This document shows, one piece after another, positions 1 through 6,761 of a stretch of DNA of 6,761 nt. The position numbers and the translations under genes were made by a program. Numbering within the stretch: position 1 is the first letter of the stretch; each line of letters begins with the position of its first letter. Where the stretch lies: positions 1 to 6,761 of the IMG/VR virus record IMGVR_UViG_2778261223_000006; one strand, given 5' to 3'. This stretch comes from a virus (Duplodnaviria; Heunggongvirae; Uroviricota; Caudoviricetes). The notes below the pieces were generated by a model. That model saw only the letters and a program-made list of their open reading frames with translations, did not search any database and had not been told where the DNA came from.

Positions 1-251
1 TGCTGCTTTAATGCTGCGGTAAACACACACTTCCAGCTTTCTGCATCCAGCCAGCGACCATGCCATTCAACCTGACGAGAGACGTCACCAAGGCAAGCCC
101 AAAGCTTTCGGTTTTGGTCTAAGCTGCGGTTGCGTTCCTGAATGGTTACTACGATTGGTTTGATTGGGTCTGGAAGGATTTGCTGGATAGCTTGAATGGC
201 GTTCTGCTGATGGATGGGGCTTCTTAGTTCAAACGTTAGTTTCCTCACCAT
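1..251 (-). CDS. ninB: NinB (Orf-family recombination mediator), N-terminal ~83 codons; gene continues past the left edge of the window
   Basis: Minus-strand translation from ATG at 251 gives MVRKLTFELRSPIHQQNAIQAIQQILPDPIKPIVVTIQERNRSLDQNRKLWACLGDVSRQVEWHGRWLDAESWKCVFTAALKQQ..., which matches my recollection of lambda NinB almost residue for residue. SD AGGAG lies 5 nt upstream of the ATG. Not in the ORF track because it is truncated by the window edge. Confidence 0.85.
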   Translation of the reverse strand, partial: MVRKLTFELRSPIHQQNAIQAIQQILPDPIKPIVVTIQERNRSLDQNRKLWACLGDVSRQVEWHGRWLDAESWKCVFTAALKQ

Positions 252-393
252 TTACGCTCCTGTAATCGTCAAGTGCAGCTGCAATAGTCCCTATCGGGTC
301 ATGGTCTTGCCCGATAATCTCATTTACGTTTTCATCTTCTTCCACACCGAAAAAGAATCGCAGGGCTAACATGATTTCTTCGTATGCGCTCAT
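229..393 (-). CDS. Hypothetical small acidic protein (54 aa)
   Basis: Translated by hand: MSAYEEIMLALRFFFGVEEDENVNEIIGQDHDPIGTIAAALDDYRSVNGEETNV. Strong SD AAGGAG 5 nt upstream of the ATG, which sits 2 nt after the stop of the upstream 104-aa ORF. Its 3' end overlaps the ninB start by about 23 nt in another frame. No recognisable family. Confidence 0.5.
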   Translation of the reverse strand: MSAYEEIMLALRFFFGVEEDENVNEIIGQDHDPIGTIAAALDDYRSVNGEETNV

Positions 394-395
394 AC

Positions 396-710
396 TCACT
401 CCTTCACTTTGACTCCAGCAGCGCGGATGTTTTCCTCATAAGCATCCATTGCATCACCGAAGCCATTGGAATAATCAACAGAAAACCCTTTGGCTAATGC
501 TTCTCTGCTGTCGATAAACTTTGGCGCGGTTATTTCAATAGCTGCTCGCGATGCATGCCATAAAGCCCACCACTCATTTAAGGAGTGACGAATATCCATG
601 CTTGAAAATGCAAAGTACCTATCACCATTTCTTGCCTCGGTTATCATCTCGAATGGTAATCTCAATTTTTTGGCAACGTATTCCTCAAACTGCTTTCTTG
701 ATTCGTCCAT
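396..710 (-). CDS. Hypothetical phage protein (104 aa), nin-region accessory gene
   Basis: ORF-track ORF with ATG start and SD GAGGGT about 9 nt upstream. Compact operon spacing with flanking genes. No family recognised from memory. Confidence 0.65.
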   Translation of the reverse strand: MDESRKQFEEYVAKKLRLPFEMITEARNGDRYFAFSSMDIRHSLNEWWALWHASRAAIEITAPKFIDSREALAKGFSVDYSNGFGDAMDAYEENIRAAGVKVKE

Positions 711-727
711 CGATACTTACCCTCAGT

Positions 728-934
728 TCAACTCACAAAACGCCACGCCATTTTTGCTACAGCGACAGGCATAACACCGATAATCACCCAGACAAATGCA
801 GCGCCAAACAACGTATACCATGGGTCTTTACCGTCATTCACAAGACGAATGTAGCTATGCAGAACAATAAAAAACGTCAGAAGAATCCATCCAACGCCAA
901 CGCATTTGAGTGCGACGAGCATAAACTCAGCCAC
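728..934 (-). CDS. Small hydrophobic membrane protein (68 aa, about 2 predicted TM helices)
   Basis: ORF-track ORF, GTG start preceded by strong SD GGGGGAGAG about 6 nt upstream; an in-frame ATG 4 codons downstream is an alternative start. Two long hydrophobic stretches (LVALKCVGVGWILLTFFIVL and LFGAAFVWVIIGVMPVAVA). Confidence 0.55.
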   Translation of the reverse strand: MAEFMLVALKCVGVGWILLTFFIVLHSYIRLVNDGKDPWYTLFGAAFVWVIIGVMPVAVAKMAWRFVS

Positions 935-949
935 GATTTACTCTCCCCC

Positions 950-981
950 AAATAAAAAGGCCTGCGATTACCAGCAGGCCT
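950..981 (-). terminator. Rho-independent terminator downstream of the helicase gene (tR2-like position)
   Basis: Perfect 8-bp GC-rich inverted repeat aggcctgc (958-965) / gcaggcct (974-981) with 8-nt loop. On the minus-strand transcript it is followed by UUUUUAUUU (complement of 949-957). Confidence 0.6.
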
Positions 982-1009
982 GTTACAAGCTCAGTGATGT
1001 AGATGGTCA

Positions 1010-2446
1010 TCAGAATCCTCCTTTCTTCTTGGATTGCGGTTCCTCGCGTTCACGGCGGCGCATTTCAGCGGACTGTTGGTCTGTGTCATAAATAGCGCCA
1101 TTTGCCTGAATGCAATACACCGTGCCGGTATTGCCATGACGATTGAGACGAAGGATTAGTTCGGTTTCACCAGGTGGAACACTGTCATCAAAAGCACCTT
1201 CACGATGGATCCCCACCCAATAATCGCAATCCTGTTCAATCTGCCCTGTATCTCGTGAGTCACTTGGTAATGGGCGTTTATTGGTTCTGCTTTCCAGTGC
1301 GCGGTTAAGCTGCGTCAGAAGCACAACAACGCAATCAAGCTCTTTGGCAAGGTTCTTCAGTCCTTTGGTGATCATGCCGTAAGCAAGGTCGTTGCGATCG
1401 GCCTTCTCAGCAGTCATTAGTGTCAGGTAATCGACCAGAATCATGCCAACACATCCTTTTTCTCGCTTGATTCGACGACTTTCGCTGACGATTTGAGCCA
1501 GAGATAATCCCGGCGTGTCGTCGATGTAAAGCAGGTCGATTTCACTCAAGCGATTGGCTGTTTCGATCGCCCTGTTGAAGTCACCATCGTAATCACCCTG
1601 ATAGCCGTCATCAGCGTCATTTGTCGCCGGAAGGTAAAAAATATTCGGGTTAACACCTGACTTCTGTCCTACCAGTTTTTCCAGTATCTGGTCACCGGGC
1701 ATTTCAAGGCTGAACATCAGAGCGGGCTTTTTCTCATGCACTGCGCAGTTGATTGCCATCTGGCTGTATAGCGTCGTTTTCCCCATCTTAGGGCGAGCGC
1801 CAATGACAAACAGAGAGCCTTTCACCAGACCTTTCGGTGACAGCATCCTGTCCAGCGATGGGATCCCTGTGCTCATTCCTCGTTGTTCGCCTGACGGGTC
1901 AAATCGCTTCTCAAGGTCGCTAACCCAGTCTTCCATGACCTCACCAAATGAGCGAAGGCCGCGACGCGATCCGGTTTTTGCATGGTCTGTCAGTTGCGTA
2001 AAAATCGCCTGAATAGCTTCGTACTTCTGCGTCGCAGTCATTCCGTTGCGGGAATAGAGCAATTCCGTCGCTTCAGTCATGCGGTTGATGGCGTAGCGTT
2101 CCATTGCGGTTTCACGAACCTGCATTGCATAGGCAACGATGTTTGCTGCGCTTGGCGTGTTCTTTGCGATCTCAGCGATATAAGCAAAACCGCCAACAGA
2201 CGCCGTTAACGATTTACGCTCCAGTTCATCGAAAAGCGTCAGGCCATCTACTGGCTTTTGCTCCCGGTGCATTCTGGTTATTTCTTCGAAAAGGATTTTG
2301 TGTGGTCGGCTGTAAAATGAATCAGGCTTCAGCATCGCCAGAACTTTCTGGACGCGCTCACTGCTGTCATCATCCAGAAGCAATCCACCAATCACCGCCT
2401 GCTCTGCCTCGATGCTATGGGGCGGCGCATAAAAATTATCGGTCAT
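1010..2446 (-). CDS. dnaB: Replicative DNA helicase, DnaB family
   Basis: Near-colinear with E. coli DnaB as I recall it: N-terminal PHSIEAEQAVIGGLLLD, FAYIAEIAKNTPSAANIVAYA, Walker A GARPKMGKTT, and LTQLNR...RPLPSDSRDTGQIEQDCD. The track ORF starts at a GTG at 2461; I prefer the ATG at 2446 (MTDNFYAPPHS...), which has SD GAGG about 10 nt upstream. Confidence 0.93.
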   Translation of the reverse strand: MTDNFYAPPHSIEAEQAVIGGLLLDDDSSERVQKVLAMLKPDSFYSRPHKILFEEITRMHREQKPVDGLTLFDELERKSLTASVGGFAYIAEIAKNTPSAANIVAYAMQVRETAMERYAINRMTEATELLYSRNGMTATQKYEAIQAIFTQLTDHAKTGSRRGLRSFGEVMEDWVSDLEKRFDPSGEQRGMSTGIPSLDRMLSPKGLVKGSLFVIGARPKMGKTTLYSQMAINCAVHEKKPALMFSLEMPGDQILEKLVGQKSGVNPNIFYLPATNDADDGYQGDYDGDFNRAIETANRLSEIDLLYIDDTPGLSLAQIVSESRRIKREKGCVGMILVDYLTLMTAEKADRNDLAYGMITKGLKNLAKELDCVVVLLTQLNRALESRTNKRPLPSDSRDTGQIEQDCDYWVGIHREGAFDDSVPPGETELILRLNRHGNTGTVYCIQANGAIYDTDQQSAEMRRREREEPQSKKKGGF

Positions 2447-3326
2447 CGTGTTCACCCTCACGAACTTTCAGGTAGGTATTATCGTTAAGCAGGAAATCAA
2501 ATCCCTTTTTGTGCCAGACGGTTCCGCGTTGATGGTTTGGGCGCTCTTCGAACATCCATCGGCAATTTTCGCCAACGTAGCTCAAATAATTTCTCCAGTC
2601 CTGCATCGTGAACCCATGCCCGTCAAGTTGGCGTGTTATTACTCCGGCTTTGCGCCAGAACGTTCGGATCTGGTTTTTACGCTTGTCATTCAGTGCGCGG
2701 ATTCTTGGCGCTTCAGGAAGGATTTCGTGGTAAGCATCGACAACATCCTGACAGCTGACGGAAGGTTTTTTCTTGTCAGACTTTTTGTCTGCTGTGGCAC
2801 TCTCTAATACGTCAGTATTAGAGATATTATTTATATTATTGTTTATGGACAACCGTTGGACAACCGTTGGACAATCTCCGCTGAGAGCCGCGCCATTACT
2901 GGTGTTTGCGTTGGACAACCGTTGGACAACCGTTGGACAATTTTTTGCCTGAAAATCGTCATATTTAACGATTGTAAACAGGCTAAATTTCTTCCCCATC
3001 GAGCAAATATTAAGCATCCCTTTCGACTCAAAAGTCCGTAATAAGCTCCGAACTTTGTTGTCGGGGATGAATGTTTCTCTGACCAGCGACGGGCGTCCAG
3101 TTATCATCTGACCGCGATCAACAGTTATCGGCCCGATATCCGTATTGACGACAGTAGATTCGTGATTAGCCTTGAGGATTAAGTGAAGCCAAAGATGTAC
3201 TGCCTGAGAGTCCTTATAGAGCCTGCTGTCCATAAACTGGCGGTGTATAGAGACATACCCCATACTGGATGCCTCCTGATGTTGTACAGGGTTATGCCTG
3301 TAATCAGCTAACTTAACGACGCCCAT
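2436..3326 (-). CDS. O: Phage replication initiation protein (lambda O-like origin-binding protein) with the origin embedded in its coding sequence
   Basis: Sits between cII and the helicase as in lambdoid replication modules. Contains internal iterons plus an AT-rich tract (2810-2940), encoding a repeated CPTVVQRLS linker peptide. SD AGGAG 6-7 nt upstream of the ATG at 3326. Sequence family not confirmed from memory. Confidence 0.75.
   Translation of the reverse strand: MGVVKLADYRHNPVQHQEASSMGYVSIHRQFMDSRLYKDSQAVHLWLHLILKANHESTVVNTDIGPITVDRGQMITGRPSLVRETFIPDNKVRSLLRTFESKGMLNICSMGKKFSLFTIVKYDDFQAKNCPTVVQRLSNANTSNGAALSGDCPTVVQRLSINNNINNISNTDVLESATADKKSDKKKPSVSCQDVVDAYHEILPEAPRIRALNDKRKNQIRTFWRKAGVITRQLDGHGFTMQDWRNYLSYVGENCRWMFEERPNHQRGTVWHKKGFDFLLNDNTYLKVREGEHDDR
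2810..2845. other. AT-rich DNA-unwinding region of the replication origin, adjacent to the iterons
   Basis: Sequence tacgtcagtattagagatattatttatattattgtttat is strongly AT-rich within an otherwise balanced coding region. It lies immediately downstream (in gene orientation) of the iterons, as in lambda ori. Confidence 0.6.
2846..2874. repeat. Origin iteron cluster 1: tandem 11-bp direct repeats ccgttggacaa (two full units and one partial)
   Basis: Direct read: tggacaa (2846-2852), ccgttggacaa (2853-2863), ccgttggacaa (2864-2874). Lies inside the O-like gene. Confidence 0.8.
2909..2940. repeat. Origin iteron cluster 2: three tandem copies of (c)cgttggacaa
   Basis: Direct read: cgttggacaa (2909-2918), ccgttggacaa (2919-2929), ccgttggacaa (2930-2940). 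Separated from cluster 1 by a 34-bp spacer. Confidence 0.8.
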
Positions 3327-3474
3327 GCTTCACTCCTGCTTTGGCTAGTCTGTAAACACCAACAAGGCGCTCTGCGAACGCCCTGTTATTTGCTGCGGCT
3401 ACCACTAATCCCTCAGGTGAATCAGGGTGTCGAATCTCTTCTTTTTCCTGGTATTTCTTACGACGTTTTGTCAT
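3313..3474 (-). CDS. Hypothetical small basic protein (53 aa) between cII and the O-like gene
   Basis: Translated by hand: MTKRRKKYQEKEEIRHPDSPEGLVVAAANNRAFAERLVGVYRLAKAGVKHGRR. Strong SD AGGAG 5 nt upstream of the ATG at 3474. Stop overlaps the start of the O-like gene by 14 nt. Absent from the ORF track (below its length cutoff). Confidence 0.5.
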   Translation of the reverse strand: MTKRRKKYQEKEEIRHPDSPEGLVVAAANNRAFAERLVGVYRLAKAGVKHGRR

Positions 3475-3508
3475 AATTACTCCTGTGGATTGATCCAGTC
3501 TTTCTACA

Positions 3509-3787
3509 TCAGGCCTCGAAGAATTCGCCGTTCTTCGGGGCTTTTTCTTTTGTCAGCATTCTGGCTACTTTCTTAGCCAGTTCCGCCAACTCCTCGTCTT
3601 CAACACCCCATTCAAGAACAGCAAGAAGCATTCCCATTTTGGGGATGAAGCTGTCTTTCCATCGCGAAATTTGCGATTCATTAATCCCTAACGCGTCGGC
3701 AACCTTTCGCTGACCACGTACAGCAATTCGATTCAGGATGTTGCTTGTAATTGCATTCGCTTTCTTGCGAGTACTTGTAAGTTGCAT
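3509..3787 (-). CDS. cII: Transcriptional activator CII
   Basis: The core SQISRWK...IPK...MLLAVLEWGVEDEE aligns with lambda CII (SQISRWKRDWIPKFSMLLAVLEWGVVDDD). The RBS/start context TTAAGGAAATACTTACATATG is lambda-like. Position directly downstream of cro and nutR. Confidence 0.9.
   Translation of the reverse strand: MQLTSTRKKANAITSNILNRIAVRGQRKVADALGINESQISRWKDSFIPKMGMLLAVLEWGVEDEELAELAKKVARMLTKEKAPKNGEFFEA
3741..3754 (+). promoter_or_regulatory. Candidate CII-binding box (TTGC-N6-TTGC) of a PRE-like promoter reading towards cro/cI, inside the 5' end of cII
   Basis: TTGC ttgtaa TTGC read on the plus strand at 3741-3754, antisense to cII codons about 11-15. Lambda PRE has the same TTGC-N6-TTGC architecture within the cII N-terminal coding region. 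No clear -10 identified. Confidence 0.35.
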
Positions 3788-3844
3788 ATGTAAGTATTTC
3801 CTTAACTAATAAGAAGTTATGCGCATCAACTTATGCGCGTTGTA

Positions 3845-3889
3845 TTCCCGCATTTCGGCGGGAATGAGGACCATGACTGTTAAAGAGCG
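3845..3889 (-). promoter_or_regulatory. nutR site: boxA (complement of 3878-3889, CGCTCTTTAACA) and boxB hairpin (complement of 3845-3863)
   Basis: Minus-strand boxA matches the boxA consensus. The boxB hairpin sequence ucccgccgaaaugcgggaa is identical to the nutL boxB at 5544-5562. Lies between cro and cII as in lambda. Confidence 0.7.
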
Positions 3890-3895
3890 GTGTTA

Positions 3896-4090
3896 CTATT
3901 TGTTTTTCTTGTTGCTTGGGAAAGGACGAACTTCCTCTCCAATCACACTGCCATCAGGCTTTACCGTAACCATAATGTTACGGCCTGCCAGAATGGCCTT
4001 GCTGATAGCGCACTGGATTACACCAAAGTCACTGGCTGCTTTAGCCTGTCCATGGATTTTGGCGTAATCGGCAAGTGTCATTCGAATCAT
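3896..4090 (-). CDS. cro: Cro repressor
   Basis: [64 protein letters not shown] aligns along its length with lambda Cro ([63 protein letters not shown]). The track begins at a GTG at 4096; I prefer the ATG at 4090, which has SD GGAG 7-8 nt upstream. Confidence 0.9.
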
Positions 4091-4119
4091 ATGCACTCTC
4101 CGTTATTAACCATGAACAA

Positions 4120-4148
4120 AGAATACTACAGGTATTCAAAGCAATCAA
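4120..4148 (-). promoter_or_regulatory. PR-like promoter for cro: -35 TTGATT (complement of 4143-4148), 17-bp spacer, -10 TATTCT (complement of 4120-4125)
   Basis: Read on the minus strand. The -10 hexamer is identical to the PL -10. Both hexamers overlap the operator palindromes. Confidence 0.6.
4121..4137. promoter_or_regulatory. Operator OR1-like site, GAATACtacagGTATTC
   Basis: 17-bp site with perfectly symmetric 6-bp arms GAATAC/GTATTC. Overlaps the PR -10. Confidence 0.6.
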
Positions 4149-4162
4149 TACTCAGGGTATTT
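4146..4162. promoter_or_regulatory. Operator OR2-like site, cAATACtcaggGTATTt
   Basis: Symmetric arms AATAC/GTATT. Overlaps the PR -35. Closely related to the OL site at 5432-5448. Confidence 0.55.
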
Positions 4163-4196
4163 TTAGTTTAAGTACCTTAGCTATTAGAATTAAGCT
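4162..4196 (+). promoter_or_regulatory. PRM-like promoter for a leaderless cI transcript: -10 TAGAAT at 4185-4190, poor -35 TTTAGT at 4162-4167
   Basis: TAGAAT ends 6 nt before the cI ATG (4197) and there is no SD upstream of cI, as for lambda PRM/cI. A possible degenerate third operator lies at about 4170-4187. Confidence 0.5.
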
Positions 4197-4913
4197 ATGG
4201 AAAATAAAAAATCACTGACGACAGAACAGCTCGAAGACGCTAAGCGGCTTAAGGCTTTGTATGAGTCAAAAAAGAAAGAATTGGGAATAACCCAATACTC
4301 AATCGCTGATGAACTGGGTATCACCCAAGGAGCGGTAGGGCATTATCTTAATGGCAGAAACGCGCTAAACGTTGAGGTCGCATCTGGTTTTGCACGTTTG
4401 TTGCAAGTCTCAATTGCTGATTTTAGCCAGTCAATTGCTGCCAAGGTTGCAGAACAGGCAGAAAGCCTTAAGAGCGATGCCAACGTAAGGTATGCAGGGG
4501 AATACAGAGCAGGAAAGAGGTATCCGGTGTTAAGCAGTATCCAGGCTGGCTCGTGGTGTGAAGCATGCGAACCATACACCATTAAAGACATAGATGTTTG
4601 GCTTGAGTCTGACGCGCATATTCAAGGTAATGCGTTCTGGCTTAAAGTGGAAGGTGATTCAATGACGGCACCGGTTGGGTTAAGCATTCCAGAGGGAACA
4701 TTCGTTCTTTTCGATACCGGAAGGGAGGCGATCAACGGCAGCTTGGTCATAGCAAAACTTTCTGACTCTAACGAAGCAACATTCAAGAAGCTGATAATCG
4801 ACGGCGGAAATAAATACCTCAAGGGACTTAACCCTGCATGGCCTCTCGTGCCAATCAATGGAAACTGCAAGATTATAGGCGTTGCAATTGAGACAAAACT
4901 AAGGCTGGTTTGA
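4197..4913 (+). CDS. cI: CI repressor (HTH DNA-binding domain plus S24 LexA-like autopeptidase domain)
   Basis: N-terminus LTTEQLEDAKRLKALYESKKKELG matches lambda CI ([24 protein letters not shown]), with a divergent recognition helix. Ala-Gly cleavage site (IQAGSW), catalytic Ser (VEGDSMTAP) and Lys (ATFKKLI) motifs are present. Confidence 0.95.
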   Translation: MENKKSLTTEQLEDAKRLKALYESKKKELGITQYSIADELGITQGAVGHYLNGRNALNVEVASGFARLLQVSIADFSQSIAAKVAEQAESLKSDANVRYAGEYRAGKRYPVLSSIQAGSWCEACEPYTIKDIDVWLESDAHIQGNAFWLKVEGDSMTAPVGLSIPEGTFVLFDTGREAINGSLVIAKLSDSNEATFKKLIIDGGNKYLKGLNPAWPLVPINGNCKIIGVAIETKLRLV

Positions 4914-4932
4914 TCACGCAAGGGGGACGCTT

Positions 4933-5301
4933 ATGGTTGGAACCGCTATAGCAAGCTTTTTTGGGATGTTGGCAATCTCAACAATTTACGGCTTAGCGCA
5001 TGCTTTTATTGCGAAATCTCTATCAGAAAAAATAAGCCAGGCTTGGGCGCATAGATCAGCTCGTTTCATGATTCTAGTGGTCATAGCAATACAAGGGATA
5101 TCTGCATTTATCCTCTATGGATCAAGCTTATACCTGTTGTATCAAGGCGCGACATTTACGCCTTACACCAGTGATTACGGAACTCTATACGATGGTAGTG
5201 AAGACATCTCTATGGCTTGGATCGTCTTTGGTTTATCTGTGGCCGTGTCTGTTGTAGCAGACATCATTAAGGTAATTCTCGTCTTAACCTTCGCTGACTA
5301 A
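4933..5301 (+). CDS. Integral membrane protein (122 aa, about 3 TM helices) co-transcribed with cI; candidate lysogen-expressed exclusion/defence protein in the rex position
   Basis: ATG lies 19 nt after the cI stop, with SD AAGGGGGA between. Three long hydrophobic segments (residues about 5-27, 45-70, 95-120). Occupies the slot between cI and OL/PL that holds rexA/rexB in lambda. No family recognised. Confidence 0.75.
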   Translation: MVGTAIASFFGMLAISTIYGLAHAFIAKSLSEKISQAWAHRSARFMILVVIAIQGISAFILYGSSLYLLYQGATFTPYTSDYGTLYDGSEDISMAWIVFGLSVAVSVVADIIKVILVLTFAD

Positions 5302-5431
5302 CCCATAATCCCGGCAGCAATAGCTATCGGGATCCACTTCACATATCCCGCATAAAAAGCACTGAACAAGCAGATACCGAAAAAATAAATATCCTTTGTA
5401 TTCATCTGTTTATCATTATTTCATCAAAAAT

Positions 5432-5473
5432 AAATACCCTGGGTATTTACACAATAAAATACCTACAGTATTC
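5432..5473. promoter_or_regulatory. OL operators: AAATACCCtGGGTATTT (5432-5448, perfect 8-bp arms) and AAATACCtacagTATTC (5457-5473)
   Basis: Palindromes read directly. Same ATAC...GTAT half-site family as the OR sites. They overlap the PL hexamers. Confidence 0.65.
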
Positions 5474-5474
5474 T
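5446..5474 (+). promoter_or_regulatory. PL-like promoter: -35 TTTACA (5446-5451), 17-bp spacer, -10 TATTCT (5469-5474)
   Basis: Hexamers with canonical spacing, overlapped by the OL palindromes. About 190 nt upstream of the N-like gene. Confidence 0.6.
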
Positions 5475-5520
5475 TTAGCCATCAGCAGGACGCTGGTAGC
5501 CAAACGGAACAGATTGGCAG

Positions 5521-5562
5521 GCTCTTTAACATTGATGGGATTGTCCCGCCGAAATGCGGGAA
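5521..5562 (+). promoter_or_regulatory. nutL site: boxA GCTCTTTAACA (5521-5531) and boxB hairpin tcccgccgaaatgcgggaa (5544-5562)
   Basis: boxA matches the boxA consensus. boxB is identical to the inferred nutR boxB. boxA-boxB spacing is 12 nt here and 14 nt at nutR. Confidence 0.7.
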
Positions 5563-5668
5563 CCAAAGAGTAGTTGGCTTTGGGGTGATGTGAAGTGCAG
5601 CTGCACGACGGCAACCGGAAGATAAGCACCCGGCGCGTCACCGCCAAAGTCAATCATCGGAGGTCAAC

Positions 5669-5941
5669 ATGACAGTAGTCATTACATATCTGGCTGACGA
5701 TAACGCCAGAAATCGCCGCAGAGCACGCAGACAGGCTCAACGTGAACAGGCAATGCAAGAACAGCGACTGGCGCGAAAAATTGCGCTAAAGCTCTCTGGT
5801 TGCGTCAGAGCAGATAAAGCAGCATCACTCGGAAGCCTTCGCTGCAAGAAGGCAGATGAATGCAGTGGAAGTATTTGCCTGCCAAACGTAGCTATTTACG
5901 CGGCAGGCTACCGGAAATCAAAACAACTGACGGCGAGATGA
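5669..5941 (+). CDS. N: N-like transcription antitermination protein (90 aa) with N-terminal arginine-rich motif
   Basis: First gene downstream of PL/nutL. Arginine-rich motif DNARNRRRARRQAQREQ near the N-terminus, as in lambdoid N proteins that bind boxB. SD GGAGG 4 nt upstream of the ATG. Confidence 0.65.
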   Translation: MTVVITYLADDNARNRRRARRQAQREQAMQEQRLARKIALKLSGCVRADKAASLGSLRCKKADECSGSICLPNVAIYAAGYRKSKQLTAR

Positions 5942-5957
5942 TAAATTAATTTGCTAA

Positions 5958-6539
5958 TTACTTGTTTTTGCCGTGCTTATCCTGAGCGATAAGTTCATCC
6001 ATAAGACTGTCTTTCTTCCCAGCAAACCTAATGTAGCACTCATTTCTATAGCGTTCTGGGATAACAAAACGGTCGATTTCAGGATATCCAGTAGCAGAAG
6101 GTATCCGAATAAGAAGCCCTTTTTCGAGCAATGAGATTGCTTCAGGGCTTCCCTTTTCCGTTTGTAGCTGGTTATTAGCGACTACAGCGAGTGCCAAATA
6201 CGCTCTTTCTCCAAGAGTTAACGAATCAAACAAATCTTGCACGTATTTCTCTTCTTTAGATTTGCGCTTCTGAGCAGCGAATACCTCAATTCTTTCAGTC
6301 ACAGCGTGATAAGCGGAATTAACAACGCCGTTAAGCACATAGCTAACGCAAAACAACAGGATGTAATACATCCAGTAATGAGGAAGGATTTCTGGATTAT
6401 GCAGGTTTATCCATTCTTTTACGCTTACCGGCATAACAATAATCAATATGATCAGGATGATTAGCATATGAATCAACTGTTTAAGTGTCATTCCTTGCAG
6501 GAAAAAATGCATTAGTTCCTGCCACCATGAGTTGTTCAT
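5958..6539 (-). CDS. sieB: Superinfection exclusion protein B-like membrane protein (193 aa)
   Basis: Convergent with N, as sieB is in lambda/P22. N-terminal hydrophobic TM segments (LIHMLIILIILIIVMPV, YWMYYILLFCVSYVL). The sequence matches my recollection of lambdoid SieB but this is unverified. Confidence 0.65.
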   Translation of the reverse strand: MNNSWWQELMHFFLQGMTLKQLIHMLIILIILIIVMPVSVKEWINLHNPEILPHYWMYYILLFCVSYVLNGVVNSAYHAVTERIEVFAAQKRKSKEEKYVQDLFDSLTLGERAYLALAVVANNQLQTEKGSPEAISLLEKGLLIRIPSATGYPEIDRFVIPERYRNECYIRFAGKKDSLMDELIAQDKHGKNK

Positions 6540-6761
6540 CGGCGTTTCTCTTTTGCTCTCTGTAGGGGTGAATAGAGTTTATCCGATTTCTCGCTTGAGC
6601 TGGCCCCCTGAAATACCAGACAGTAGATGTATCTTAAAATAAGAGATAGGCTTGGATATATGTCTAACACTAGTTCTAATTTTGGTAAGCGTAAACTGAC
6701 CGCCGTATGTAGCCATCAGACGAGAATTGGTAACTTAGACGCCCATCTGATATAGACGGAC

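Follow-up and report, generated by a model that had tools for sequence, protein, structure and literature searches.

In some lambdoid phages small genes occupy the stretch of DNA that separates the tR2 terminator from ninB, in others this stretch is empty, and the present locus raises the questions of what these genes are, how they come to be there and what they do for the phage. The DNA analyzed (the window) comprises 6,761 nucleotides of a virus record and contains three such genes, termed here orf68, orf104 and orf54, in a slot bounded on the left by a ninA/tR2 segment and on the right by ninB.

Gene organization and expression signals of the slot

The window is the immunity/replication/nin junction of a lambdoid phage or prophage, with the rightward early operon on the minus strand (Table 1). 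A membrane-protein gene is located directly 3′ of cI, and an Rfam scan of the whole window matched no RNA families. A sequence-only reading had listed small ORFs of 68 (two transmembrane segments), 104 and 54 (acidic) residues after a tR2-like terminator, with which the coordinates, hydrophobicity and charge determined here agree. The gaps of 17 and 2 nt and the overlap with the ninB start (ATG at position 251) that it reported were also borne out.

Table 1. Coordinates of features in the window
Feature	Positions	Strand	Basis or remarks
cI	4197-4913	+	Pfam
Cro	3896-4096	-	Pfam
CII	3509-3787	-	Pfam
N-type antiterminator	5669-5941	+	Pfam
SieB homologue	5958-6539	-	Pfam
O-like initiator, internal iterons	2436-3326	-	
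DnaB-type replicative helicase, gene 5′ of slot	1010-2461	-	PF03796 and PF00772
NinA-like 27-aa hydrophobic ORF (MTIYITELVTGLLVIAGLFIWGRVNRG); left joint of slot	927-1010	-	Sequence reading and Sf6/SPN9CC annotation
tR2-like intrinsic terminator	948-981	-	Hairpin 981-958, 8 pairs (6 G-C), then T-run TTTTATTT
orf68, 68-aa protein of two-TM inner-membrane type	728-934	-	phrog_1165
orf104, 104-aa protein, predicted soluble and all-helical	396-710	-	phrog_343; homologues carry precomputed PF26207
orf104 N-terminal constant anchor (MDESRKQFEE)	681-710	-	95% nt identity between genes with unalignable V1
orf104 variable cassette V1, codons 11-47	570-680	-	
orf104 middle constant anchor (WALWHASRAAIEI; family W.AWQASRAAIEI)	531-569	-	
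orf104 variable cassette V2, codons 61-94	429-530	-	
orf104 C-terminal constant anchor (IRAAGVKVKE + stop)	396-428	-	Also carries orf54 Shine-Dalgarno
orf54, 54-aa acidic protein, predicted three-helix	229-393	-	phrog_1603
ninB 5′ part, runs off window; right joint of slot	1-251	-	PF05772 E=4e-32, phrog_72

Alignment of the tR2/ninA segment of the window with those of lambda, Sf6 and H-19B showed the four to be nearly identical, and the Sf6 record labels this segment both tR2 and “boundary sequence bsq6.” Within it, an 84-nt ORF of near-identical sequence runs from the end of the replication gene through the tR2 hairpin, consistent with its assignment as NinA, and the equal ORF is annotated as ninA in Sf6 (gp45) and SPN9CC. 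The ninA ATG overlaps the helicase stop codon (TGATG), and ninA was found in nearly all of 81 related loci, across all replication gene types. This gene had been overlooked in the sequence-only reading.

The spacings between successive genes, from the helicase through ninA, orf68, orf104 and orf54 to ninB, are −1, −8, 17, 2 and −23 nt. The orf68 start codon is GTG, with GGAG 8 nt upstream, and the ATG of orf54 is preceded at 5 nt by AAGGAG, which lies within the last codons of orf104. A program-made ORF list gives orf54 as a 56-residue protein starting at GTG, whereas its homologues and phrog_1603 begin at the ATG. The nin region as a whole is non-essential and tightly packed with ATGA overlaps, and its small genes are likewise non-essential (PMC8022706).

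A simple sigma-70 consensus scan found no promoter-like sites in positions 1-1300, against 1.9 expected, although a scan of this kind can miss weak or non-canonical promoters, from which the genes might be expressed in a lysogen. A second terminator-like hairpin, within orf68 (898-873, 3 G-C pairs), was attributed to chance, two being found against 1.4 expected. The strong upstream terminator, the lack of promoter-like sites, the continuous coupling from helicase to ninB and established lambda biology together argue for lytic-phase expression. The genes ninA, orf68, orf104 and orf54 would then be promoterless, translationally coupled, small non-essential accessory genes of a delayed-early rightward operon, their transcription from pR would depend on N to carry it past tR2, and their products would act in lytic growth or induction and not in the lysogen.

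This arrangement bears on the earlier proposal that the slot is a plausible location for exclusion genes. In a reading of this kind, the lysogen would produce orf68, perhaps together with the other two proteins, to keep out further phages as a superinfection exclusion or prophage defence function. Phage exclusion factors are commonly small membrane proteins, and such proteins are abundant in the slot (NinA, orf68 and the families F3, F6 and F5); weak promoters, moreover, could have escaped the scan. However, a strong terminator precedes the genes, their translation is coupled to that of early lytic genes, no promoter-like sites were detected, and PADLOC returned no defence-system match for orf68, orf104 or orf54. 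Exclusion-type genes are, in addition, already present where prophage expression is expected, namely the SieB homologue in the immunity region and the membrane-protein gene 3′ of cI. An exclusion role fits poorly with an N-antiterminated, coupled operon and is considered quite improbable.

The slot in lambda and related phages

The sequence-only reading had placed lambda ren in this slot, which proved to be incorrect. In lambda, ren occupies positions 40280-40570, where it overlaps P and stops immediately 5′ of the ninA/tR2 segment, and the slot itself is empty in lambda because that segment directly abuts ninB, running straight into its start. In the window, the same position is occupied by 690 nt containing orf68, orf104 and orf54. 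Both elements can coexist, as H-19B has ren in addition to a block of ninA/tR2, orf68 and orf104. Like the trio, ren is small, non-essential and part of this operon, situated near the end of the replication module, but it differs from them in position and shares no sequence similarity with them; BLASTP of the three proteins against lambda Ren gave a best E value of ∼50.

Closer counterparts are the small nin genes themselves (ninA-ninH of lambda and P22; gp45-gp49 of Sf6), which share with the window the operon, the ninA/tR2 joint and overlapping stops and starts. In the lambda and P22 records examined, unlike in the window, no equivalents were present between ninA and ninB. Homologues of the slot genes have already been deposited as hypothetical proteins of Sf6 (gp48), HK022, mEp235, mEp213, Stx phages and ST64T, and orf68, orf104 and orf54 add new members to an established class, the small accessory genes of the nin region.

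Slot content was compared in two samples. The first, blind to slot content, was defined by an exact 44-mer of tR2/ninA and comprised 110 loci also having ninB; the second comprised 80 loci chosen for an orf104 homologue (81 entries with the window). In the blind sample the slot was empty in 63 loci (57%) and filled in 47, the filled slots containing 200-1240 nt of small genes in 21 architectures. The 80 orf104-chosen loci revealed 25 architectures and 19 small-gene clusters, 10 of which occurred in at least three loci. By these counts the slot is hypervariable, the point that a synteny comparison had been proposed to check. Members of the orf68 and orf104 families were present in 24 and 27 of the 47 filled slots, respectively, and the orf54 family in none. 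The complete trio was correspondingly rare, being found in 5 of the 81 orf104-selected entries (four loci and the window) and in none of the 47. The clusters of the orf104-chosen loci included other two-TM proteins, a DUF7301 protein and proteins with sub-threshold similarity to FlbD or Lar. Among 5426 complete E. coli genomes, only 7 had at least 80% of window positions 1-1100, and 2097 had parts of it. On this comparative evidence the ninA/tR2-ninB slot is optional and heavily shuffled, an ordinary kind of phage accessory region.

The position of the trio between the helicase and ninB could suggest that the products help replication or recombination as partners of the DnaB-type helicase or of NinB/Orf, with SSB, RecFOR and helicase loading as examples of what they might modulate. 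Consistent with this, orf104-family genes are mostly directly 5′ of ninB or one small gene away, ninB follows orf54 in every locus that extends that far, mostly with overlap, and a Yersinia phage fills the same slot, between P and NinB. However, lambda and 63 of 110 loci share this ninA and ninB yet have an empty slot. The same cassettes are also found beside different ninB alleles and beside replication genes that are unrelated to one another, the helicase being 100% identical, 32% identical or absent, and orf104 homologues occur outside such a neighbourhood in phage swi2 and a Pseudomonas phage. The linkage of orf54 to ninB is explained by the physical overlap of the two genes. A replication helper role is therefore regarded as unlikely.

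Conservation of the slot genes

Each of the three proteins matched a PHROG family without assigned function: orf68 matched phrog_1165 (E=1.6e-39, covering 1-68 of 68), orf104 matched phrog_343 (E=9.5e-26, profile positions 36-125 of 135) and orf54 matched phrog_1603 (E=1.5e-32, 1-53 of 54). Homologue clusters in the protein database numbered 61, 290 and 24, respectively. Ratios of dN/dS were 0.39 for orf68 and 0.15 for orf54, and pN/pS in orf104 was 0.15-0.20 in cassette V1 and 0.27-0.47 in V2, values indicative of purifying selection on all three genes. Because of these PHROG matches, the sets of homologues and ratios below 1, orf68, orf104 and orf54 are taken as real, conserved phage genes.

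Scans of the three proteins against Pfam, NCBIfam and PADLOC gave nothing meaningful, fold searches yielded no assignment and a PDB sequence search with orf54 returned no matches. The statement in the sequence-only reading that none of the three was recognizable therefore holds at the level of Pfam, NCBIfam, PADLOC and PDB searches, and homology searches for a characterized housekeeping phage protein among their relatives found none. Literature searches on phiTE_015, PF26207, the PHROG families, ninA/ninB/tR2, nin anti-defence and Lar/ninB retrieved no functional studies, and the families of orf68, orf104 and orf54 are not mentioned in the accessory-gene screen of Silas et al. or in an anti-defence machine-learning supplement.

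Inspection of the orf68 polypeptide reveals two hydrophobic segments, at approximately residues 4-32 and 39-64, as would be expected for a two-TM inner-membrane hairpin. Two alleles were distinguished, of ∼97% and ∼55% identity, in which the C-terminal IGVMPVAVAKMAWRF is kept. Sub-threshold matches of orf68 to T4SS_pilin and to an antiporter subunit reflect hydrophobic composition only. NinA and orf68 are both hydrophobic, their genes overlap, and some annotations (P0132, P0138) fuse the two. These features, together with the probable early lytic expression, would suit modulators of host physiology or lysis timing that have nothing to do with immunity, such as a membrane-active NinA/orf68 pair that alters membrane potential or division in the manner of lambda Kil-type proteins. 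Searches of Pfam, PHROG and NCBIfam, however, gave no homology to such proteins, and the presence/absence pattern and the mosaicism of orf104 described below are explained no better in this way than by counter-defence. Such modulators are accordingly thought distinctly unlikely.

The orf54 protein is very acidic (13 acidic and 2 basic residues, pI 4.05), and its AF2 model is a three-helix bundle with a low-confidence EETNV tail. The gene mostly sits directly 3′ of a member of the orf104 family, whatever the cassettes of that member, and does so even at 27-54% identity. Similar helix boundaries raised the possibility that orf54 had arisen from the N-domain of orf104 as a truncated paralogue, which was discarded at an hhalign probability of 6%.

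Constant anchors and variable cassettes in orf104

A profile search placed orf104 in a family of 998 clusters at 50% identity, from phages of Enterobacteria and Pseudomonas. Nearly all of the best 150 of these 998 clusters are stand-alone proteins of 80-135 residues, a size that points to a family without an enzymatic domain. The AF2 model of orf104 contains five helices, of which an N-terminal three-helix unit was predicted with good confidence and the C-terminal half with moderate confidence (pLDDT 63-76). A precomputed PF26207 label is attached to all but one of the 120 orf104 homologues listed; a Pfam-A scan gave no match for orf104 or its cousin P0048, the copy of Pfam-A used presumably predating the PF26207 model. 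The RefSeq name of a 61%-identical cousin is “phiTE_015 family protein,” whereas NCBIfam matches were absent for orf104 and for cousins P0048, P0098, P0016 and P0033. PDB sequence matches of orf104 to holo-ACP synthase (E ∼0.4) were ascribed to chance.

Comparison of orf104 with its homologues, including the 68%-identical Sf6 gp48, revealed three constant segments, or anchors, separated by two variable cassettes (Table 1). At least 15 unrelated variants of V1 and at least 10 of V2 were present among the homologues. In viral-contig loci, five V1 types were distinguished among 85 orf104-family genes and six V2 types were found, V1 and V2 assorting independently. The anchors, by contrast, mostly keep the same codons between genes with unrelated cassettes: the middle anchor, in which W51, R55 and I58 are invariant, has 82-83% nucleotide identity across genes with different cassettes, and the C-terminal anchor, in which I95, G99 and K103 are invariant, has 88-93%. 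Megablast matches of the window to H-19B, mEp213 and an Stx1a phage stop at position 534, inside the middle anchor. As the constant segments are kept as protein in distant relatives too, and are thus conserved at both the DNA and the protein level, they double as scaffold and recombination joints. This structure of three anchors and two cassettes was not found described in the literature and refines the known mosaicism.

Joints at the ends of the slot

Similar joints were apparent at the two ends of the slot. On the left, the ninA/tR2 joint reaches into the first codons of the next gene, such that GTGGCTGA is common to orf68 and Sf6 gp46. On the right, the joint falls inside the first codons of ninB. 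Three otherwise unrelated proteins, namely orf54, an FlbD-like family and a 78-residue family, share the C terminus EETNV because this tail is the 5′ end of ninB read in another frame. A joint inside ninB that gives unrelated proteins a common tail was not found described in the literature and likewise refines a known phenomenon. General lambdoid mosaicism and the ninA/tR2 boundary sequence, on the other hand, are already documented, the boundary-sequence concept reportedly stemming from the HK620 and Sf6 genome papers. Sf6 bsq6 corresponds exactly to the left joint of the window, and boundary sequences likewise flank exchangeable modules. Unlike known boundary sequences, however, the three conserved segments of orf104 lie inside one gene and delimit cassettes of ∼35 codons, and the right joint of the slot lies within ninB. 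As judged from these comparisons, both whole-gene cassettes and the sub-gene cassettes of orf104 have evidently been exchanged at short conserved joints.

Frequent exchange raises the question of whether the ORFs are near-neutral hitchhikers that persist through recombination-prone flanking joints and low cost, without significant function. The conservation of the joints at the DNA level is in keeping with this, as are the frequent loss of the genes, with the slot empty in 57% of loci, and the existence of frameshifted or truncated copies (e.g. P0047, P0082 and P0102). Against it are the purifying selection on all three genes, the breadth of the orf104 family (998 clusters with invariant residues in Enterobacteria and Pseudomonas phages) and the order of orf104 then orf54, which is kept even at 27-54% identity. 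Hitchhiking without function is thus judged very unlikely.

Possible function of the slot genes

The anatomy of the slot and of its genes is well supported; the functional class assigned to them is a guess from context. The reading preferred here, held tentatively, is that the slot genes encode lytic-phase accessory binders, most likely for counter-defence or host takeover. The products would be small binders without a catalytic domain: orf68 a membrane hairpin, orf104 a helical scaffold that owes its target specificity to two exchangeable segments, and orf54 a very acidic three-helix bundle. They would modulate factors of the host or of competitors through protein-protein interaction, with counter-defence or host takeover as the most likely class. 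This interpretation draws on the presence/absence polymorphism, the combinatorial content, the lack of enzymatic domains and the sub-gene cassette exchange. All four features are typical of accessory genes whose products deal with variable host or competitor factors. Within cassettes, however, pN/pS was below 1, with no sign of positive selection, and their shuffling might owe more to the chance to recombine that conserved joints provide than to selection for new specificities.

A counter-defence role for the trio is plausible on circumstantial grounds. Like the genes for Lar/Ral-type restriction alleviation and for further small anti-defence proteins made early, the slot genes are small, promoterless, early and carried by temperate phages, and orf54 is small and very acidic, as are many protein inhibitors. 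The zinc-ribbon motif of Lar (CPFCG...C..C) is missing from orf54 and orf104; a Pfam scan that included PF14354 gave no match for orf54, orf104 or orf68 at E values up to 1. In some loci, the position of orf54 is taken by a Lar-like protein, F13 (PF14354, E=0.0022, 18.7 bits against a cutoff of 28.6), a second slot protein has a Lar-like CPFCGG motif read by eye, and the orf104 homologue of the unrelated phage swi2 is two genes away from one annotated as Lar-like. Lar-like neighbours in the slot and near an orf104 homologue give a weak push towards counter-defence. The Lar-like match is sub-threshold and belongs to neighbours, proteins other than orf68, orf104 and orf54.

A more specific and speculative proposal, which is unlikely to be correct, is that the orf104 family is a modular adaptor for counter-defence or host targeting. 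Its helical scaffold (MDESRKQFEE / W.AWQASRAAIEI / IRAAGVKVKE) would present two specificity cassettes exchanged by homologous recombination at the DNA-conserved anchors, with orf54 as an optional partner. A literature search found no sub-gene cassette system for phage anti-defence proteins.

At present, what the region shows is how fine-grained lambdoid mosaicism can be, its joints falling within genes, and not a new mechanism. A directed experiment is worthwhile, as lambda vir, whose slot is empty, provides a clean background for it. If the modular reading of orf104 were true, the family would be a case of natural plug-and-play retargeting of a small inhibitor. If the slot is a locus for counter-defence or host takeover, it would constitute a predictable site, shared by hundreds of lambdoid E. 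coli, Salmonella and Shigella prophages, in which to look for new small inhibitors, and the orf104 family, with ∼1000 clusters at 50% identity, would provide a compact model of recombinational specificity exchange.

Organization of the Slot between ninA/tR2 and ninB

At sampled loci L046-L050 and L133, two orf104-family genes with different cassettes (the variable segments between constant anchors) were found in single slots, with the small-gene families arranged in the orders F2-F1-F12-F6-F1 and F2-F1-F3-F6-F1. A slot can thus take up the orf104 unit more than once, either duplicated or stacked. For the orf104 homologue of swi2-like 47-kb phages, the gene call includes one or two N-terminal modules (proteins P0098-P0120, P0236, P0278, and P0332; locus L257, phage swi2). 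Either MRWAIKHKSGRTLFVTSDEFIANNRRKMGWIVEEVK, a zinc-finger module of the pattern CxxCxGxG, or both are present. Every module ends in EE(V/L)K, immediately ahead of the M of the orf104 core, and as called the modules may be either true fusions or upstream mini-ORFs that have been read through. Inspection of the window copy of orf104 reveals His at residue 52, which gives WALWHASR in place of the nearly universal W.AWQASR motif of the middle anchor. By contrast, the closest homologues have Gln at this position.

The C-terminal end EETNV is common to slot proteins that are unrelated to one another, namely orf54, a 78-aa protein, and an FlbD-like protein of 84 aa, because their genes run into the 5' end of lambda-type ninB and the final codons translate that sequence in a different frame. 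Other slot proteins share a different tail, ASQRSNQK, which probably derives from another ninB allele. At locus L187, the C-terminal half (…YSVIFDALKAYYEVEEDDSVWEIFNQADDQIEEIANALKVLGE) of the 101-aa ORF "new101" resembles a divergent orf54 relative, and therefore the orf54 family may extend beyond the 24 clusters identified.

Translation of the tR2 hairpin within the NinA-like ORF yields the peptide GLLVIAGL, and NinA-orf68 fusions of 93-94 aa are present in some database annotations (P0132 and P0138). The second terminator-like hairpin, inside orf68, is probably a chance occurrence; two terminator-like sites were observed versus 1.4 expected.

Positions of features in the window
Feature	Position	Strand	Details
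EETNV tail region	229-251	-	also loci L039, L041, L110, L152, L177, and others
orf104 residue 52	555-557	-	
Terminator-like hairpin and T-run	873-898	-	within orf68; 9 pairs, only 3 G-C
NinA-like hydrophobic ORF	927-1010	-	27 aa; overlaps helicase stop and, at other end, orf68 start
Tandem 11-nt repeats (TGGACAACCGT)	2846-2944		within O-like gene; two clusters of three repeats, 66 nt apart
Basic ORF (MTKRRKKYQEKEE...)	3313-3474	-	53 aa; between cII and O-like gene
Multi-TM protein	4933-5301	+	122 aa; same strand as cI, 20 nt downstream
N-like gene	5669-5941	+	
SieB-matching membrane protein	5958-6539	-	193 aa; PF14163, E=3.8e-24

Genes outside the Slot

The 11-nt repeats, which are presumably origin iterons, are translated into the repeated peptide PTVVQRLS of the O-like protein. 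The basic ORF, for which no Pfam match was obtained, overlaps the start of the O-like gene by 14 nt.

No family was assigned to the multi-TM protein, the sole match (Cation_ATPase_C) being sub-threshold. The position that its gene takes here is held in lambda by rexAB, and the gene is a candidate for prophage expression. The SieB-like gene is convergent with the N-like gene on the opposite strand, and its product is a bona fide superinfection-exclusion candidate that lies outside the orf68/orf104/orf54 slot.

Follow-up and report, generated by a model that had tools for sequence, protein, structure and literature searches.

The direct repeats analyzed here very probably serve a lambdoid phage of E. 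coli/Shigella as its origin of theta replication, situated inside the gene for the phage's own initiator and operating by the mechanism proposed below. This reading draws on direct observations of the anatomy of the element, its homologies, its covariation among related phages and its occurrence at a single site in a related genome.

The stretch of DNA under study (6,761 nt, hereafter the window) comes from a lambdoid phage and represents its region for immunity and replication, with genes assigned by ORF translation, Pfam, TIGRFAM and PHROG. The minus strand carries the early right operon, comprising Cro (3896–4096), CII (3509–3787), a 53-aa ORF of unassigned function (3313–3474; PHROG 1331, HK97 gp53-like), the 296-aa replication initiator (2436–3326) and a 478-aa phage DnaB-family replicative helicase starting from the ATG at 2446 (1010–2446). 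The cI-type repressor (4197–4913) and the left-arm gene N (5669–5941) are encoded on the plus strand, and the left-arm gene for SieB (5958–6539) on the minus strand; the nearest complete phages are mEpX2 and HK620. The initial annotation of this DNA had paired the initiator with a DnaB-family helicase rather than with a lambda P-type loader, and this pairing is borne out: the product of the next gene matches Pfam DnaB and DnaB_C and scores 584 bits against TIGR03600 phage_DnaB (cutoff 499), and no lambda-P or DnaC-type loader was found in the window. The initiator gene overlaps the upstream 53-aa ORF by 14 nt (3313–3326) and the helicase start by 11 nt (2436–2446), which suggests translational coupling along the operon.

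Anatomy of the candidate origin

Between positions 2842 and 2940, the window carries two clusters of three 11-bp units each, with the gene-strand unit TTGTCCAACGG. Read on the plus strand, CCGTTGGACAA is present exactly at 2853, 2864, 2919 and 2930, a unit with one mismatch (GCGTTGGACAA) is found at 2908, and a 7-base remnant (tggacaa) occupies 2846–2852; the core common to all six copies is TTGTCCA on the gene strand. TRF reported a period of 11 with 100% match in both clusters, and allowing up to one mismatch the unit was matched five times, compared to 0.07 matches expected, a count reached in none of 200 shuffles. Cluster A (2908–2940, minus strand), promoter-proximal in gene orientation, consists of TTGTCCAACGG, TTGTCCAACGG and TTGTCCAACGC, codes for residues ~129–140 (NCPTVVQRLSNA) and corresponds to the first half of the rep_origin feature annotated in Shigella phage Sf6. 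Cluster B (2842–2874, minus strand), which adjoins the AT-rich tract described below, consists of TTGTCCAACGG, TTGTCCAACGG and TTGTCCAtaaa, the last unit having only the 7-base core left. The spacer between them (2875–2907, minus strand) measures 33 bp (3 × 11) and contains no recognisable iteron. Given this gap and the 66-bp distance (6 × 11) between the cluster starts, all six units lie in one 11-bp register. In the complete genome of mEpX2 (38.8 kb), iteron clusters are found solely inside the initiator gene.

Identical 11-bp units fall in all three codon phases of the initiator gene (TGT CCA ACG G, TT GTC CAA CGG and TTG TCC AAC G), which indicates that the repeat is selected as DNA and not as peptide.

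These observations largely sustain the initial annotation, which had placed two tandem clusters of 11-bp repeats at this location (recovered here by TRF and motif scan), had reported an in-frame duplication of the peptide CPTVVQRLS (present twice, 22 aa apart, in the translation of the 296-aa ORF) and had described an AT-rich stretch following the repeats in gene orientation (GC = 0.225 over 2800–2839). Its count of five full copies and one partial copy needs adjusting to four exact, one near-exact and one partial copy, and its distance of 34 bp between the clusters exceeds the measured gap by one base pair. The statement that the repeats possess no internal dyad is correct for the single unit; the junction of tandem units does form a 4+1+4 palindrome, CAACCGTTG. 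We considered this junction as a binding dyad and rejected it as incidental, since phage L has already lost it (CAACGGATG) and other homologs lack it.

Pairs of sigma-70-like hexamers (TGGACA-18-GACAAT, 9/12 matches) were also noted at 2846–2875 (plus), 2912–2941 (plus) and 2863–2835 (minus). With 9/12 matches and a count near that in shuffled sequences, they were set aside as promoters and are probably a by-product of the iteron repeat.

The AT-rich tract (2825–2845, minus strand; TAAACAATAATATAAATAATA) is located 3' of the repeats in gene orientation, contains one G/C base in 21 bp, codes for an Asn/Ile-rich peptide (INNNINN) and is a putative DNA unwinding element. An AT-rich tract also sits after the iterons in SPP1 oriL and in other homologs. 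Directly after the tract in gene orientation, we identified a perfect palindrome, TCTCTAATAC-GTCA-GTATTAGAGA (plus strand, 2801–2824), with 10-bp arms at 2801–2810 and 2815–2824 and a 4-nt loop, a feature that the initial annotation had not mentioned. As folded single-stranded DNA, it has a predicted energy of −7.5 kcal/mol (z = −5.65).

Across seven homologs, this palindrome is kept by compensatory changes: 8 of the 10 pairs change on both sides, 97% of the pairings are Watson-Crick and wobble pairs are absent. None of 500 shuffles reached the observed values, and pairing fell to 29–47% when the 3' partners were slid by 1–3 columns. The peptides encoded at the palindrome differ (ISNTDVLES, ISSTDVEES, NSLTNVRES, TSNTNVLDS and LLPNGSKYV). 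A terminator scan flagged the element, and it has been auto-annotated accordingly in phage L. It may thus terminate antisense transcripts intrinsically, a reading that we did not adopt; just 3 of the 10 pairs are G-C.

The initiator and its relation to SPP1, lambda and P22

The initiator is composed of a G38P-like N-domain (aa ~20–130, nt 2937–3269), a linker predicted to be disordered that carries the origin DNA (aa ~139–188) and a helical C-domain (aa ~190–293, nt ~2445–2759). Aligned with SPP1 G38P by hhalign, the N-domain yielded a probability of 97.8% (E 7.6e-13, aa 20–130). SPP1 gene 38 and staphylococcal 'DnaD-like' initiators were recovered as tblastn matches, PHROG 2514 and 186 agree with a G38P-type N-domain, and the initiator itself belongs to PHROG 345 (E 5.8e-85). 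The Pfam family Phage_rep_O (PF04492), to which lambda O (E 5.7e-36) and P22 gp18 (E 6.9e-38) belong, matched neither the window protein nor its N-half even at E <= 1, and hhalign of the family alignment with lambda O gave a probability of 0.3%. The C-domain exhibits a weak likeness to that of P22 gp18 (25% identity, E 2e-4). Judged by its N-domain, the initiator is of the G38P type and not of the lambda O family; the designation 'O-like' in the initial annotation is appropriate with respect to function and gene position, and fails on the domain search.

An AlphaFold2 model generated from a shallow alignment was of moderate confidence (mean pLDDT 68.8, pTM 0.43). It predicts an N-domain with the order helix-helix-helix-strand-strand-strand-helix-helix-strand-strand (pLDDT 73–90), a linker with pLDDT < 50 (aa 139–188) and a helical C-domain with pLDDT 80–90. 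The DNA coding for the low-pLDDT linker includes cluster B along with the AT-rich tract and palindrome, and cluster A is just upstream. A search of the PDB sequences with the family profile returned nothing at E <= 1, and Foldseek comparison of the model with the PDB returned weak, non-significant winged-helix matches (best E 0.04); 'winged-helix-like' is used here for the N-domain as a description of topology only.

In Bacillus phage SPP1, G38P binds the direct repeats of oriL inside gene 38, beside an AT-rich unwinding element (PMC5737612, PMC6316719), and theta replication of a 356-bp oriL fragment has been reconstituted with G38P, G39P and G40P (PMC6316719, PMC5737612). Specific binding of an initiator to its repeats and origin activity of the fragment have been established experimentally for SPP1 only (PMC5737612). 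In SPP1 gene 38, we found a period-11 array of 4.6 copies, presumably equivalent to the published 'AB boxes', followed by an AT-rich array. The window and SPP1 share a homologous N-terminal origin-binding domain, an origin lodged in the initiator gene right after this domain, with a period-11 repeat array and then an AT-rich element, and a DnaB-family helicase encoded downstream. They differ in that SPP1 has one contiguous array in place of the 3+3 arrangement, a separate loader (G39P) encoded between initiator and helicase, a second binding site (oriR) and a C-domain of the Phg_2220_C type, unlike that of the window protein; no flanking palindrome was seen at the SPP1 origin. On account of the G38P-type N-domain, SPP1 oriL is the closer mechanistic model than lambda.

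With lambda and P22, the window has in common the place of the initiator in the early right operon, the succession along transcription of iterons, an AT-rich tract and a palindrome whose loop is 4 nt, and a two-domain logic in which the N-domain serves the origin and the C-domain the partner; P22 gp18 further resembles the window initiator in working with a DnaB-type helicase. As read from the sequence, the lambda palindrome has 12-bp arms and a 4-nt loop and is located directly after the AT-rich tract, and the analogous P22 palindrome is CCCCCTAAAGGGGG. The lambda ori architecture proposed in the initial annotation is thus matched even more closely than had been claimed. An analogous hairpin is present in lambda and P22, the initiators of which are unrelated to the window protein in the N-domain; our literature search returned no function for the lambda palindrome. 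The iterons themselves are different, four of ~19–20 bp spaced by 20, 24 and 23 bp in lambda and P22 as compared to six 11-bp direct units in the window, and each lambda iteron includes an inverted repeat (read from the sequence), whereas the window units lack a conserved dyad. Neither the Phage_rep_O domain nor the four ~19–20-bp iterons that mark the lambda O/P22 gp18 family are present in the window.

We propose a mechanism in which the winged-helix-like N-domain of the 296-aa initiator would bind the six direct TTGTCCA(ACGG) units. Since the units share one 11-bp register, the domains, once bound, would occupy approximately the same side of the helix as two triplets offset by 66 bp. This nucleoprotein assembly, together with supercoiling, would melt the adjoining 21-bp AT-rich tract. 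Recruitment of the phage's DnaB-type helicase, the gene for which lies immediately downstream of the initiator and is apparently translationally coupled to it, would fall to the C-domain and would involve no loader of the lambda-P or DnaC type. The flanking palindrome is a conserved part of the putative origin and may act as a hairpin or dyad site for helicase loading or priming, and the duplicated CPTVVQRLS peptide would be a by-product of a cis site accommodated in a disordered interdomain linker.

Binding alone is no proof of initiation, and the repeats could be sites bound by the initiator for autoregulation, handcuffing or copy control, or an oriR-like fork barrier, with initiation taking place elsewhere. 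Such a role has a precedent in SPP1, where the second site bound by G38P, oriR, is proposed to stall forks rather than to fire (PMC6316719). We nevertheless regard this alternative as unlikely: the iterons lead directly into an AT-rich tract and then a conserved palindrome, which is the full layout of an origin, the 38.8-kb mEpX2 genome offers no second iteron cluster, and in SPP1 it is the in-gene site, oriL, that fires. The comparative evidence favors the placement of an origin inside the initiator gene, as suggested in the initial annotation.

Covariation and natural variants of the iterons

The element is already known, as a putative origin only. The window initiator gene shares 99.1% identity with Sf6 gene 43, in which the GenBank rep_origin feature ('putative; repeat region reminiscent of the phage lambda origin; similar to phage HK620') corresponds to window positions 2846–2941. 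A two-piece rep_origin with the same 3+3 layout is annotated in the HK620 O gene, the phage L record has a 'putative origin of replication' in gene 18, and a 2021 paper on phage L describes six 11-bp repeats, as the likely origin (PMC8022706). Being annotated in Sf6, HK620 and L, with the repeats described in print, the element is ordinary as a discovery. According to genetic work summarized in that paper, the replication genes of P22 and L do not permit single exchanges, and a swap of the whole region works (PMC8022706). The literature searched contained no direct experiment on this iteron type (origin cloning, footprinting or mapping of replication starts). As in the Sf6/HK620/L-type phages, the window combines two 11-bp triplets 66 bp apart with a PHROG 345 initiator and, next to it, a phage_DnaB helicase. 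No difference of substance separates its putative origin from those of Sf6 gene 43, coliphage HK620 and HK022 gene O and Salmonella phage L gene 18; HK620 and HK022 are distinguished from the window by the iteron core TACCAGCA and a diverged N-domain (65% identity overall).

A scan of viral contigs with a profile of the family alignment yielded 80 loci, of which 79 were 98–100% identical and one 93%. As this added no diversity, GenBank phage records were used instead. The initial annotation had named absence of the repeats from homologous initiator genes as evidence that would speak against an origin, and the repeats are retained: initiators with 78% (phage L), 65% (HK620), 47% (Klebsiella phage ST512-KPC3phi13.1) and 42% identity (Enterobacter phage CobraSix) all have 3+3 units with a 66-bp offset at the same place. 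The respective iteron cores are TGTCCAACGG, TACCAGCA, TGCCAACA and TGTCCAGCC, and a further variant is found in Cronobacter phage ENT47670. Across the aligned homologs, the iteron sequence changes together with the N-domain.

A natural chimera is provided by Erwinia phage vB_EhrS_59 (1738–3389, own-locus numbering), in which the same N-domain (41% identity) and 3+3 11-bp iterons are combined with a lambda O-like C-domain (70% identity), with a lambda-P-type loader encoded next and not a DnaB-type helicase. This arrangement implies that the iterons follow the N-domain, and that the partner, be it a DnaB-type helicase or a lambda-P loader, follows the C-domain.

Initiator alleles of 274, 296 and 318 aa in the protein database differ by an exact 22-aa (66-bp) module, corresponding to one, two and three clusters, as illustrated by a one-module allele at 1501–2325 and a three-module allele at 1501–2457 (both in own-locus numbering). 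The spacer and one cluster are gained or lost jointly as a 66-bp module in these natural variants. One-, two- and three-module alleles occur in many E. coli, Shigella and Salmonella prophages. Some prophages have one cluster, so that conservation of all six units is not strict; among isolated phages, the 15 records listed of 43 contained no single-cluster case, with two clusters in 15/15.

An in-frame module, a duplicated peptide and a copy number ranging from one to three are also what a slippage-prone, duplicated coding segment would produce, the repeats then encoding a linker peptide and having no cis role. This explanation is very improbable, as a peptide cannot account for DNA identity among 11-bp units read in three frames, the region is predicted to be disordered, and the repeat co-varies with the DNA-binding domain and retains its 11-bp period across phyla. 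One Logan contig (317–1195) points in the same direction. It has a 1-base deletion before cluster A and has lost one 11-bp unit in cluster B, so that the 28 residues between the clusters are read in another frame (IVQRLSNGCPTQTPVMARLSAEIVQRLS), with the ORF open and the DNA otherwise kept. The hint that the linker peptide is dispensable is weak, since one assembly shows it and the changes could reflect an error in that assembly.

Recognition of the repeats by a protein other than the product of the gene containing them, for instance DnaA or IHF of the host or a different phage protein, has in its favor that TTGTCCAAC agrees with the DnaA box TTATCCACA at 6/9 positions, a weak match. It is equally hard to credit, since the repeat changes with the encoded N-domain even among phages of the same hosts, and the Erwinia chimera holds N-domain and iteron type together with the C-domain and partner swapped.

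An initiator-bound theta origin thus continues to be the preferred reading of the repeats. For annotation purposes, the 'O-like' initiators of Sf6, HK022, HK620 and L-type phages can be classed by their N-domain as G38P-type replisome organizers. Moreover, the iteron/N-domain covariation, the variants with one to three clusters and the compensated palindrome provide material for tests of origin specificity, incompatibility and the role of the hairpin in E. coli.

The wider G38P-like family and neighboring signals

Nearly all sampled genes with a G38P-like N-domain contain 11-bp arrays followed by an AT-rich tract. In distant members, arrays with a period of 11 or 22 and about 3.6–6.4 copies are located directly after the N-domain: period 11 in Staphylococcus phage SA7, Vibrio phages 1.135.O and 1.157.O, Lactobacillus phage Lrm1, Cellulophaga phage phi18:3 and Listeria phage P7, period 22 in Anoxybacillus phage A403, and a weak array in Shewanella phage 3/49. 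Pectobacterium phage ZF40, with a 24-bp instead of an 11-bp repeat, was counted neither for nor against this pattern; its match is weak (24.5% identity with the CobraSix query, the first ~55 residues unaligned). In staphylococcal phage 80alpha, the G38P-like ORF20 could not be complemented in trans (PMC5499656), which indicates an origin inside that gene.

Most distant members have an A-rich array with a 9-bp period after the iterons. Its three-codon AT-rich units include AAGAATGAA, AATAAAGAT, AATAAGGAG and AACAATGAT, and the arrays encode peptides rich in Asn, Lys, Glu and Asp. The 9-bp period appears to be a recurrent way of fitting an unwinding element into a reading frame.

A broader reading, which we offer tentatively and consider rather doubtful as a whole, joins two propositions. 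The first is that initiators with a G38P-like N-domain in phages of Firmicutes, Bacteroidetes and Proteobacteria would have one origin layout in common, namely head-to-tail 11-bp iterons in one helical register and then an A-rich tract, with a 9-bp period in the distant members sampled. According to the second, the hairpin after the unwinding element in the enterobacterial phages, strictly Watson-Crick, maintained by compensation and capped by a T(G/A)AC loop, would act as a signal in its own right, such as one for helicase loading or priming. If true, the shared layout would point to initiators arrayed on one side of the DNA in a filament-like manner, in contrast to the lambda O-some formed on dyad iterons.

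Two further features of the window were noted outside the origin. A strong terminator-like hairpin with 14 pairs (6 G-C) followed by a T-run is present at 3511–3543 (plus strand), in antisense orientation to the 3' end of cII, where lambda has its oop RNA terminator; the annotation of P22 is similar. At gathering score, this hairpin was assigned to no Rfam family, nor did Rfam at gathering thresholds match any other part of the window. Directly 3' of cI, a 122-aa hydrophobic ORF (4933–5301, plus strand; PHROG 6534), which is also present in HK620 and mEpX2, may encode a prophage-expressed membrane protein.

What the first reader, a model, noticed from the sequence alone, without database searches (positions are those of the whole stretch)
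3313..3474. Unannotated 53-aa basic ORF with a strong SD between cII and the O-like gene
Lambda has no gene between cII and O. Here there is a 162-nt ORF with a consensus SD (AGGAG, 5-nt spacing) whose stop overlaps the O-like start, which suggests translational coupling. The product is lysine/arginine-rich at the N-terminus (MTKRRKKYQEKEE) and could be a small nucleic-acid-binding or regulatory protein. It is too short for the ORF track.
Basis: seen in the sequence. Interest (0 to 1): 0.5.

Follow-up and report, generated by a model that had tools for sequence, protein, structure and literature searches.

The report
Known small gene before replication initiator
The 53-codon reading frame is a real, strongly conserved small protein gene, but it has been annotated since 2000 as phage HK97 gene 53 (Sf6 gene 42), sits in front of the replication initiator gene of many lambda-like phages, and still has no known function.

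Summary
The ORF is real and lies on the minus strand (ATG 3474-3472, TAA 3315-3313). It has an AGGAG Shine-Dalgarno 5 nt upstream and a 14-nt overlap with the O-like initiator's start. It is not new: its product is 100% identical to HK97 Gp53 and the Sf6 gene 42 protein, and it belongs to PHROG 1331 ("unknown function"). It occurs in 97 phage records and in 571 of 5426 complete E. coli genomes. Hayes et al. 2012 (PMC3349717) already drew the "cII-oop-orf-O-P" layout.

It is a genuine protein gene. In 15-17 diverged loci the median dN/dS is 0.13-0.14 in this frame, there are no stops and all indels are in frame.

The "strong SD" and the ATG belong to the 33-bp boundary sequence shared by lambdoid phages. 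Lambda uses that sequence to start O. On the other strand it carries the -10 of the oop promoter.

In about 25 loci the order is cII-like, ORF, O-like initiator, phage-encoded helicase. None has a lambda-P-type loader. P22 orf48, an unrelated protein, fills the same slot.

There is no Pfam, NCBIfam, PDB or fold match. My best inference is a replication-module accessory protein co-translated with the initiator; the function is unproven. Novelty: already known. Interest: low.

The parts
3313..3474 (-). 53-aa protein gene of the HK97 gp53 / Sf6 gp42 family (PHROG 1331)
   Evidence: ORF. 100% identical to HK97 Gp53 (H51). phrog_1331 E 1.4e-37 over the full length. dN/dS 0.13-0.14 in this frame only.
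3480..3484 (-). Shine-Dalgarno AGGAG, 5 nt before the ATG
   Evidence: Read directly. A GGAG/GAGG-type element 5-9 nt upstream is present in all 17 loci.
3467..3499 (-). 33-bp lambdoid 'boundary sequence 5' (ACTGGATCAATCCACAGGAGTAATTATGACAAA). It contains the ORF's SD, ATG and first codons, and it is a mosaic recombination joint.
   Evidence: Exact match, 0 expected by chance. Sequence quoted in PMC3349717. Annotated as bsq5 in Sf6. Megablast matches break at both of its edges. Aligns with the lambda O start.
3469..3477 (+). Putative pO promoter -10 (TG-n-CATAAT) on the opposite strand. The hexamer contains the complement of the ORF's start codon.
   Evidence: Homology with lambda pO and the promoter annotated in P22-pbi (PMC3349717). 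-10-like hexamers lie at the start codon in all loci. The strict consensus scan did not call it because the -35 is weak.
3485..3550 (+). oop-like antisense RNA (about 63-66 nt), complementary to the 3' end of the cII-like gene and ending next to the ORF's SD
   Evidence: Terminator at 3511-3543 plus a T run. Fold -27.2 kcal/mol, z -4.86. The first 29 nt from 3488 are identical to the P22 oop RNA recovered by RNA-seq (PMC13397905). An antisense terminator is present in 17/19 loci.
3509..3787 (-). cII / P22 c1-like transcriptional activator gene (upstream neighbour)
   Evidence: Pfam Phage_CII 1.8e-42; phrog_191.
3313..3326 (-). 14-nt overlap of the ORF's end with the initiator's start (ATGGGCGTCGTTAA). 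The initiator's own SD, AGGAG, lies at 3337-3333 inside the ORF.
   Evidence: Conserved in 17/17 loci across different initiator bodies. The same overlap is annotated in HK97, Sf6, ES18, HK633, 1717, HK629, Oslo and SPN9CC.
2436..3326 (-). O-like replication initiator (Sf6 gene 43 type) with the origin iterons inside it (2846-2875, 2912-2941)
   Evidence: phrog_345 5.8e-85; Sf6 annotation; iterons.
1010..2461 (-). Phage-encoded DnaB-like replicative helicase (downstream partner of the initiator)
   Evidence: Pfam DnaB_C 3e-60 and DnaB 3.5e-31.

Best explanation
SHOWN. The ORF is a genuine small protein gene, a member of the HK97 gene 53 / Sf6 gene 42 family (PHROG 1331). It is the first cistron of the replication gene block in the early-right (pR) operon. 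Its SD and ATG are the same ones that lambda uses for gene O. They lie in the 33-bp boundary sequence, whose other strand carries the -10 of the oop promoter. Its stop overlaps the start of the O-like initiator by 14 nt, and the initiator's SD lies inside the ORF's last codons. The amino-acid sequence is under strong purifying selection.

INFERRED on expression. The ORF is translated from the pR transcript like lambda O. Ribosomes finishing it deliver or unmask the initiator's start, so that the two proteins are made together. Pairing of oop RNA, which ends right next to the SD, could damp both.

INFERRED on function (about 35-40% likely). The 6.1-kDa, pI 10.7 protein has a disordered charged N-terminus with the motif HPDSP(E/D)GLV and an amphipathic helical C-terminal half. 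I propose it is an accessory factor of replication initiation in lambdoid phages that carry their own helicase instead of a lambda-P loader. It stays 94-100% identical next to three different initiator bodies and two helicase kinds. Its partner is therefore probably something invariant: a host replication or proteolysis factor, or the short conserved N-terminal peptide of the initiator (MGVVKLADYR). The confidence number below refers to the shown part (real, known, coupled gene).
For: Identity: 100% to HK97 Gp53 and Sf6 gp42; phrog_1331 E 1.4e-37.

Coding: the median pairwise dN/dS is 0.126 over 108 pairs with dS>0.2. In one search it is 0.14 with 0 stops in the ORF frame, against 1.4-2.5 with 26-48 stops in four other frames. 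The antisense third-position-matched frame gives 0.25 with 11 stops. The core columns 20-45 give dN/dS 0.08 at dS 1.33. Variable columns by codon position are 30/18/50, and all indels are in frame.

Shared start: exact 33-bp boundary sequence, aligned with the lambda O ATG and the P22 orf48 ATG.

Coupling layout: the 14-nt overlap is kept in 17/17 loci.

Synteny: the order cII-like, ORF, O-like, phage helicase holds in HK97, Sf6, ES18, HK633, 1717, HK629, ENT47670, Oslo, SPN9CC, NM-3, 12 genomic loci, two distant metagenome/genome loci and an Arsenophonus element. No lambda-P loader was seen in any of them.

Independence from the initiator body and helicase type: the same protein sits next to HK97-type, Sf6-type and lambda-O-type initiators. 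The 53-aa and 55-aa subtypes both pair with both O types.

Structure: residues 1-20 unstructured, helices 21-29 and 31-46, pLDDT 68; muH up to 0.45 for residues 31-48.
Against: No experiment on this protein was found in four literature searches. There is no homology to any characterised family or structure. The profile search of 1.84 billion representatives found only 27 relatives and no larger family. The ORF is linked as constantly to the upstream cII-like gene as to the initiator, so position alone does not separate a replication role from a lysogeny role. The distant locus L021 has an initiator without the LADYR N-terminus, which weakens the idea that this peptide is the partner. The mRNA around the initiator start is not significantly structured (z -1.33), so strict structure-dependent coupling is not supported, and the initiator has its own SD. 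The link to phage-encoded helicases rests on about 25 inspected loci, not on a full census.
Confidence: 0.85

Rival explanations
1. A host-directed small effector (host takeover, anti-defence or exclusion). It merely occupies the recombination-prone slot behind the boundary sequence and is unrelated to replication chemistry.
For: It is near-invariant (94-100%) across phages whose initiators and helicases differ, as expected if the target is a conserved host protein. The slot can hold an unrelated small protein (P22 orf48/HkaW) or nothing, as in lambda, which is moron-like behaviour. It is a short, partly disordered protein with a conserved linear motif, HPDSP(E/D)GLV.
Against: Unlike typical morons it has no promoter or terminator of its own. 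It is fused into the operon by a conserved overlap with the initiator. It was never seen away from an initiator gene in about 25 loci, nor in the 9 plasmid-collection hits, of which the 5 with a replication-gene annotation or an inspected context fit the same layout.
Confidence: 0.25
2. A small nucleic-acid-binding regulator. The basic N- and C-terminal tails would bind origin DNA or the cII-O mRNA/oop duplex and tune initiation or cII expression.
For: pI 10.7 and net charge about +8, with KRRKK at the N-terminus and an invariant RR at the C-terminus. The gene lies next to the oop/cII antisense region and the origin.
Against: No HTH, RHH or other DNA/RNA-binding family or fold was detected. 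The model has no beta-strand, so it is not Arc/RHH-like. The basic N-terminal third is the least constrained part (dN/dS 0.28 against 0.08 for the core). The terminal GRR codons are also constrained by the overlapping initiator start.
Confidence: 0.15
3. A lysis-lysogeny modulator acting with the neighbouring cII-like activator, for example a cIII-like protease (FtsH) inhibitor or a cII partner.
For: A CII-like gene lies directly upstream in every complete locus (phrog_191 or phrog_163). The size (53 aa) and an amphipathic helix recall lambda cIII (my knowledge).
Against: The boundary sequence between cII and the ORF is the mosaic joint. The same ORF follows lambda-type, P22-c1-type and phrog_163-type activators, whereas it stays physically fused to the initiator start.
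Confidence: 0.1
4. The peptide has no function of its own. The ORF is only a translated spacer that couples the initiator's translation to the conserved lambda-O-type start, or its conservation comes from the overlapping pO promoter/oop elements.
For: The 5' end overlaps pO and the 3' end overlaps the initiator's SD and start. dS is lower at both ends (0.94 and 0.52, against 1.33 in the core).
Against: The central 26 codons overlap nothing known, yet they have the strongest protein-level constraint (dN/dS 0.08 at dS 1.33). There are 13 invariant residues in 27 sequences. Only this frame shows the low dN/dS together with no stops.
Confidence: 0.03

Closest known systems
HK97 gene 53 product (AAF31131) = Sf6 gene 42 (AAQ12231) = ES18 gp58 = epsilon34 gp49; PHROG 1331
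   Same: The sequence is 100% identical to HK97 and Sf6 and 94-98% identical to ES18 and epsilon34. Length, position and the 14-nt overlap with the initiator are all the same.
   Different: Nothing; the window's ORF is a member. The family itself has no assigned function.
P22 Orf48 / HK022 Orf48 / HK620 HkaW (annotated as DUF2740 in some records)
   Same: It occupies the same slot: it starts at the same boundary-sequence ATG, is 48 aa and basic, overlaps the O-like gene's start (8 nt), and is followed by a DnaB-like helicase. Function also unknown.
   Different: There is no sequence relationship beyond the first three codons supplied by the boundary sequence: hhalign probability 0.1%, and the Pfam scan of the ORF finds no family. 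It is a positional analogue, not a homologue.
Lambda cII-oop-O junction (pO promoter, oop RNA, O translation start)
   Same: The 33-bp sequence with SD, ATG and the pO -10 is shared. An oop-like terminator antisense to the cII 3' end is present.
   Different: In lambda the shared ATG opens gene O itself (38686). Here it opens the 53-aa gene, and the initiator starts 148 nt further on, with a different N-terminus (MGVVKLADYR against MTNTAKILNF).
Lambda cIII (54-aa FtsH inhibitor)
   Same: Similar size, and an amphipathic helix as the likely active part (my knowledge).
   Different: No detectable homology. It lies in a different operon and has a different genetic linkage.

Membership tests
HK97 gp53 family (PHROG 1331) | Full-length sequence similarity to the family profile | tested here: met
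   phrog_1331 E 1.4e-37, residues 1-53 on profile positions 1-53; 100% identity to HK97 Gp53.
HK97 gp53 family (PHROG 1331) | Position between a cII-like gene and an O-like initiator, with the stop overlapping the initiator's start | tested here: met
HK97 gp53 family (PHROG 1331) | Evolves as a protein-coding sequence | tested here: met
   dN/dS 0.13-0.14, frame-specific.
HK97 gp53 family (PHROG 1331) | The product is made in infected or induced cells | not testable with these tools
   No ribosome-profiling or proteomic data were found.
P22 Orf48 / HkaW (DUF2740) | Sequence similarity to Orf48 | tested here: not met
   hhalign probability 0.1%; no Pfam family at E<=1.
P22 Orf48 / HkaW (DUF2740) | Same genomic slot and same start site | tested here: met
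   This shows positional analogy only.
Lambda cIII-type FtsH inhibitors | Sequence similarity to cIII (Pfam Lambda_CIII) | tested here: not met
Ribbon-helix-helix (Arc/Mnt-like) small repressors | N-terminal beta-strand followed by two helices of about 12-15 residues | tested here: not met
   The AF2 model has no strand and only about 25 helical residues. There are no Foldseek PDB matches and no RHH Pfam hit.
Regulatory leader peptide / non-functional upstream ORF | The amino-acid sequence is free to vary; only its translation matters | tested here: not met
   Core dN/dS 0.08; 13 invariant residues.
Translationally coupled gene pair | The upstream stop overlaps or abuts the downstream start, conserved across relatives | tested here: met
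   14-nt overlap in 17/17 loci; 4 nt and 26 nt in distant loci.
Translationally coupled gene pair | Downstream translation depends on upstream translation | not testable with these tools
   This needs reporter fusions. The local mRNA structure is not significant (z -1.33), and the initiator has its own SD.

The most novel reading that the evidence does not exclude
gp53-family proteins, and the unrelated orf48/HkaW proteins in the same slot, would be dedicated mini-cofactors of lambdoid replication modules that bring their own DnaB-type or primase-helicase and lack a lambda-P loader. For example, they could help load or activate the phage helicase at the origin, or protect the initiator from host proteolysis. 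That would be a new, very small class of replication accessory protein, carried by about 10% of complete E. coli genomes.
Probability: 0.2. Interest if true: 0.55.

Novelty: already known. Interest (0 to 1): 0.2.

Why it matters
As a finding it mostly confirms existing annotation. The gene is on record as HK97 gene 53, and the slot was mapped in lambdoid phages by Hayes et al. 2012.

What remains open is its function. The 6-kDa protein is under strong selection, is present in prophages of about one in ten complete E. coli genomes (including O157:H7 Stx phages), and is always welded to the replication initiator. If it proved to be a cofactor for phage-encoded helicases, it would fill a gap in how P22/HK97/Sf6-type modules start replication without a lambda-P-like loader.

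The analysis also shows how one 33-bp sequence serves at once as a recombination joint, as a ribosome-binding site for three alternative genes, and as an antisense promoter.

Tried and rejected
- Pfam and NCBIfam scans of the ORF found no family.
- A PDB sequence profile search found nothing at E<=10.
- The AF2 model (pLDDT 68) searched with Foldseek against the PDB gave no match. I did not try other fold libraries because a short helical model gives meaningless hits.
- A profile search of 1.84 billion representatives found only 27 relatives. The two long repetitive proteins at E about 1e-4 to 1e-6 (eight matched stretches each) I took as likely repeat or low-complexity matches without inspecting them. 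No link to a larger family appeared.
- Rfam on the whole window at E<=1 found nothing; oop has no detectable model.
- The strict sigma-70 scan found no promoter at pO. The pO assignment therefore rests on homology with lambda and P22.
- A frameshift fusion of the ORF to the initiator was considered and rejected from the sequence. The initiator frame is +1 relative to the ORF. There is no slippery site, and the SD-like element is 15 nt from the stop, too far for a prfB-type shift.
- A structure-gated coupling hairpin around the initiator start is not significant (z -1.33).
- Homology to P22 orf48 and to lambda cIII was rejected.
- Four literature searches for a function of gp53, Sf6 gp42 or orf48 found only positional mentions.
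- An AlphaFold complex with the initiator or helicase could not be run with the tools allowed.

Full report
**1. Observation**

The ORF exists exactly at 3313..3474, but on the minus strand. The minus-strand read shows ...GACTGGATCAATCCAC-AGGAG-TAATT-ATG ACA AAA CGT.... AGGAG lies at 3484-3480, followed by a 5-nt spacer and ATG at 3474-3472. The stop TAA is at 3315-3313.

The upstream gene 3509..3787(-) is a CII/P22-C1-type activator (Pfam Phage_CII, E 1.8e-42). The downstream ORF 2436..3326(-) is an O-like replication initiator (phrog_345, 5.8e-85). It is followed by a DnaB-like helicase at 1010..2461(-). The initiator's ATG (3326-3324) lies 8 nt before the small ORF's stop codon, which gives a 14-nt overlap. 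An AGGAG (3337-3333) lies 6 nt upstream of that ATG, inside the small ORF.

The product is 6.1 kDa with pI 10.7.

**2. It is a known gene**

Megablast places the window within 99.3-99.8% of phages Sf6, mEpX2, Huey, HK542 and IME10. tblastn finds the peptide in 97 phage records, 61 of them at 99% identity or more.

The records annotate it as HK97 gene 53 (Gp53), Sf6 gene 42 ("Phage HK97 53 protein homolog"), ES18 gp58 ("function unknown; similar to phage HK97 gene 53") and epsilon34 gene 49. It is PHROG 1331, "unknown function". In RefSeq it occurs in 571 of 5426 complete E. coli genomes and is called "hypothetical protein" next to "replication protein".

Hayes et al. [quoted passage not shown] No paper assigning a function was found. 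P22 work simply carries orf48 along in constructs.

**3. It is a real protein gene**

The large protein search gave 68 clusters, all from Enterobacterales. A profile search of 1.84 billion representatives found only 27 relatives and no link to a bigger family.

I collected DNA from 12 genomic loci (Edwardsiella, Trabulsiella, Yokenella, Enterobacter, Citrobacter, Chimaeribacter, Entomohabitans and others) and from several phages. The results were:
- All loci keep an ATG with a GGAG/GAGG element upstream.
- All length differences are whole codons.
- Nei-Gojobori dN/dS has a median of 0.126 over 108 pairs with dS>0.2.
- As a control, the ORF frame gives 0.14 with no stops. Four other frames give 1.4-2.5 with 26-48 stops. 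The antisense frame with matching third positions gives 0.25, the known artefact, with 11 stops.
- The central 26 codons overlap no other known element, yet they are the most constrained (dN/dS 0.08 at dS 1.33). Both ends have lower dS (0.94 and 0.52), as expected from overlapping signals.

This rules out a chance ORF or a mere translated spacer.

**4. Anatomy of the 5' end**

The 33-nt sequence ACTGGATCAATCCACAGGAGTAATTATGACAAA (3499-3467, minus strand) is an exact copy of the lambdoid "boundary sequence 5" quoted by Hayes et al.. Sf6 annotates it as bsq5.

Aligned with lambda, HK97, P22 and HK630 (lambda coordinates), its ATG is the lambda O start codon (38686), the P22 orf48 start and the HK630 hkaW start. 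So the "strong SD" is inherited from a shared module. It counts as evidence for translation only because lambda O is translated from it (established knowledge).

Megablast matches break at both edges of this element, at query positions 102 and 136 (window 3499 and 3465). This shows that it is the mosaic joint.

On the plus strand the same bases read TG-T-CATAAT (3469-3477). This is the homologue of the lambda/P22 pO -10 (P22-pbi annotates promoter and terminator there), so the hexamer contains the complement of the ORF's start codon.

Downstream on the plus strand lies a 14-bp-stem terminator (3511-3543 plus a T run). The 67-nt RNA folds at -27.2 kcal/mol (z -4.86). From 3488 its first 29 nt are identical to the P22 oop RNA recovered by RNA-seq (PMC13397905). 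An antisense terminator in this position exists in 17 of 19 loci. The predicted oop 5' end (3485-3488) abuts the complement of the SD (3480-3484).

The consensus promoter scan did not call pO because the -35 is weak, and Rfam has no matching model. The pO/oop assignment is therefore by homology.

**5. Anatomy of the 3' end and synteny**

The junction GGAGTGAAGnATGGGCGTCGTTAA is kept in 17 of 17 loci. In all of them the initiator begins MGVV(K/R)LADY(R/Q), although the bodies that follow differ:
- HK97/P22-gp18-like;
- lambda-O-like N-domain (ES18, epsilon34, Oslo);
- Sf6/HK022-like;
- a phrog_277 type.

Two distant relatives keep the arrangement with a 4-nt (ATGA) or 26-nt overlap. One of them (L021) has an initiator without the LADYR motif.

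The gene after the initiator is always a phage-encoded helicase. It is DnaB-like in most loci and a T7-gp4-like primase/helicase in ES18, Oslo and NM-3. An Arsenophonus element shows the same order. No lambda-P-type loader was seen.

The upstream gene is a CII-like activator of one of three kinds (phrog_191 lambda-like or c1-like, and phrog_163). P22 orf48/HkaW occupies the same slot, overlaps its initiator by 8 nt and also precedes a DnaB-like helicase. It is not homologous to gp53 (hhalign probability 0.1%).

**6. The protein**

AF2 with 27 sequences gives pLDDT 68. Residues 1-20 are unstructured and there are helices at 21-29 and 31-46. The second helix is amphipathic (muH up to 0.45).

The invariant residues are E12, P20, G22, L23, V24, A27, F33, A34, R36, G39, A44, R52 and R53. 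In the most distant relatives the surviving signature is (H/Y)PDSP(D/E)GLV.

There is no Pfam, NCBIfam, PDB-sequence or Foldseek match. It is neither RHH-like (no strand) nor cIII-like.

**7. Mechanism**

Shown: it is a conserved coding gene, it shares its start site with lambda O, and it has a conserved overlap with the initiator.

Inferred: it is expressed from pR with the initiator, and termination-reinitiation or SD unmasking links the two. The local mRNA is not significantly structured (z -1.33) and the initiator has its own SD, so coupling is plausible but unproven.

For function, the constant fusion to the initiator gene and the exclusive company of phage-encoded helicases point to a replication accessory role. 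The protein stays 94-100% identical beside very different initiator and helicase bodies. The 53-aa and 55-aa subtypes also do not track initiator type. Both observations argue that its partner is invariant: a host factor, or the initiator's conserved N-terminal peptide.

I rate the replication-accessory reading at about 35-40%, a host-directed effector at about 25%, a nucleic-acid-binding regulator at about 15%, a lysogeny modulator at about 10%, and a functionless spacer at about 3%.

**8. Verdict**

Novelty: already known, as a member of an annotated family of unknown function. Interest: low (0.2). The residual value lies in the unanswered function and in the correlation with self-encoded helicases.

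Noticed in passing
window 3485-3550 (+), promoter -10 at 3472-3477 (+): An oop-like antisense RNA gene lies opposite the 3' end of the cII-like gene. It has a strong terminator hairpin (3511-3543), and its first 29 nt from 3488 are identical to the P22 oop RNA seen by RNA-seq. Its predicted 5' end abuts the complement of the small ORF's SD.
   Followed up: partly
window 2846-2875 and 2912-2941 (+), AT-rich 2820-2846: Origin iterons lie inside the O-like gene, in two clusters of TGGACAACCGT repeats with an 11-bp period, next to an AT-rich stretch. This matches the rep_origin annotated in Sf6.
   Followed up: partly
window 3277-3261 (-): The Sf6-type initiator has a second, strong start signal 21 codons into the annotated ORF: AGGAGG, 8 nt, then ATG at 3263-3261. 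It is conserved in L007, L009, L012 and L014. HK022/HK630-type relatives have no Met there. Two initiator isoforms, or a fossil of the original start after fusion to the gp53 cassette, are both possible.
   Followed up: partly
O-like N-terminus, window 3326-3297 (-); loci L001, L004, L007-L017: The first ~10 codons of the initiator (MGVVKLADYR) travel with the small ORF across at least three unrelated initiator bodies. P22-type initiators behind orf48 start MSNL..., and lambda O starts MTNTAKILNF (a ClpX-recognition N-terminus in lambda, from my knowledge). The small ORF and this leader behave as one cassette.
   Followed up: partly
alignment A2, window ~3450-3440 (-): gp53 and orf48 are unrelated proteins, yet they share the DNA string ACCAGGA-AAA about 25 nt into the ORF. 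This is where the -35 of pO should lie on the other strand, which suggests a DNA-level constraint on codons 8-11.
   Followed up: no
L006 (JAEZIN010000021.1) and L009 (CACSKA010000001.1): Records titled 'Bacillota bacterium MAG' and 'Chryseobacterium sp.' carry this enterobacterial lambdoid prophage module (100% and 83% protein identity). This is most likely contamination or misbinning in those assemblies.
   Followed up: no
protein P0041 (ENA contig, 650 bp): A natural hybrid in which the lambda O N-terminus (MTNTAKILNFCRGNF) is joined in frame to residues 16-53 of the gp53 family. It looks like a recombinant formed near the boundary sequence.
   Followed up: no
window 4197-4913 (+), 3896-4096 (-), 4933-5301 (+): The rest of the immunity region is present. 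There is a 238-aa ORF that looks like a CI repressor, a 66-aa ORF in the cro position, and directly after the repressor a 122-aa ORF with hydrophobic stretches that might be a prophage-expressed accessory gene. None of these was scanned against any library.
   Followed up: no

Follow-up and report, generated by a model that had tools for sequence, protein, structure and literature searches.

The question raised by this locus is whether the short gap between two divergent regulatory genes holds a complete lambda-type genetic switch and, if it does, to which immunity type that switch belongs. The DNA analyzed, 6,761 bases in length and called the window below, is the early control region of a lambdoid prophage, in which positions 4097 to 4196 make up the cro-cI intergenic region. 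An earlier note, made from the sequence alone, had read these positions as a complete OR/PR/PRM switch with operators unlike those of lambda. Every sequence feature on which that reading rested was found where the note had placed it, and the arrangement matches the annotation of coliphage HK620; in our judgment, the region is very probably the OR of a lambdoid prophage with HK620 immunity type and a lambda-like switch mechanism. The feature is already known: GenBank has listed the operators and early promoters of the HK620-type immunity region since 2001, and the detection of this region from raw sequence, correct as it was, is a rediscovery with little discovery value. What the locus does offer is a worked example of a shift in repressor specificity on the lambda scaffold.

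Operators and early promoters of the window

As in other lambdoid switches, cI and cro diverge around a control region of roughly 100 bp (the gap between the two genes measures 106 bp), and the first gene of the PR transcript encodes a small Cro repressor (Table 1). The open reading frame list placed the start of cro at GTG 4096, a candidate that was rejected, as the conserved GGAG would then be only 1 nt away. On the basis of that conserved GGAG and of the HK620 and mEpX2 annotations, cro is taken to start at ATG 4090; its Shine-Dalgarno (SD) sequence reads CTCC on the opposite strand, and at least 95% of the 47 unique intergenic regions compared below retain it.

Table 1. Genes, operators and promoters of the window, in order of position
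Feature	Position	Strand	Description
DnaB-type helicase	1010-2461	-	gene
O-type initiator	2436-3326	-	gene
cII	3509-3787	-	gene
PRE	3764-3803	+	cII-activated, directed towards cI; from the HK620 pRE and cII-binding-site annotations (offset +799)
cro	3896-4090	-	64 aa, lambda-type Cro; coordinates equal the HK620 cro annotation
cro Shine-Dalgarno sequence	4098-4101	-	GGAG, 7 nt before ATG 4090
PR	4120-4148	-	-35 TTGATT (4148-4143), 17-nt spacer, -10 TATTCT (4125-4120)
OR1	4121-4137		GAATACTACAGGTATTC; GAATAC-TACAG-GTATTC; overlaps PR -10; exact motif match; equals HK620 OR1
OR2	4146-4162		CAATACTCAGGGTATTT; CAATAC-TCAGG-GTATTT; exact motif match; equals HK620 OR2
PRM (putative)	4162-4190	+	weak -35 TTTAGT (4162-4167), 17-nt spacer, -10 TAGAAT (4185-4190)
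OR3	4170-4186		AAGTACCTTAGCTATTA; AAGTAC-CTTAG-CTATTA; degenerate, 2 mismatches; equals HK620 OR3
cI	4197-4913	+	238 aa; HTH N-terminal domain and S24 self-cleaving C-terminal domain
Small membrane protein ORF	4933-5301	+	122 aa, hydrophobic segments, hkaS type
Candidate third OL site	5387-5403		AAATATCCTTTGTATTC; 1 mismatch; 45 bp centre-to-centre from OL2
OL2	5432-5448		AAATACCCTGGGTATTT; exact motif match; equals HK620 OL2
PL	5446-5474	+	TTTACA, 17-nt spacer, TATTCT; found by promoter scan; within HK620-annotated pL
OL1	5457-5473		AAATACCTACAGTATTC; exact motif match; equals HK620 OL1
N antiterminator	5669-5941	+	first gene of the PL operon; Pfam N_peptide, 1.1e-15; matches the HK620 N annotation
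SieB-family superinfection exclusion gene	5958-6539	-	right of N; Pfam PF14163, 3.8e-24

Both regulators are recognizably of lambda type. CI combines a helix-turn-helix domain (Pfam HTH_3, 8e-10) with a LexA-like S24 domain (Peptidase_S24, 5e-24) that carries the Ala-Gly, Ser and Lys of lambdoid repressors; it is 43% identical to lambda CI, with an ungapped alignment across the N-terminal domain, and its nearest solved structure is lambda CI (PDB 3bdn, 2.9e-52). For Cro (Pfam PF09048, 3.6e-26), identity to the lambda protein amounts to 63%, and the best PDB match is lambda Cro (1cop, 4.7e-19). The self-cleavage motifs QAG, GDSMTAP and FKKL of CI are conserved with respect to lambda; we take these to correspond to Ala111-Gly112, Ser149 and Lys192 of lambda CI, respectively.

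Over PR and PRM, the intergenic region holds three tandem 17-bp pseudo-palindromes with arms AATAC-N5-GTATT, the third of which is degenerate. OR1 is a perfect 6+6 inverted repeat. OR2 overlaps the PR -35 element and adjoins that of PRM, with its center at -43 from the A of the cI ATG. Once PR is read on the minus strand, the overlap of OR1 and OR2 with its -10 and -35 elements, as described in the earlier note, is plainly visible; the arm formula given there, (G/A)AATAC/GTATT(C/T), fits OR1 and is too narrow for OR2, whose left arm begins with a C. OR3, an addition to the two sites named in that note, lies within the PRM spacer, its final two bases being the first two of the PRM -10 hexamer, in the same register relative to the -10 as OR3 of lambda. 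With two arm mismatches, the OR3 of the window is the most degenerate in its family, and its occupancy is uncertain.

A sigma-70 promoter scan of the window listed neither PR nor PRM. PR matches the consensus at 8 of 12 positions, which is below the threshold of the scanner, and we call it on the basis of the HK620 annotation (pR, corresponding to window positions 4113 to 4148, within which it falls), its parallel with PL and its conserved register. That parallel is close: in both promoters, the -35 element begins in the last bases of the O2 site, and the -10 element, TATTCT, is located in the promoter-proximal arm of O1.

As in lambdoid switches generally, the operator sequence recurs at OL, over PL and upstream of N. 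The window contains four exact matches to AATAC-N5-GTATT, compared with 0.01 expected from 200 dinucleotide-preserving shuffles of its 6,761 bases, a count that excludes chance, and all four are located in OR or OL. They form two pairs, the first between cro and cI and the second upstream of N (motif cores at 5433 to 5447 and 5458 to 5472), each with a spacing of 25 bp. A control motif with the wrong spacing, ATAC-N7-GTAT, was not enriched in the window and did not occur in OR or OL. The region is AT rich, and short palindromes are frequent in such DNA, so that one might ask whether these sites are chance or structural features of intergenic DNA without a regulatory role; with the excess over shuffled sequence, the equal spacing at two promoters and the conservation of the arms in at least 95% of the 47 relatives, next to variable adjacent bases, we give that explanation practically no weight and treat the palindromes as operators.

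For the third site at OL, our analysis and the HK620 record diverge. The record places OL3 at window positions 5410 to 5426 (TTATCATTATTTCATCA), a site that we rejected as a match to the motif, with 6 of its 10 arm positions mismatched, and it annotates 5383 to 5413, a stretch that takes in our candidate at 5387 to 5403, as a terminator (tIMM); a terminator scan found no plus-strand terminator at 5383 to 5426. The same 45-bp offset from OL2 is seen for a third site in four diverged relatives (L036, L048, L113 and L009), while in other relatives the third OL site is 21 or 29 to 30 bp from OL2. Given this shared offset and its single mismatch, the site at 5387 to 5403 may be a better candidate for the OL3 of HK620-type phages than the annotated one.

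PRM and the start of the cI message

Upstream of the cI ATG at position 4197, a GGAG-like SD sequence is absent. The ATG is preceded by TAAGCT and, before that, by the hexamer TAGAAT, which bears out the earlier description of a TAGAAT 6 nt ahead of cI without an SD sequence. This hexamer and the ATG align with TAGATT-TAACGT-ATG of lambda, in which PRM transcription initiates with the A of the AUG. Our placement of PRM is based on this alignment and on the conserved register of its elements. The -35 element, TTTAGT, agrees with the consensus at only 3 of 6 positions; a weak promoter, passed over by the scanner, is what would be expected if PRM depends on an activator.

Whether cI is indeed leaderless is the point on which an alternative deserves the most attention. 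The operators could be real and yet the maintenance transcript could start farther upstream, or cI could be served by a PRE-type transcript only, with translation proceeding by another route. The start of the cI transcript is deduced here from geometry, the -35 element is poor and unlisted by the scanner, and HK620 has a PRE annotated some 390 nt upstream, which would entail a long-leader cI mRNA at some stage. Against this, a -10-like hexamer (TAGAAT, TACAAT, TAATAT or TACTAT) is fixed 6 nt (37 regions) or 7 nt (10 regions) before the ATG in all 47 diverged relatives, and the intervening 6 to 7 nt are not conserved and are too near the ATG to accommodate an SD sequence. The alignment with the lambda arrangement points the same way, as does OR2, which in each of the 47 regions is centered between -42 and -44, counted from the A of the ATG, the same place from which CI stimulates PRM in lambda. 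We therefore regard a start other than the leaderless one as unlikely, if not negligibly so, and retain a leaderless PRM transcript as the preferred reading.

Within the HK620-annotated cII site and pRE, the window has the repeat TTGC-N6-TTGT (3765 to 3778). A second repeat, TTGC-N6-TTGC (3741 to 3754), is the one annotated as the cII-binding repeat in mEpX2; the two records thus differ on the cII site, and both candidate repeats are inside the start of cII. While lysogeny is being established, PRE is expected to yield another cI transcript, one that has a leader of about 390 nt. Such a long-leader mRNA would not contradict a leaderless PRM transcript, as a long leader would count against the latter in the lysogen only.

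By homology with lambda, the order of site occupancy and its consequences can be proposed as follows. In a lysogen, cooperative binding of CI dimers to the paired sites OR1/OR2 and OL1/OL2 would turn off PR (and with it the minus-strand genes cro, cII, O and P) and PL (and with it N). From OR2, centered at -43, CI would also activate the weak PRM, from which transcription would start either at the A of the cI AUG or 1 nt upstream of it, yielding a leaderless mRNA. OR3, between the PRM hexamers, would be the site at which Cro or excess CI shuts PRM off. Finally, SOS-activated RecA would provoke the self-cleavage of CI at the conserved Ala-Gly by means of the conserved Ser and Lys, leading to prophage induction.

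Recognition helices and the family that shares the operator

The earlier note had stated that the CI N terminus is lambda-like with a different recognition helix, and the ungapped alignment agrees: segment QYSIADELGITQGAVG of the window CI aligns without gaps to QESVADKMGMGQSGVG of lambda. It had also claimed a non-lambda operator, which is what we found. The half-site, (A/G)AATAC(C/T), shares positions 2, 5 and 6 with the lambda half-site TATCACC and differs from it at positions 1, 3 and 4. From lambda to the window, residue 2 of the recognition helix changes in both proteins (Ser45 to Gly in CI; Ser28 to Cys in Cro), and operator base pair 4 changes from C:G to T:A, with base pair 3 changed as well. 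Alongside base pairs 2, 5 and 6, the residues by which lambda reads them, or to which a published Cro code assigns them, are kept: Gln44 and Asn55 of CI and the Gln, Ala and Lys at helix positions H1, H3 and H6 of Cro.

An "evolutionary code" for the Cro proteins of lambdoid phages was reportedly put forward by Hall, Lefevre and Cordes in 2005 and taken up by Hall et al. in 2011. As summarized in PMC6649833, Gln at H1 goes with A+2, Ala at H3 with A+5 and Lys at H6 with C+6. The window Cro helix (QCAISK) and half-site (NAATAC) satisfy all three of the pairings given there. As summarized there, the code is silent on base pairs 3 and 4, those that separate the window operator from lambda's. In lambda, residues 1 and 2 of the recognition helix (Gln44 and Ser45 of CI, Gln27 and Ser28 of Cro) contact base pairs 2 and 4 (PMC5222340). 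Compared with these contacts, the window retains the Gln together with base pair 2 and has replaced both the Ser and base pair 4. The parallel change in the two helices and at base pair 4 fits the idea, voiced in the earlier note, of specificity divergence on a conserved scaffold, and it supports the view that the specificity of this switch would differ from that of lambda by a half-site change paired with helix residue 2 in both proteins.

The operator was also looked for in other genomes, the first check that the earlier note had proposed, and it turned out to be widespread. A scan with the operator-pair pattern returned at least 120 loci in IMG/VR and 29 in a one-genome-per-species set. In at least 34 viral loci, the helix-turn-helix segments of HK620 CI and Cro are unchanged, and the proteins of those examined are essentially identical; about 65 or more further loci encode CI (51 to 88% identical) and Cro (46 to 85% identical) proteins that have diverged from those of the window. 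Genera in which the operator pair and the CI-type helix occur together in one locus include Pectobacterium, Providencia, Kluyvera, Photorhabdus and Pantoea and likewise Phytobacter, Siccibacter, Lelliottia and Enterobacter. For some 40 of the at least 149 operator-pair loci, no CI-type helix was found in the DNA examined, some of these being partial contigs. Others among these, such as loci in metagenome-assembled genomes of Bacillota, Muribaculaceae and Phycisphaerales and some in Pseudomonas, were set aside as probable chance matches or members of other families.

From the matches listed, 47 distinct cro-cI intergenic regions were taken, which, apart from five near-identical copies, are 57 to 72% identical to that of the window. 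Conservation in this set is confined to particular columns: the CTCC of cro, the arms of OR1 (at least 95% of the regions) and OR2, the right arm of OR3 with the TA..AT hexamer, and the ATG, with spacers and flanks variable. The OR3 right arm reads GTATT, followed by TA, in the relatives. All 47 regions contain the three-site chain, with center-to-center spacings of 25/24 bp in 22 of them (including the window), 24/23 in 16 and 24/24 in 9, and two or three further sites are always present 3' of cI, at OL.

The recognition helices are likewise constant. Among 48 unique CI N-terminal domains, Q33, Q44, G45, V47, G48, H49, Y50, N52, G53 and R54 are invariant, as are Q26, A28, S30 and K31 among 37 unique Cro proteins, and helix 2 and the remainder of both proteins vary across the family. 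The ATAC/GTAT half-site is not peculiar to the phage in the window but is common to a wide CI/Cro family in the Enterobacterales. In part, helix and operator have been conserved together because the modules as a whole share a common descent, and not through independent events.

Conservation of both helices also bears on a further question, namely, whether the palindromes are operators shared by CI and Cro or sites for one regulator only or for another protein altogether. CI and Cro do differ at helix position H2 (Gly and Cys, respectively) and at later helix positions. Nonetheless, both keep Gln at position 1, both have lost the Ser that lambda has at position 2, a loss that parallels the altered base pair 4, and neither helix varies within the family in which the operator is kept; no other DNA-binding gene consistently adjoins the sites, and shared sites are the paradigm in lambda and HK620. 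Binding by a single regulator or by a different protein is thus very improbable in our estimation, and we continue to treat the sites as putative common targets of CI and Cro.

At the margins of the family, six loci (L008, L032, L098, L111, L004 and L074) have the operator pair beside very distant CI-like proteins, with 31 to 34% identity in the N-terminal domain, that nonetheless carry TQGAVGHWLNG, a hint that helix and half-site may be paired well outside the lambda-like CI family. In four Pseudomonas loci (L130, L149, L150 and L152), the operator pair is present and a CI-type helix was not found in the DNA examined.

The constancy of the recognition elements in this family raises the matter of how its members relate in immunity. 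Across at least 10 genera of Enterobacterales, AATAC-N5-GTATT, the CI helix (T/S)QG(A/G)VGHYLNGR and the Cro helix Q(C/T)AISK have stayed the same, while CI N-terminal domains have drifted to about 58 to 88% identity and Cro to about 46 to 85%. Escherichia phage Fostie, with 68% identity in the CI N-terminal domain, is one of the diverged members. We tentatively speculate, with distinctly less than even confidence, that these phages are either heteroimmune through determinants outside the helix and half-site or members of a single cross-immune group. If they are heteroimmune, candidate determinants would be the bases at the operator center that the N-terminal arm reads, the site spacing (24/23 versus 25/24) and the cooperativity surfaces; if they are cross-immune, the family would represent an unusually broad immunity group. 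The 47 OR regions, 48 CI N-terminal domains and 37 Cro proteins, all with one half-site, could provide material for studies of the specificity code.

Comparison with HK620 and lambda

The immunity region of coliphage HK620 was reportedly described by Clark, Inwood, Cloutier and Dhillon in 2001 (J Mol Biol 311:657). The GenBank record of this phage (AF335538) annotates OR1, OR2, OR3, pR, OL2, OL1, pL, cro and cI, and these features map exactly on the sites of the window, with an offset of +799 at OR and +801 at OL. Positions 3800 to 5000 are 99.0 to 99.6% identical to HK620, mEpX2, HK630, HK140, vB_EcoP-611R6, phi296, phi367 and two Stx2c phages. For HK620 itself, DNA identity is 99.0% over 1,201 bp, the OR stretch aligns with zero base differences, and the proteins are 99.6% (CI) and 100% (Cro) identical, which assigns the window to the HK620 immunity type; when mEpX2 is included, the identity of CI ranges from 99.6 to 100%. 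The cro-OR-cI block is present in 146 of 5,426 complete Escherichia coli genomes, always in the chromosome. In the searchable literature, we found only passing mentions of operator and immunity experiments on HK620 and mEpX2 and no experiments that address DNA binding by CI or Cro, or map the 5' end of cI, in HK620-type phages.

Outside the immunity block, the window is a mosaic, and no single phage record spans more than 75% of it. Where the window has the SieB-like gene, HK620 has hkaQ and hkaP; the match to HK140 extends to position 6595. The Aeromonas phage AP1 record (MT713136, 254 kb) contains, some 830 bases short of its end, 230 bases that are 99.6% identical to positions 3801 to 4030; this stretch of E. 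coli lambdoid sequence looks like contamination or an assembly artifact of that record.

Two other elements of the early region could be placed with the help of the HK620 annotation. First, two identical 18-nt hairpins (TCCCGCCGAAATGCGGGA), one for each early transcript, are located at 3846 to 3863 (minus strand) and 5544 to 5561 (plus strand); they fall within the annotated nutR and nutL regions, and presumably they serve the N protein of the window as boxB elements. Second, the O-type replication gene contains, at 2835 to 2952, 11-bp direct repeats (GTTGGACAACC) in two groups of three, separated by 66 bp. These coincide with the annotated rep_origin and are presumably origin iterons.

The analysis suggests two changes to the HK620 record. 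The record has no PRM annotation, and a pRM with a probable leaderless cI start would be one; a different OL3 would be the other. Apart from the record, a third small addition is that the half-site and both recognition helices are common to a broad family in the Enterobacterales.

With lambda, the window shares the gene order, the divergent promoters and the three 17-bp operators. Operator centers are at -68, -43 and -19 from the cI ATG, compared with -66, -42 and -19 in lambda, the OR1-OR2 and OR2-OR3 intervals each being 1 bp wider in the window; 16 of the relatives have the lambda geometry exactly, from which the window thus departs by 1 to 2 bp. In both phages, the -10 element is fused to OR3 and stands 6 nt before the cI ATG. 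In the place of rexA/rexB of lambda, directly 3' of cI, the window has the hkaS-type small membrane protein gene, for which no significant Pfam family was found and which could be an exclusion or defense gene, expressed from the prophage and cotranscribed with cI. The immunity type is not that of lambda, which is defined by half-site TATCACCGC and helix QSGVGALFN: the window CI, at 43% identity, has the helix QGAVGHYLN. Set side by side, the CI helices read QGAVGHYLNGRN in the window and QSGVGALFNGIN in lambda, and the Cro helices read QCAISKAIL and QSAINKAIH, respectively. In the shift from lambda, then, residue 2 of the helix in CI and Cro and base pairs 3 and 4 of the operator have changed, whereas the other geometry of the switch has remained fixed.

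Follow-up and report, generated by a model that had tools for sequence, protein, structure and literature searches.

The HK620 immunity module and the gene hkaS

The window, by which we mean the whole 6,761-nucleotide stretch of phage DNA analysed here, is the immunity module of coliphage HK620, and the list of open reading frames together with Pfam and PHROG scans identified it as a lambdoid early region (Table 1). Its repressor differs from HK620 cI by one substitution in 238 aa (~99.6% identity), and the closest studied repressor is the cI of phage 434, with 52% identity. Between positions 4100 and 5700, the window is 98.4-98.8% identical over the full length to the deposited phages HK620, HK630, HK140, mEpX2, HF4s, HZ41, vB_EcoP_phi296 and phi367, and 95-96% of the same segment is covered in 611R6 and in two Stx2c-converting phages (megablast). 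Just past N, where P22 and lambda also have it, is a homologue of the superinfection-exclusion protein SieB; the module already has one known abortive-infection gene.

Table 1. Features of the window, with the basis of each assignment or a remark.
Feature	Position	Strand	Basis or remark
DnaB-type helicase	1010-2461	-	ORF list, Pfam/PHROG
O-type replication initiator	2436-3326	-	ORF list, Pfam/PHROG
cII	3509-3787	-	ORF list, Pfam/PHROG
cro	3896-4096	-	ORF list, Pfam/PHROG
OR1 and OR2 operator cores, ATAC-N5-GTAT	4123-4135, 4148-4160		Pattern search; match OR1/OR2 annotated in HK620
cI repressor, HK620 immunity type, first gene of the PRM operon	4197-4913	+	HTH_3 PF01381 and Peptidase_S24 PF00717
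19-nt cI-hkaS spacer	4914-4932	+	Shine-Dalgarno AAGGGGGA at 4920-4927, 5-6 nt before the ATG
hkaS, 122 aa, predicted three-helix inner-membrane protein	4933-5301	+	ATG start
Stem-loop just past the hkaS stop	5308-5333	+	-13.7 kcal/mol, z = -3.8, no U tract
OL3 (probable), OL2 and OL1 operator cores	5389-5401, 5434-5446, 5459-5471		Pattern search; right-hand boundary of the slot
N	5669-5941	+	PF25694
SieB homologue	5958-6539	-	PF14163, E = 3.8e-24; PHROG 1301, E = 1.6e-122

The open reading frame that follows cI is the gene hkaS of the HK620 record AF335538, where it has been annotated since 2001 with the product 'unknown', flanked by cI on one side and by the features tIMM, OL3-OL1, pL, nutL and N on the other. 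The protein encoded in the window is 96% identical to HK620 HkaS (AAK28867). PHROG 6534, a family without an assigned function, is the HkaS family: the match has E = 4e-78 and runs over residues 1-122 on profile positions 1-122. RefSeq names the product a hypothetical protein (WP_089592228), and hkaS is present in 16 deposited phage records. Among 5426 complete E. coli genomes, the cI and the hkaS of the window were each found in 146, at 147 places each, so that about 2.7% of these genomes carry hkaS; the co-occurrence of the two genes in this collection rests on the matching counts, the two lists of genomes not having been matched one by one. An earlier note on this DNA had taken the open reading frame for the best candidate in the window for a novel exclusion or abortive-infection determinant and had placed it in no known family. 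The open reading frame as such is not new, because the gene is already catalogued in HK620, in other phage records and in E. coli genomes. The statement that it fits no known family stands for characterised families and fails in the literal sense, since the protein is an annotated HkaS with a full-length PHROG match. We found no paper naming hkaS together with HK620 or with the hkaS accessions, and no functional study of it.

Operators and the boundaries of the slot

The operator core ATAY-N5-GTAT occurs at OR1, OR2, OL3, OL2 and OL1, with 12 strand-matches against 0.27 expected. The OR1 and OR2 cores, in the divergent PR/PRM control region between cro and cI, are conserved in all lineages, and a PL-like promoter has its -35 element from 5446 and its -10 element ending at 5474. 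Since all five operator sites keep their positions in every lineage, the phages with HK620-type operators are probably homoimmune. The labels of the HK620 record differ from ours at one point. The site at 5386-5404 (core 5389-5401), labelled tIMM in that record, fits the operator consensus AAATAT-CCTTT-GTATTC and keeps its position in four divergent lineages, and the 'OL3' of the record (about 5410-5426 in the window) misfits the consensus. Judged by the consensus, the true OL3 is probably the core at 5389-5401, 45 bp from OL2.

Inside hkaS, at 5089-5101 and 5130-5142, are two more ATAY-N5-GTAT cores at a distance of 41 bp. One of them overlaps the codons of an invariant YLLY motif, and the other is very similar to OL3 in reverse complement. 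The E. coli type has both cores and the Hafnia type has one; neither occurs in the Salmonella lineage or in the divergent lineage represented by locus L007, and they are probably coincidental or lineage-specific. Convergent with hkaS and overlapping its stop codon by 4 nt is a hydrophobic 35-aa open reading frame, 5405..5298 on the minus strand (MNTKDIYFFGICLFSAFYAGYVKWIPIAIAAGIMG), which has its ATG inside the OL3-like site and no clear Shine-Dalgarno sequence. It is present in HK620 and partly in the Hafnia type and is absent in the Salmonella and L007 lineages, and we consider it probably not a gene.

Arrangement of cI and hkaS

The cI gene ends with TGA at 4911-4913 and hkaS starts with ATG at 4933, leaving a gap of 19 nt; both this distance and the presence of a Shine-Dalgarno sequence belonging to hkaS itself are as the earlier note had described them. 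An AAGGA-type Shine-Dalgarno sequence is kept at equal distance in all four divergent lineages despite the differing sequences of the spacers. The length of the spacer is polymorphic, with 17, 18 and 19 nt in 63, 11 and 5 IMG/VR loci (L026-L105), so that the window carries the rare 19-nt form, and in the divergent loci hkaS follows cI after 17-20 nt. Where the spacer has 17 nt, the hkaS frame extends upstream to a TTG that overlaps the cI stop, and a 129-aa database entry (P0001) corresponds to this longer reading. We rejected this upstream start, as the frame is not kept across the 17-, 18- and 19-nt spacers.

No promoter-like or terminator-like site was predicted between cI and hkaS. Thus hkaS is arranged like a PRM-operon accessory gene: it shares the strand of cI, lies between cI and OL/PL and is preceded by no intervening promoter or terminator, and every homologous locus is alike in this respect. 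Together with the precedent of lambda and 434, this architecture strongly implies that cI and hkaS would be co-transcribed, and by homology with the lambda and 434 operons (PMC3564112) we infer that hkaS is expressed in the lysogen with the repressor from PRM. The proposal that hkaS is translationally coupled to cI therefore divides into two parts: the shared transcript is strongly implied, whereas coupling in the strict sense is only possible, because a gap of 17-19 nt and an independent Shine-Dalgarno sequence separate the two genes.

The stem-loop just past the hkaS stop recurs in every lineage, including those of Salmonella, Hafnia and L007, each time with a different sequence (z = -2.5 to -4.3) and each time lacking a U tract. 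This hairpin probably forms the 3' end of the cI-hkaS transcript or stabilises that transcript. The G+C content of hkaS is 0.42 and that of cI 0.46, which does not mark hkaS as foreign.

Reach of the family and linkage to the repressor

An exhaustive HMMER profile search of 1.84 billion representatives at 50% identity returned one full-length HkaS cluster and one 44-aa fragment. A word-indexed protein search found 12 HkaS clusters down to 52% identity, among which all members that are not frameshifted are 122 aa long and can be aligned gap-free. Where a source is named, it is Escherichia, Salmonella or Hafnia. There was no match in the GTDB species-representative genomes, in which the prophage is absent, and none of 72,556 plasmids carried a homologue. 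The family was found only in Enterobacterales prophages with the HK620 repressor type and never outside the slot between cI and OL. In IMG/VR, cI lay directly upstream of hkaS in all 79 loci that extend far enough.

The gene order in every divergent locus is cro (-), cI (+), hkaS (+), a non-coding stretch and an N-type gene. Across the divergent lineages, identities are 86-97% for cI, 81-95% for Cro and 52-82% for HkaS, and N is often unrelated (26-44%). This pattern places a mosaic joint between OL/PL and N and makes hkaS part of the immunity module. That hkaS is tightly linked to cI follows from the geometry of the module, because cI must stay with both operator sets and hkaS is trapped between cI and OL. 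A linkage forced in this way is not in itself evidence of a functional tie.

The module is carried by the P22-like podoviruses HK620 and 611R6 (Lederbergvirus), the HK97-like siphovirus HK140 (Hendrixvirinae) and Sepvirinae phages such as phi296. The role of HkaS is thus not tied to one virion type or DNA-delivery machine, and the passage of the gene across virion types fits a general function in the lysogen and not a virion-specific one. HK140, 611R6 and Stx2_EH1904 (L023, L024 and L025) have about 90-340 bp more DNA than the window, with the cI-hkaS-OL block unchanged; in HK140 and 611R6 the extra DNA lies, according to the annotation, downstream of PL, between nutL and N, and contains short annotated ORFs. 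We also considered svsR of NC-SV (PMC12803456) as a possible link and discarded it, as the repressor is annotated differently and we found nothing that would tie svsR to the HK620 immunity type.

Selection on hkaS

Entrapment between cI and the operators could by itself preserve the DNA without selection on the protein, in which case hkaS would be a non-functional, hitch-hiking open reading frame. Such an origin would agree with the faster evolution of HkaS, which at nonsynonymous sites is 4-5 times that of cI, and with a few database entries in which the N terminus is frameshifted. Within the IMG/VR loci, synonymous polymorphism per codon is similar in the two genes (0.163 in hkaS and 0.146 in cI), whereas nonsynonymous polymorphism is 7 times higher in hkaS (0.146 vs 0.021). 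The nonsynonymous changes in hkaS are mostly conservative (A/S, I/V/L/M and S/T), with no sign of an arms race. In the frameshifted entries (P0006, P0007 and P0009, with 1-2 member sequences each), the first ~27 residues, corresponding to the first transmembrane segment, are out of frame and the frame is later regained, a pattern that points to sequencing errors in homopolymers or to paired indels within T runs.

Several observations speak against a mere hitch-hiker. The comparison of the hkaS of the window with the Hafnia-type homologue gave dS = 0.70 and dN = 0.10, hence dN/dS = 0.145. In the comparisons with the Salmonella and L007 lineages, pS has reached saturation (0.77-0.80) and pN is only 0.27-0.32, yet the gene has exactly 122 codons across the lineages. 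All 80 E. coli-type loci from IMG/VR have an intact open reading frame, free of stops and frameshifts, and the Shine-Dalgarno sequence is conserved. The C-terminal octapeptide ILVLTFAD is invariant although its codons differ synonymously (GCT/GCC and GAC/GAT), so that the constraint is on the protein. Moreover, a simple deletion would be viable, given that the slot is empty in HK97, P22 and mEp213, yet no case of loss of hkaS was found among the loci examined. We conclude that hkaS is a real, selected gene under purifying selection that is clear but weaker than that on cI, and we regard a non-functional reading frame as very improbable.

Predicted structure and topology of HkaS

The Kyte-Doolittle profile of HkaS has hydrophobic segments at about residues 2-27, 45-70 and 94-120. 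The AlphaFold2 model, calculated with an alignment of six sequences, has helices at 2-29, 31-38, 41-73 and 89-121 and a beta-hairpin loop at 74-88, with a mean pLDDT of 89.8. An acidic, Tyr-rich loop, YTSDYGTLYDGSEDIS, occupies residues 78-93. The description of the product as a 122-aa protein with three hydrophobic helices and an acidic loop is thus borne out by the reading frame, the hydropathy profile and the model. In all lineages, the loop 28-44 has 3-5 Lys/Arg and 0-1 Asp/Glu residues, whereas the loop 71-93 has 0-1 Lys/Arg and 2-4 Asp/Glu residues. From this positive-inside signal, we predict a topology with the N terminus outside and the C terminus inside. The predicted layout comprises TM1 (2-27), a cytoplasmic amphipathic loop (28-44), TM2 (45-70), a periplasmic hairpin loop (71-93) and TM3 (94 to about 114). 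We rejected a cleavable signal peptide, since only the E. coli and Hafnia types have the A-H-A motif after TM1 and the N terminus bears no positive charge.

The mean pairwise identity among five lineages is 58% in TM1, 71% in the cytoplasmic loop, 55% in TM2, 50% in the periplasmic loop, 50% in TM3 and 100% in the C-terminal ILVLTFAD. Other invariant residues include K33, W38, H40, R44, Q54, W96 and, within TM3, D110 and K113, as well as the motif YLLY(Q)GATF at the outer end of TM2. The conserved face of HkaS is accordingly predicted to be cytoplasmic, with the acidic periplasmic loop as the most variable part. The emphasis that had been placed on the acidic loop was overstated, as this loop is the least conserved part and the invariant parts are predicted to face the cytoplasm.

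Searches against characterised families

No Pfam family matched HkaS at threshold, and only two unrelated families below threshold appeared at E <= 1. Of these candidates, we dismissed Cation_ATPase_C as hydrophobic bias, with 19.2 bits against a cutoff of 27.3 and matches to the three closest members only. NCBIfam gave no valid match, a profile search of the PDB found nothing, and PADLOC-DB v2, with 5027 models, gave 0 families at E <= 10. The profile searches and the structure prediction that had been recommended for this protein thus related it to no characterised family or PDB entry, and HkaS is a three-helix membrane protein without detectable relatives.

Small membrane modulators and the immunity proteins against pore-forming colicins have a size and a number of helices like those of HkaS. 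This general resemblance raises the alternative that HkaS is a lysogenic-conversion factor for host physiology, unrelated to phages and acting, for example, on a transporter, on envelope stress or on tolerance of bacteriocins or antimicrobial peptides. Purifying selection and conservative substitutions fit a conserved host partner, as does the conserved cytoplasmic face. However, colicin or microcin immunity and transporter families gave no match to HkaS at E <= 1, the lack of any homologue on the plasmids searched argues against an orphan bacteriocin-immunity gene, and the confinement of the family to the cI-OL slot also speaks against a role of this kind. We consider it unlikely, if still the strongest competitor of the phage exclusion discussed below.

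Contents of the slot in other lambdoid phages

The slot holds rexA and rexB in lambda and hex in 434. On the PRM transcript, many lambdoid phages have genes for additional proteins, which most often benefit them by excluding superinfecting phages (PMC3564112). The Stx phage VT2phi_272 has in the slot an annotated DNA methyltransferase followed by a restriction endonuclease (L021:3297-5678), which looks like a complete restriction-modification system behind the repressor gene, and Stx2 II has about 1.5 kb of unnamed ORFs. The rexAB genes, hex and this restriction-modification pair uphold the premise that the interval between cI and OL/PL is where lambdoid phages place accessory genes expressed in the lysogen.

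The 434 hex gene has two reported effects: it excludes P22 from imm434 lysogens of Salmonella and, by preventing the RecA-stimulated cleavage of the repressor, it reduces spontaneous induction about 30-fold (PMC3564112). Because Hex also acts on prophage stability, the position in the slot alone does not settle the function of HkaS. One could imagine that HkaS is a Hex-like modulator of lysogeny stability or of the switch, acting from the membrane on its cytoplasmic side on cI, on RecA-dependent cleavage or on a host protease, and thereby tuning spontaneous induction. Apart from the equal slot of hex next to the closest studied repressor, this idea draws on the predicted cytoplasmic location of the invariant parts and on the association of hkaS with a single cI family (86-100% identity), from which it is never separated. 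The last point carries little weight, as entrapment explains the linkage. [quoted passage not shown] A likeness by eye between the loop 28-48 and the amphipathic helix of cIII (SLSEKISQAW vs SLLERITRKL) would have suited such a modulator; it had no statistical support (hhalign probability against cIII 0.13%) and was dropped. A Hex-like role seems to us even less likely than one in host physiology.

A possible exclusion factor

The reading that we favour, tentatively and at somewhat less than even odds, is that HkaS may be an inner-membrane exclusion factor made by the lysogen, acting through an entry block or a membrane-level abortive response. The defence role is inferred from position alone, by analogy with rexAB, hex and the restriction-modification genes in the equal slot. 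In this model, PRM would drive the transcription of hkaS together with cI in the lysogen, and PRE would do so during establishment. HkaS would be translated from its own Shine-Dalgarno sequence and inserted in the inner membrane with three helices, the N terminus out and the C terminus in. Heteroimmune phages that superinfect the lysogen would then find it a poor host, because HkaS at the inner membrane would hinder the entry of their genomes or act through an abortive response at the level of the membrane. Being dependent on PRM, hkaS would be switched off upon induction of the prophage and would not harm its own phage. The logic of the slot, this self-safe pattern of expression and the precedent of P22 SieA (PMC10883804) support an exclusion factor.

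The evidence on the other side includes the empty PADLOC search and the lack of similarity to any known exclusion protein compared. The conserved surface is predicted to be cytoplasmic and the periplasmic loop has only 50% identity, which is not what would be expected of a block on an incoming periplasmic ejection apparatus. The entry-blocking genes sieA and HK97 gene 15 adjoin ejection or tail genes and not cI. There is no sensor partner like RexA, the substitutions are conservative and the module already has SieB. A bolder version, which we hold to be doubtful, is that HkaS could be a stand-alone, sensorless membrane effector founding a new family of prophage defence, through an entry block or membrane collapse upon heteroimmune infection, or else could couple the state of the envelope to the cI switch via its invariant cytoplasmic face. 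If so, one small protein of unrelated fold would do the job of RexA and RexB, or of Hex. We thus rank exclusion first, followed by host physiology, a Hex-like modulator and, far behind, a hitch-hiking reading frame; the rest of the probability belongs to functions that we have not thought of.

Few phage genes are active in every lysogenic cell. Those co-transcribed with the repressor are of this kind, and they have repeatedly turned out to serve defence or stability (RexAB, Stk, Hex and restriction-modification). With hkaS, an orphan family occupies this repressor-linked slot in non-Stx Sepvirinae, Stx2c-converting, P22-like and one HK97-like phage. If HkaS excludes phages, a compact, single-gene membrane mechanism would be added to the catalogue of defence systems, and it could explain why strains of this immunity type fall into host-range gaps of phage panels used for therapy or typing. 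If it tunes induction, it would be relevant to the Stx-type phages carrying the module. As a defence gene, hkaS would represent a new family with a known kind of job in a known slot, that is, one more cargo gene and no new principle. It is a reasonable candidate for the protection of lysogens against other phages, and one that is sensible and cheap to test.

Comparison with known systems

Lambda RexB is alike in slot and strand, between cI and OL, and in the logic of expression, and both are small polytopic inner-membrane proteins, RexB with 144 aa and HkaS with 122 aa. However, there is no sequence or profile similarity (hhalign probability 0.7%), and the 19 nt between cI and hkaS leave the HkaS locus without a RexA-like sensor gene. 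RexB is usually described with four helices, whereas HkaS has three predicted ones.

Class I holins of the S105 type have three transmembrane segments with the N terminus out and the C terminus in, which agrees with the predicted topology of HkaS, a topology that is not specific to holins. Unlike these, HkaS ends in the hydrophobic ILVLTFAD and not in a charged tail, its gene lies in the immunity region and not in a lysis cassette, and no holin family of Pfam or PHROG matched it. HK97 gp15 is also a small accessory protein, annotated as a moron product, and reportedly (Cumby et al. 2012) a prophage-expressed membrane protein that blocks the entry of phage DNA. It differs from HkaS in having 62 aa and a gene beside that of the tape measure, and the two have no similarity (hhalign probability 0.2%).

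434 Hex, with 134 aa similar in size to HkaS, is likewise the product of a single accessory gene right after the closest characterised repressor and co-transcribed from PRM (PMC3564112). The sequences are unrelated, and re-annotated Hex has one N-terminal hydrophobic segment and a polar body, in contrast to the three-helix integral HkaS. The re-annotated Hex (OL657226, L013:2609-3013) starts with a hydrophobic, signal-peptide-like segment, MIRIAALLSILLTTSANSEC, which would place Hex outside the cytoplasm, an odd location for its reported action on RecA-stimulated repressor cleavage (PMC3564112).

P22 SieA is a prophage-expressed exclusion protein of the inner membrane with three predicted transmembrane segments, and it blocks the delivery of the genome (PMC10883804). 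It is not similar to HkaS (hhalign probability 0.3%) and is longer (162-164 aa vs 122), and sieA has its own promoter and adjoins the ejection-protein gene 16 instead of lying in the repressor operon. Among the known systems compared, SieA is nevertheless the best functional analogue of HkaS for an entry block.

Follow-up and report, generated by a model that had tools for sequence, protein, structure and literature searches.

The stretch between the repressor operon and the N gene of the prophage studied here raises a double question: is it the early-left control region, OL/PL, and how many repressor operators does it hold? We analyzed positions 1 to 6,761 of the IMG/VR virus record IMGVR_UViG_2778261223_000006, a stretch of 6,761 nucleotides that we call the window. 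From its sequence, we read positions 5432-5474 as the OL/PL of a lambdoid prophage with HK620 immunity, at a probability of roughly 0.9. The number of operators depends on how a weak dyad further upstream is understood.

The window carries an HK620-type immunity region

The window is an HK620-type lambdoid phage immunity region from an E. coli prophage, and its gene order is reversed relative to the usual lambda map. The genes are as follows.

1010-2461, minus strand: DnaB-type P gene (ORF and Pfam)
2436-3326, minus strand: O gene (ORF and Pfam)
3509-3787, minus strand: cII (ORF and Pfam)
3896-4090, minus strand: cro (Pfam Cro, E = 4e-26; lambda-Cro fold family)
4197-4913, plus strand: cI repressor (Pfam HTH_3 plus Peptidase_S24)
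4933-5301, plus strand: hkaS-like gene, 122 aa, a predicted membrane protein (HK620 hkaS)
5669-5941, plus strand: N antitermination gene, the first in the PL transcript (ORF; Pfam N_peptide, E = 1e-15; HK620 N)
5958-6539, minus strand: sieB (ORF and Pfam)

The cI protein is identical to that of HK620 at 237 of 238 residues and the Cro protein at all 64 of 64, while the DNA of region 3800-6000 is 98.6% identical to HK620 over 97% of its length and 98.0% identical to HK140 over its full length. Because both regulators and the surrounding DNA are nearly identical to those of HK620, we conclude that the window has HK620 immunity. The same immunity is found in HK140, HK630, mEpX2, HF4s, phi296, some Stx2c phages and many E. 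coli prophages. At the level of the operators, the OR1-OR3 region and OL1 are identical to HK620, and OL2 differs solely at the central position 5439.

Beyond the immunity module, the window departs from HK620 in a mosaic fashion: sieB follows N, an arrangement like that of HK140, and the P gene encodes a helicase of the DnaB type. The chromosome of E. coli strain GF4 is 100% identical over 5300-5700, yet it carries other replication genes, and the element is therefore a mosaic prophage. HK140 (L002, about 3365-3570) also has an insertion of ~200 bp between nutL and N that is absent from both the window and HK620. Two sets of sequences were used for the comparisons below. The same-immunity set comprises 65 IMG/VR loci whose cI is about 100% identical, giving 66 alleles together with the window. 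The cI relatives are Enterobacterales prophages with 52-87% cI identity, which we cite by locus number.

Some further features of the window deserve mention. The hkaS-like gene at 4933-5301 occupies the position that rexAB has in lambda, between cI and OL. Its product belongs to no Pfam family and matches phrog_6534, a group of unknown function; the gene could be a candidate for a lysogen-expressed exclusion gene. Within the O gene, tandem TTGGACAACCG iterons at 2848-2943 correspond to the rep_origin feature of HK620. An Rfam scan of the whole window gave zero family matches.

Two related operators cover the PL promoter

The elements of the two control regions are listed here, with scores from the position weight matrix (PWM) described below.

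5446-5474, plus strand: PL, with the -35 hexamer TTTACA at 5446-5451, a 17-bp spacer and the -10 hexamer TATTCT at 5469-5474 (HK620 pL)
5432-5448, plus strand: OL2, AAATACCCTGGGTATTT, the strongest operator (22.7 bits; OL2 of HK620 record AF335538)
5457-5473, plus strand: OL1, AAATACCTACAGTATTC, 25 bp centre to centre from OL2 (19.2 bits; HK620 OL1)
4121-4137, unstranded: OR1 (18.6 bits; HK620 annotation)
4146-4162, unstranded: OR2 (19.6 bits; HK620 annotation)
4170-4186, unstranded: OR3 (15.3 bits; HK620 annotation)
5520-5561, plus strand: nutL, with the boxA-like GGCTCTTTAA at 5520-5529 and boxB UCCCGC-CGAAAU-GCGGGA at 5544-5561 (HK620 nutL)

A first-pass annotation, made from the letters of the window, had identified 5432-5474 as OL/PL. 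Comparison with HK620 bears this out, in that both operators, the -35 and the -10 occupy the very bases that are annotated as OL2, OL1 and pL in that phage. Its record, AF335538, holds features for OL1, OL2, OL3, pL, tIMM, nutL and N; mapped base by base, OL2 falls on 5432-5448, OL1 falls on 5457-5473 and pL begins at TTTACA. Since the HK620 features fall at the same positions, the first-pass reading reproduces an existing annotation. The genome record (AF335538 / NC_002730) goes with Clark et al. 2001 (J Mol Biol 311:657). A literature search on HK620-type immunity found neither experimental operator binding nor transcript-start mapping, and the public HK620 annotation may be purely computational.

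PL is a promoter of the sigma-70 type that matches 9 of 12 consensus positions in a promoter scan. It lies between the end of the cI operon and N, pointing towards N, and its -35 and -10 are each overlapped by one dyad operator. The right end of OL2 covers 3 bp of the -35 TTTACA, in agreement with the earlier statement that a palindrome overlaps this hexamer. A second, related site had been placed on the -10, and OL1 is indeed related to OL2 and overlaps TATTCT by 5 bp. The same hexamer had been said to serve PR, which reads on the minus strand as TTGATT (4148-4143), 17 bp and TATTCT (4125-4120). Transcription from PR runs leftward, and that from PRM proceeds rightward into cI. The promoter scan returned no divergent minus-strand promoter in the OL region. 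We also considered a second plus-strand promoter with the -10 TATTCA at 5398-5403 and rejected it, as a quick check by eye of the window and L110 (~45% identity upstream) found no recurring -35 located 17 bp upstream.

A motif scan had been suggested as a check on these sites, and when run over the window it showed that the OL and OR sites share a consensus far beyond chance. Allowing at most 3 mismatches to AAATACCNNNGGTATTT, we found 7 matches against 0.31 expected, a count that 0 of 200 shuffles reached, and 6 of the 7 fall in the two expected control regions. We then used the PWM, built from the half-sites of the five clear operators, for which the window has a mean of -15.8 bits and an SD of 6.6. 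The top five 17-mers of the window are OL2 (22.7), OR2 (19.6), OL1 (19.2), OR1 (18.6) and OR3 (15.3). OR1-OR2 and OL2-OL1 are moreover related as an inverted repeat of 45 nt with 76% complementarity. The predicted operator consensus of the family is AAATACC-N3-GGTATTT, a 17-bp dyad.

The Cro protein offers a separate view of the register of this dyad. It is 63% identical to lambda Cro, and its recognition helix keeps Gln-H1, Ala-H3 and Lys-H6. The published Cro code (PMC6649833) assigns to these residues an A at +2, an A at +5 and a C at +6, and these bases are all present in the half-site AAATACC, as they are in the lambda half-site TATCACC. This match to the code supports a 17-bp register centred on a base pair.

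The PL scaffold is shared with lambda and with cI relatives

The 14 nucleotides of CATCAGCAGGACGC (5479-5492) are identical to the start region of lambda PL and lie at an equal distance from the -10. From this identity and spacing, we infer that PL starts at A5481. Relative to that start, OL1 extends from -24 to -8 and OL2 from -49 to -33, compared with -25 to -9 and -49 to -33 in lambda. In both systems, the operators are 17-bp dyads with a base pair at the centre, OL1 overlies the -10 and OL2 the -35, and the start bases, an upstream AAAAAATAAAT and a nutL-bearing leader before N are shared. The whole stretch from -101 to +14 is collinear between lambda and the window, without net indels.

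The two systems also differ. The half-site is AAATACC in the window and TATCACC in lambda, and the DNA-binding domain of the window's repressor is an HTH_3 domain (434/P22-like) and not lambda-CI-like. Distances vary too: OL1 and OL2 are 25 bp apart, compared with 24 in lambda, and OL is separated from OR by 1.29 kb, compared with 2.3 kb in lambda (PMC3708714). The predicted PL scaffold is thus conserved across immunity types, though operators and repressors differ.

The leader follows the same plan. The boxB hairpin folds at -10.5 kcal/mol, the 19 nt at 5544-5562 recur without mismatch, inverted, at the boxB of nutR (3845-3863), and nutL and nutR share an 18-nt repeat at boxA with 89% identity. 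Further along, a leader block GGCTTTGGGGTG (5576-5587) is common to lambda and the window.

The cI relatives share with the window the recognition helix GHYLNGRN, ATAC..GTAT half-sites at both OR and OL, and an OL1-OL2 pair that is 24-25 bp apart in all. This pair lies downstream of the cI relatives of Serratia, Pantoea, Kluyvera, Proteus, Yersinia and Photorhabdus, among others, and is conserved down to 52% cI identity. The Morganella prophages L101-L104 carry two strong ATAC-type sites ~750-800 bp after the cI start that are 45-47 bp apart, not 25; this arrangement may be a different OL architecture or may include a weak middle site. In L066, whose cI is 87% identical, a hairpin GCCCGG...CCGGGC at ~3611-3632 lies upstream of OL and has a T-run solely on the strand opposite cI and PL; this pattern points to a terminator serving antisense transcription of the cI operon.

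A dyad upstream of OL2 may be an operator, an upstream element, or both

The first-pass annotation counted two OL sites, where lambda has three. This count is fair, as two sites score 19-23 bits, but it missed a weaker dyad further upstream.

5387-5403, plus strand: candidate distal third site, AAATATCCTTTGTATTC, 45 bp upstream of OL2 and -94 to -78 from the predicted start

This dyad has 3 mismatches to the operator consensus and scores 12.0 bits. No other consensus match lies near OL1 and OL2, so that a third OL site, if there is one, would be this dyad. The cI relatives differ in their third site, which lies at -21, -30 or -45 from OL2 or is absent, and the window belongs to the -45 class.

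Third site at -45 from OL2: the window type, L066, L067, Serratia L089, Kluyvera L110, Phytobacter L113 and Pantoea L129
Third site at -30 or -29 from OL2: L072/77/78, L085, L086 and L128
Third site at -21 from OL2: L088/90, L091, L092, L093 and L100
No third site: L070 type, L084, L094/95 and L130

Since the dyad sits within a frame that is shared with lambda, whose operators are unrelated, it may be a weak operator, an A/T-rich upstream activating element, or both. The chances are about even that OL consists of two operators and that 5387-5403 is the form taken in this lineage by an A/T-rich element conserved upstream of PL, operator-like by chance. In both lambda (L133) and the window, AAAAAATAAAT (window 5380-5390) stands at -101 to -91 from the start, and the frame from -101 to -76 recurs in most relatives wherever the third site lies. 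Several relatives (L070 type, L084, L094/95 and L130) have only two OL sites. The frame, AAAAAATAAAT...CAT, takes in the left half of the dyad (AAAT..) and a 3' CAT and is conserved in nearly all lineages, including lambda; by itself it supplies ~9 of 14 consensus positions. It may correspond to the UP/IHF element of lambda. IHF-dependent stimulation of lambda PL was reportedly described by Giladi et al. 1998. The lambda literature places a UP element proximal to OL (PMC3708714) and cites IHF stimulation of PL (PMC1784095). What speaks against chance resemblance is the interior of the frame: the -45 group, with its ATAC-like cores, is sharply unlike all other lineages there, and this difference is inversely related to whether a proximal third site is present.

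We consider a genuine third operator at 5387-5403, ~4.3 helical turns upstream of OL2, possible while leaning slightly against it. Such an operator would take the role of lambda OL3, for example in repressing PRM through an OL-OR loop, and might mask the upstream activating element of PL. The -45 offset is operator-like (8.8-14.6 bits) in 7 diverged lineages, compared with scores of -12 to +5 in 15 other cI-relative lineages and lambda. It is operator-like in 0 of 10 lineages that have a proximal third site (-21/-30) and in 7 of 12 that do not (Fisher p = 0.005, phylogeny ignored). Pairwise comparison within the -45 group gives 77% conservation for the 14 outer positions of the dyad, with a variable centre, whereas spacers and flanks are 45-51% conserved; OL1 and OL2 reach 86-89% in the same group. 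Among the 66 same-immunity alleles, the dyad shows a single change, at a central position. Sites of at least 9 bits occur in the 100 bp downstream of OL1 in 0 of 64 loci and upstream in 51 of 64, many of these loci being near-identical.

Several observations pull the other way. The score of 12 bits is tied with those of 813 and 6279, both probable chance sites in the window, and the right half-site is degenerate in several lineages. In addition, the seven -45 lineages may share the dyad by descent. That CI truly binds 5387-5403 is accordingly a tentative proposition, which on these sequence comparisons falls somewhat short of an even chance. Rather doubtful is a fuller proposal in which 5387-5403 would be a true third operator, distal to the other two, that arose within the conserved A/T-rich element, with the family placing its third site at -21, -30 or -45 or omitting it. 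CI bound there would complete the OL-OR loop and mask the activating element, and the OL3 and tIMM of the HK620 record would be misplaced.

A minus-strand ORF was also considered as the reason for the conservation of the dyad. It encodes 35 hydrophobic amino acids (5405 to 5298; MNTKDIYFFGICLFSAFYAGYVKWIPIAIAAGIMG), and its start lies inside 5387-5403. We rejected it on finding that it is reduced to 3-9 codons in L066, L067, L089, L110 and L113. The ORF has no PHROG match, no PGAP annotation and no obvious ribosome-binding site, and it is probably spurious.

The position of lambda OL3 holds no recognizable operator

In the HK620 record, OL3 is annotated closer to OL2 than the dyad discussed above.

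5410-5426, plus strand: HK620-labelled OL3, TTATCATTATTTCATCA (-14.4 bits), unsupported as an operator

It is highly improbable that OL is built as in lambda, from three adjacent operators of which 5410-5426 is the third. The position of this site, -71 to -55, does match that of lambda OL3 (-69 to -53), but its score of -14.4 bits equals the window background. Four of its positions are polymorphic among the same-immunity alleles, one of them at a frequency of about 50%, and it lies within a spacer that is ~51% conserved between lineages. We therefore rejected it on its score, its polymorphism and its lack of conservation. Evidently, the OL3 of HK620 owes its placement to the position of OL3 in lambda.

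The first-pass annotation had raised the possibility of a degenerate third site in the adjacent interval, 5405-5431. None emerged, as the best 17-mer there scores -6 bits and neither an ATAC nor a GTAT core occurs; across 5398-5437, no 17-mer exceeds -6 bits. At the place of lambda OL3, the window thus has no operator, whereas lambda has three adjacent sites. Three adjacent operators ~20-25 bp apart, as in lambda, were not found here; such an arrangement characterizes lambda without being required, as several relatives also have just two sites.

The tIMM feature of the HK620 record (5383-5413) is not credible as an intrinsic terminator, since it folds at -0.2 kcal/mol (z = +0.18). A hairpin at 5308-5333, which begins 7 nt past the stop codon of the hkaS-like gene, folds at -13.7 kcal/mol (z = -4.5) and has no U-tract on either strand. 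It is a better candidate than tIMM for the 3' end of the immunity transcript.

The perfect palindrome of OL2 is a private allele

The feature that first drew attention to this locus was a perfect palindrome, and OL2 does read AAATACCC-T-GGGTATTT at 5432-5448, with perfect 8-bp arms about T5440. It is the sole perfect 8+1+8 palindrome in the window. By itself, a palindrome of this kind is weak evidence, given that 11% of dinucleotide shuffles hold at least one.

The perfect symmetry hinges on C5439. Compared with HK620, the window has C for T at this position, which makes OL2 a perfect 8+1+8 palindrome, and also C for T at 5406. All 65 of the 65 same-immunity IMG/VR relatives, HK620 and HK140 have T5439, so the OL2 of the family is AAATACCTTGGGTATTT, with 7+7 symmetry. 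The GF4 chromosome must share C5439 with the window, being identical to it throughout 5300-5700. Across the 66 alleles, OL2 polymorphism is restricted to the central positions 5439-5442, and position 8 of the half-site varies freely across the five clear operators. Given this central-only variation and the freedom at position 8, the extra symmetry is probably functionally meaningless. The perfect palindrome is a one-base private variant and not a feature of the family, and a special meaning is unlikely.

That the palindrome acts mainly as an RNA hairpin terminating the cI-hkaS transcript, rather than as a protein-binding site, is very improbable: it does follow the cI operon on the same strand, and a scan found no canonical terminator between hkaS and PL, but it folds at just -5.7 kcal/mol (z = -1.3) without a U-tract, its eighth base pair is missing in 65 of 66 alleles, and its sequence matches four further sites outside terminator positions.

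A working model for HK620-type OL/PL

Taking OL/PL as the reading of 5432-5474, its working would follow lambda closely. PL would fire rightward in window coordinates from about A5481, through nutL into N. With OL2 on the -35 and OL1 on the -10, the two operators would cover the promoter between them. In a lysogen, CI dimers, which carry a 434-type HTH and an S24 peptidase, would occupy OL1 and OL2 in a cooperative manner and keep RNA polymerase out. During lytic growth, Cro would use the same two sites to turn early transcription down. The mirror-image arrangement of OR1 and OR2 on PR, 1.29 kb away, makes a lambda-like OL-OR loop over this distance plausible. In lambda, PRM is repressed by such a loop, together with OL3 and OR3, at the CI levels of a lysogen (PMC3708714). 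Our analysis shows the anatomy of the sequence, the excess of sites, the gene context, the agreement with the HK620 sites and the conservation of the OL1-OL2 pair; for the binding of CI and Cro, cooperativity, the looping and the exact start, we infer the present scheme from homology with lambda.

The OL/PL of HK620-type immunity is already known from a reference genome of 2001, its mechanism would be the textbook one of lambda, and finding it again here changes little. Its annotation calls for care in two respects. The OL3 and tIMM features have been propagated from the HK620 record without support in the sequence, and the perfect palindrome should not be over-read, being a private allele at a freely varying operator position. 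The discrete distances at which the third site is found among the cI relatives may be of wider use, as they offer a possible natural series for relating the spacing of a third operator to long-range CI looping and PRM autoregulation.

Follow-up and report, generated by a model that had tools for sequence, protein, structure and literature searches.

The N proteins of phages lambda and H-19B bind the boxB hairpin with an arginine-rich motif (ARM), NusA with the central region and RNA polymerase with the C-terminus (PMC3526286), and the modified complex reads through Rho-dependent as well as intrinsic terminators (PMC3526286; PMC2724277). NusA binds the spacer of the lambda nut site, in which an AUU is critical, and boxA, which is cgcucuua in lambda, is found in rrn as part of a boxA-spacer segment with the sequence ugcucuuuaacaauuua (PMC2724277). 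Antitermination in rrn takes place without N and without a boxB hairpin 3' of boxA. In the phages, pentaloop and hexaloop variants of boxB mediate specific binding to the cognate N peptides: the P22 pentaloop GACAA has a GNRA-like fold with an extruded C that is read by a His and an Arg of the P22 ARM, and the phi21 hexaloop has a GNRA-like UAAC core with a flanking, non-canonical cWW C-C pair (PMC12550061).

The window analyzed here, a stretch of 6,761 nucleotides from a Caudoviricetes record in IMG/VR (IMGVR_UViG_2778261223_000006, positions 1 to 6,761), is 97-99% identical in bases 3400-6100 to HK620, HK140, HK630, mEpX2 and several other coliphages. The GenBank record of HK620 (AF335538) contains the features "nutL; putative N-utilization leftward" and "nutR; putative N-utilization rightward", both with the label "putative", in addition to tR1, pL/OL1-3, pR/OR1-3 and an "antitermination protein N". 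When aligned, these nut features correspond to positions 5520-5561 and 3844-3889 of the window with 100% identity, base for base. The gene order of HK620, P-O-cII-nutR-cro-OR-cI-hkaS-OL/pL-nutL-N, is also that of the window; to the right of N, HK620 carries hkaQ/hkaP, whereas the window carries sieB, as in HK140. The records of mEpX2 and HK140 annotate the boxA parts alone. HK620-type nutL, nutR and N are also present in HK140, HK630, mEpX2, CUS-3, ECP1, N7, IME10 and some Stx phages. The nutL sequence occurs in 26 phage records, and of 5,426 complete E. coli genomes, 502 (about 9%) contain it. The two sites are a textbook N/nut system, known since the annotation of HK620 in 2001, and they are common. 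What our analysis adds to the prior annotation is comparative support for a distinct N-boxB specificity.

Gene map and anatomy of the two nut sites

The window covers the immunity and replication region of a lambdoid phage, in the orientation opposite to that of the usual lambda map, with the following genes and promoters:

1010-2461, minus strand: DnaB-type helicase
2436-3326, minus strand: O-like initiator with iterons
3509-3787, minus strand: cII (Pfam Phage_CII, 1.8e-42)
3896-4096, minus strand: cro (Pfam Cro, 3.6e-26)
4118-4162, minus strand: OR operators and pR region, driving the cro-nutR-cII transcript (HK620 OR1-3, pR)
4197-4913, plus strand: cI repressor (HTH_3 and Peptidase_S24)
4933-5301, plus strand: small membrane ORF
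5432-5476, plus strand: OL operators and pL, driving the nutL-N transcript; 45-nt inverted match to OR (HK620 OL1-3, pL)
5446-5474, plus strand: pL promoter-like site, TTTACA-17-TATTCT
5669-5941, plus strand: N gene, 90 aa, with the ribosome-binding site (RBS) GGAGG at 5657-5661
5958-6539, convergent with N: sieB

The OR (4118-4162) and OL (5432-5476) segments form a 45-nt inverted pair. Six 11-bp-phased iterons (TGGACAACCGT) at 2835-2952, arranged as two clusters of three inside the O-like gene, correspond to the rep_origin annotated within the O gene of HK620. Antisense to the 3' end of cII, the plus strand carries a strong terminator-like hairpin at 3511-3553 (14 pairs and a T-run), in the position and orientation of an oop-like antisense RNA terminator.

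The original prediction had called two identical boxB hairpins on opposite strands. The 19-mer TCCCGCCGAAATGCGGGAA at 5544-5562 (plus strand) does recur as the exact reverse complement at 3845-3863 (19/19), without a third match in the window even when up to 3 mismatches were allowed; dinucleotide-preserving shuffles gave a mean of 0.01 matches, and 0/200 contained two or more. The boxA core GCTCTTTAACA is likewise present in exactly two copies in the window, 5521-5531 (plus strand) and 3888-3878 (minus strand), with 0.01 copies expected by chance and 0/200 shuffles containing two. With the variable first base included, the boxA 12-mers are GGCTCTTTAACA (5520-5531, nutL) and CGCTCTTTAACA (3889-3878, nutR), and the gap to the 19-mer is 12 nt in nutL and 14 nt in nutR; the predicted gaps of 12-14 nt thus stood, while the start of the nutL 12-mer had to be moved from 5521 to 5520.

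On the plus strand, the hairpin follows pL and precedes the 90-aa ORF; on the minus strand, it follows the cro stop codon and precedes cII. nutL and nutR have precisely this placement. The parts of the two sites are:

5520-5531, plus strand: nutL boxA, GGCUCUUUAACA, inside the annotated nutL of HK620
5532-5543, plus strand: nutL spacer, UUGAUGGGAUUG, containing AUU
5544-5561, plus strand: nutL boxB hairpin, stem 5544-5549 / 5556-5561, loop CGAAAU at 5550-5555
5582-5592, plus strand: tentative boxC-like motif, GGGGUGAUGUG, in a leader segment homologous to lambda CAAAG..GGCTTTGGGGTGTGTGA after boxB
5702-5752, plus strand: ARM codons N12-A28 (NARNRRRARRQAQREQA), predicted boxB-binding helix
3878-3889, minus strand: nutR boxA, CGCUCUUUAACA, 7 nt past the cro stop codon, inside the annotated nutR of HK620
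3866-3877, minus strand: nutR spacer, GUCAUGGUCCUC, reaching the base of the 8-bp stem
3844-3865, minus strand: nutR boxB hairpin, stem 3865-3858 / 3851-3844, loop CGAAAU at 3857-3852
3821-3838, minus strand: hairpin GCGCAU-AAGUUG-AUGCGC between nutR and cII, in the position of the lambda tR1 region

RNA folding of both sites gave the expected hairpins with a 6-nt loop, CGAAAU, and a predicted C-G closing pair, on a stem of 6 bp in nutL (-10.5 kcal/mol, z = -2.6) and 8 bp in nutR (-12.5 kcal/mol, z = -4.5). Counted from a 9-nt boxA, the spacer to the base of the helix is about 15 nt in both sites. The nutL boxA has an 11-nt core that equals the rrn-type consensus, and the nutL spacer is kept along with boxA and boxB in 96 nutL copies among the matches listed; by analogy with lambda, we infer a role for NusA and the AUU at this spacer. 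A search with all 4,227 Rfam families (E <=1) gave zero matches in the window, which is uninformative because Rfam holds no family for nut sites.

Between nutR and cII, tR1 of the HK620 record is equivalent to positions 3838-3844 of the window. The adjacent hairpin at 3821-3838 was missed by a simple scan for intrinsic terminators and is listed as a putative terminator only. The same scan recovered no clear terminator 3' of N inside the window, and the targets of antitermination are therefore mostly outside it.

Mechanical ORFs of 65, 68 and 43 aa cross pL, nutL and the leader (5396-5657, both strands), and in several public phage records nutL is covered by an annotated CDS, named "hypothetical protein" or "repetitive proline-rich cell wall protein 2". 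With the map settled as pL-nutL-N on the plus strand and pR-cro-nutR-cII on the minus strand, the ORFs across 5396-5657 are spurious.

Comparison of N and boxB with lambda, P22 and phi21

The call of the 90-aa ORF as N was borne out by a match to Pfam PF25694 (N_peptide, "Transcriptional antitermination N peptide"; 58.4 bits at a cutoff of 27.9, E=1.1e-15, residues 11-90), by a match to PHROG 271 ("anti-termination protein N-like", E=4e-34) and by 98% identity to the N protein of HK620 (88/90). A sequence search of the PDB with N returned only RNF168, an unrelated protein, with two weak matches (E = 0.35 and 8.9). Aligned with the ARMs of lambda, P22, phi21 and a further class described below (class G), the HK620-type ARM has the shared skeleton A-x-[T/N/S]-R-[R/Y]-[R/H/K]-x-R-R, followed by class-specific residues. 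R16, R20 and R21, numbered as in the N of the window, are invariant in this alignment.

Lambda has the same architecture and placement, boxA-spacer-boxB in both early operons, and the flanks of its sites are homologous to those of the window from the cro stop codon to boxA, at the RBS and ATG of cII and in the boxC-like leader segment. The cro-cII interval of lambda aligns with the window at both ends, including the nutR boxA, but the boxB cassette between them differs; a hairpin in the tR1 region of lambda takes the place of the hairpin at 3821-3838. The lambda boxA is CGCUCUUA, whereas the boxA here is the rrn consensus GCUCUUUAACA, and the lambda spacer is 8-9 nt as compared to about 15 nt. 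The lambda boxB has a 5-bp stem and a U-A-closed pentaloop, GAAGA/GAAAA, whereas the hairpins here have 6-8 bp and a hexaloop, C-GAAA-U, on a C-G pair, in agreement with the earlier statement that the loop differs from that of lambda. The loop core is of the GNRA type in lambda, and the core GAAA here likewise. The ARM of lambda has the skeleton A-x-T/N-RRR-x-RR in common with the HK620-type ARM, in which the position of lambda W18 is occupied by Ala.

A 5-nt loop was predicted for lambda (GAAGA) and P22 (GACAA), and a 6-nt loop for the window (CGAAAU), phi21 (CUAACC) and class G (CUAGCA). In the phi21 complex (PDB 1NYB), the hexaloop holds a 4-nt core in a pyrimidine-pyrimidine mismatch, C-UAAC-C, to be compared with C-GAAA-U here; phi21 stems are longer, as here, and the central region LARKIALKLSGCVRADKAASLGSL is common to the N of the window and to phi21-type N. 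The hexaloop here resembles the phi21 type in its 6-nt length and its C...U flank, but the core (UAAC in phi21, GAAA here) and the ARM class (TAKSRYKARRAEL in phi21, NARNRRRARRQAQ here) differ, and the partners were never exchanged in the loci examined. P22, in which N is the gene 24 protein, shares the consensus boxA CGCUCUUUAAC and has a related nutL spacer (UUCGAUGAUG versus UUGAUGGGAUUG). Its boxB is GCGCUGACAAAGCGC and its ARM NAKTRRHERRRK, and its C-terminal module has been found fused to the HK620 ARM. The 11-nt GCUCUUUAACA equals the boxA and the start of the spacer in E. coli rrn (ugcucuuuaaca), with the difference that boxA is here coupled to a phage boxB and to N. By analogy with the published loop structures, C-GAAA-U is most simply read as a true GNRA tetraloop with a C/U mismatch, in a phi21-like layout around a lambda-like core. 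A GNRA fold of the bound loop is plausible, GAAA being a canonical GNRA sequence (PMC12550061).

Association of ARM and boxB classes across prophages

An exact-pattern scan of IMG/VR recovered at least 120 loci. In all 86 of the 86 two-copy loci among the matches listed, the copies are divergent, with boxA 5' of boxB in the transcript. Among the same matches, boxA-spacer-boxB is kept as a unit and the sequence directly 5' of boxA switches between variants, and therefore the mosaic joints abut the nut site. The N gene downstream of nutL always encodes the ARM DDNARNRRRARRQAQREQ in the matches listed, followed by at least three different C-terminal modules: phi21-like (99 or 101 aa), HK620/H-19B-like (90 aa) and P22-like (86-87 aa). 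Additional loci were fetched by means of the phi21-like and P22-like C-terminal modules alone, and the ARM class was tabulated against the boxA-proximal hairpin for 181 non-identical loci:

HK620 ARM with the boxB of the window: 120/120
P22 ARM with boxB GCGCUGACAAAGCGC: 27/27
phi21 ARM with boxB CUCAACCUAACCGUUGAG: 2/2
lambda ARM with boxB GCCCUGAAGAAGGGC: 1/1
class E, ARM REIRKLERAR (REIRKLERARQHK) with boxB GGGGAUGAUUCGUCCCC: 8 loci, P22-like N C-terminus
class F, ARM NRNQRRMAAYNA or NRNQARRLAAFNA with boxB CCUGUGAAUACACAGG or CCUCAGAAUCUGAGG: 5 loci, P22-like N C-terminus
class G, ARM NSKNRYRARRAAK with boxB UUCCUCUCUAGCAGGAGGAA: 1 locus (L295)

Every P22 boxB has GCGCTGACAAAGCGC or a one-base variant of it. 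No off-diagonal pair of ARM and boxB was found among the 181 non-identical loci, while the ARM class and the C-terminal module mix freely; the HK620 ARM was counted 63 times with a phi21-like, 51 times with an HK620/H-19B-like and 8 times with a P22-like C-terminus. Covariation in the stem was not usable as evidence within the HK620 class, in which the element is essentially invariant across loci.

Classes E and F were found in L298, L303 and other loci of the set with P22-like C-termini; in class F, the two stems differ by compensatory changes and boxA is GCUCUUUAAAA. The class G locus (L295, around 1215-1670) has the boxA and spacer of the nutL in the window (CGCTCTTTAACATTGATGGGATTG), a boxB TTCCTCTCTAGCAGGAGGAA with the loop CUAGCA, of which CUA is phi21-like, and an ARM NSKNRYRARRAAKREQ with an R-to-Y change as in phi21 SRYKARR. 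Its sequence suggests that the specificity has switched within a single scaffold. The locus L015 has a diverged, more lambda-like ARM (AKNRRRERRAALRDQ) and another C-terminus behind an exact HK620-type boxB, with N about 300 nt downstream; since N-RRR-x-RR-x-A-x-R-[E/D]-Q is kept, the tolerated positions of the ARM become visible with boxB unchanged.

Conversely, the HK620-type boxB was located within about 700 nt upstream of 159 of the 162 non-identical N genes with an HK620 ARM and enough upstream sequence. Of the three exceptions, L148 has the end of an IS element inserted between nutL and N (around 560-760), and L238 has a rearrangement in which coding DNA of another kind begins a few bases 5' of the RBS of N (around 980-1400). 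In these two cases, the prophage is probably decaying and N has lost its connection to pL/nutL. The third exception is a second N gene in mEp213. The mEp213 genome (JQ182733; L175, 1217-3273) has a lambda-type nutR, nutL and N, and a second, HK620-type N about 1.2 kb further along the pL operon, listed in its record as "antitermination protein N (x2)"; no HK620-type boxB was found in the 6.3 kb examined. This orphan N may be a relic of recombination, or it may serve HK620-type phages in trans.

Physical linkage could account for part of the co-inheritance of nutL and the ARM codons, as the distance between them is only 100-450 nt. nutR provides the better test, with the exchangeable immunity module intervening between this site and N. 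Among the matches listed, the sequences from one boxB copy to the other group into nine clusters; only 3-11% of their DNA aligns to the interval of the window, and at least six unrelated repressor/cro pairs are represented. One cluster has lambda-type cI and Cro at 97% identity flanked by HK620-type nut sites; the immunity module of lambda itself is flanked by lambda-type nut sites. As nutR keeps the same boxB across nine unrelated modules, the caveat of linkage for nutL is countered. With context defined as the immunity class, the C-terminal module of N and the first ORF after nutR, the ARM, the nutL boxB and the nutR boxB occur together in 28 distinct mosaic contexts among the matches listed. 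In these sequences, the immunity and antitermination specificities assort independently, with the ARM and both boxBs staying together, and co-inheritance of this kind across modules is what a functional ARM-boxB pair predicts.

Predicted function, alternative readings and leader structures

The two hairpins are very probably the nutL and nutR sites of an HK620-type lambdoid prophage, served by its own N for predicted antitermination. The support for this comes from the anatomy of the sites, their identity with the HK620 nut features, the family membership of N and the strict co-inheritance of ARM and boxB. The suggestion of N-dependent antitermination fits with a boxA 5' of the hairpin in both divergent early transcripts and with the presence of N. 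By extrapolation from lambda, H-19B, P22 and phi21, the models here for the binding of RNA, the dependence on Nus factors and the read-through of terminators, the rightward transcript from pL and the leftward transcript from pR would each present a consensus boxA of the rrn type, about 15 nt of spacer and the boxB UCCCGC-CGAAAU-GCGGGA. The 90-aa N would be the first product of the pL operon, and its N-terminal arginine-rich helix (NARNRRRARRQAQREQA) would bind boxB on the nascent RNA. With NusB/NusE recruited by boxA, the center of N would bind NusA, brought to the spacer, and its C-terminus would contact RNA polymerase near the RNA exit channel. The elongation complex would thereby become resistant to the tR1 region before cII and to the tL terminators beyond N.

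In one alternative reading, the nut sites are genuine but their specificity is not distinct: HK620-type and lambda N may cross-recognize each other's boxB, with neutral drift and linkage behind the difference between classes. A single ARM skeleton across lambda, P22, phi21 and HK620 with R16, R20 and R21 invariant, the GAAA in a loop comparable to lambda GAAGA/GAAAA, the even more lambda-like ARM next to an exact HK620 boxB in L015, and the HK620-type N of mEp213 in a phage with lambda-type nut sites can all be read in this way. We nevertheless consider cross-recognition rather unlikely: 0/181 non-identical loci swap the HK620 ARM or boxB with those of lambda, P22 or phi21 at their own nutL, despite frequent recombination on both sides, Ala occupies the position aligned with lambda W18, a 6-nt loop with a C/U flank replaces the U-A-closed pentaloop, and loop variants confer specific binding to the cognate N (PMC12550061). 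It is much less likely that the inverted copies serve chiefly as "boundary sequences" in the DNA, for the homologous swapping of modules between lambdoid phages, rather than as RNA signals. Mosaic joints right at the 5' edge of boxA, the constancy of boxA-spacer-boxB, the many different modules that adjoin the nut sites and the label "bsq5; boundary sequence" for the nutL region in the CUS-3 record speak for such a role, which is compatible with a secondary consequence of conservation and not with the primary function. It leaves the hairpin, its fixed orientation to transcription and the rrn-type boxA unexplained, and boxB changes with the ARM, not with the flanking modules.

Chance (about 0.01 expected matches), a terminator, an RNase III site and a Nun-like factor were rejected. 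That the hairpins are terminators or sites for RNase III or other RNA processing, rather than for binding of N, is highly improbable. They are stable, GC-rich hairpins in 5' leaders, and a long helix that is a possible RNase III substrate is located just downstream in the N leader, but neither copy is followed by a U-tract (AACCAAAG, AAUACAAC), the terminator scan was negative, a stem of 6-8 bp is not long enough for RNase III, and the boxA partner and the co-variation with the ARM would go unexplained. Hardly any weight can be given to the idea that the protein is a Nun-type exclusion factor, which arrests transcription at boxB instead of promoting antitermination. An N-terminal ARM and the position of N in the pL operon agree with HK022 Nun (PMC4124055), but a cognate boxB in both of its own early operons would be self-destructive for a Nun-like factor. 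The match to Pfam N_peptide spans residues 11-90, and the center and C-terminal modules exchange with those of N proteins that have a phi21- or P22-type ARM and the nut sites that go with it.

We therefore return to the HK620-type nut sites and to the distinct N-boxB specificity that had been proposed, which gains comparative support: the ARM and boxB co-segregate, whereas shuffling affects both the immunity module and the remainder of N. The HK620 boxB loop is best read, from these comparisons, as a specificity class separate from those of lambda, P22 and phi21. Whether the HK620 ARM and boxB form a fourth recognition mode that is orthogonal to those three, among at least seven co-evolved classes in enterobacterial prophages, is in our judgment about evenly balanced. 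The literature searched contained no experimental work on the HK620-type ARM/boxB pair, searches with the boxB sequence itself gave unrelated primer matches only, and PMC11480772 offered nothing usable on the folds of such loops. If orthogonal, such pairs would provide additional RNA-tethering tags and a natural series for studies of specificity switching in ARM-RNA recognition; the natural mosaics map the ARM to the hairpin and could guide both uses.

The leaders that contain the nut sites have predicted structures of their own. The segment 3' of the nutL boxB, CAAAGAGTAGTTGGCTTTGGGGTGATGTGA, is similar to lambda CAAAGCAGAAGGCTTTGGGGTGTGTGA, the boxC region, a name taken from PMC2724277; this homology was read by eye, as the nut sites fell out of register when the pL-to-N leaders of lambda and the window were aligned globally with MAFFT. 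The N leader (198 nt) folds with a dG of -67.9 and z = -2.2, and its boxA GCUCUUU is paired with AAAGAGU (5566-5572). At 5563-5653 (plus strand), UUGGCUUUGGGGUGAUGUG, which includes the boxC-like motif, forms a long helix with CGCGUCACC..GCCAAAGUCAA just 5' of the RBS of N, which we take to be similar to the RNase III hairpin in the lambda N leader that controls translation of N. The nutR-to-cII leader (3795-3886, minus strand) folds with z = -2.9, none of 200 shuffles being equally stable, and its boxA CUCUUUAAC pairs with GUUAAGGA at the ribosome-binding site of cII. The resemblance of boxA to an anti-Shine-Dalgarno sequence may make this pairing trivial; alternatively, the pairing may link the loading of Nus factors and N to the translation of cII. 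Among the matches listed from IMG/VR, the distance from boxB to the start codon of N is bimodal, about 107 nt or about 300-450 nt. The longer distance is due to 200-340 bp of inserted DNA in the N leader, present in HK140 (L003, 3570-3903) and in about 40% of the listed loci; in HK140, the insertion carries an annotated ORF of 41 aa.

Follow-up and report, generated by a model that had tools for sequence, protein, structure and literature searches.

We interpret the convergent gene pair at positions 5669–6539 of the analysed DNA (the window, a 6,761-nt stretch of viral sequence) as the beginning of the early-left (PL) operon in a lambdoid prophage whose immunity is of the HK140/HK620 type, together with an exclusion gene lying antisense to that operon (probability roughly 0.88). 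Convergent N and sieB genes are the canonical lambda/P22 arrangement and are already well known, and the same N and SieB proteins are already annotated in RefSeq and in phage records. The sole unusual feature of the copy in the window is a mobile element in the sieB promoter.

Identity of the convergent genes

The ORF listing places a 90-aa frame (5669–5941, plus strand, ATG start) tail to tail with a 193-aa frame (5958–6539, minus strand, ATG start). The initial annotation had described these as an N-like and a sieB-like gene with convergent ends 16 nt apart, and all three points were borne out: exactly 16 nt separate the two stop codons on opposite strands, and homology searches recovered the expected family for each protein.

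Judged by its sequence, the 90-aa protein is an N-family antiterminator with putative activity. It matched the Pfam N_peptide family (PF25694) over residues 11–90 at 58.4 bits (cut-off 27.9, E = 1.1e-15) and phrog_271, "anti-termination protein N-like", at 4e-34. Basic residues outnumber acidic ones (20 K+R versus 7 D+E), and the arginine-rich motif NARNRRRARRQAQREQ at residues 12–27 aligns with the corresponding arginine-rich stretches in P22 gp24 and lambda N. Identity was 98% to HK140 N, 43% to P22 gp24 and 20% to lambda N, and the C-terminal motif YAAG.RKSKQ.TAR is common to the window protein and P22 gp24.

The surroundings of the gene are those of an early-left operon, with operators and a PL candidate (5388–5474) followed by nutL and then by N as the first gene. 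A motif scan located three 15-bp OL operators matching AATACNNNNNGTATT (5388–5402 with one mismatch, 5433–5447 and 5458–5472) and two OR operators matching the same motif (4122–4136 and 4147–4161). Six matches were found in the window against 0.23 expected, a number reached in none of 200 shuffles, and five of the six sit in two regions flanking cI. The PL candidate itself (5446–5474, plus strand; TTTACA, 17-nt spacer, TATTCT), identified by consensus scan, overlaps two of the operators and has a predicted promoter function. Downstream lies nutL (5521–5561, plus strand), made up of boxA GCTCTTTAAC (5521–5530) and a boxB hairpin TCCCGCCGAAATGCGGGA (5544–5561), and an identical minus-strand nutR lies downstream of cro (boxA 3888–3879, boxB 3863–3846). 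The 18-nt boxB occurs exactly twice, was absent from all 200 shuffles and folds as a 6-bp stem. The nut sites are placed exactly as in lambda and P22, although the boxB of P22, like its immunity region and operators, is of another type.

Between nutL and N, a long hairpin is predicted in the N leader (5573–5654, plus strand; −42.7 kcal/mol, z = −2.8, with 2 of 200 shuffles as good), and the N ribosome-binding site GGAGG (5659–5663) comes just after it. This hairpin may be comparable to the lambda N-leader hairpin; no RNA family was found in the window with Rfam at E ≤ 1.

The 193-aa protein is, again on sequence grounds, a P22-type SieB with putative exclusion activity. It scored 85.4 bits against PF14163 (cut-off 26) and matched phrog_1301 at 1.6e-122 across its full length (residues 1–193), with identities of 98% to the superinfection exclusion protein (SieB) of HK140, 83% to the 192-aa SieB of P22 and 26% to lambda SieB. 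PF14163 was present in all but three of 118 database homologs, the exceptions being short fragments, and the exact protein is indexed in 167 blocks of a public collection. Since the N and SieB ORFs each exceed a curated Pfam cut-off, SieB is widely indexed and the layout is recurrent, both are real genes rather than chance ORFs. The predicted architecture of SieB is an N-terminal membrane segment followed by a C-terminal winged-helix-like domain. PADLOC and NCBIfam models gave no match for N or SieB, and PDB sequence searches with either protein returned chance-level matches only. Codons 1–25 of sieB showed zero substitutions among 26 distinct alleles, and the 5' end of the gene, along with the 100 nt upstream, was invariant or almost so at the nucleotide level across related loci.

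A close relative is coliphage HK140 (JQ086370), which has HK620-type immunity and shares 97.5% nucleotide identity with the window over positions 5300–6595, the same cI, the same 122-aa gene downstream of it and boxA annotations at the same places. HK140 differs in that the region upstream of its sieB is intact and leads into ral, and in encoding lambda-type O and P, whereas the window encodes an O-like gene and a DnaB-like helicase.

Esc start and the sas remnant

Internal in-frame starts within sieB had also been suggested, by analogy with the Esc product. In the GenBank record of P22, the esc annotation begins at codon 25 of sieB; this codon maps to window position 6467, giving a predicted Esc frame of 169 aa (5958–6467, minus strand) that begins at the in-frame Met25 (ATG, 6467–6465). 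The Esc start is therefore conserved in the window copy, as in P22, and translation from it is predicted. Met25 is kept in 23 of 24 diverse SieB homologs, and lambda SieB, within whose gene Esc is listed as encoded in frame (PMC3224144), has a methionine aligned with it. While the suggested internal start thus stood, no Shine-Dalgarno sequence was recognisable before Met25. A possible internal Esc promoter (6491–6463, minus strand) was rejected, as the implied transcript would start downstream of Met25 and the scan found two promoter-like sites against 3.7 expected by chance.

In P22, the sieB start is overlapped by the antisense RNA sas, a 127-nt sequence (PMC13397905, Table 2). The window retains the first 62 of these 127 nt (6535–6595, plus strand), on the PL-sense strand and over the sieB start. 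The complete sas region is not present: its 3' half (65 of 127 nt) has been replaced by insertion sequence, and the junction splits a predicted second sas hairpin. Folding z-scores for sas were non-significant, and we therefore make no structural claim beyond the site of the cut.

Nested insertion sequences in the sieB control region

Phage homology stops at position 6595, where every phage or E. coli match ends. Relative to sieB, the junction (6595/6596) is at −26 from the predicted transcription start and at −56 from the ATG. The insertion upstream of sieB had been missed in the initial annotation. The adjoining sequence is best described as one mobile element inside another. Positions 6596–6683 (plus strand) are the left end of an IS3-family element, 88 nt of terminal repeat and leader, and only this end is in the window. 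In a wider locus (L099), the same IS3 end is matched by an inverted repeat at the other terminus and is followed by an orfA fragment matching HTH_Tnp_1 (PF01527; 29.3 bits, cut-off 24.1), while PGAP assigns the remainder to an IS3 family transposase with programmed frameshift. Two other identities were considered for these 88 nt, an IS2-like end and the left end of the IS66-family element ISCro1 (from the annotation of locus L005); the ISCro1 reading was dropped because L099 places the end in an IS3-family element that is split by ISCro1. The following segment (6684–6761, plus strand), inside which the window ends, is the left end of an ISEc23-type IS66-family element; it starts with GTAAGCG at 6685 and is 100% identical to the sequence that immediately precedes tnpA-tnpB-transposase units carrying IS66-like or ISEc23 family annotations. 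By sequence, the IS66-type element is inserted into the IS3-family element and the two are nested. Neither the phage/IS nor the IS3/IS66 junction had an exact match among species-representative genomes, and no complete E. coli genome covered the phage/IS junction.

The residual sieB 5' control region (6540–6595, minus strand) comprises a 30-nt leader, a predicted transcription start (6569) and the −10 portion of a P22-type promoter, all near-identical in nucleotides to P22. The end of the 31-nt P22 promoter feature maps to 6576, and nothing upstream of −26 survives: 20 nt at the 3' end of the feature are retained, but its first 11 nt (TGTACCCCTAC), including the −35, have no counterpart in the window. 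These details of the P22 promoter, and the origin of sas, are taken from GenBank annotation, secondary papers and general background. The window thus carries no intact PsieB of the P22 type, which concerns the regulation of this copy and not the identity of its protein. In approximately 90 other loci the 100 nt upstream of sieB are almost invariant, and the window alone diverges.

Since insertion sequence now occupies the place of the promoter −35 and of the 3' half of sas, the native control of sieB is probably disrupted despite its intact ORF. Some promoter activity may survive, as the −10 region, transcription start and leader have been left untouched and the native hexamer at −35 (TGTACC in P22) itself matches the consensus poorly.

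A stricter reading is that sieB is silent, stranded in a defective prophage in which the nested elements have removed the −35 and cut the early-left operon, so that both SieB exclusion and the Esc/sas escape are lost. This would refine the main explanation and does not exclude it. The loss of the first 11 nt of the promoter feature, with the junction at −26 from the mapped start, is in keeping with silence, and no minus-strand promoter-like site was found in the visible 166 nt of IS sequence, although the scan is crude and the native sieB promoter hexamers were judged too weak for it as well. Two nested elements further suggest that the region is not under strong selection, and independent insertions have occurred in the early-left region of other prophages, 244 nt upstream of sieB in one (L010) and downstream of ral in another (L098). 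However, the ORF is intact and its product identical to the widely indexed protein, the −10, transcription start, leader and start codons are unchanged, and the insertion could simply be recent. We consider a silent gene possible, but would not expect it.

Convergent arrangement of N and sieB

The arrangement of the two genes is not peculiar to the window, as lambda, P22 and nearly all related loci have the same. In lambda (NC_001416), N and sieB lie tail to tail downstream of PL, OL and nutL with a 0-nt gap; P22 (NC_002371, BK000583) has the same order and orientation, with gene 24 and sieB converging across 20 nt. Among 90 related loci, an N homolog was convergent to sieB in 88, with gaps of 16 nt (n = 81), 15 nt (n = 6) or 12 nt (n = 1), and the remaining two loci end right after sieB. 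The N–sieB module was found beside several different repressor types.

In the window, the spacer (5942–5957) is AT-rich, reads TAAATTAATTTGCTAA and is bounded by the N stop TGA (5939–5941) and the sieB stop TAA on the complement (5958–5960). A role for this spacer as a shared terminator was rejected: on the plus strand, the scan detected no intrinsic terminator within the gap or close to it, the sole predicted structure across it was a long-range hairpin of low stability (5930–5975), and its sequence is not conserved between lambda, P22 and the window phage.

The tail-to-tail placement might nonetheless be a regulatory device, in which N-antiterminated PL transcripts run antisense through sieB, interfere with its transcription and supply the antisense RNA for the switch from SieB to Esc. 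The significance of the 16-nt gap would then lie in its lack of a terminator. Consistent with such a device are the empty terminator scan, the position of sas on the PL-sense strand over the sieB start, the persistence of the layout in lambda, P22 and 88 of 90 loci, and the nucleotide invariance of the 5' end of sieB and of the 100 nt before it. Set against these are the unconserved gap sequence and the truncation of the sas region in the window copy. In addition, sieB is replaceable: in strain 631 a co-directional gene takes its place exactly at the N stop codon, and phage L has no sieB (PMC8022706), which together indicate that N does not depend on the arrangement. A dedicated regulatory role for the placement appears rather unlikely.

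The cI-linked membrane protein gene

The initial annotation had further proposed that two membrane-associated candidate exclusion functions flank PL. The identity of SieB upholds one of these, but the other, a 122-aa hydrophobic protein encoded at 4933–5301 (plus strand), matches no known exclusion or defence family. Its gene sits 19 nt beyond cI in the same orientation, carries a Shine-Dalgarno sequence of its own (AAGGGGGA) and has a stable hairpin (5308–5333) behind it; the product has about three hydrophobic segments and belongs to phrog_6534, a family of unknown function.

The gene occupies the position that rexA and rexB hold in lambda, between cI and PL (downstream of cI, on the same strand and upstream of OL/PL), and it could be regarded as a positional analogue of rexAB, that is, a second exclusion function expressed from the prophage, such that two systems flank PL. 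Its proximity to cI, strong Shine-Dalgarno sequence, terminal hairpin and hydrophobic segments would all suit this role. In other immunity types the same slot holds different genes, for example one for a 347-aa CbiA/AAA_31 protein or one for a 348-aa protein, a pattern typical of accessory "moron" positions. Yet the lambda genes form a two-gene system unrelated in sequence to this single small protein, which showed no significant similarity to RexA or RexB, had no match in PADLOC or NCBIfam, and gave chance-level matches only in a PDB sequence search and a sub-threshold Pfam score (19.2 bits, cut-off 27.3). Position alone is also no proof of function, and a second exclusion system here seems improbable.

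Proposed explanation and implications

That the 90-aa ORF might instead encode a small basic protein of unrelated function, as its low identity to lambda N and the lack of a solved structure matched by sequence could suggest, is very improbable given an above-threshold Pfam N_peptide match, a strong PHROG match, its place as the first gene after PL and identical paired nut sites exactly where lambda and P22 have theirs.

Under our preferred reading, an early-left operon opposed by an exclusion gene, loss of the repressor would allow PL (approximately 5446–5474) to transcribe nutL and then N. The arginine-rich N-terminus of N would bind boxB and render RNA polymerase terminator-resistant on both early operons, a mechanism that we infer from family membership and the paired nut sites. 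The sieB gene would be an abortive-infection gene of the P22 type, normally transcribed in the lysogen from its own promoter, against PL, and would encode both full-length SieB and the shorter Esc from Met25, with Esc neutralising SieB. In P22, antisense sas covers the SieB start and shifts translation to Esc, whereby the phage escapes its own exclusion; this SieB/Esc/sas mechanism comes from the P22 literature and GenBank annotation, and the window shows its conserved parts only. The IS3-family element, itself hit by the ISEc23-type IS66 element, has eliminated the sieB promoter's −35 part along with the 3' half of sas, both of which P22 has, and separates N and sieB from any remaining PL operon (ral and the rest of the early-left operon, known in P22, are not visible within the window). 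Native expression of sieB and the escape switch would both be impaired.

As a speculative and, taken as a whole, doubtful proposal, SieB may be a membrane-tethered winged-helix protein in which the near-invariant N-terminal membrane part (residues 1–66) acts as a cell-shutdown effector and the variable C-terminal winged-helix domain (approximately residues 106–175) senses some component of an incoming phage. Esc, missing only residues 1–24, would then be a dominant-negative partner, and the window copy, stripped by the insertion of its native promoter and antisense escape switch, could either be dead or serve as a domesticated exclusion gene under aberrant control.

The N/sieB module is recognisable from sequence alone and is of the standard kind, known from lambda and P22 for decades. 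The copy in the window is a natural IS mutant that splits the sieB coding region from the −35 and half of sas, and it could be used to probe those elements. Testable handles on the mechanism of SieB are the winged-helix domain predicted at its C-terminus and the absence of nucleotide variation at the 5' end of its gene.

Gene content of the immunity region

The window comes from a lambdoid prophage and spans its immunity and early region. Its gene order, taken from the ORF list and family scans, comprises a DnaB-like helicase (1010–2461), an O-like initiator (2436–3326), cII (3509–3787) and cro (3896–4096) on the minus strand, then cI (4197–4913), a 122-aa hydrophobic ORF (4933–5301) and the 90-aa ORF N (5669–5941) on the plus strand, and lastly the 193-aa ORF sieB (5958–6539) on the minus strand. 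Within the O-like replication gene (2835–2952), two clusters of the 11-bp unit TGGACAACCGT, with three copies each and 66 nt apart, encode the repeated peptide CPTVVQRLS and look like origin iterons.

The initial annotation had labelled the 90-aa ORF N-like, and by homology its product is an N-family antiterminator: it scored 58.4 bits against Pfam N_peptide (PF25694, curated cut-off 27.9) and 4e-34 against PHROG 271 ("anti-termination protein N-like"), and shares 98% identity with the annotated N of coliphage HK140. Identity to P22 gp24 was 43%, with the C-terminal motif YAAG.RKSKQ.TAR common to both, and the arginine-rich motif occupies residues 12–27 (NARNRRRARRQAQREQ). The regulatory surroundings fit this identity. 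Around cI lie five AATACNNNNNGTATT-type sites, of which two are towards cro and the other three fall between N and the 122-aa gene, compared with 0.23 matches expected (observed count reached in 0 of 200 shuffles). A PL-like promoter (TTTACA and TATTCT separated by 17 nt, 5446–5474) overlaps two of these sites, and downstream of it lie a boxA (GCTCTTTAAC, 5521–5530) and, 13 nt further on, a boxB hairpin (TCCCGCCGAAATGCGGGA, 5544–5561). The same boxA and an identical 18-nt hairpin recur on the opposite strand just downstream of cro (3888–3846); these paired sites are nutL and nutR, and boxA is annotated at both corresponding positions in the HK140 record. A long hairpin (5573–5654, −42.7 kcal/mol, z −2.8) is predicted in the leader that separates nutL from the N ribosome-binding site (GGAGG, 5659–5663). 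The lambda N leader is structured, and this hairpin may be its counterpart.

The sieB-like label was likewise borne out by homology search, which places the 193-aa protein as a P22-type SieB: it matched Pfam SieB (PF14163) with 85.4 bits (cut-off 26) and PHROG 1301 over its full length (1.6e-122), and is 83% identical to P22 SieB, 98% identical to the HK140 protein and 26% identical to lambda SieB. Database searching recovered 118 homologs, many named superinfection exclusion protein B, with PF14163 present in all except three short fragments. An AlphaFold2 model built from 24 homologs had a mean pLDDT of 79, lower over residues 1–60 and about 90 in the C-terminal part. Model and sequence both indicate a hydrophobic, helical N-terminal third, and the model has a long helix (56–105) followed by a compact domain (~106–175). 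Among homologs, residues 1–66 are almost invariant and the C-terminal domain is variable. We speculate that SieB could combine a membrane effector with a variable sensing domain, with Esc, the shorter in-frame product, acting as a dominant-negative form.

The cI-linked gene had also been proposed as a membrane exclusion candidate. A Shine–Dalgarno sequence of its own (AAGGGGGA) precedes the 122-aa ORF, which begins 19 nt past the end of cI; a stable hairpin (5308–5333, z −3.6) comes after it. The protein has approximately three hydrophobic segments. For exclusion, PADLOC, NCBIfam and PDB returned no match and Pfam a single sub-threshold one, its PHROG (phrog_6534) is labelled as of unknown function, and the candidacy is purely positional. 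In other immunity types, this slot holds unrelated genes, such as one for a 347-aa CbiA/AAA_31 protein.

Convergent arrangement of N and sieB

N and sieB end on opposite strands with 16 nt between their stop codons (5942–5957, TAAATTAATTTGCTAA), exactly as the initial annotation had it. Judged across related loci, this convergent layout is the norm: a convergent N homolog was found in 88 of 90 loci with the same or a close SieB, the other two being truncated, and the gap measured 16 nt in 81 of the convergent loci, 15 nt in six and 12 nt in one. P22 has 20 nt between the ends of sieB and gene 24; in lambda, sieB (34482–35036) and N (35037–35438, complement) abut with no gap. The gap sequence differs among lambda, P22 and the window phage and is not conserved, and a scan found no intrinsic terminator within the 16 nt.

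Several different combinations of repressor and accessory genes neighbour the N–sieB pair, which therefore travels as a mosaic module. The pairing is, by comparison of loci, not obligatory: Escherichia coli strain 631 carries the same immunity region and N with a co-directional 120-aa gene in place of sieB, and phage L is without sieB (PMC8022706). The mosaic boundary in strain 631 (L100, 8663–9300) falls exactly at the N stop codon (window 5937–5941); in other relatives, homology breaks within N at ~5860. The feature as a whole is already known, being the textbook N/sieB module found in lambda- and P22-like phages.

Predicted internal start and conserved 5′ end of sieB

The initial annotation had remarked that lambda sieB gives an in-frame product, Esc, and had suggested looking for an internal start with a Shine–Dalgarno sequence here too. 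The remark has support in a lambda paper that lists Esc as an in-frame product of sieB and an inhibitor of SieB (PMC3224144). A candidate start was found, without a clear Shine–Dalgarno ahead of it: the P22 record annotates esc as an in-frame product from sieB codon 25, which maps to an ATG at 6467–6465, downstream of the SieB ATG at 6539. Among 24 homologs, with identities down to 36%, 23 have Met25, and lambda SieB has a methionine at the aligned position. The P22 record also annotates a sieB promoter and RNA start upstream, the latter mapping to 6569. P22 sas, an antisense RNA whose sequence comes from a 2026 small-RNA study (PMC13397905), maps with its start opposite the sieB start codon and extends through the leader and promoter to ~65 nt beyond.

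Among 26 distinct alleles, sieB codons 1–25 contain zero substitutions, synonymous ones included, and variation climbs steadily deeper into the gene; ~90 loci (L007–L096) show next to no variation over the upstream 100 nt. This unusual conservation of the 5′ end (window 6465–6595) suggests a constraint at the RNA level, connected with sas and with the pair of start codons. Wild-type sieB control regions also carry a direct repeat, ACCCCTACAG(C/A)GAG, with one copy in the promoter and one at the transcription start (1693–1706 and 1728–1741 in the P22 locus, L004), each within a predicted hairpin of sas. In the window, the second copy is at 6556–6569; an IS junction takes most of the first, leaving its last 3 nt.

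Nested insertion upstream of sieB

Public records already carry annotations for these exact N and SieB proteins, and the only unusual element of the window is a nested IS insertion in the sieB promoter/sas region, which the initial annotation overlooked. All phage and E. coli matches to the sieB region end at 6595. That break, at which the window parts from all other loci, lies (in the sieB sense) 56 nt upstream of the ATG and 26 nt upstream of the mapped RNA start. The next 88 nt (6596–6683) are an IS3-family left end. Another E. coli genome has the same 88 nt followed by an orfA fragment matching HTH_Tnp_1 above threshold; there, the opposite end of the element carries the inverted repeat that pairs with the 88 nt, and the annotation gives the remainder as an IS3-family transposase with a programmed frameshift. 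From 6684 to the window end (6761) follows an ISEc23-type IS66-family left end, 100% identical to the left ends of such elements, which means that the first IS was itself the target of a second.

Independent IS insertions are present in the early-left region of other prophages that have this sieB. An IS3-family transposase ends 244 nt upstream of sieB in one locus (L010, 2571–3748), and an ISEc23 element lies just downstream of ral in another (L098, 3538–5954); IS arrivals in the early-left operon seem recurrent. In a relic in E. coli CE10, downstream of dsdA (L097, 3001–3129), the IS3-type left end seen in the window directly abuts an ISEc23-like left end, with the joint falling 14 nt earlier than the window's; this suggests repeated IS66-type insertion into the IS3-type end.

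Of the P22-type promoter feature, the initial 11 nt, with the −35, are missing from the window, and of the 127-nt sas region only 62 nt are left; N and sieB are separated from the genes that come next in relatives (ral, cIII, kil and the recombination genes). A crude scan of the visible IS sequence found no promoter-like site facing sieB. The sieB ORF is intact and its product identical to a widespread protein. By inference, both the escape switch and the native expression of sieB would be impaired. Neither the phage/IS nor the IS/IS junction was found in species-representative genomes or in complete E. coli genomes, and the insertion therefore looks strain-specific. The nested IS would be a strain-level accident with a plausible regulatory consequence.
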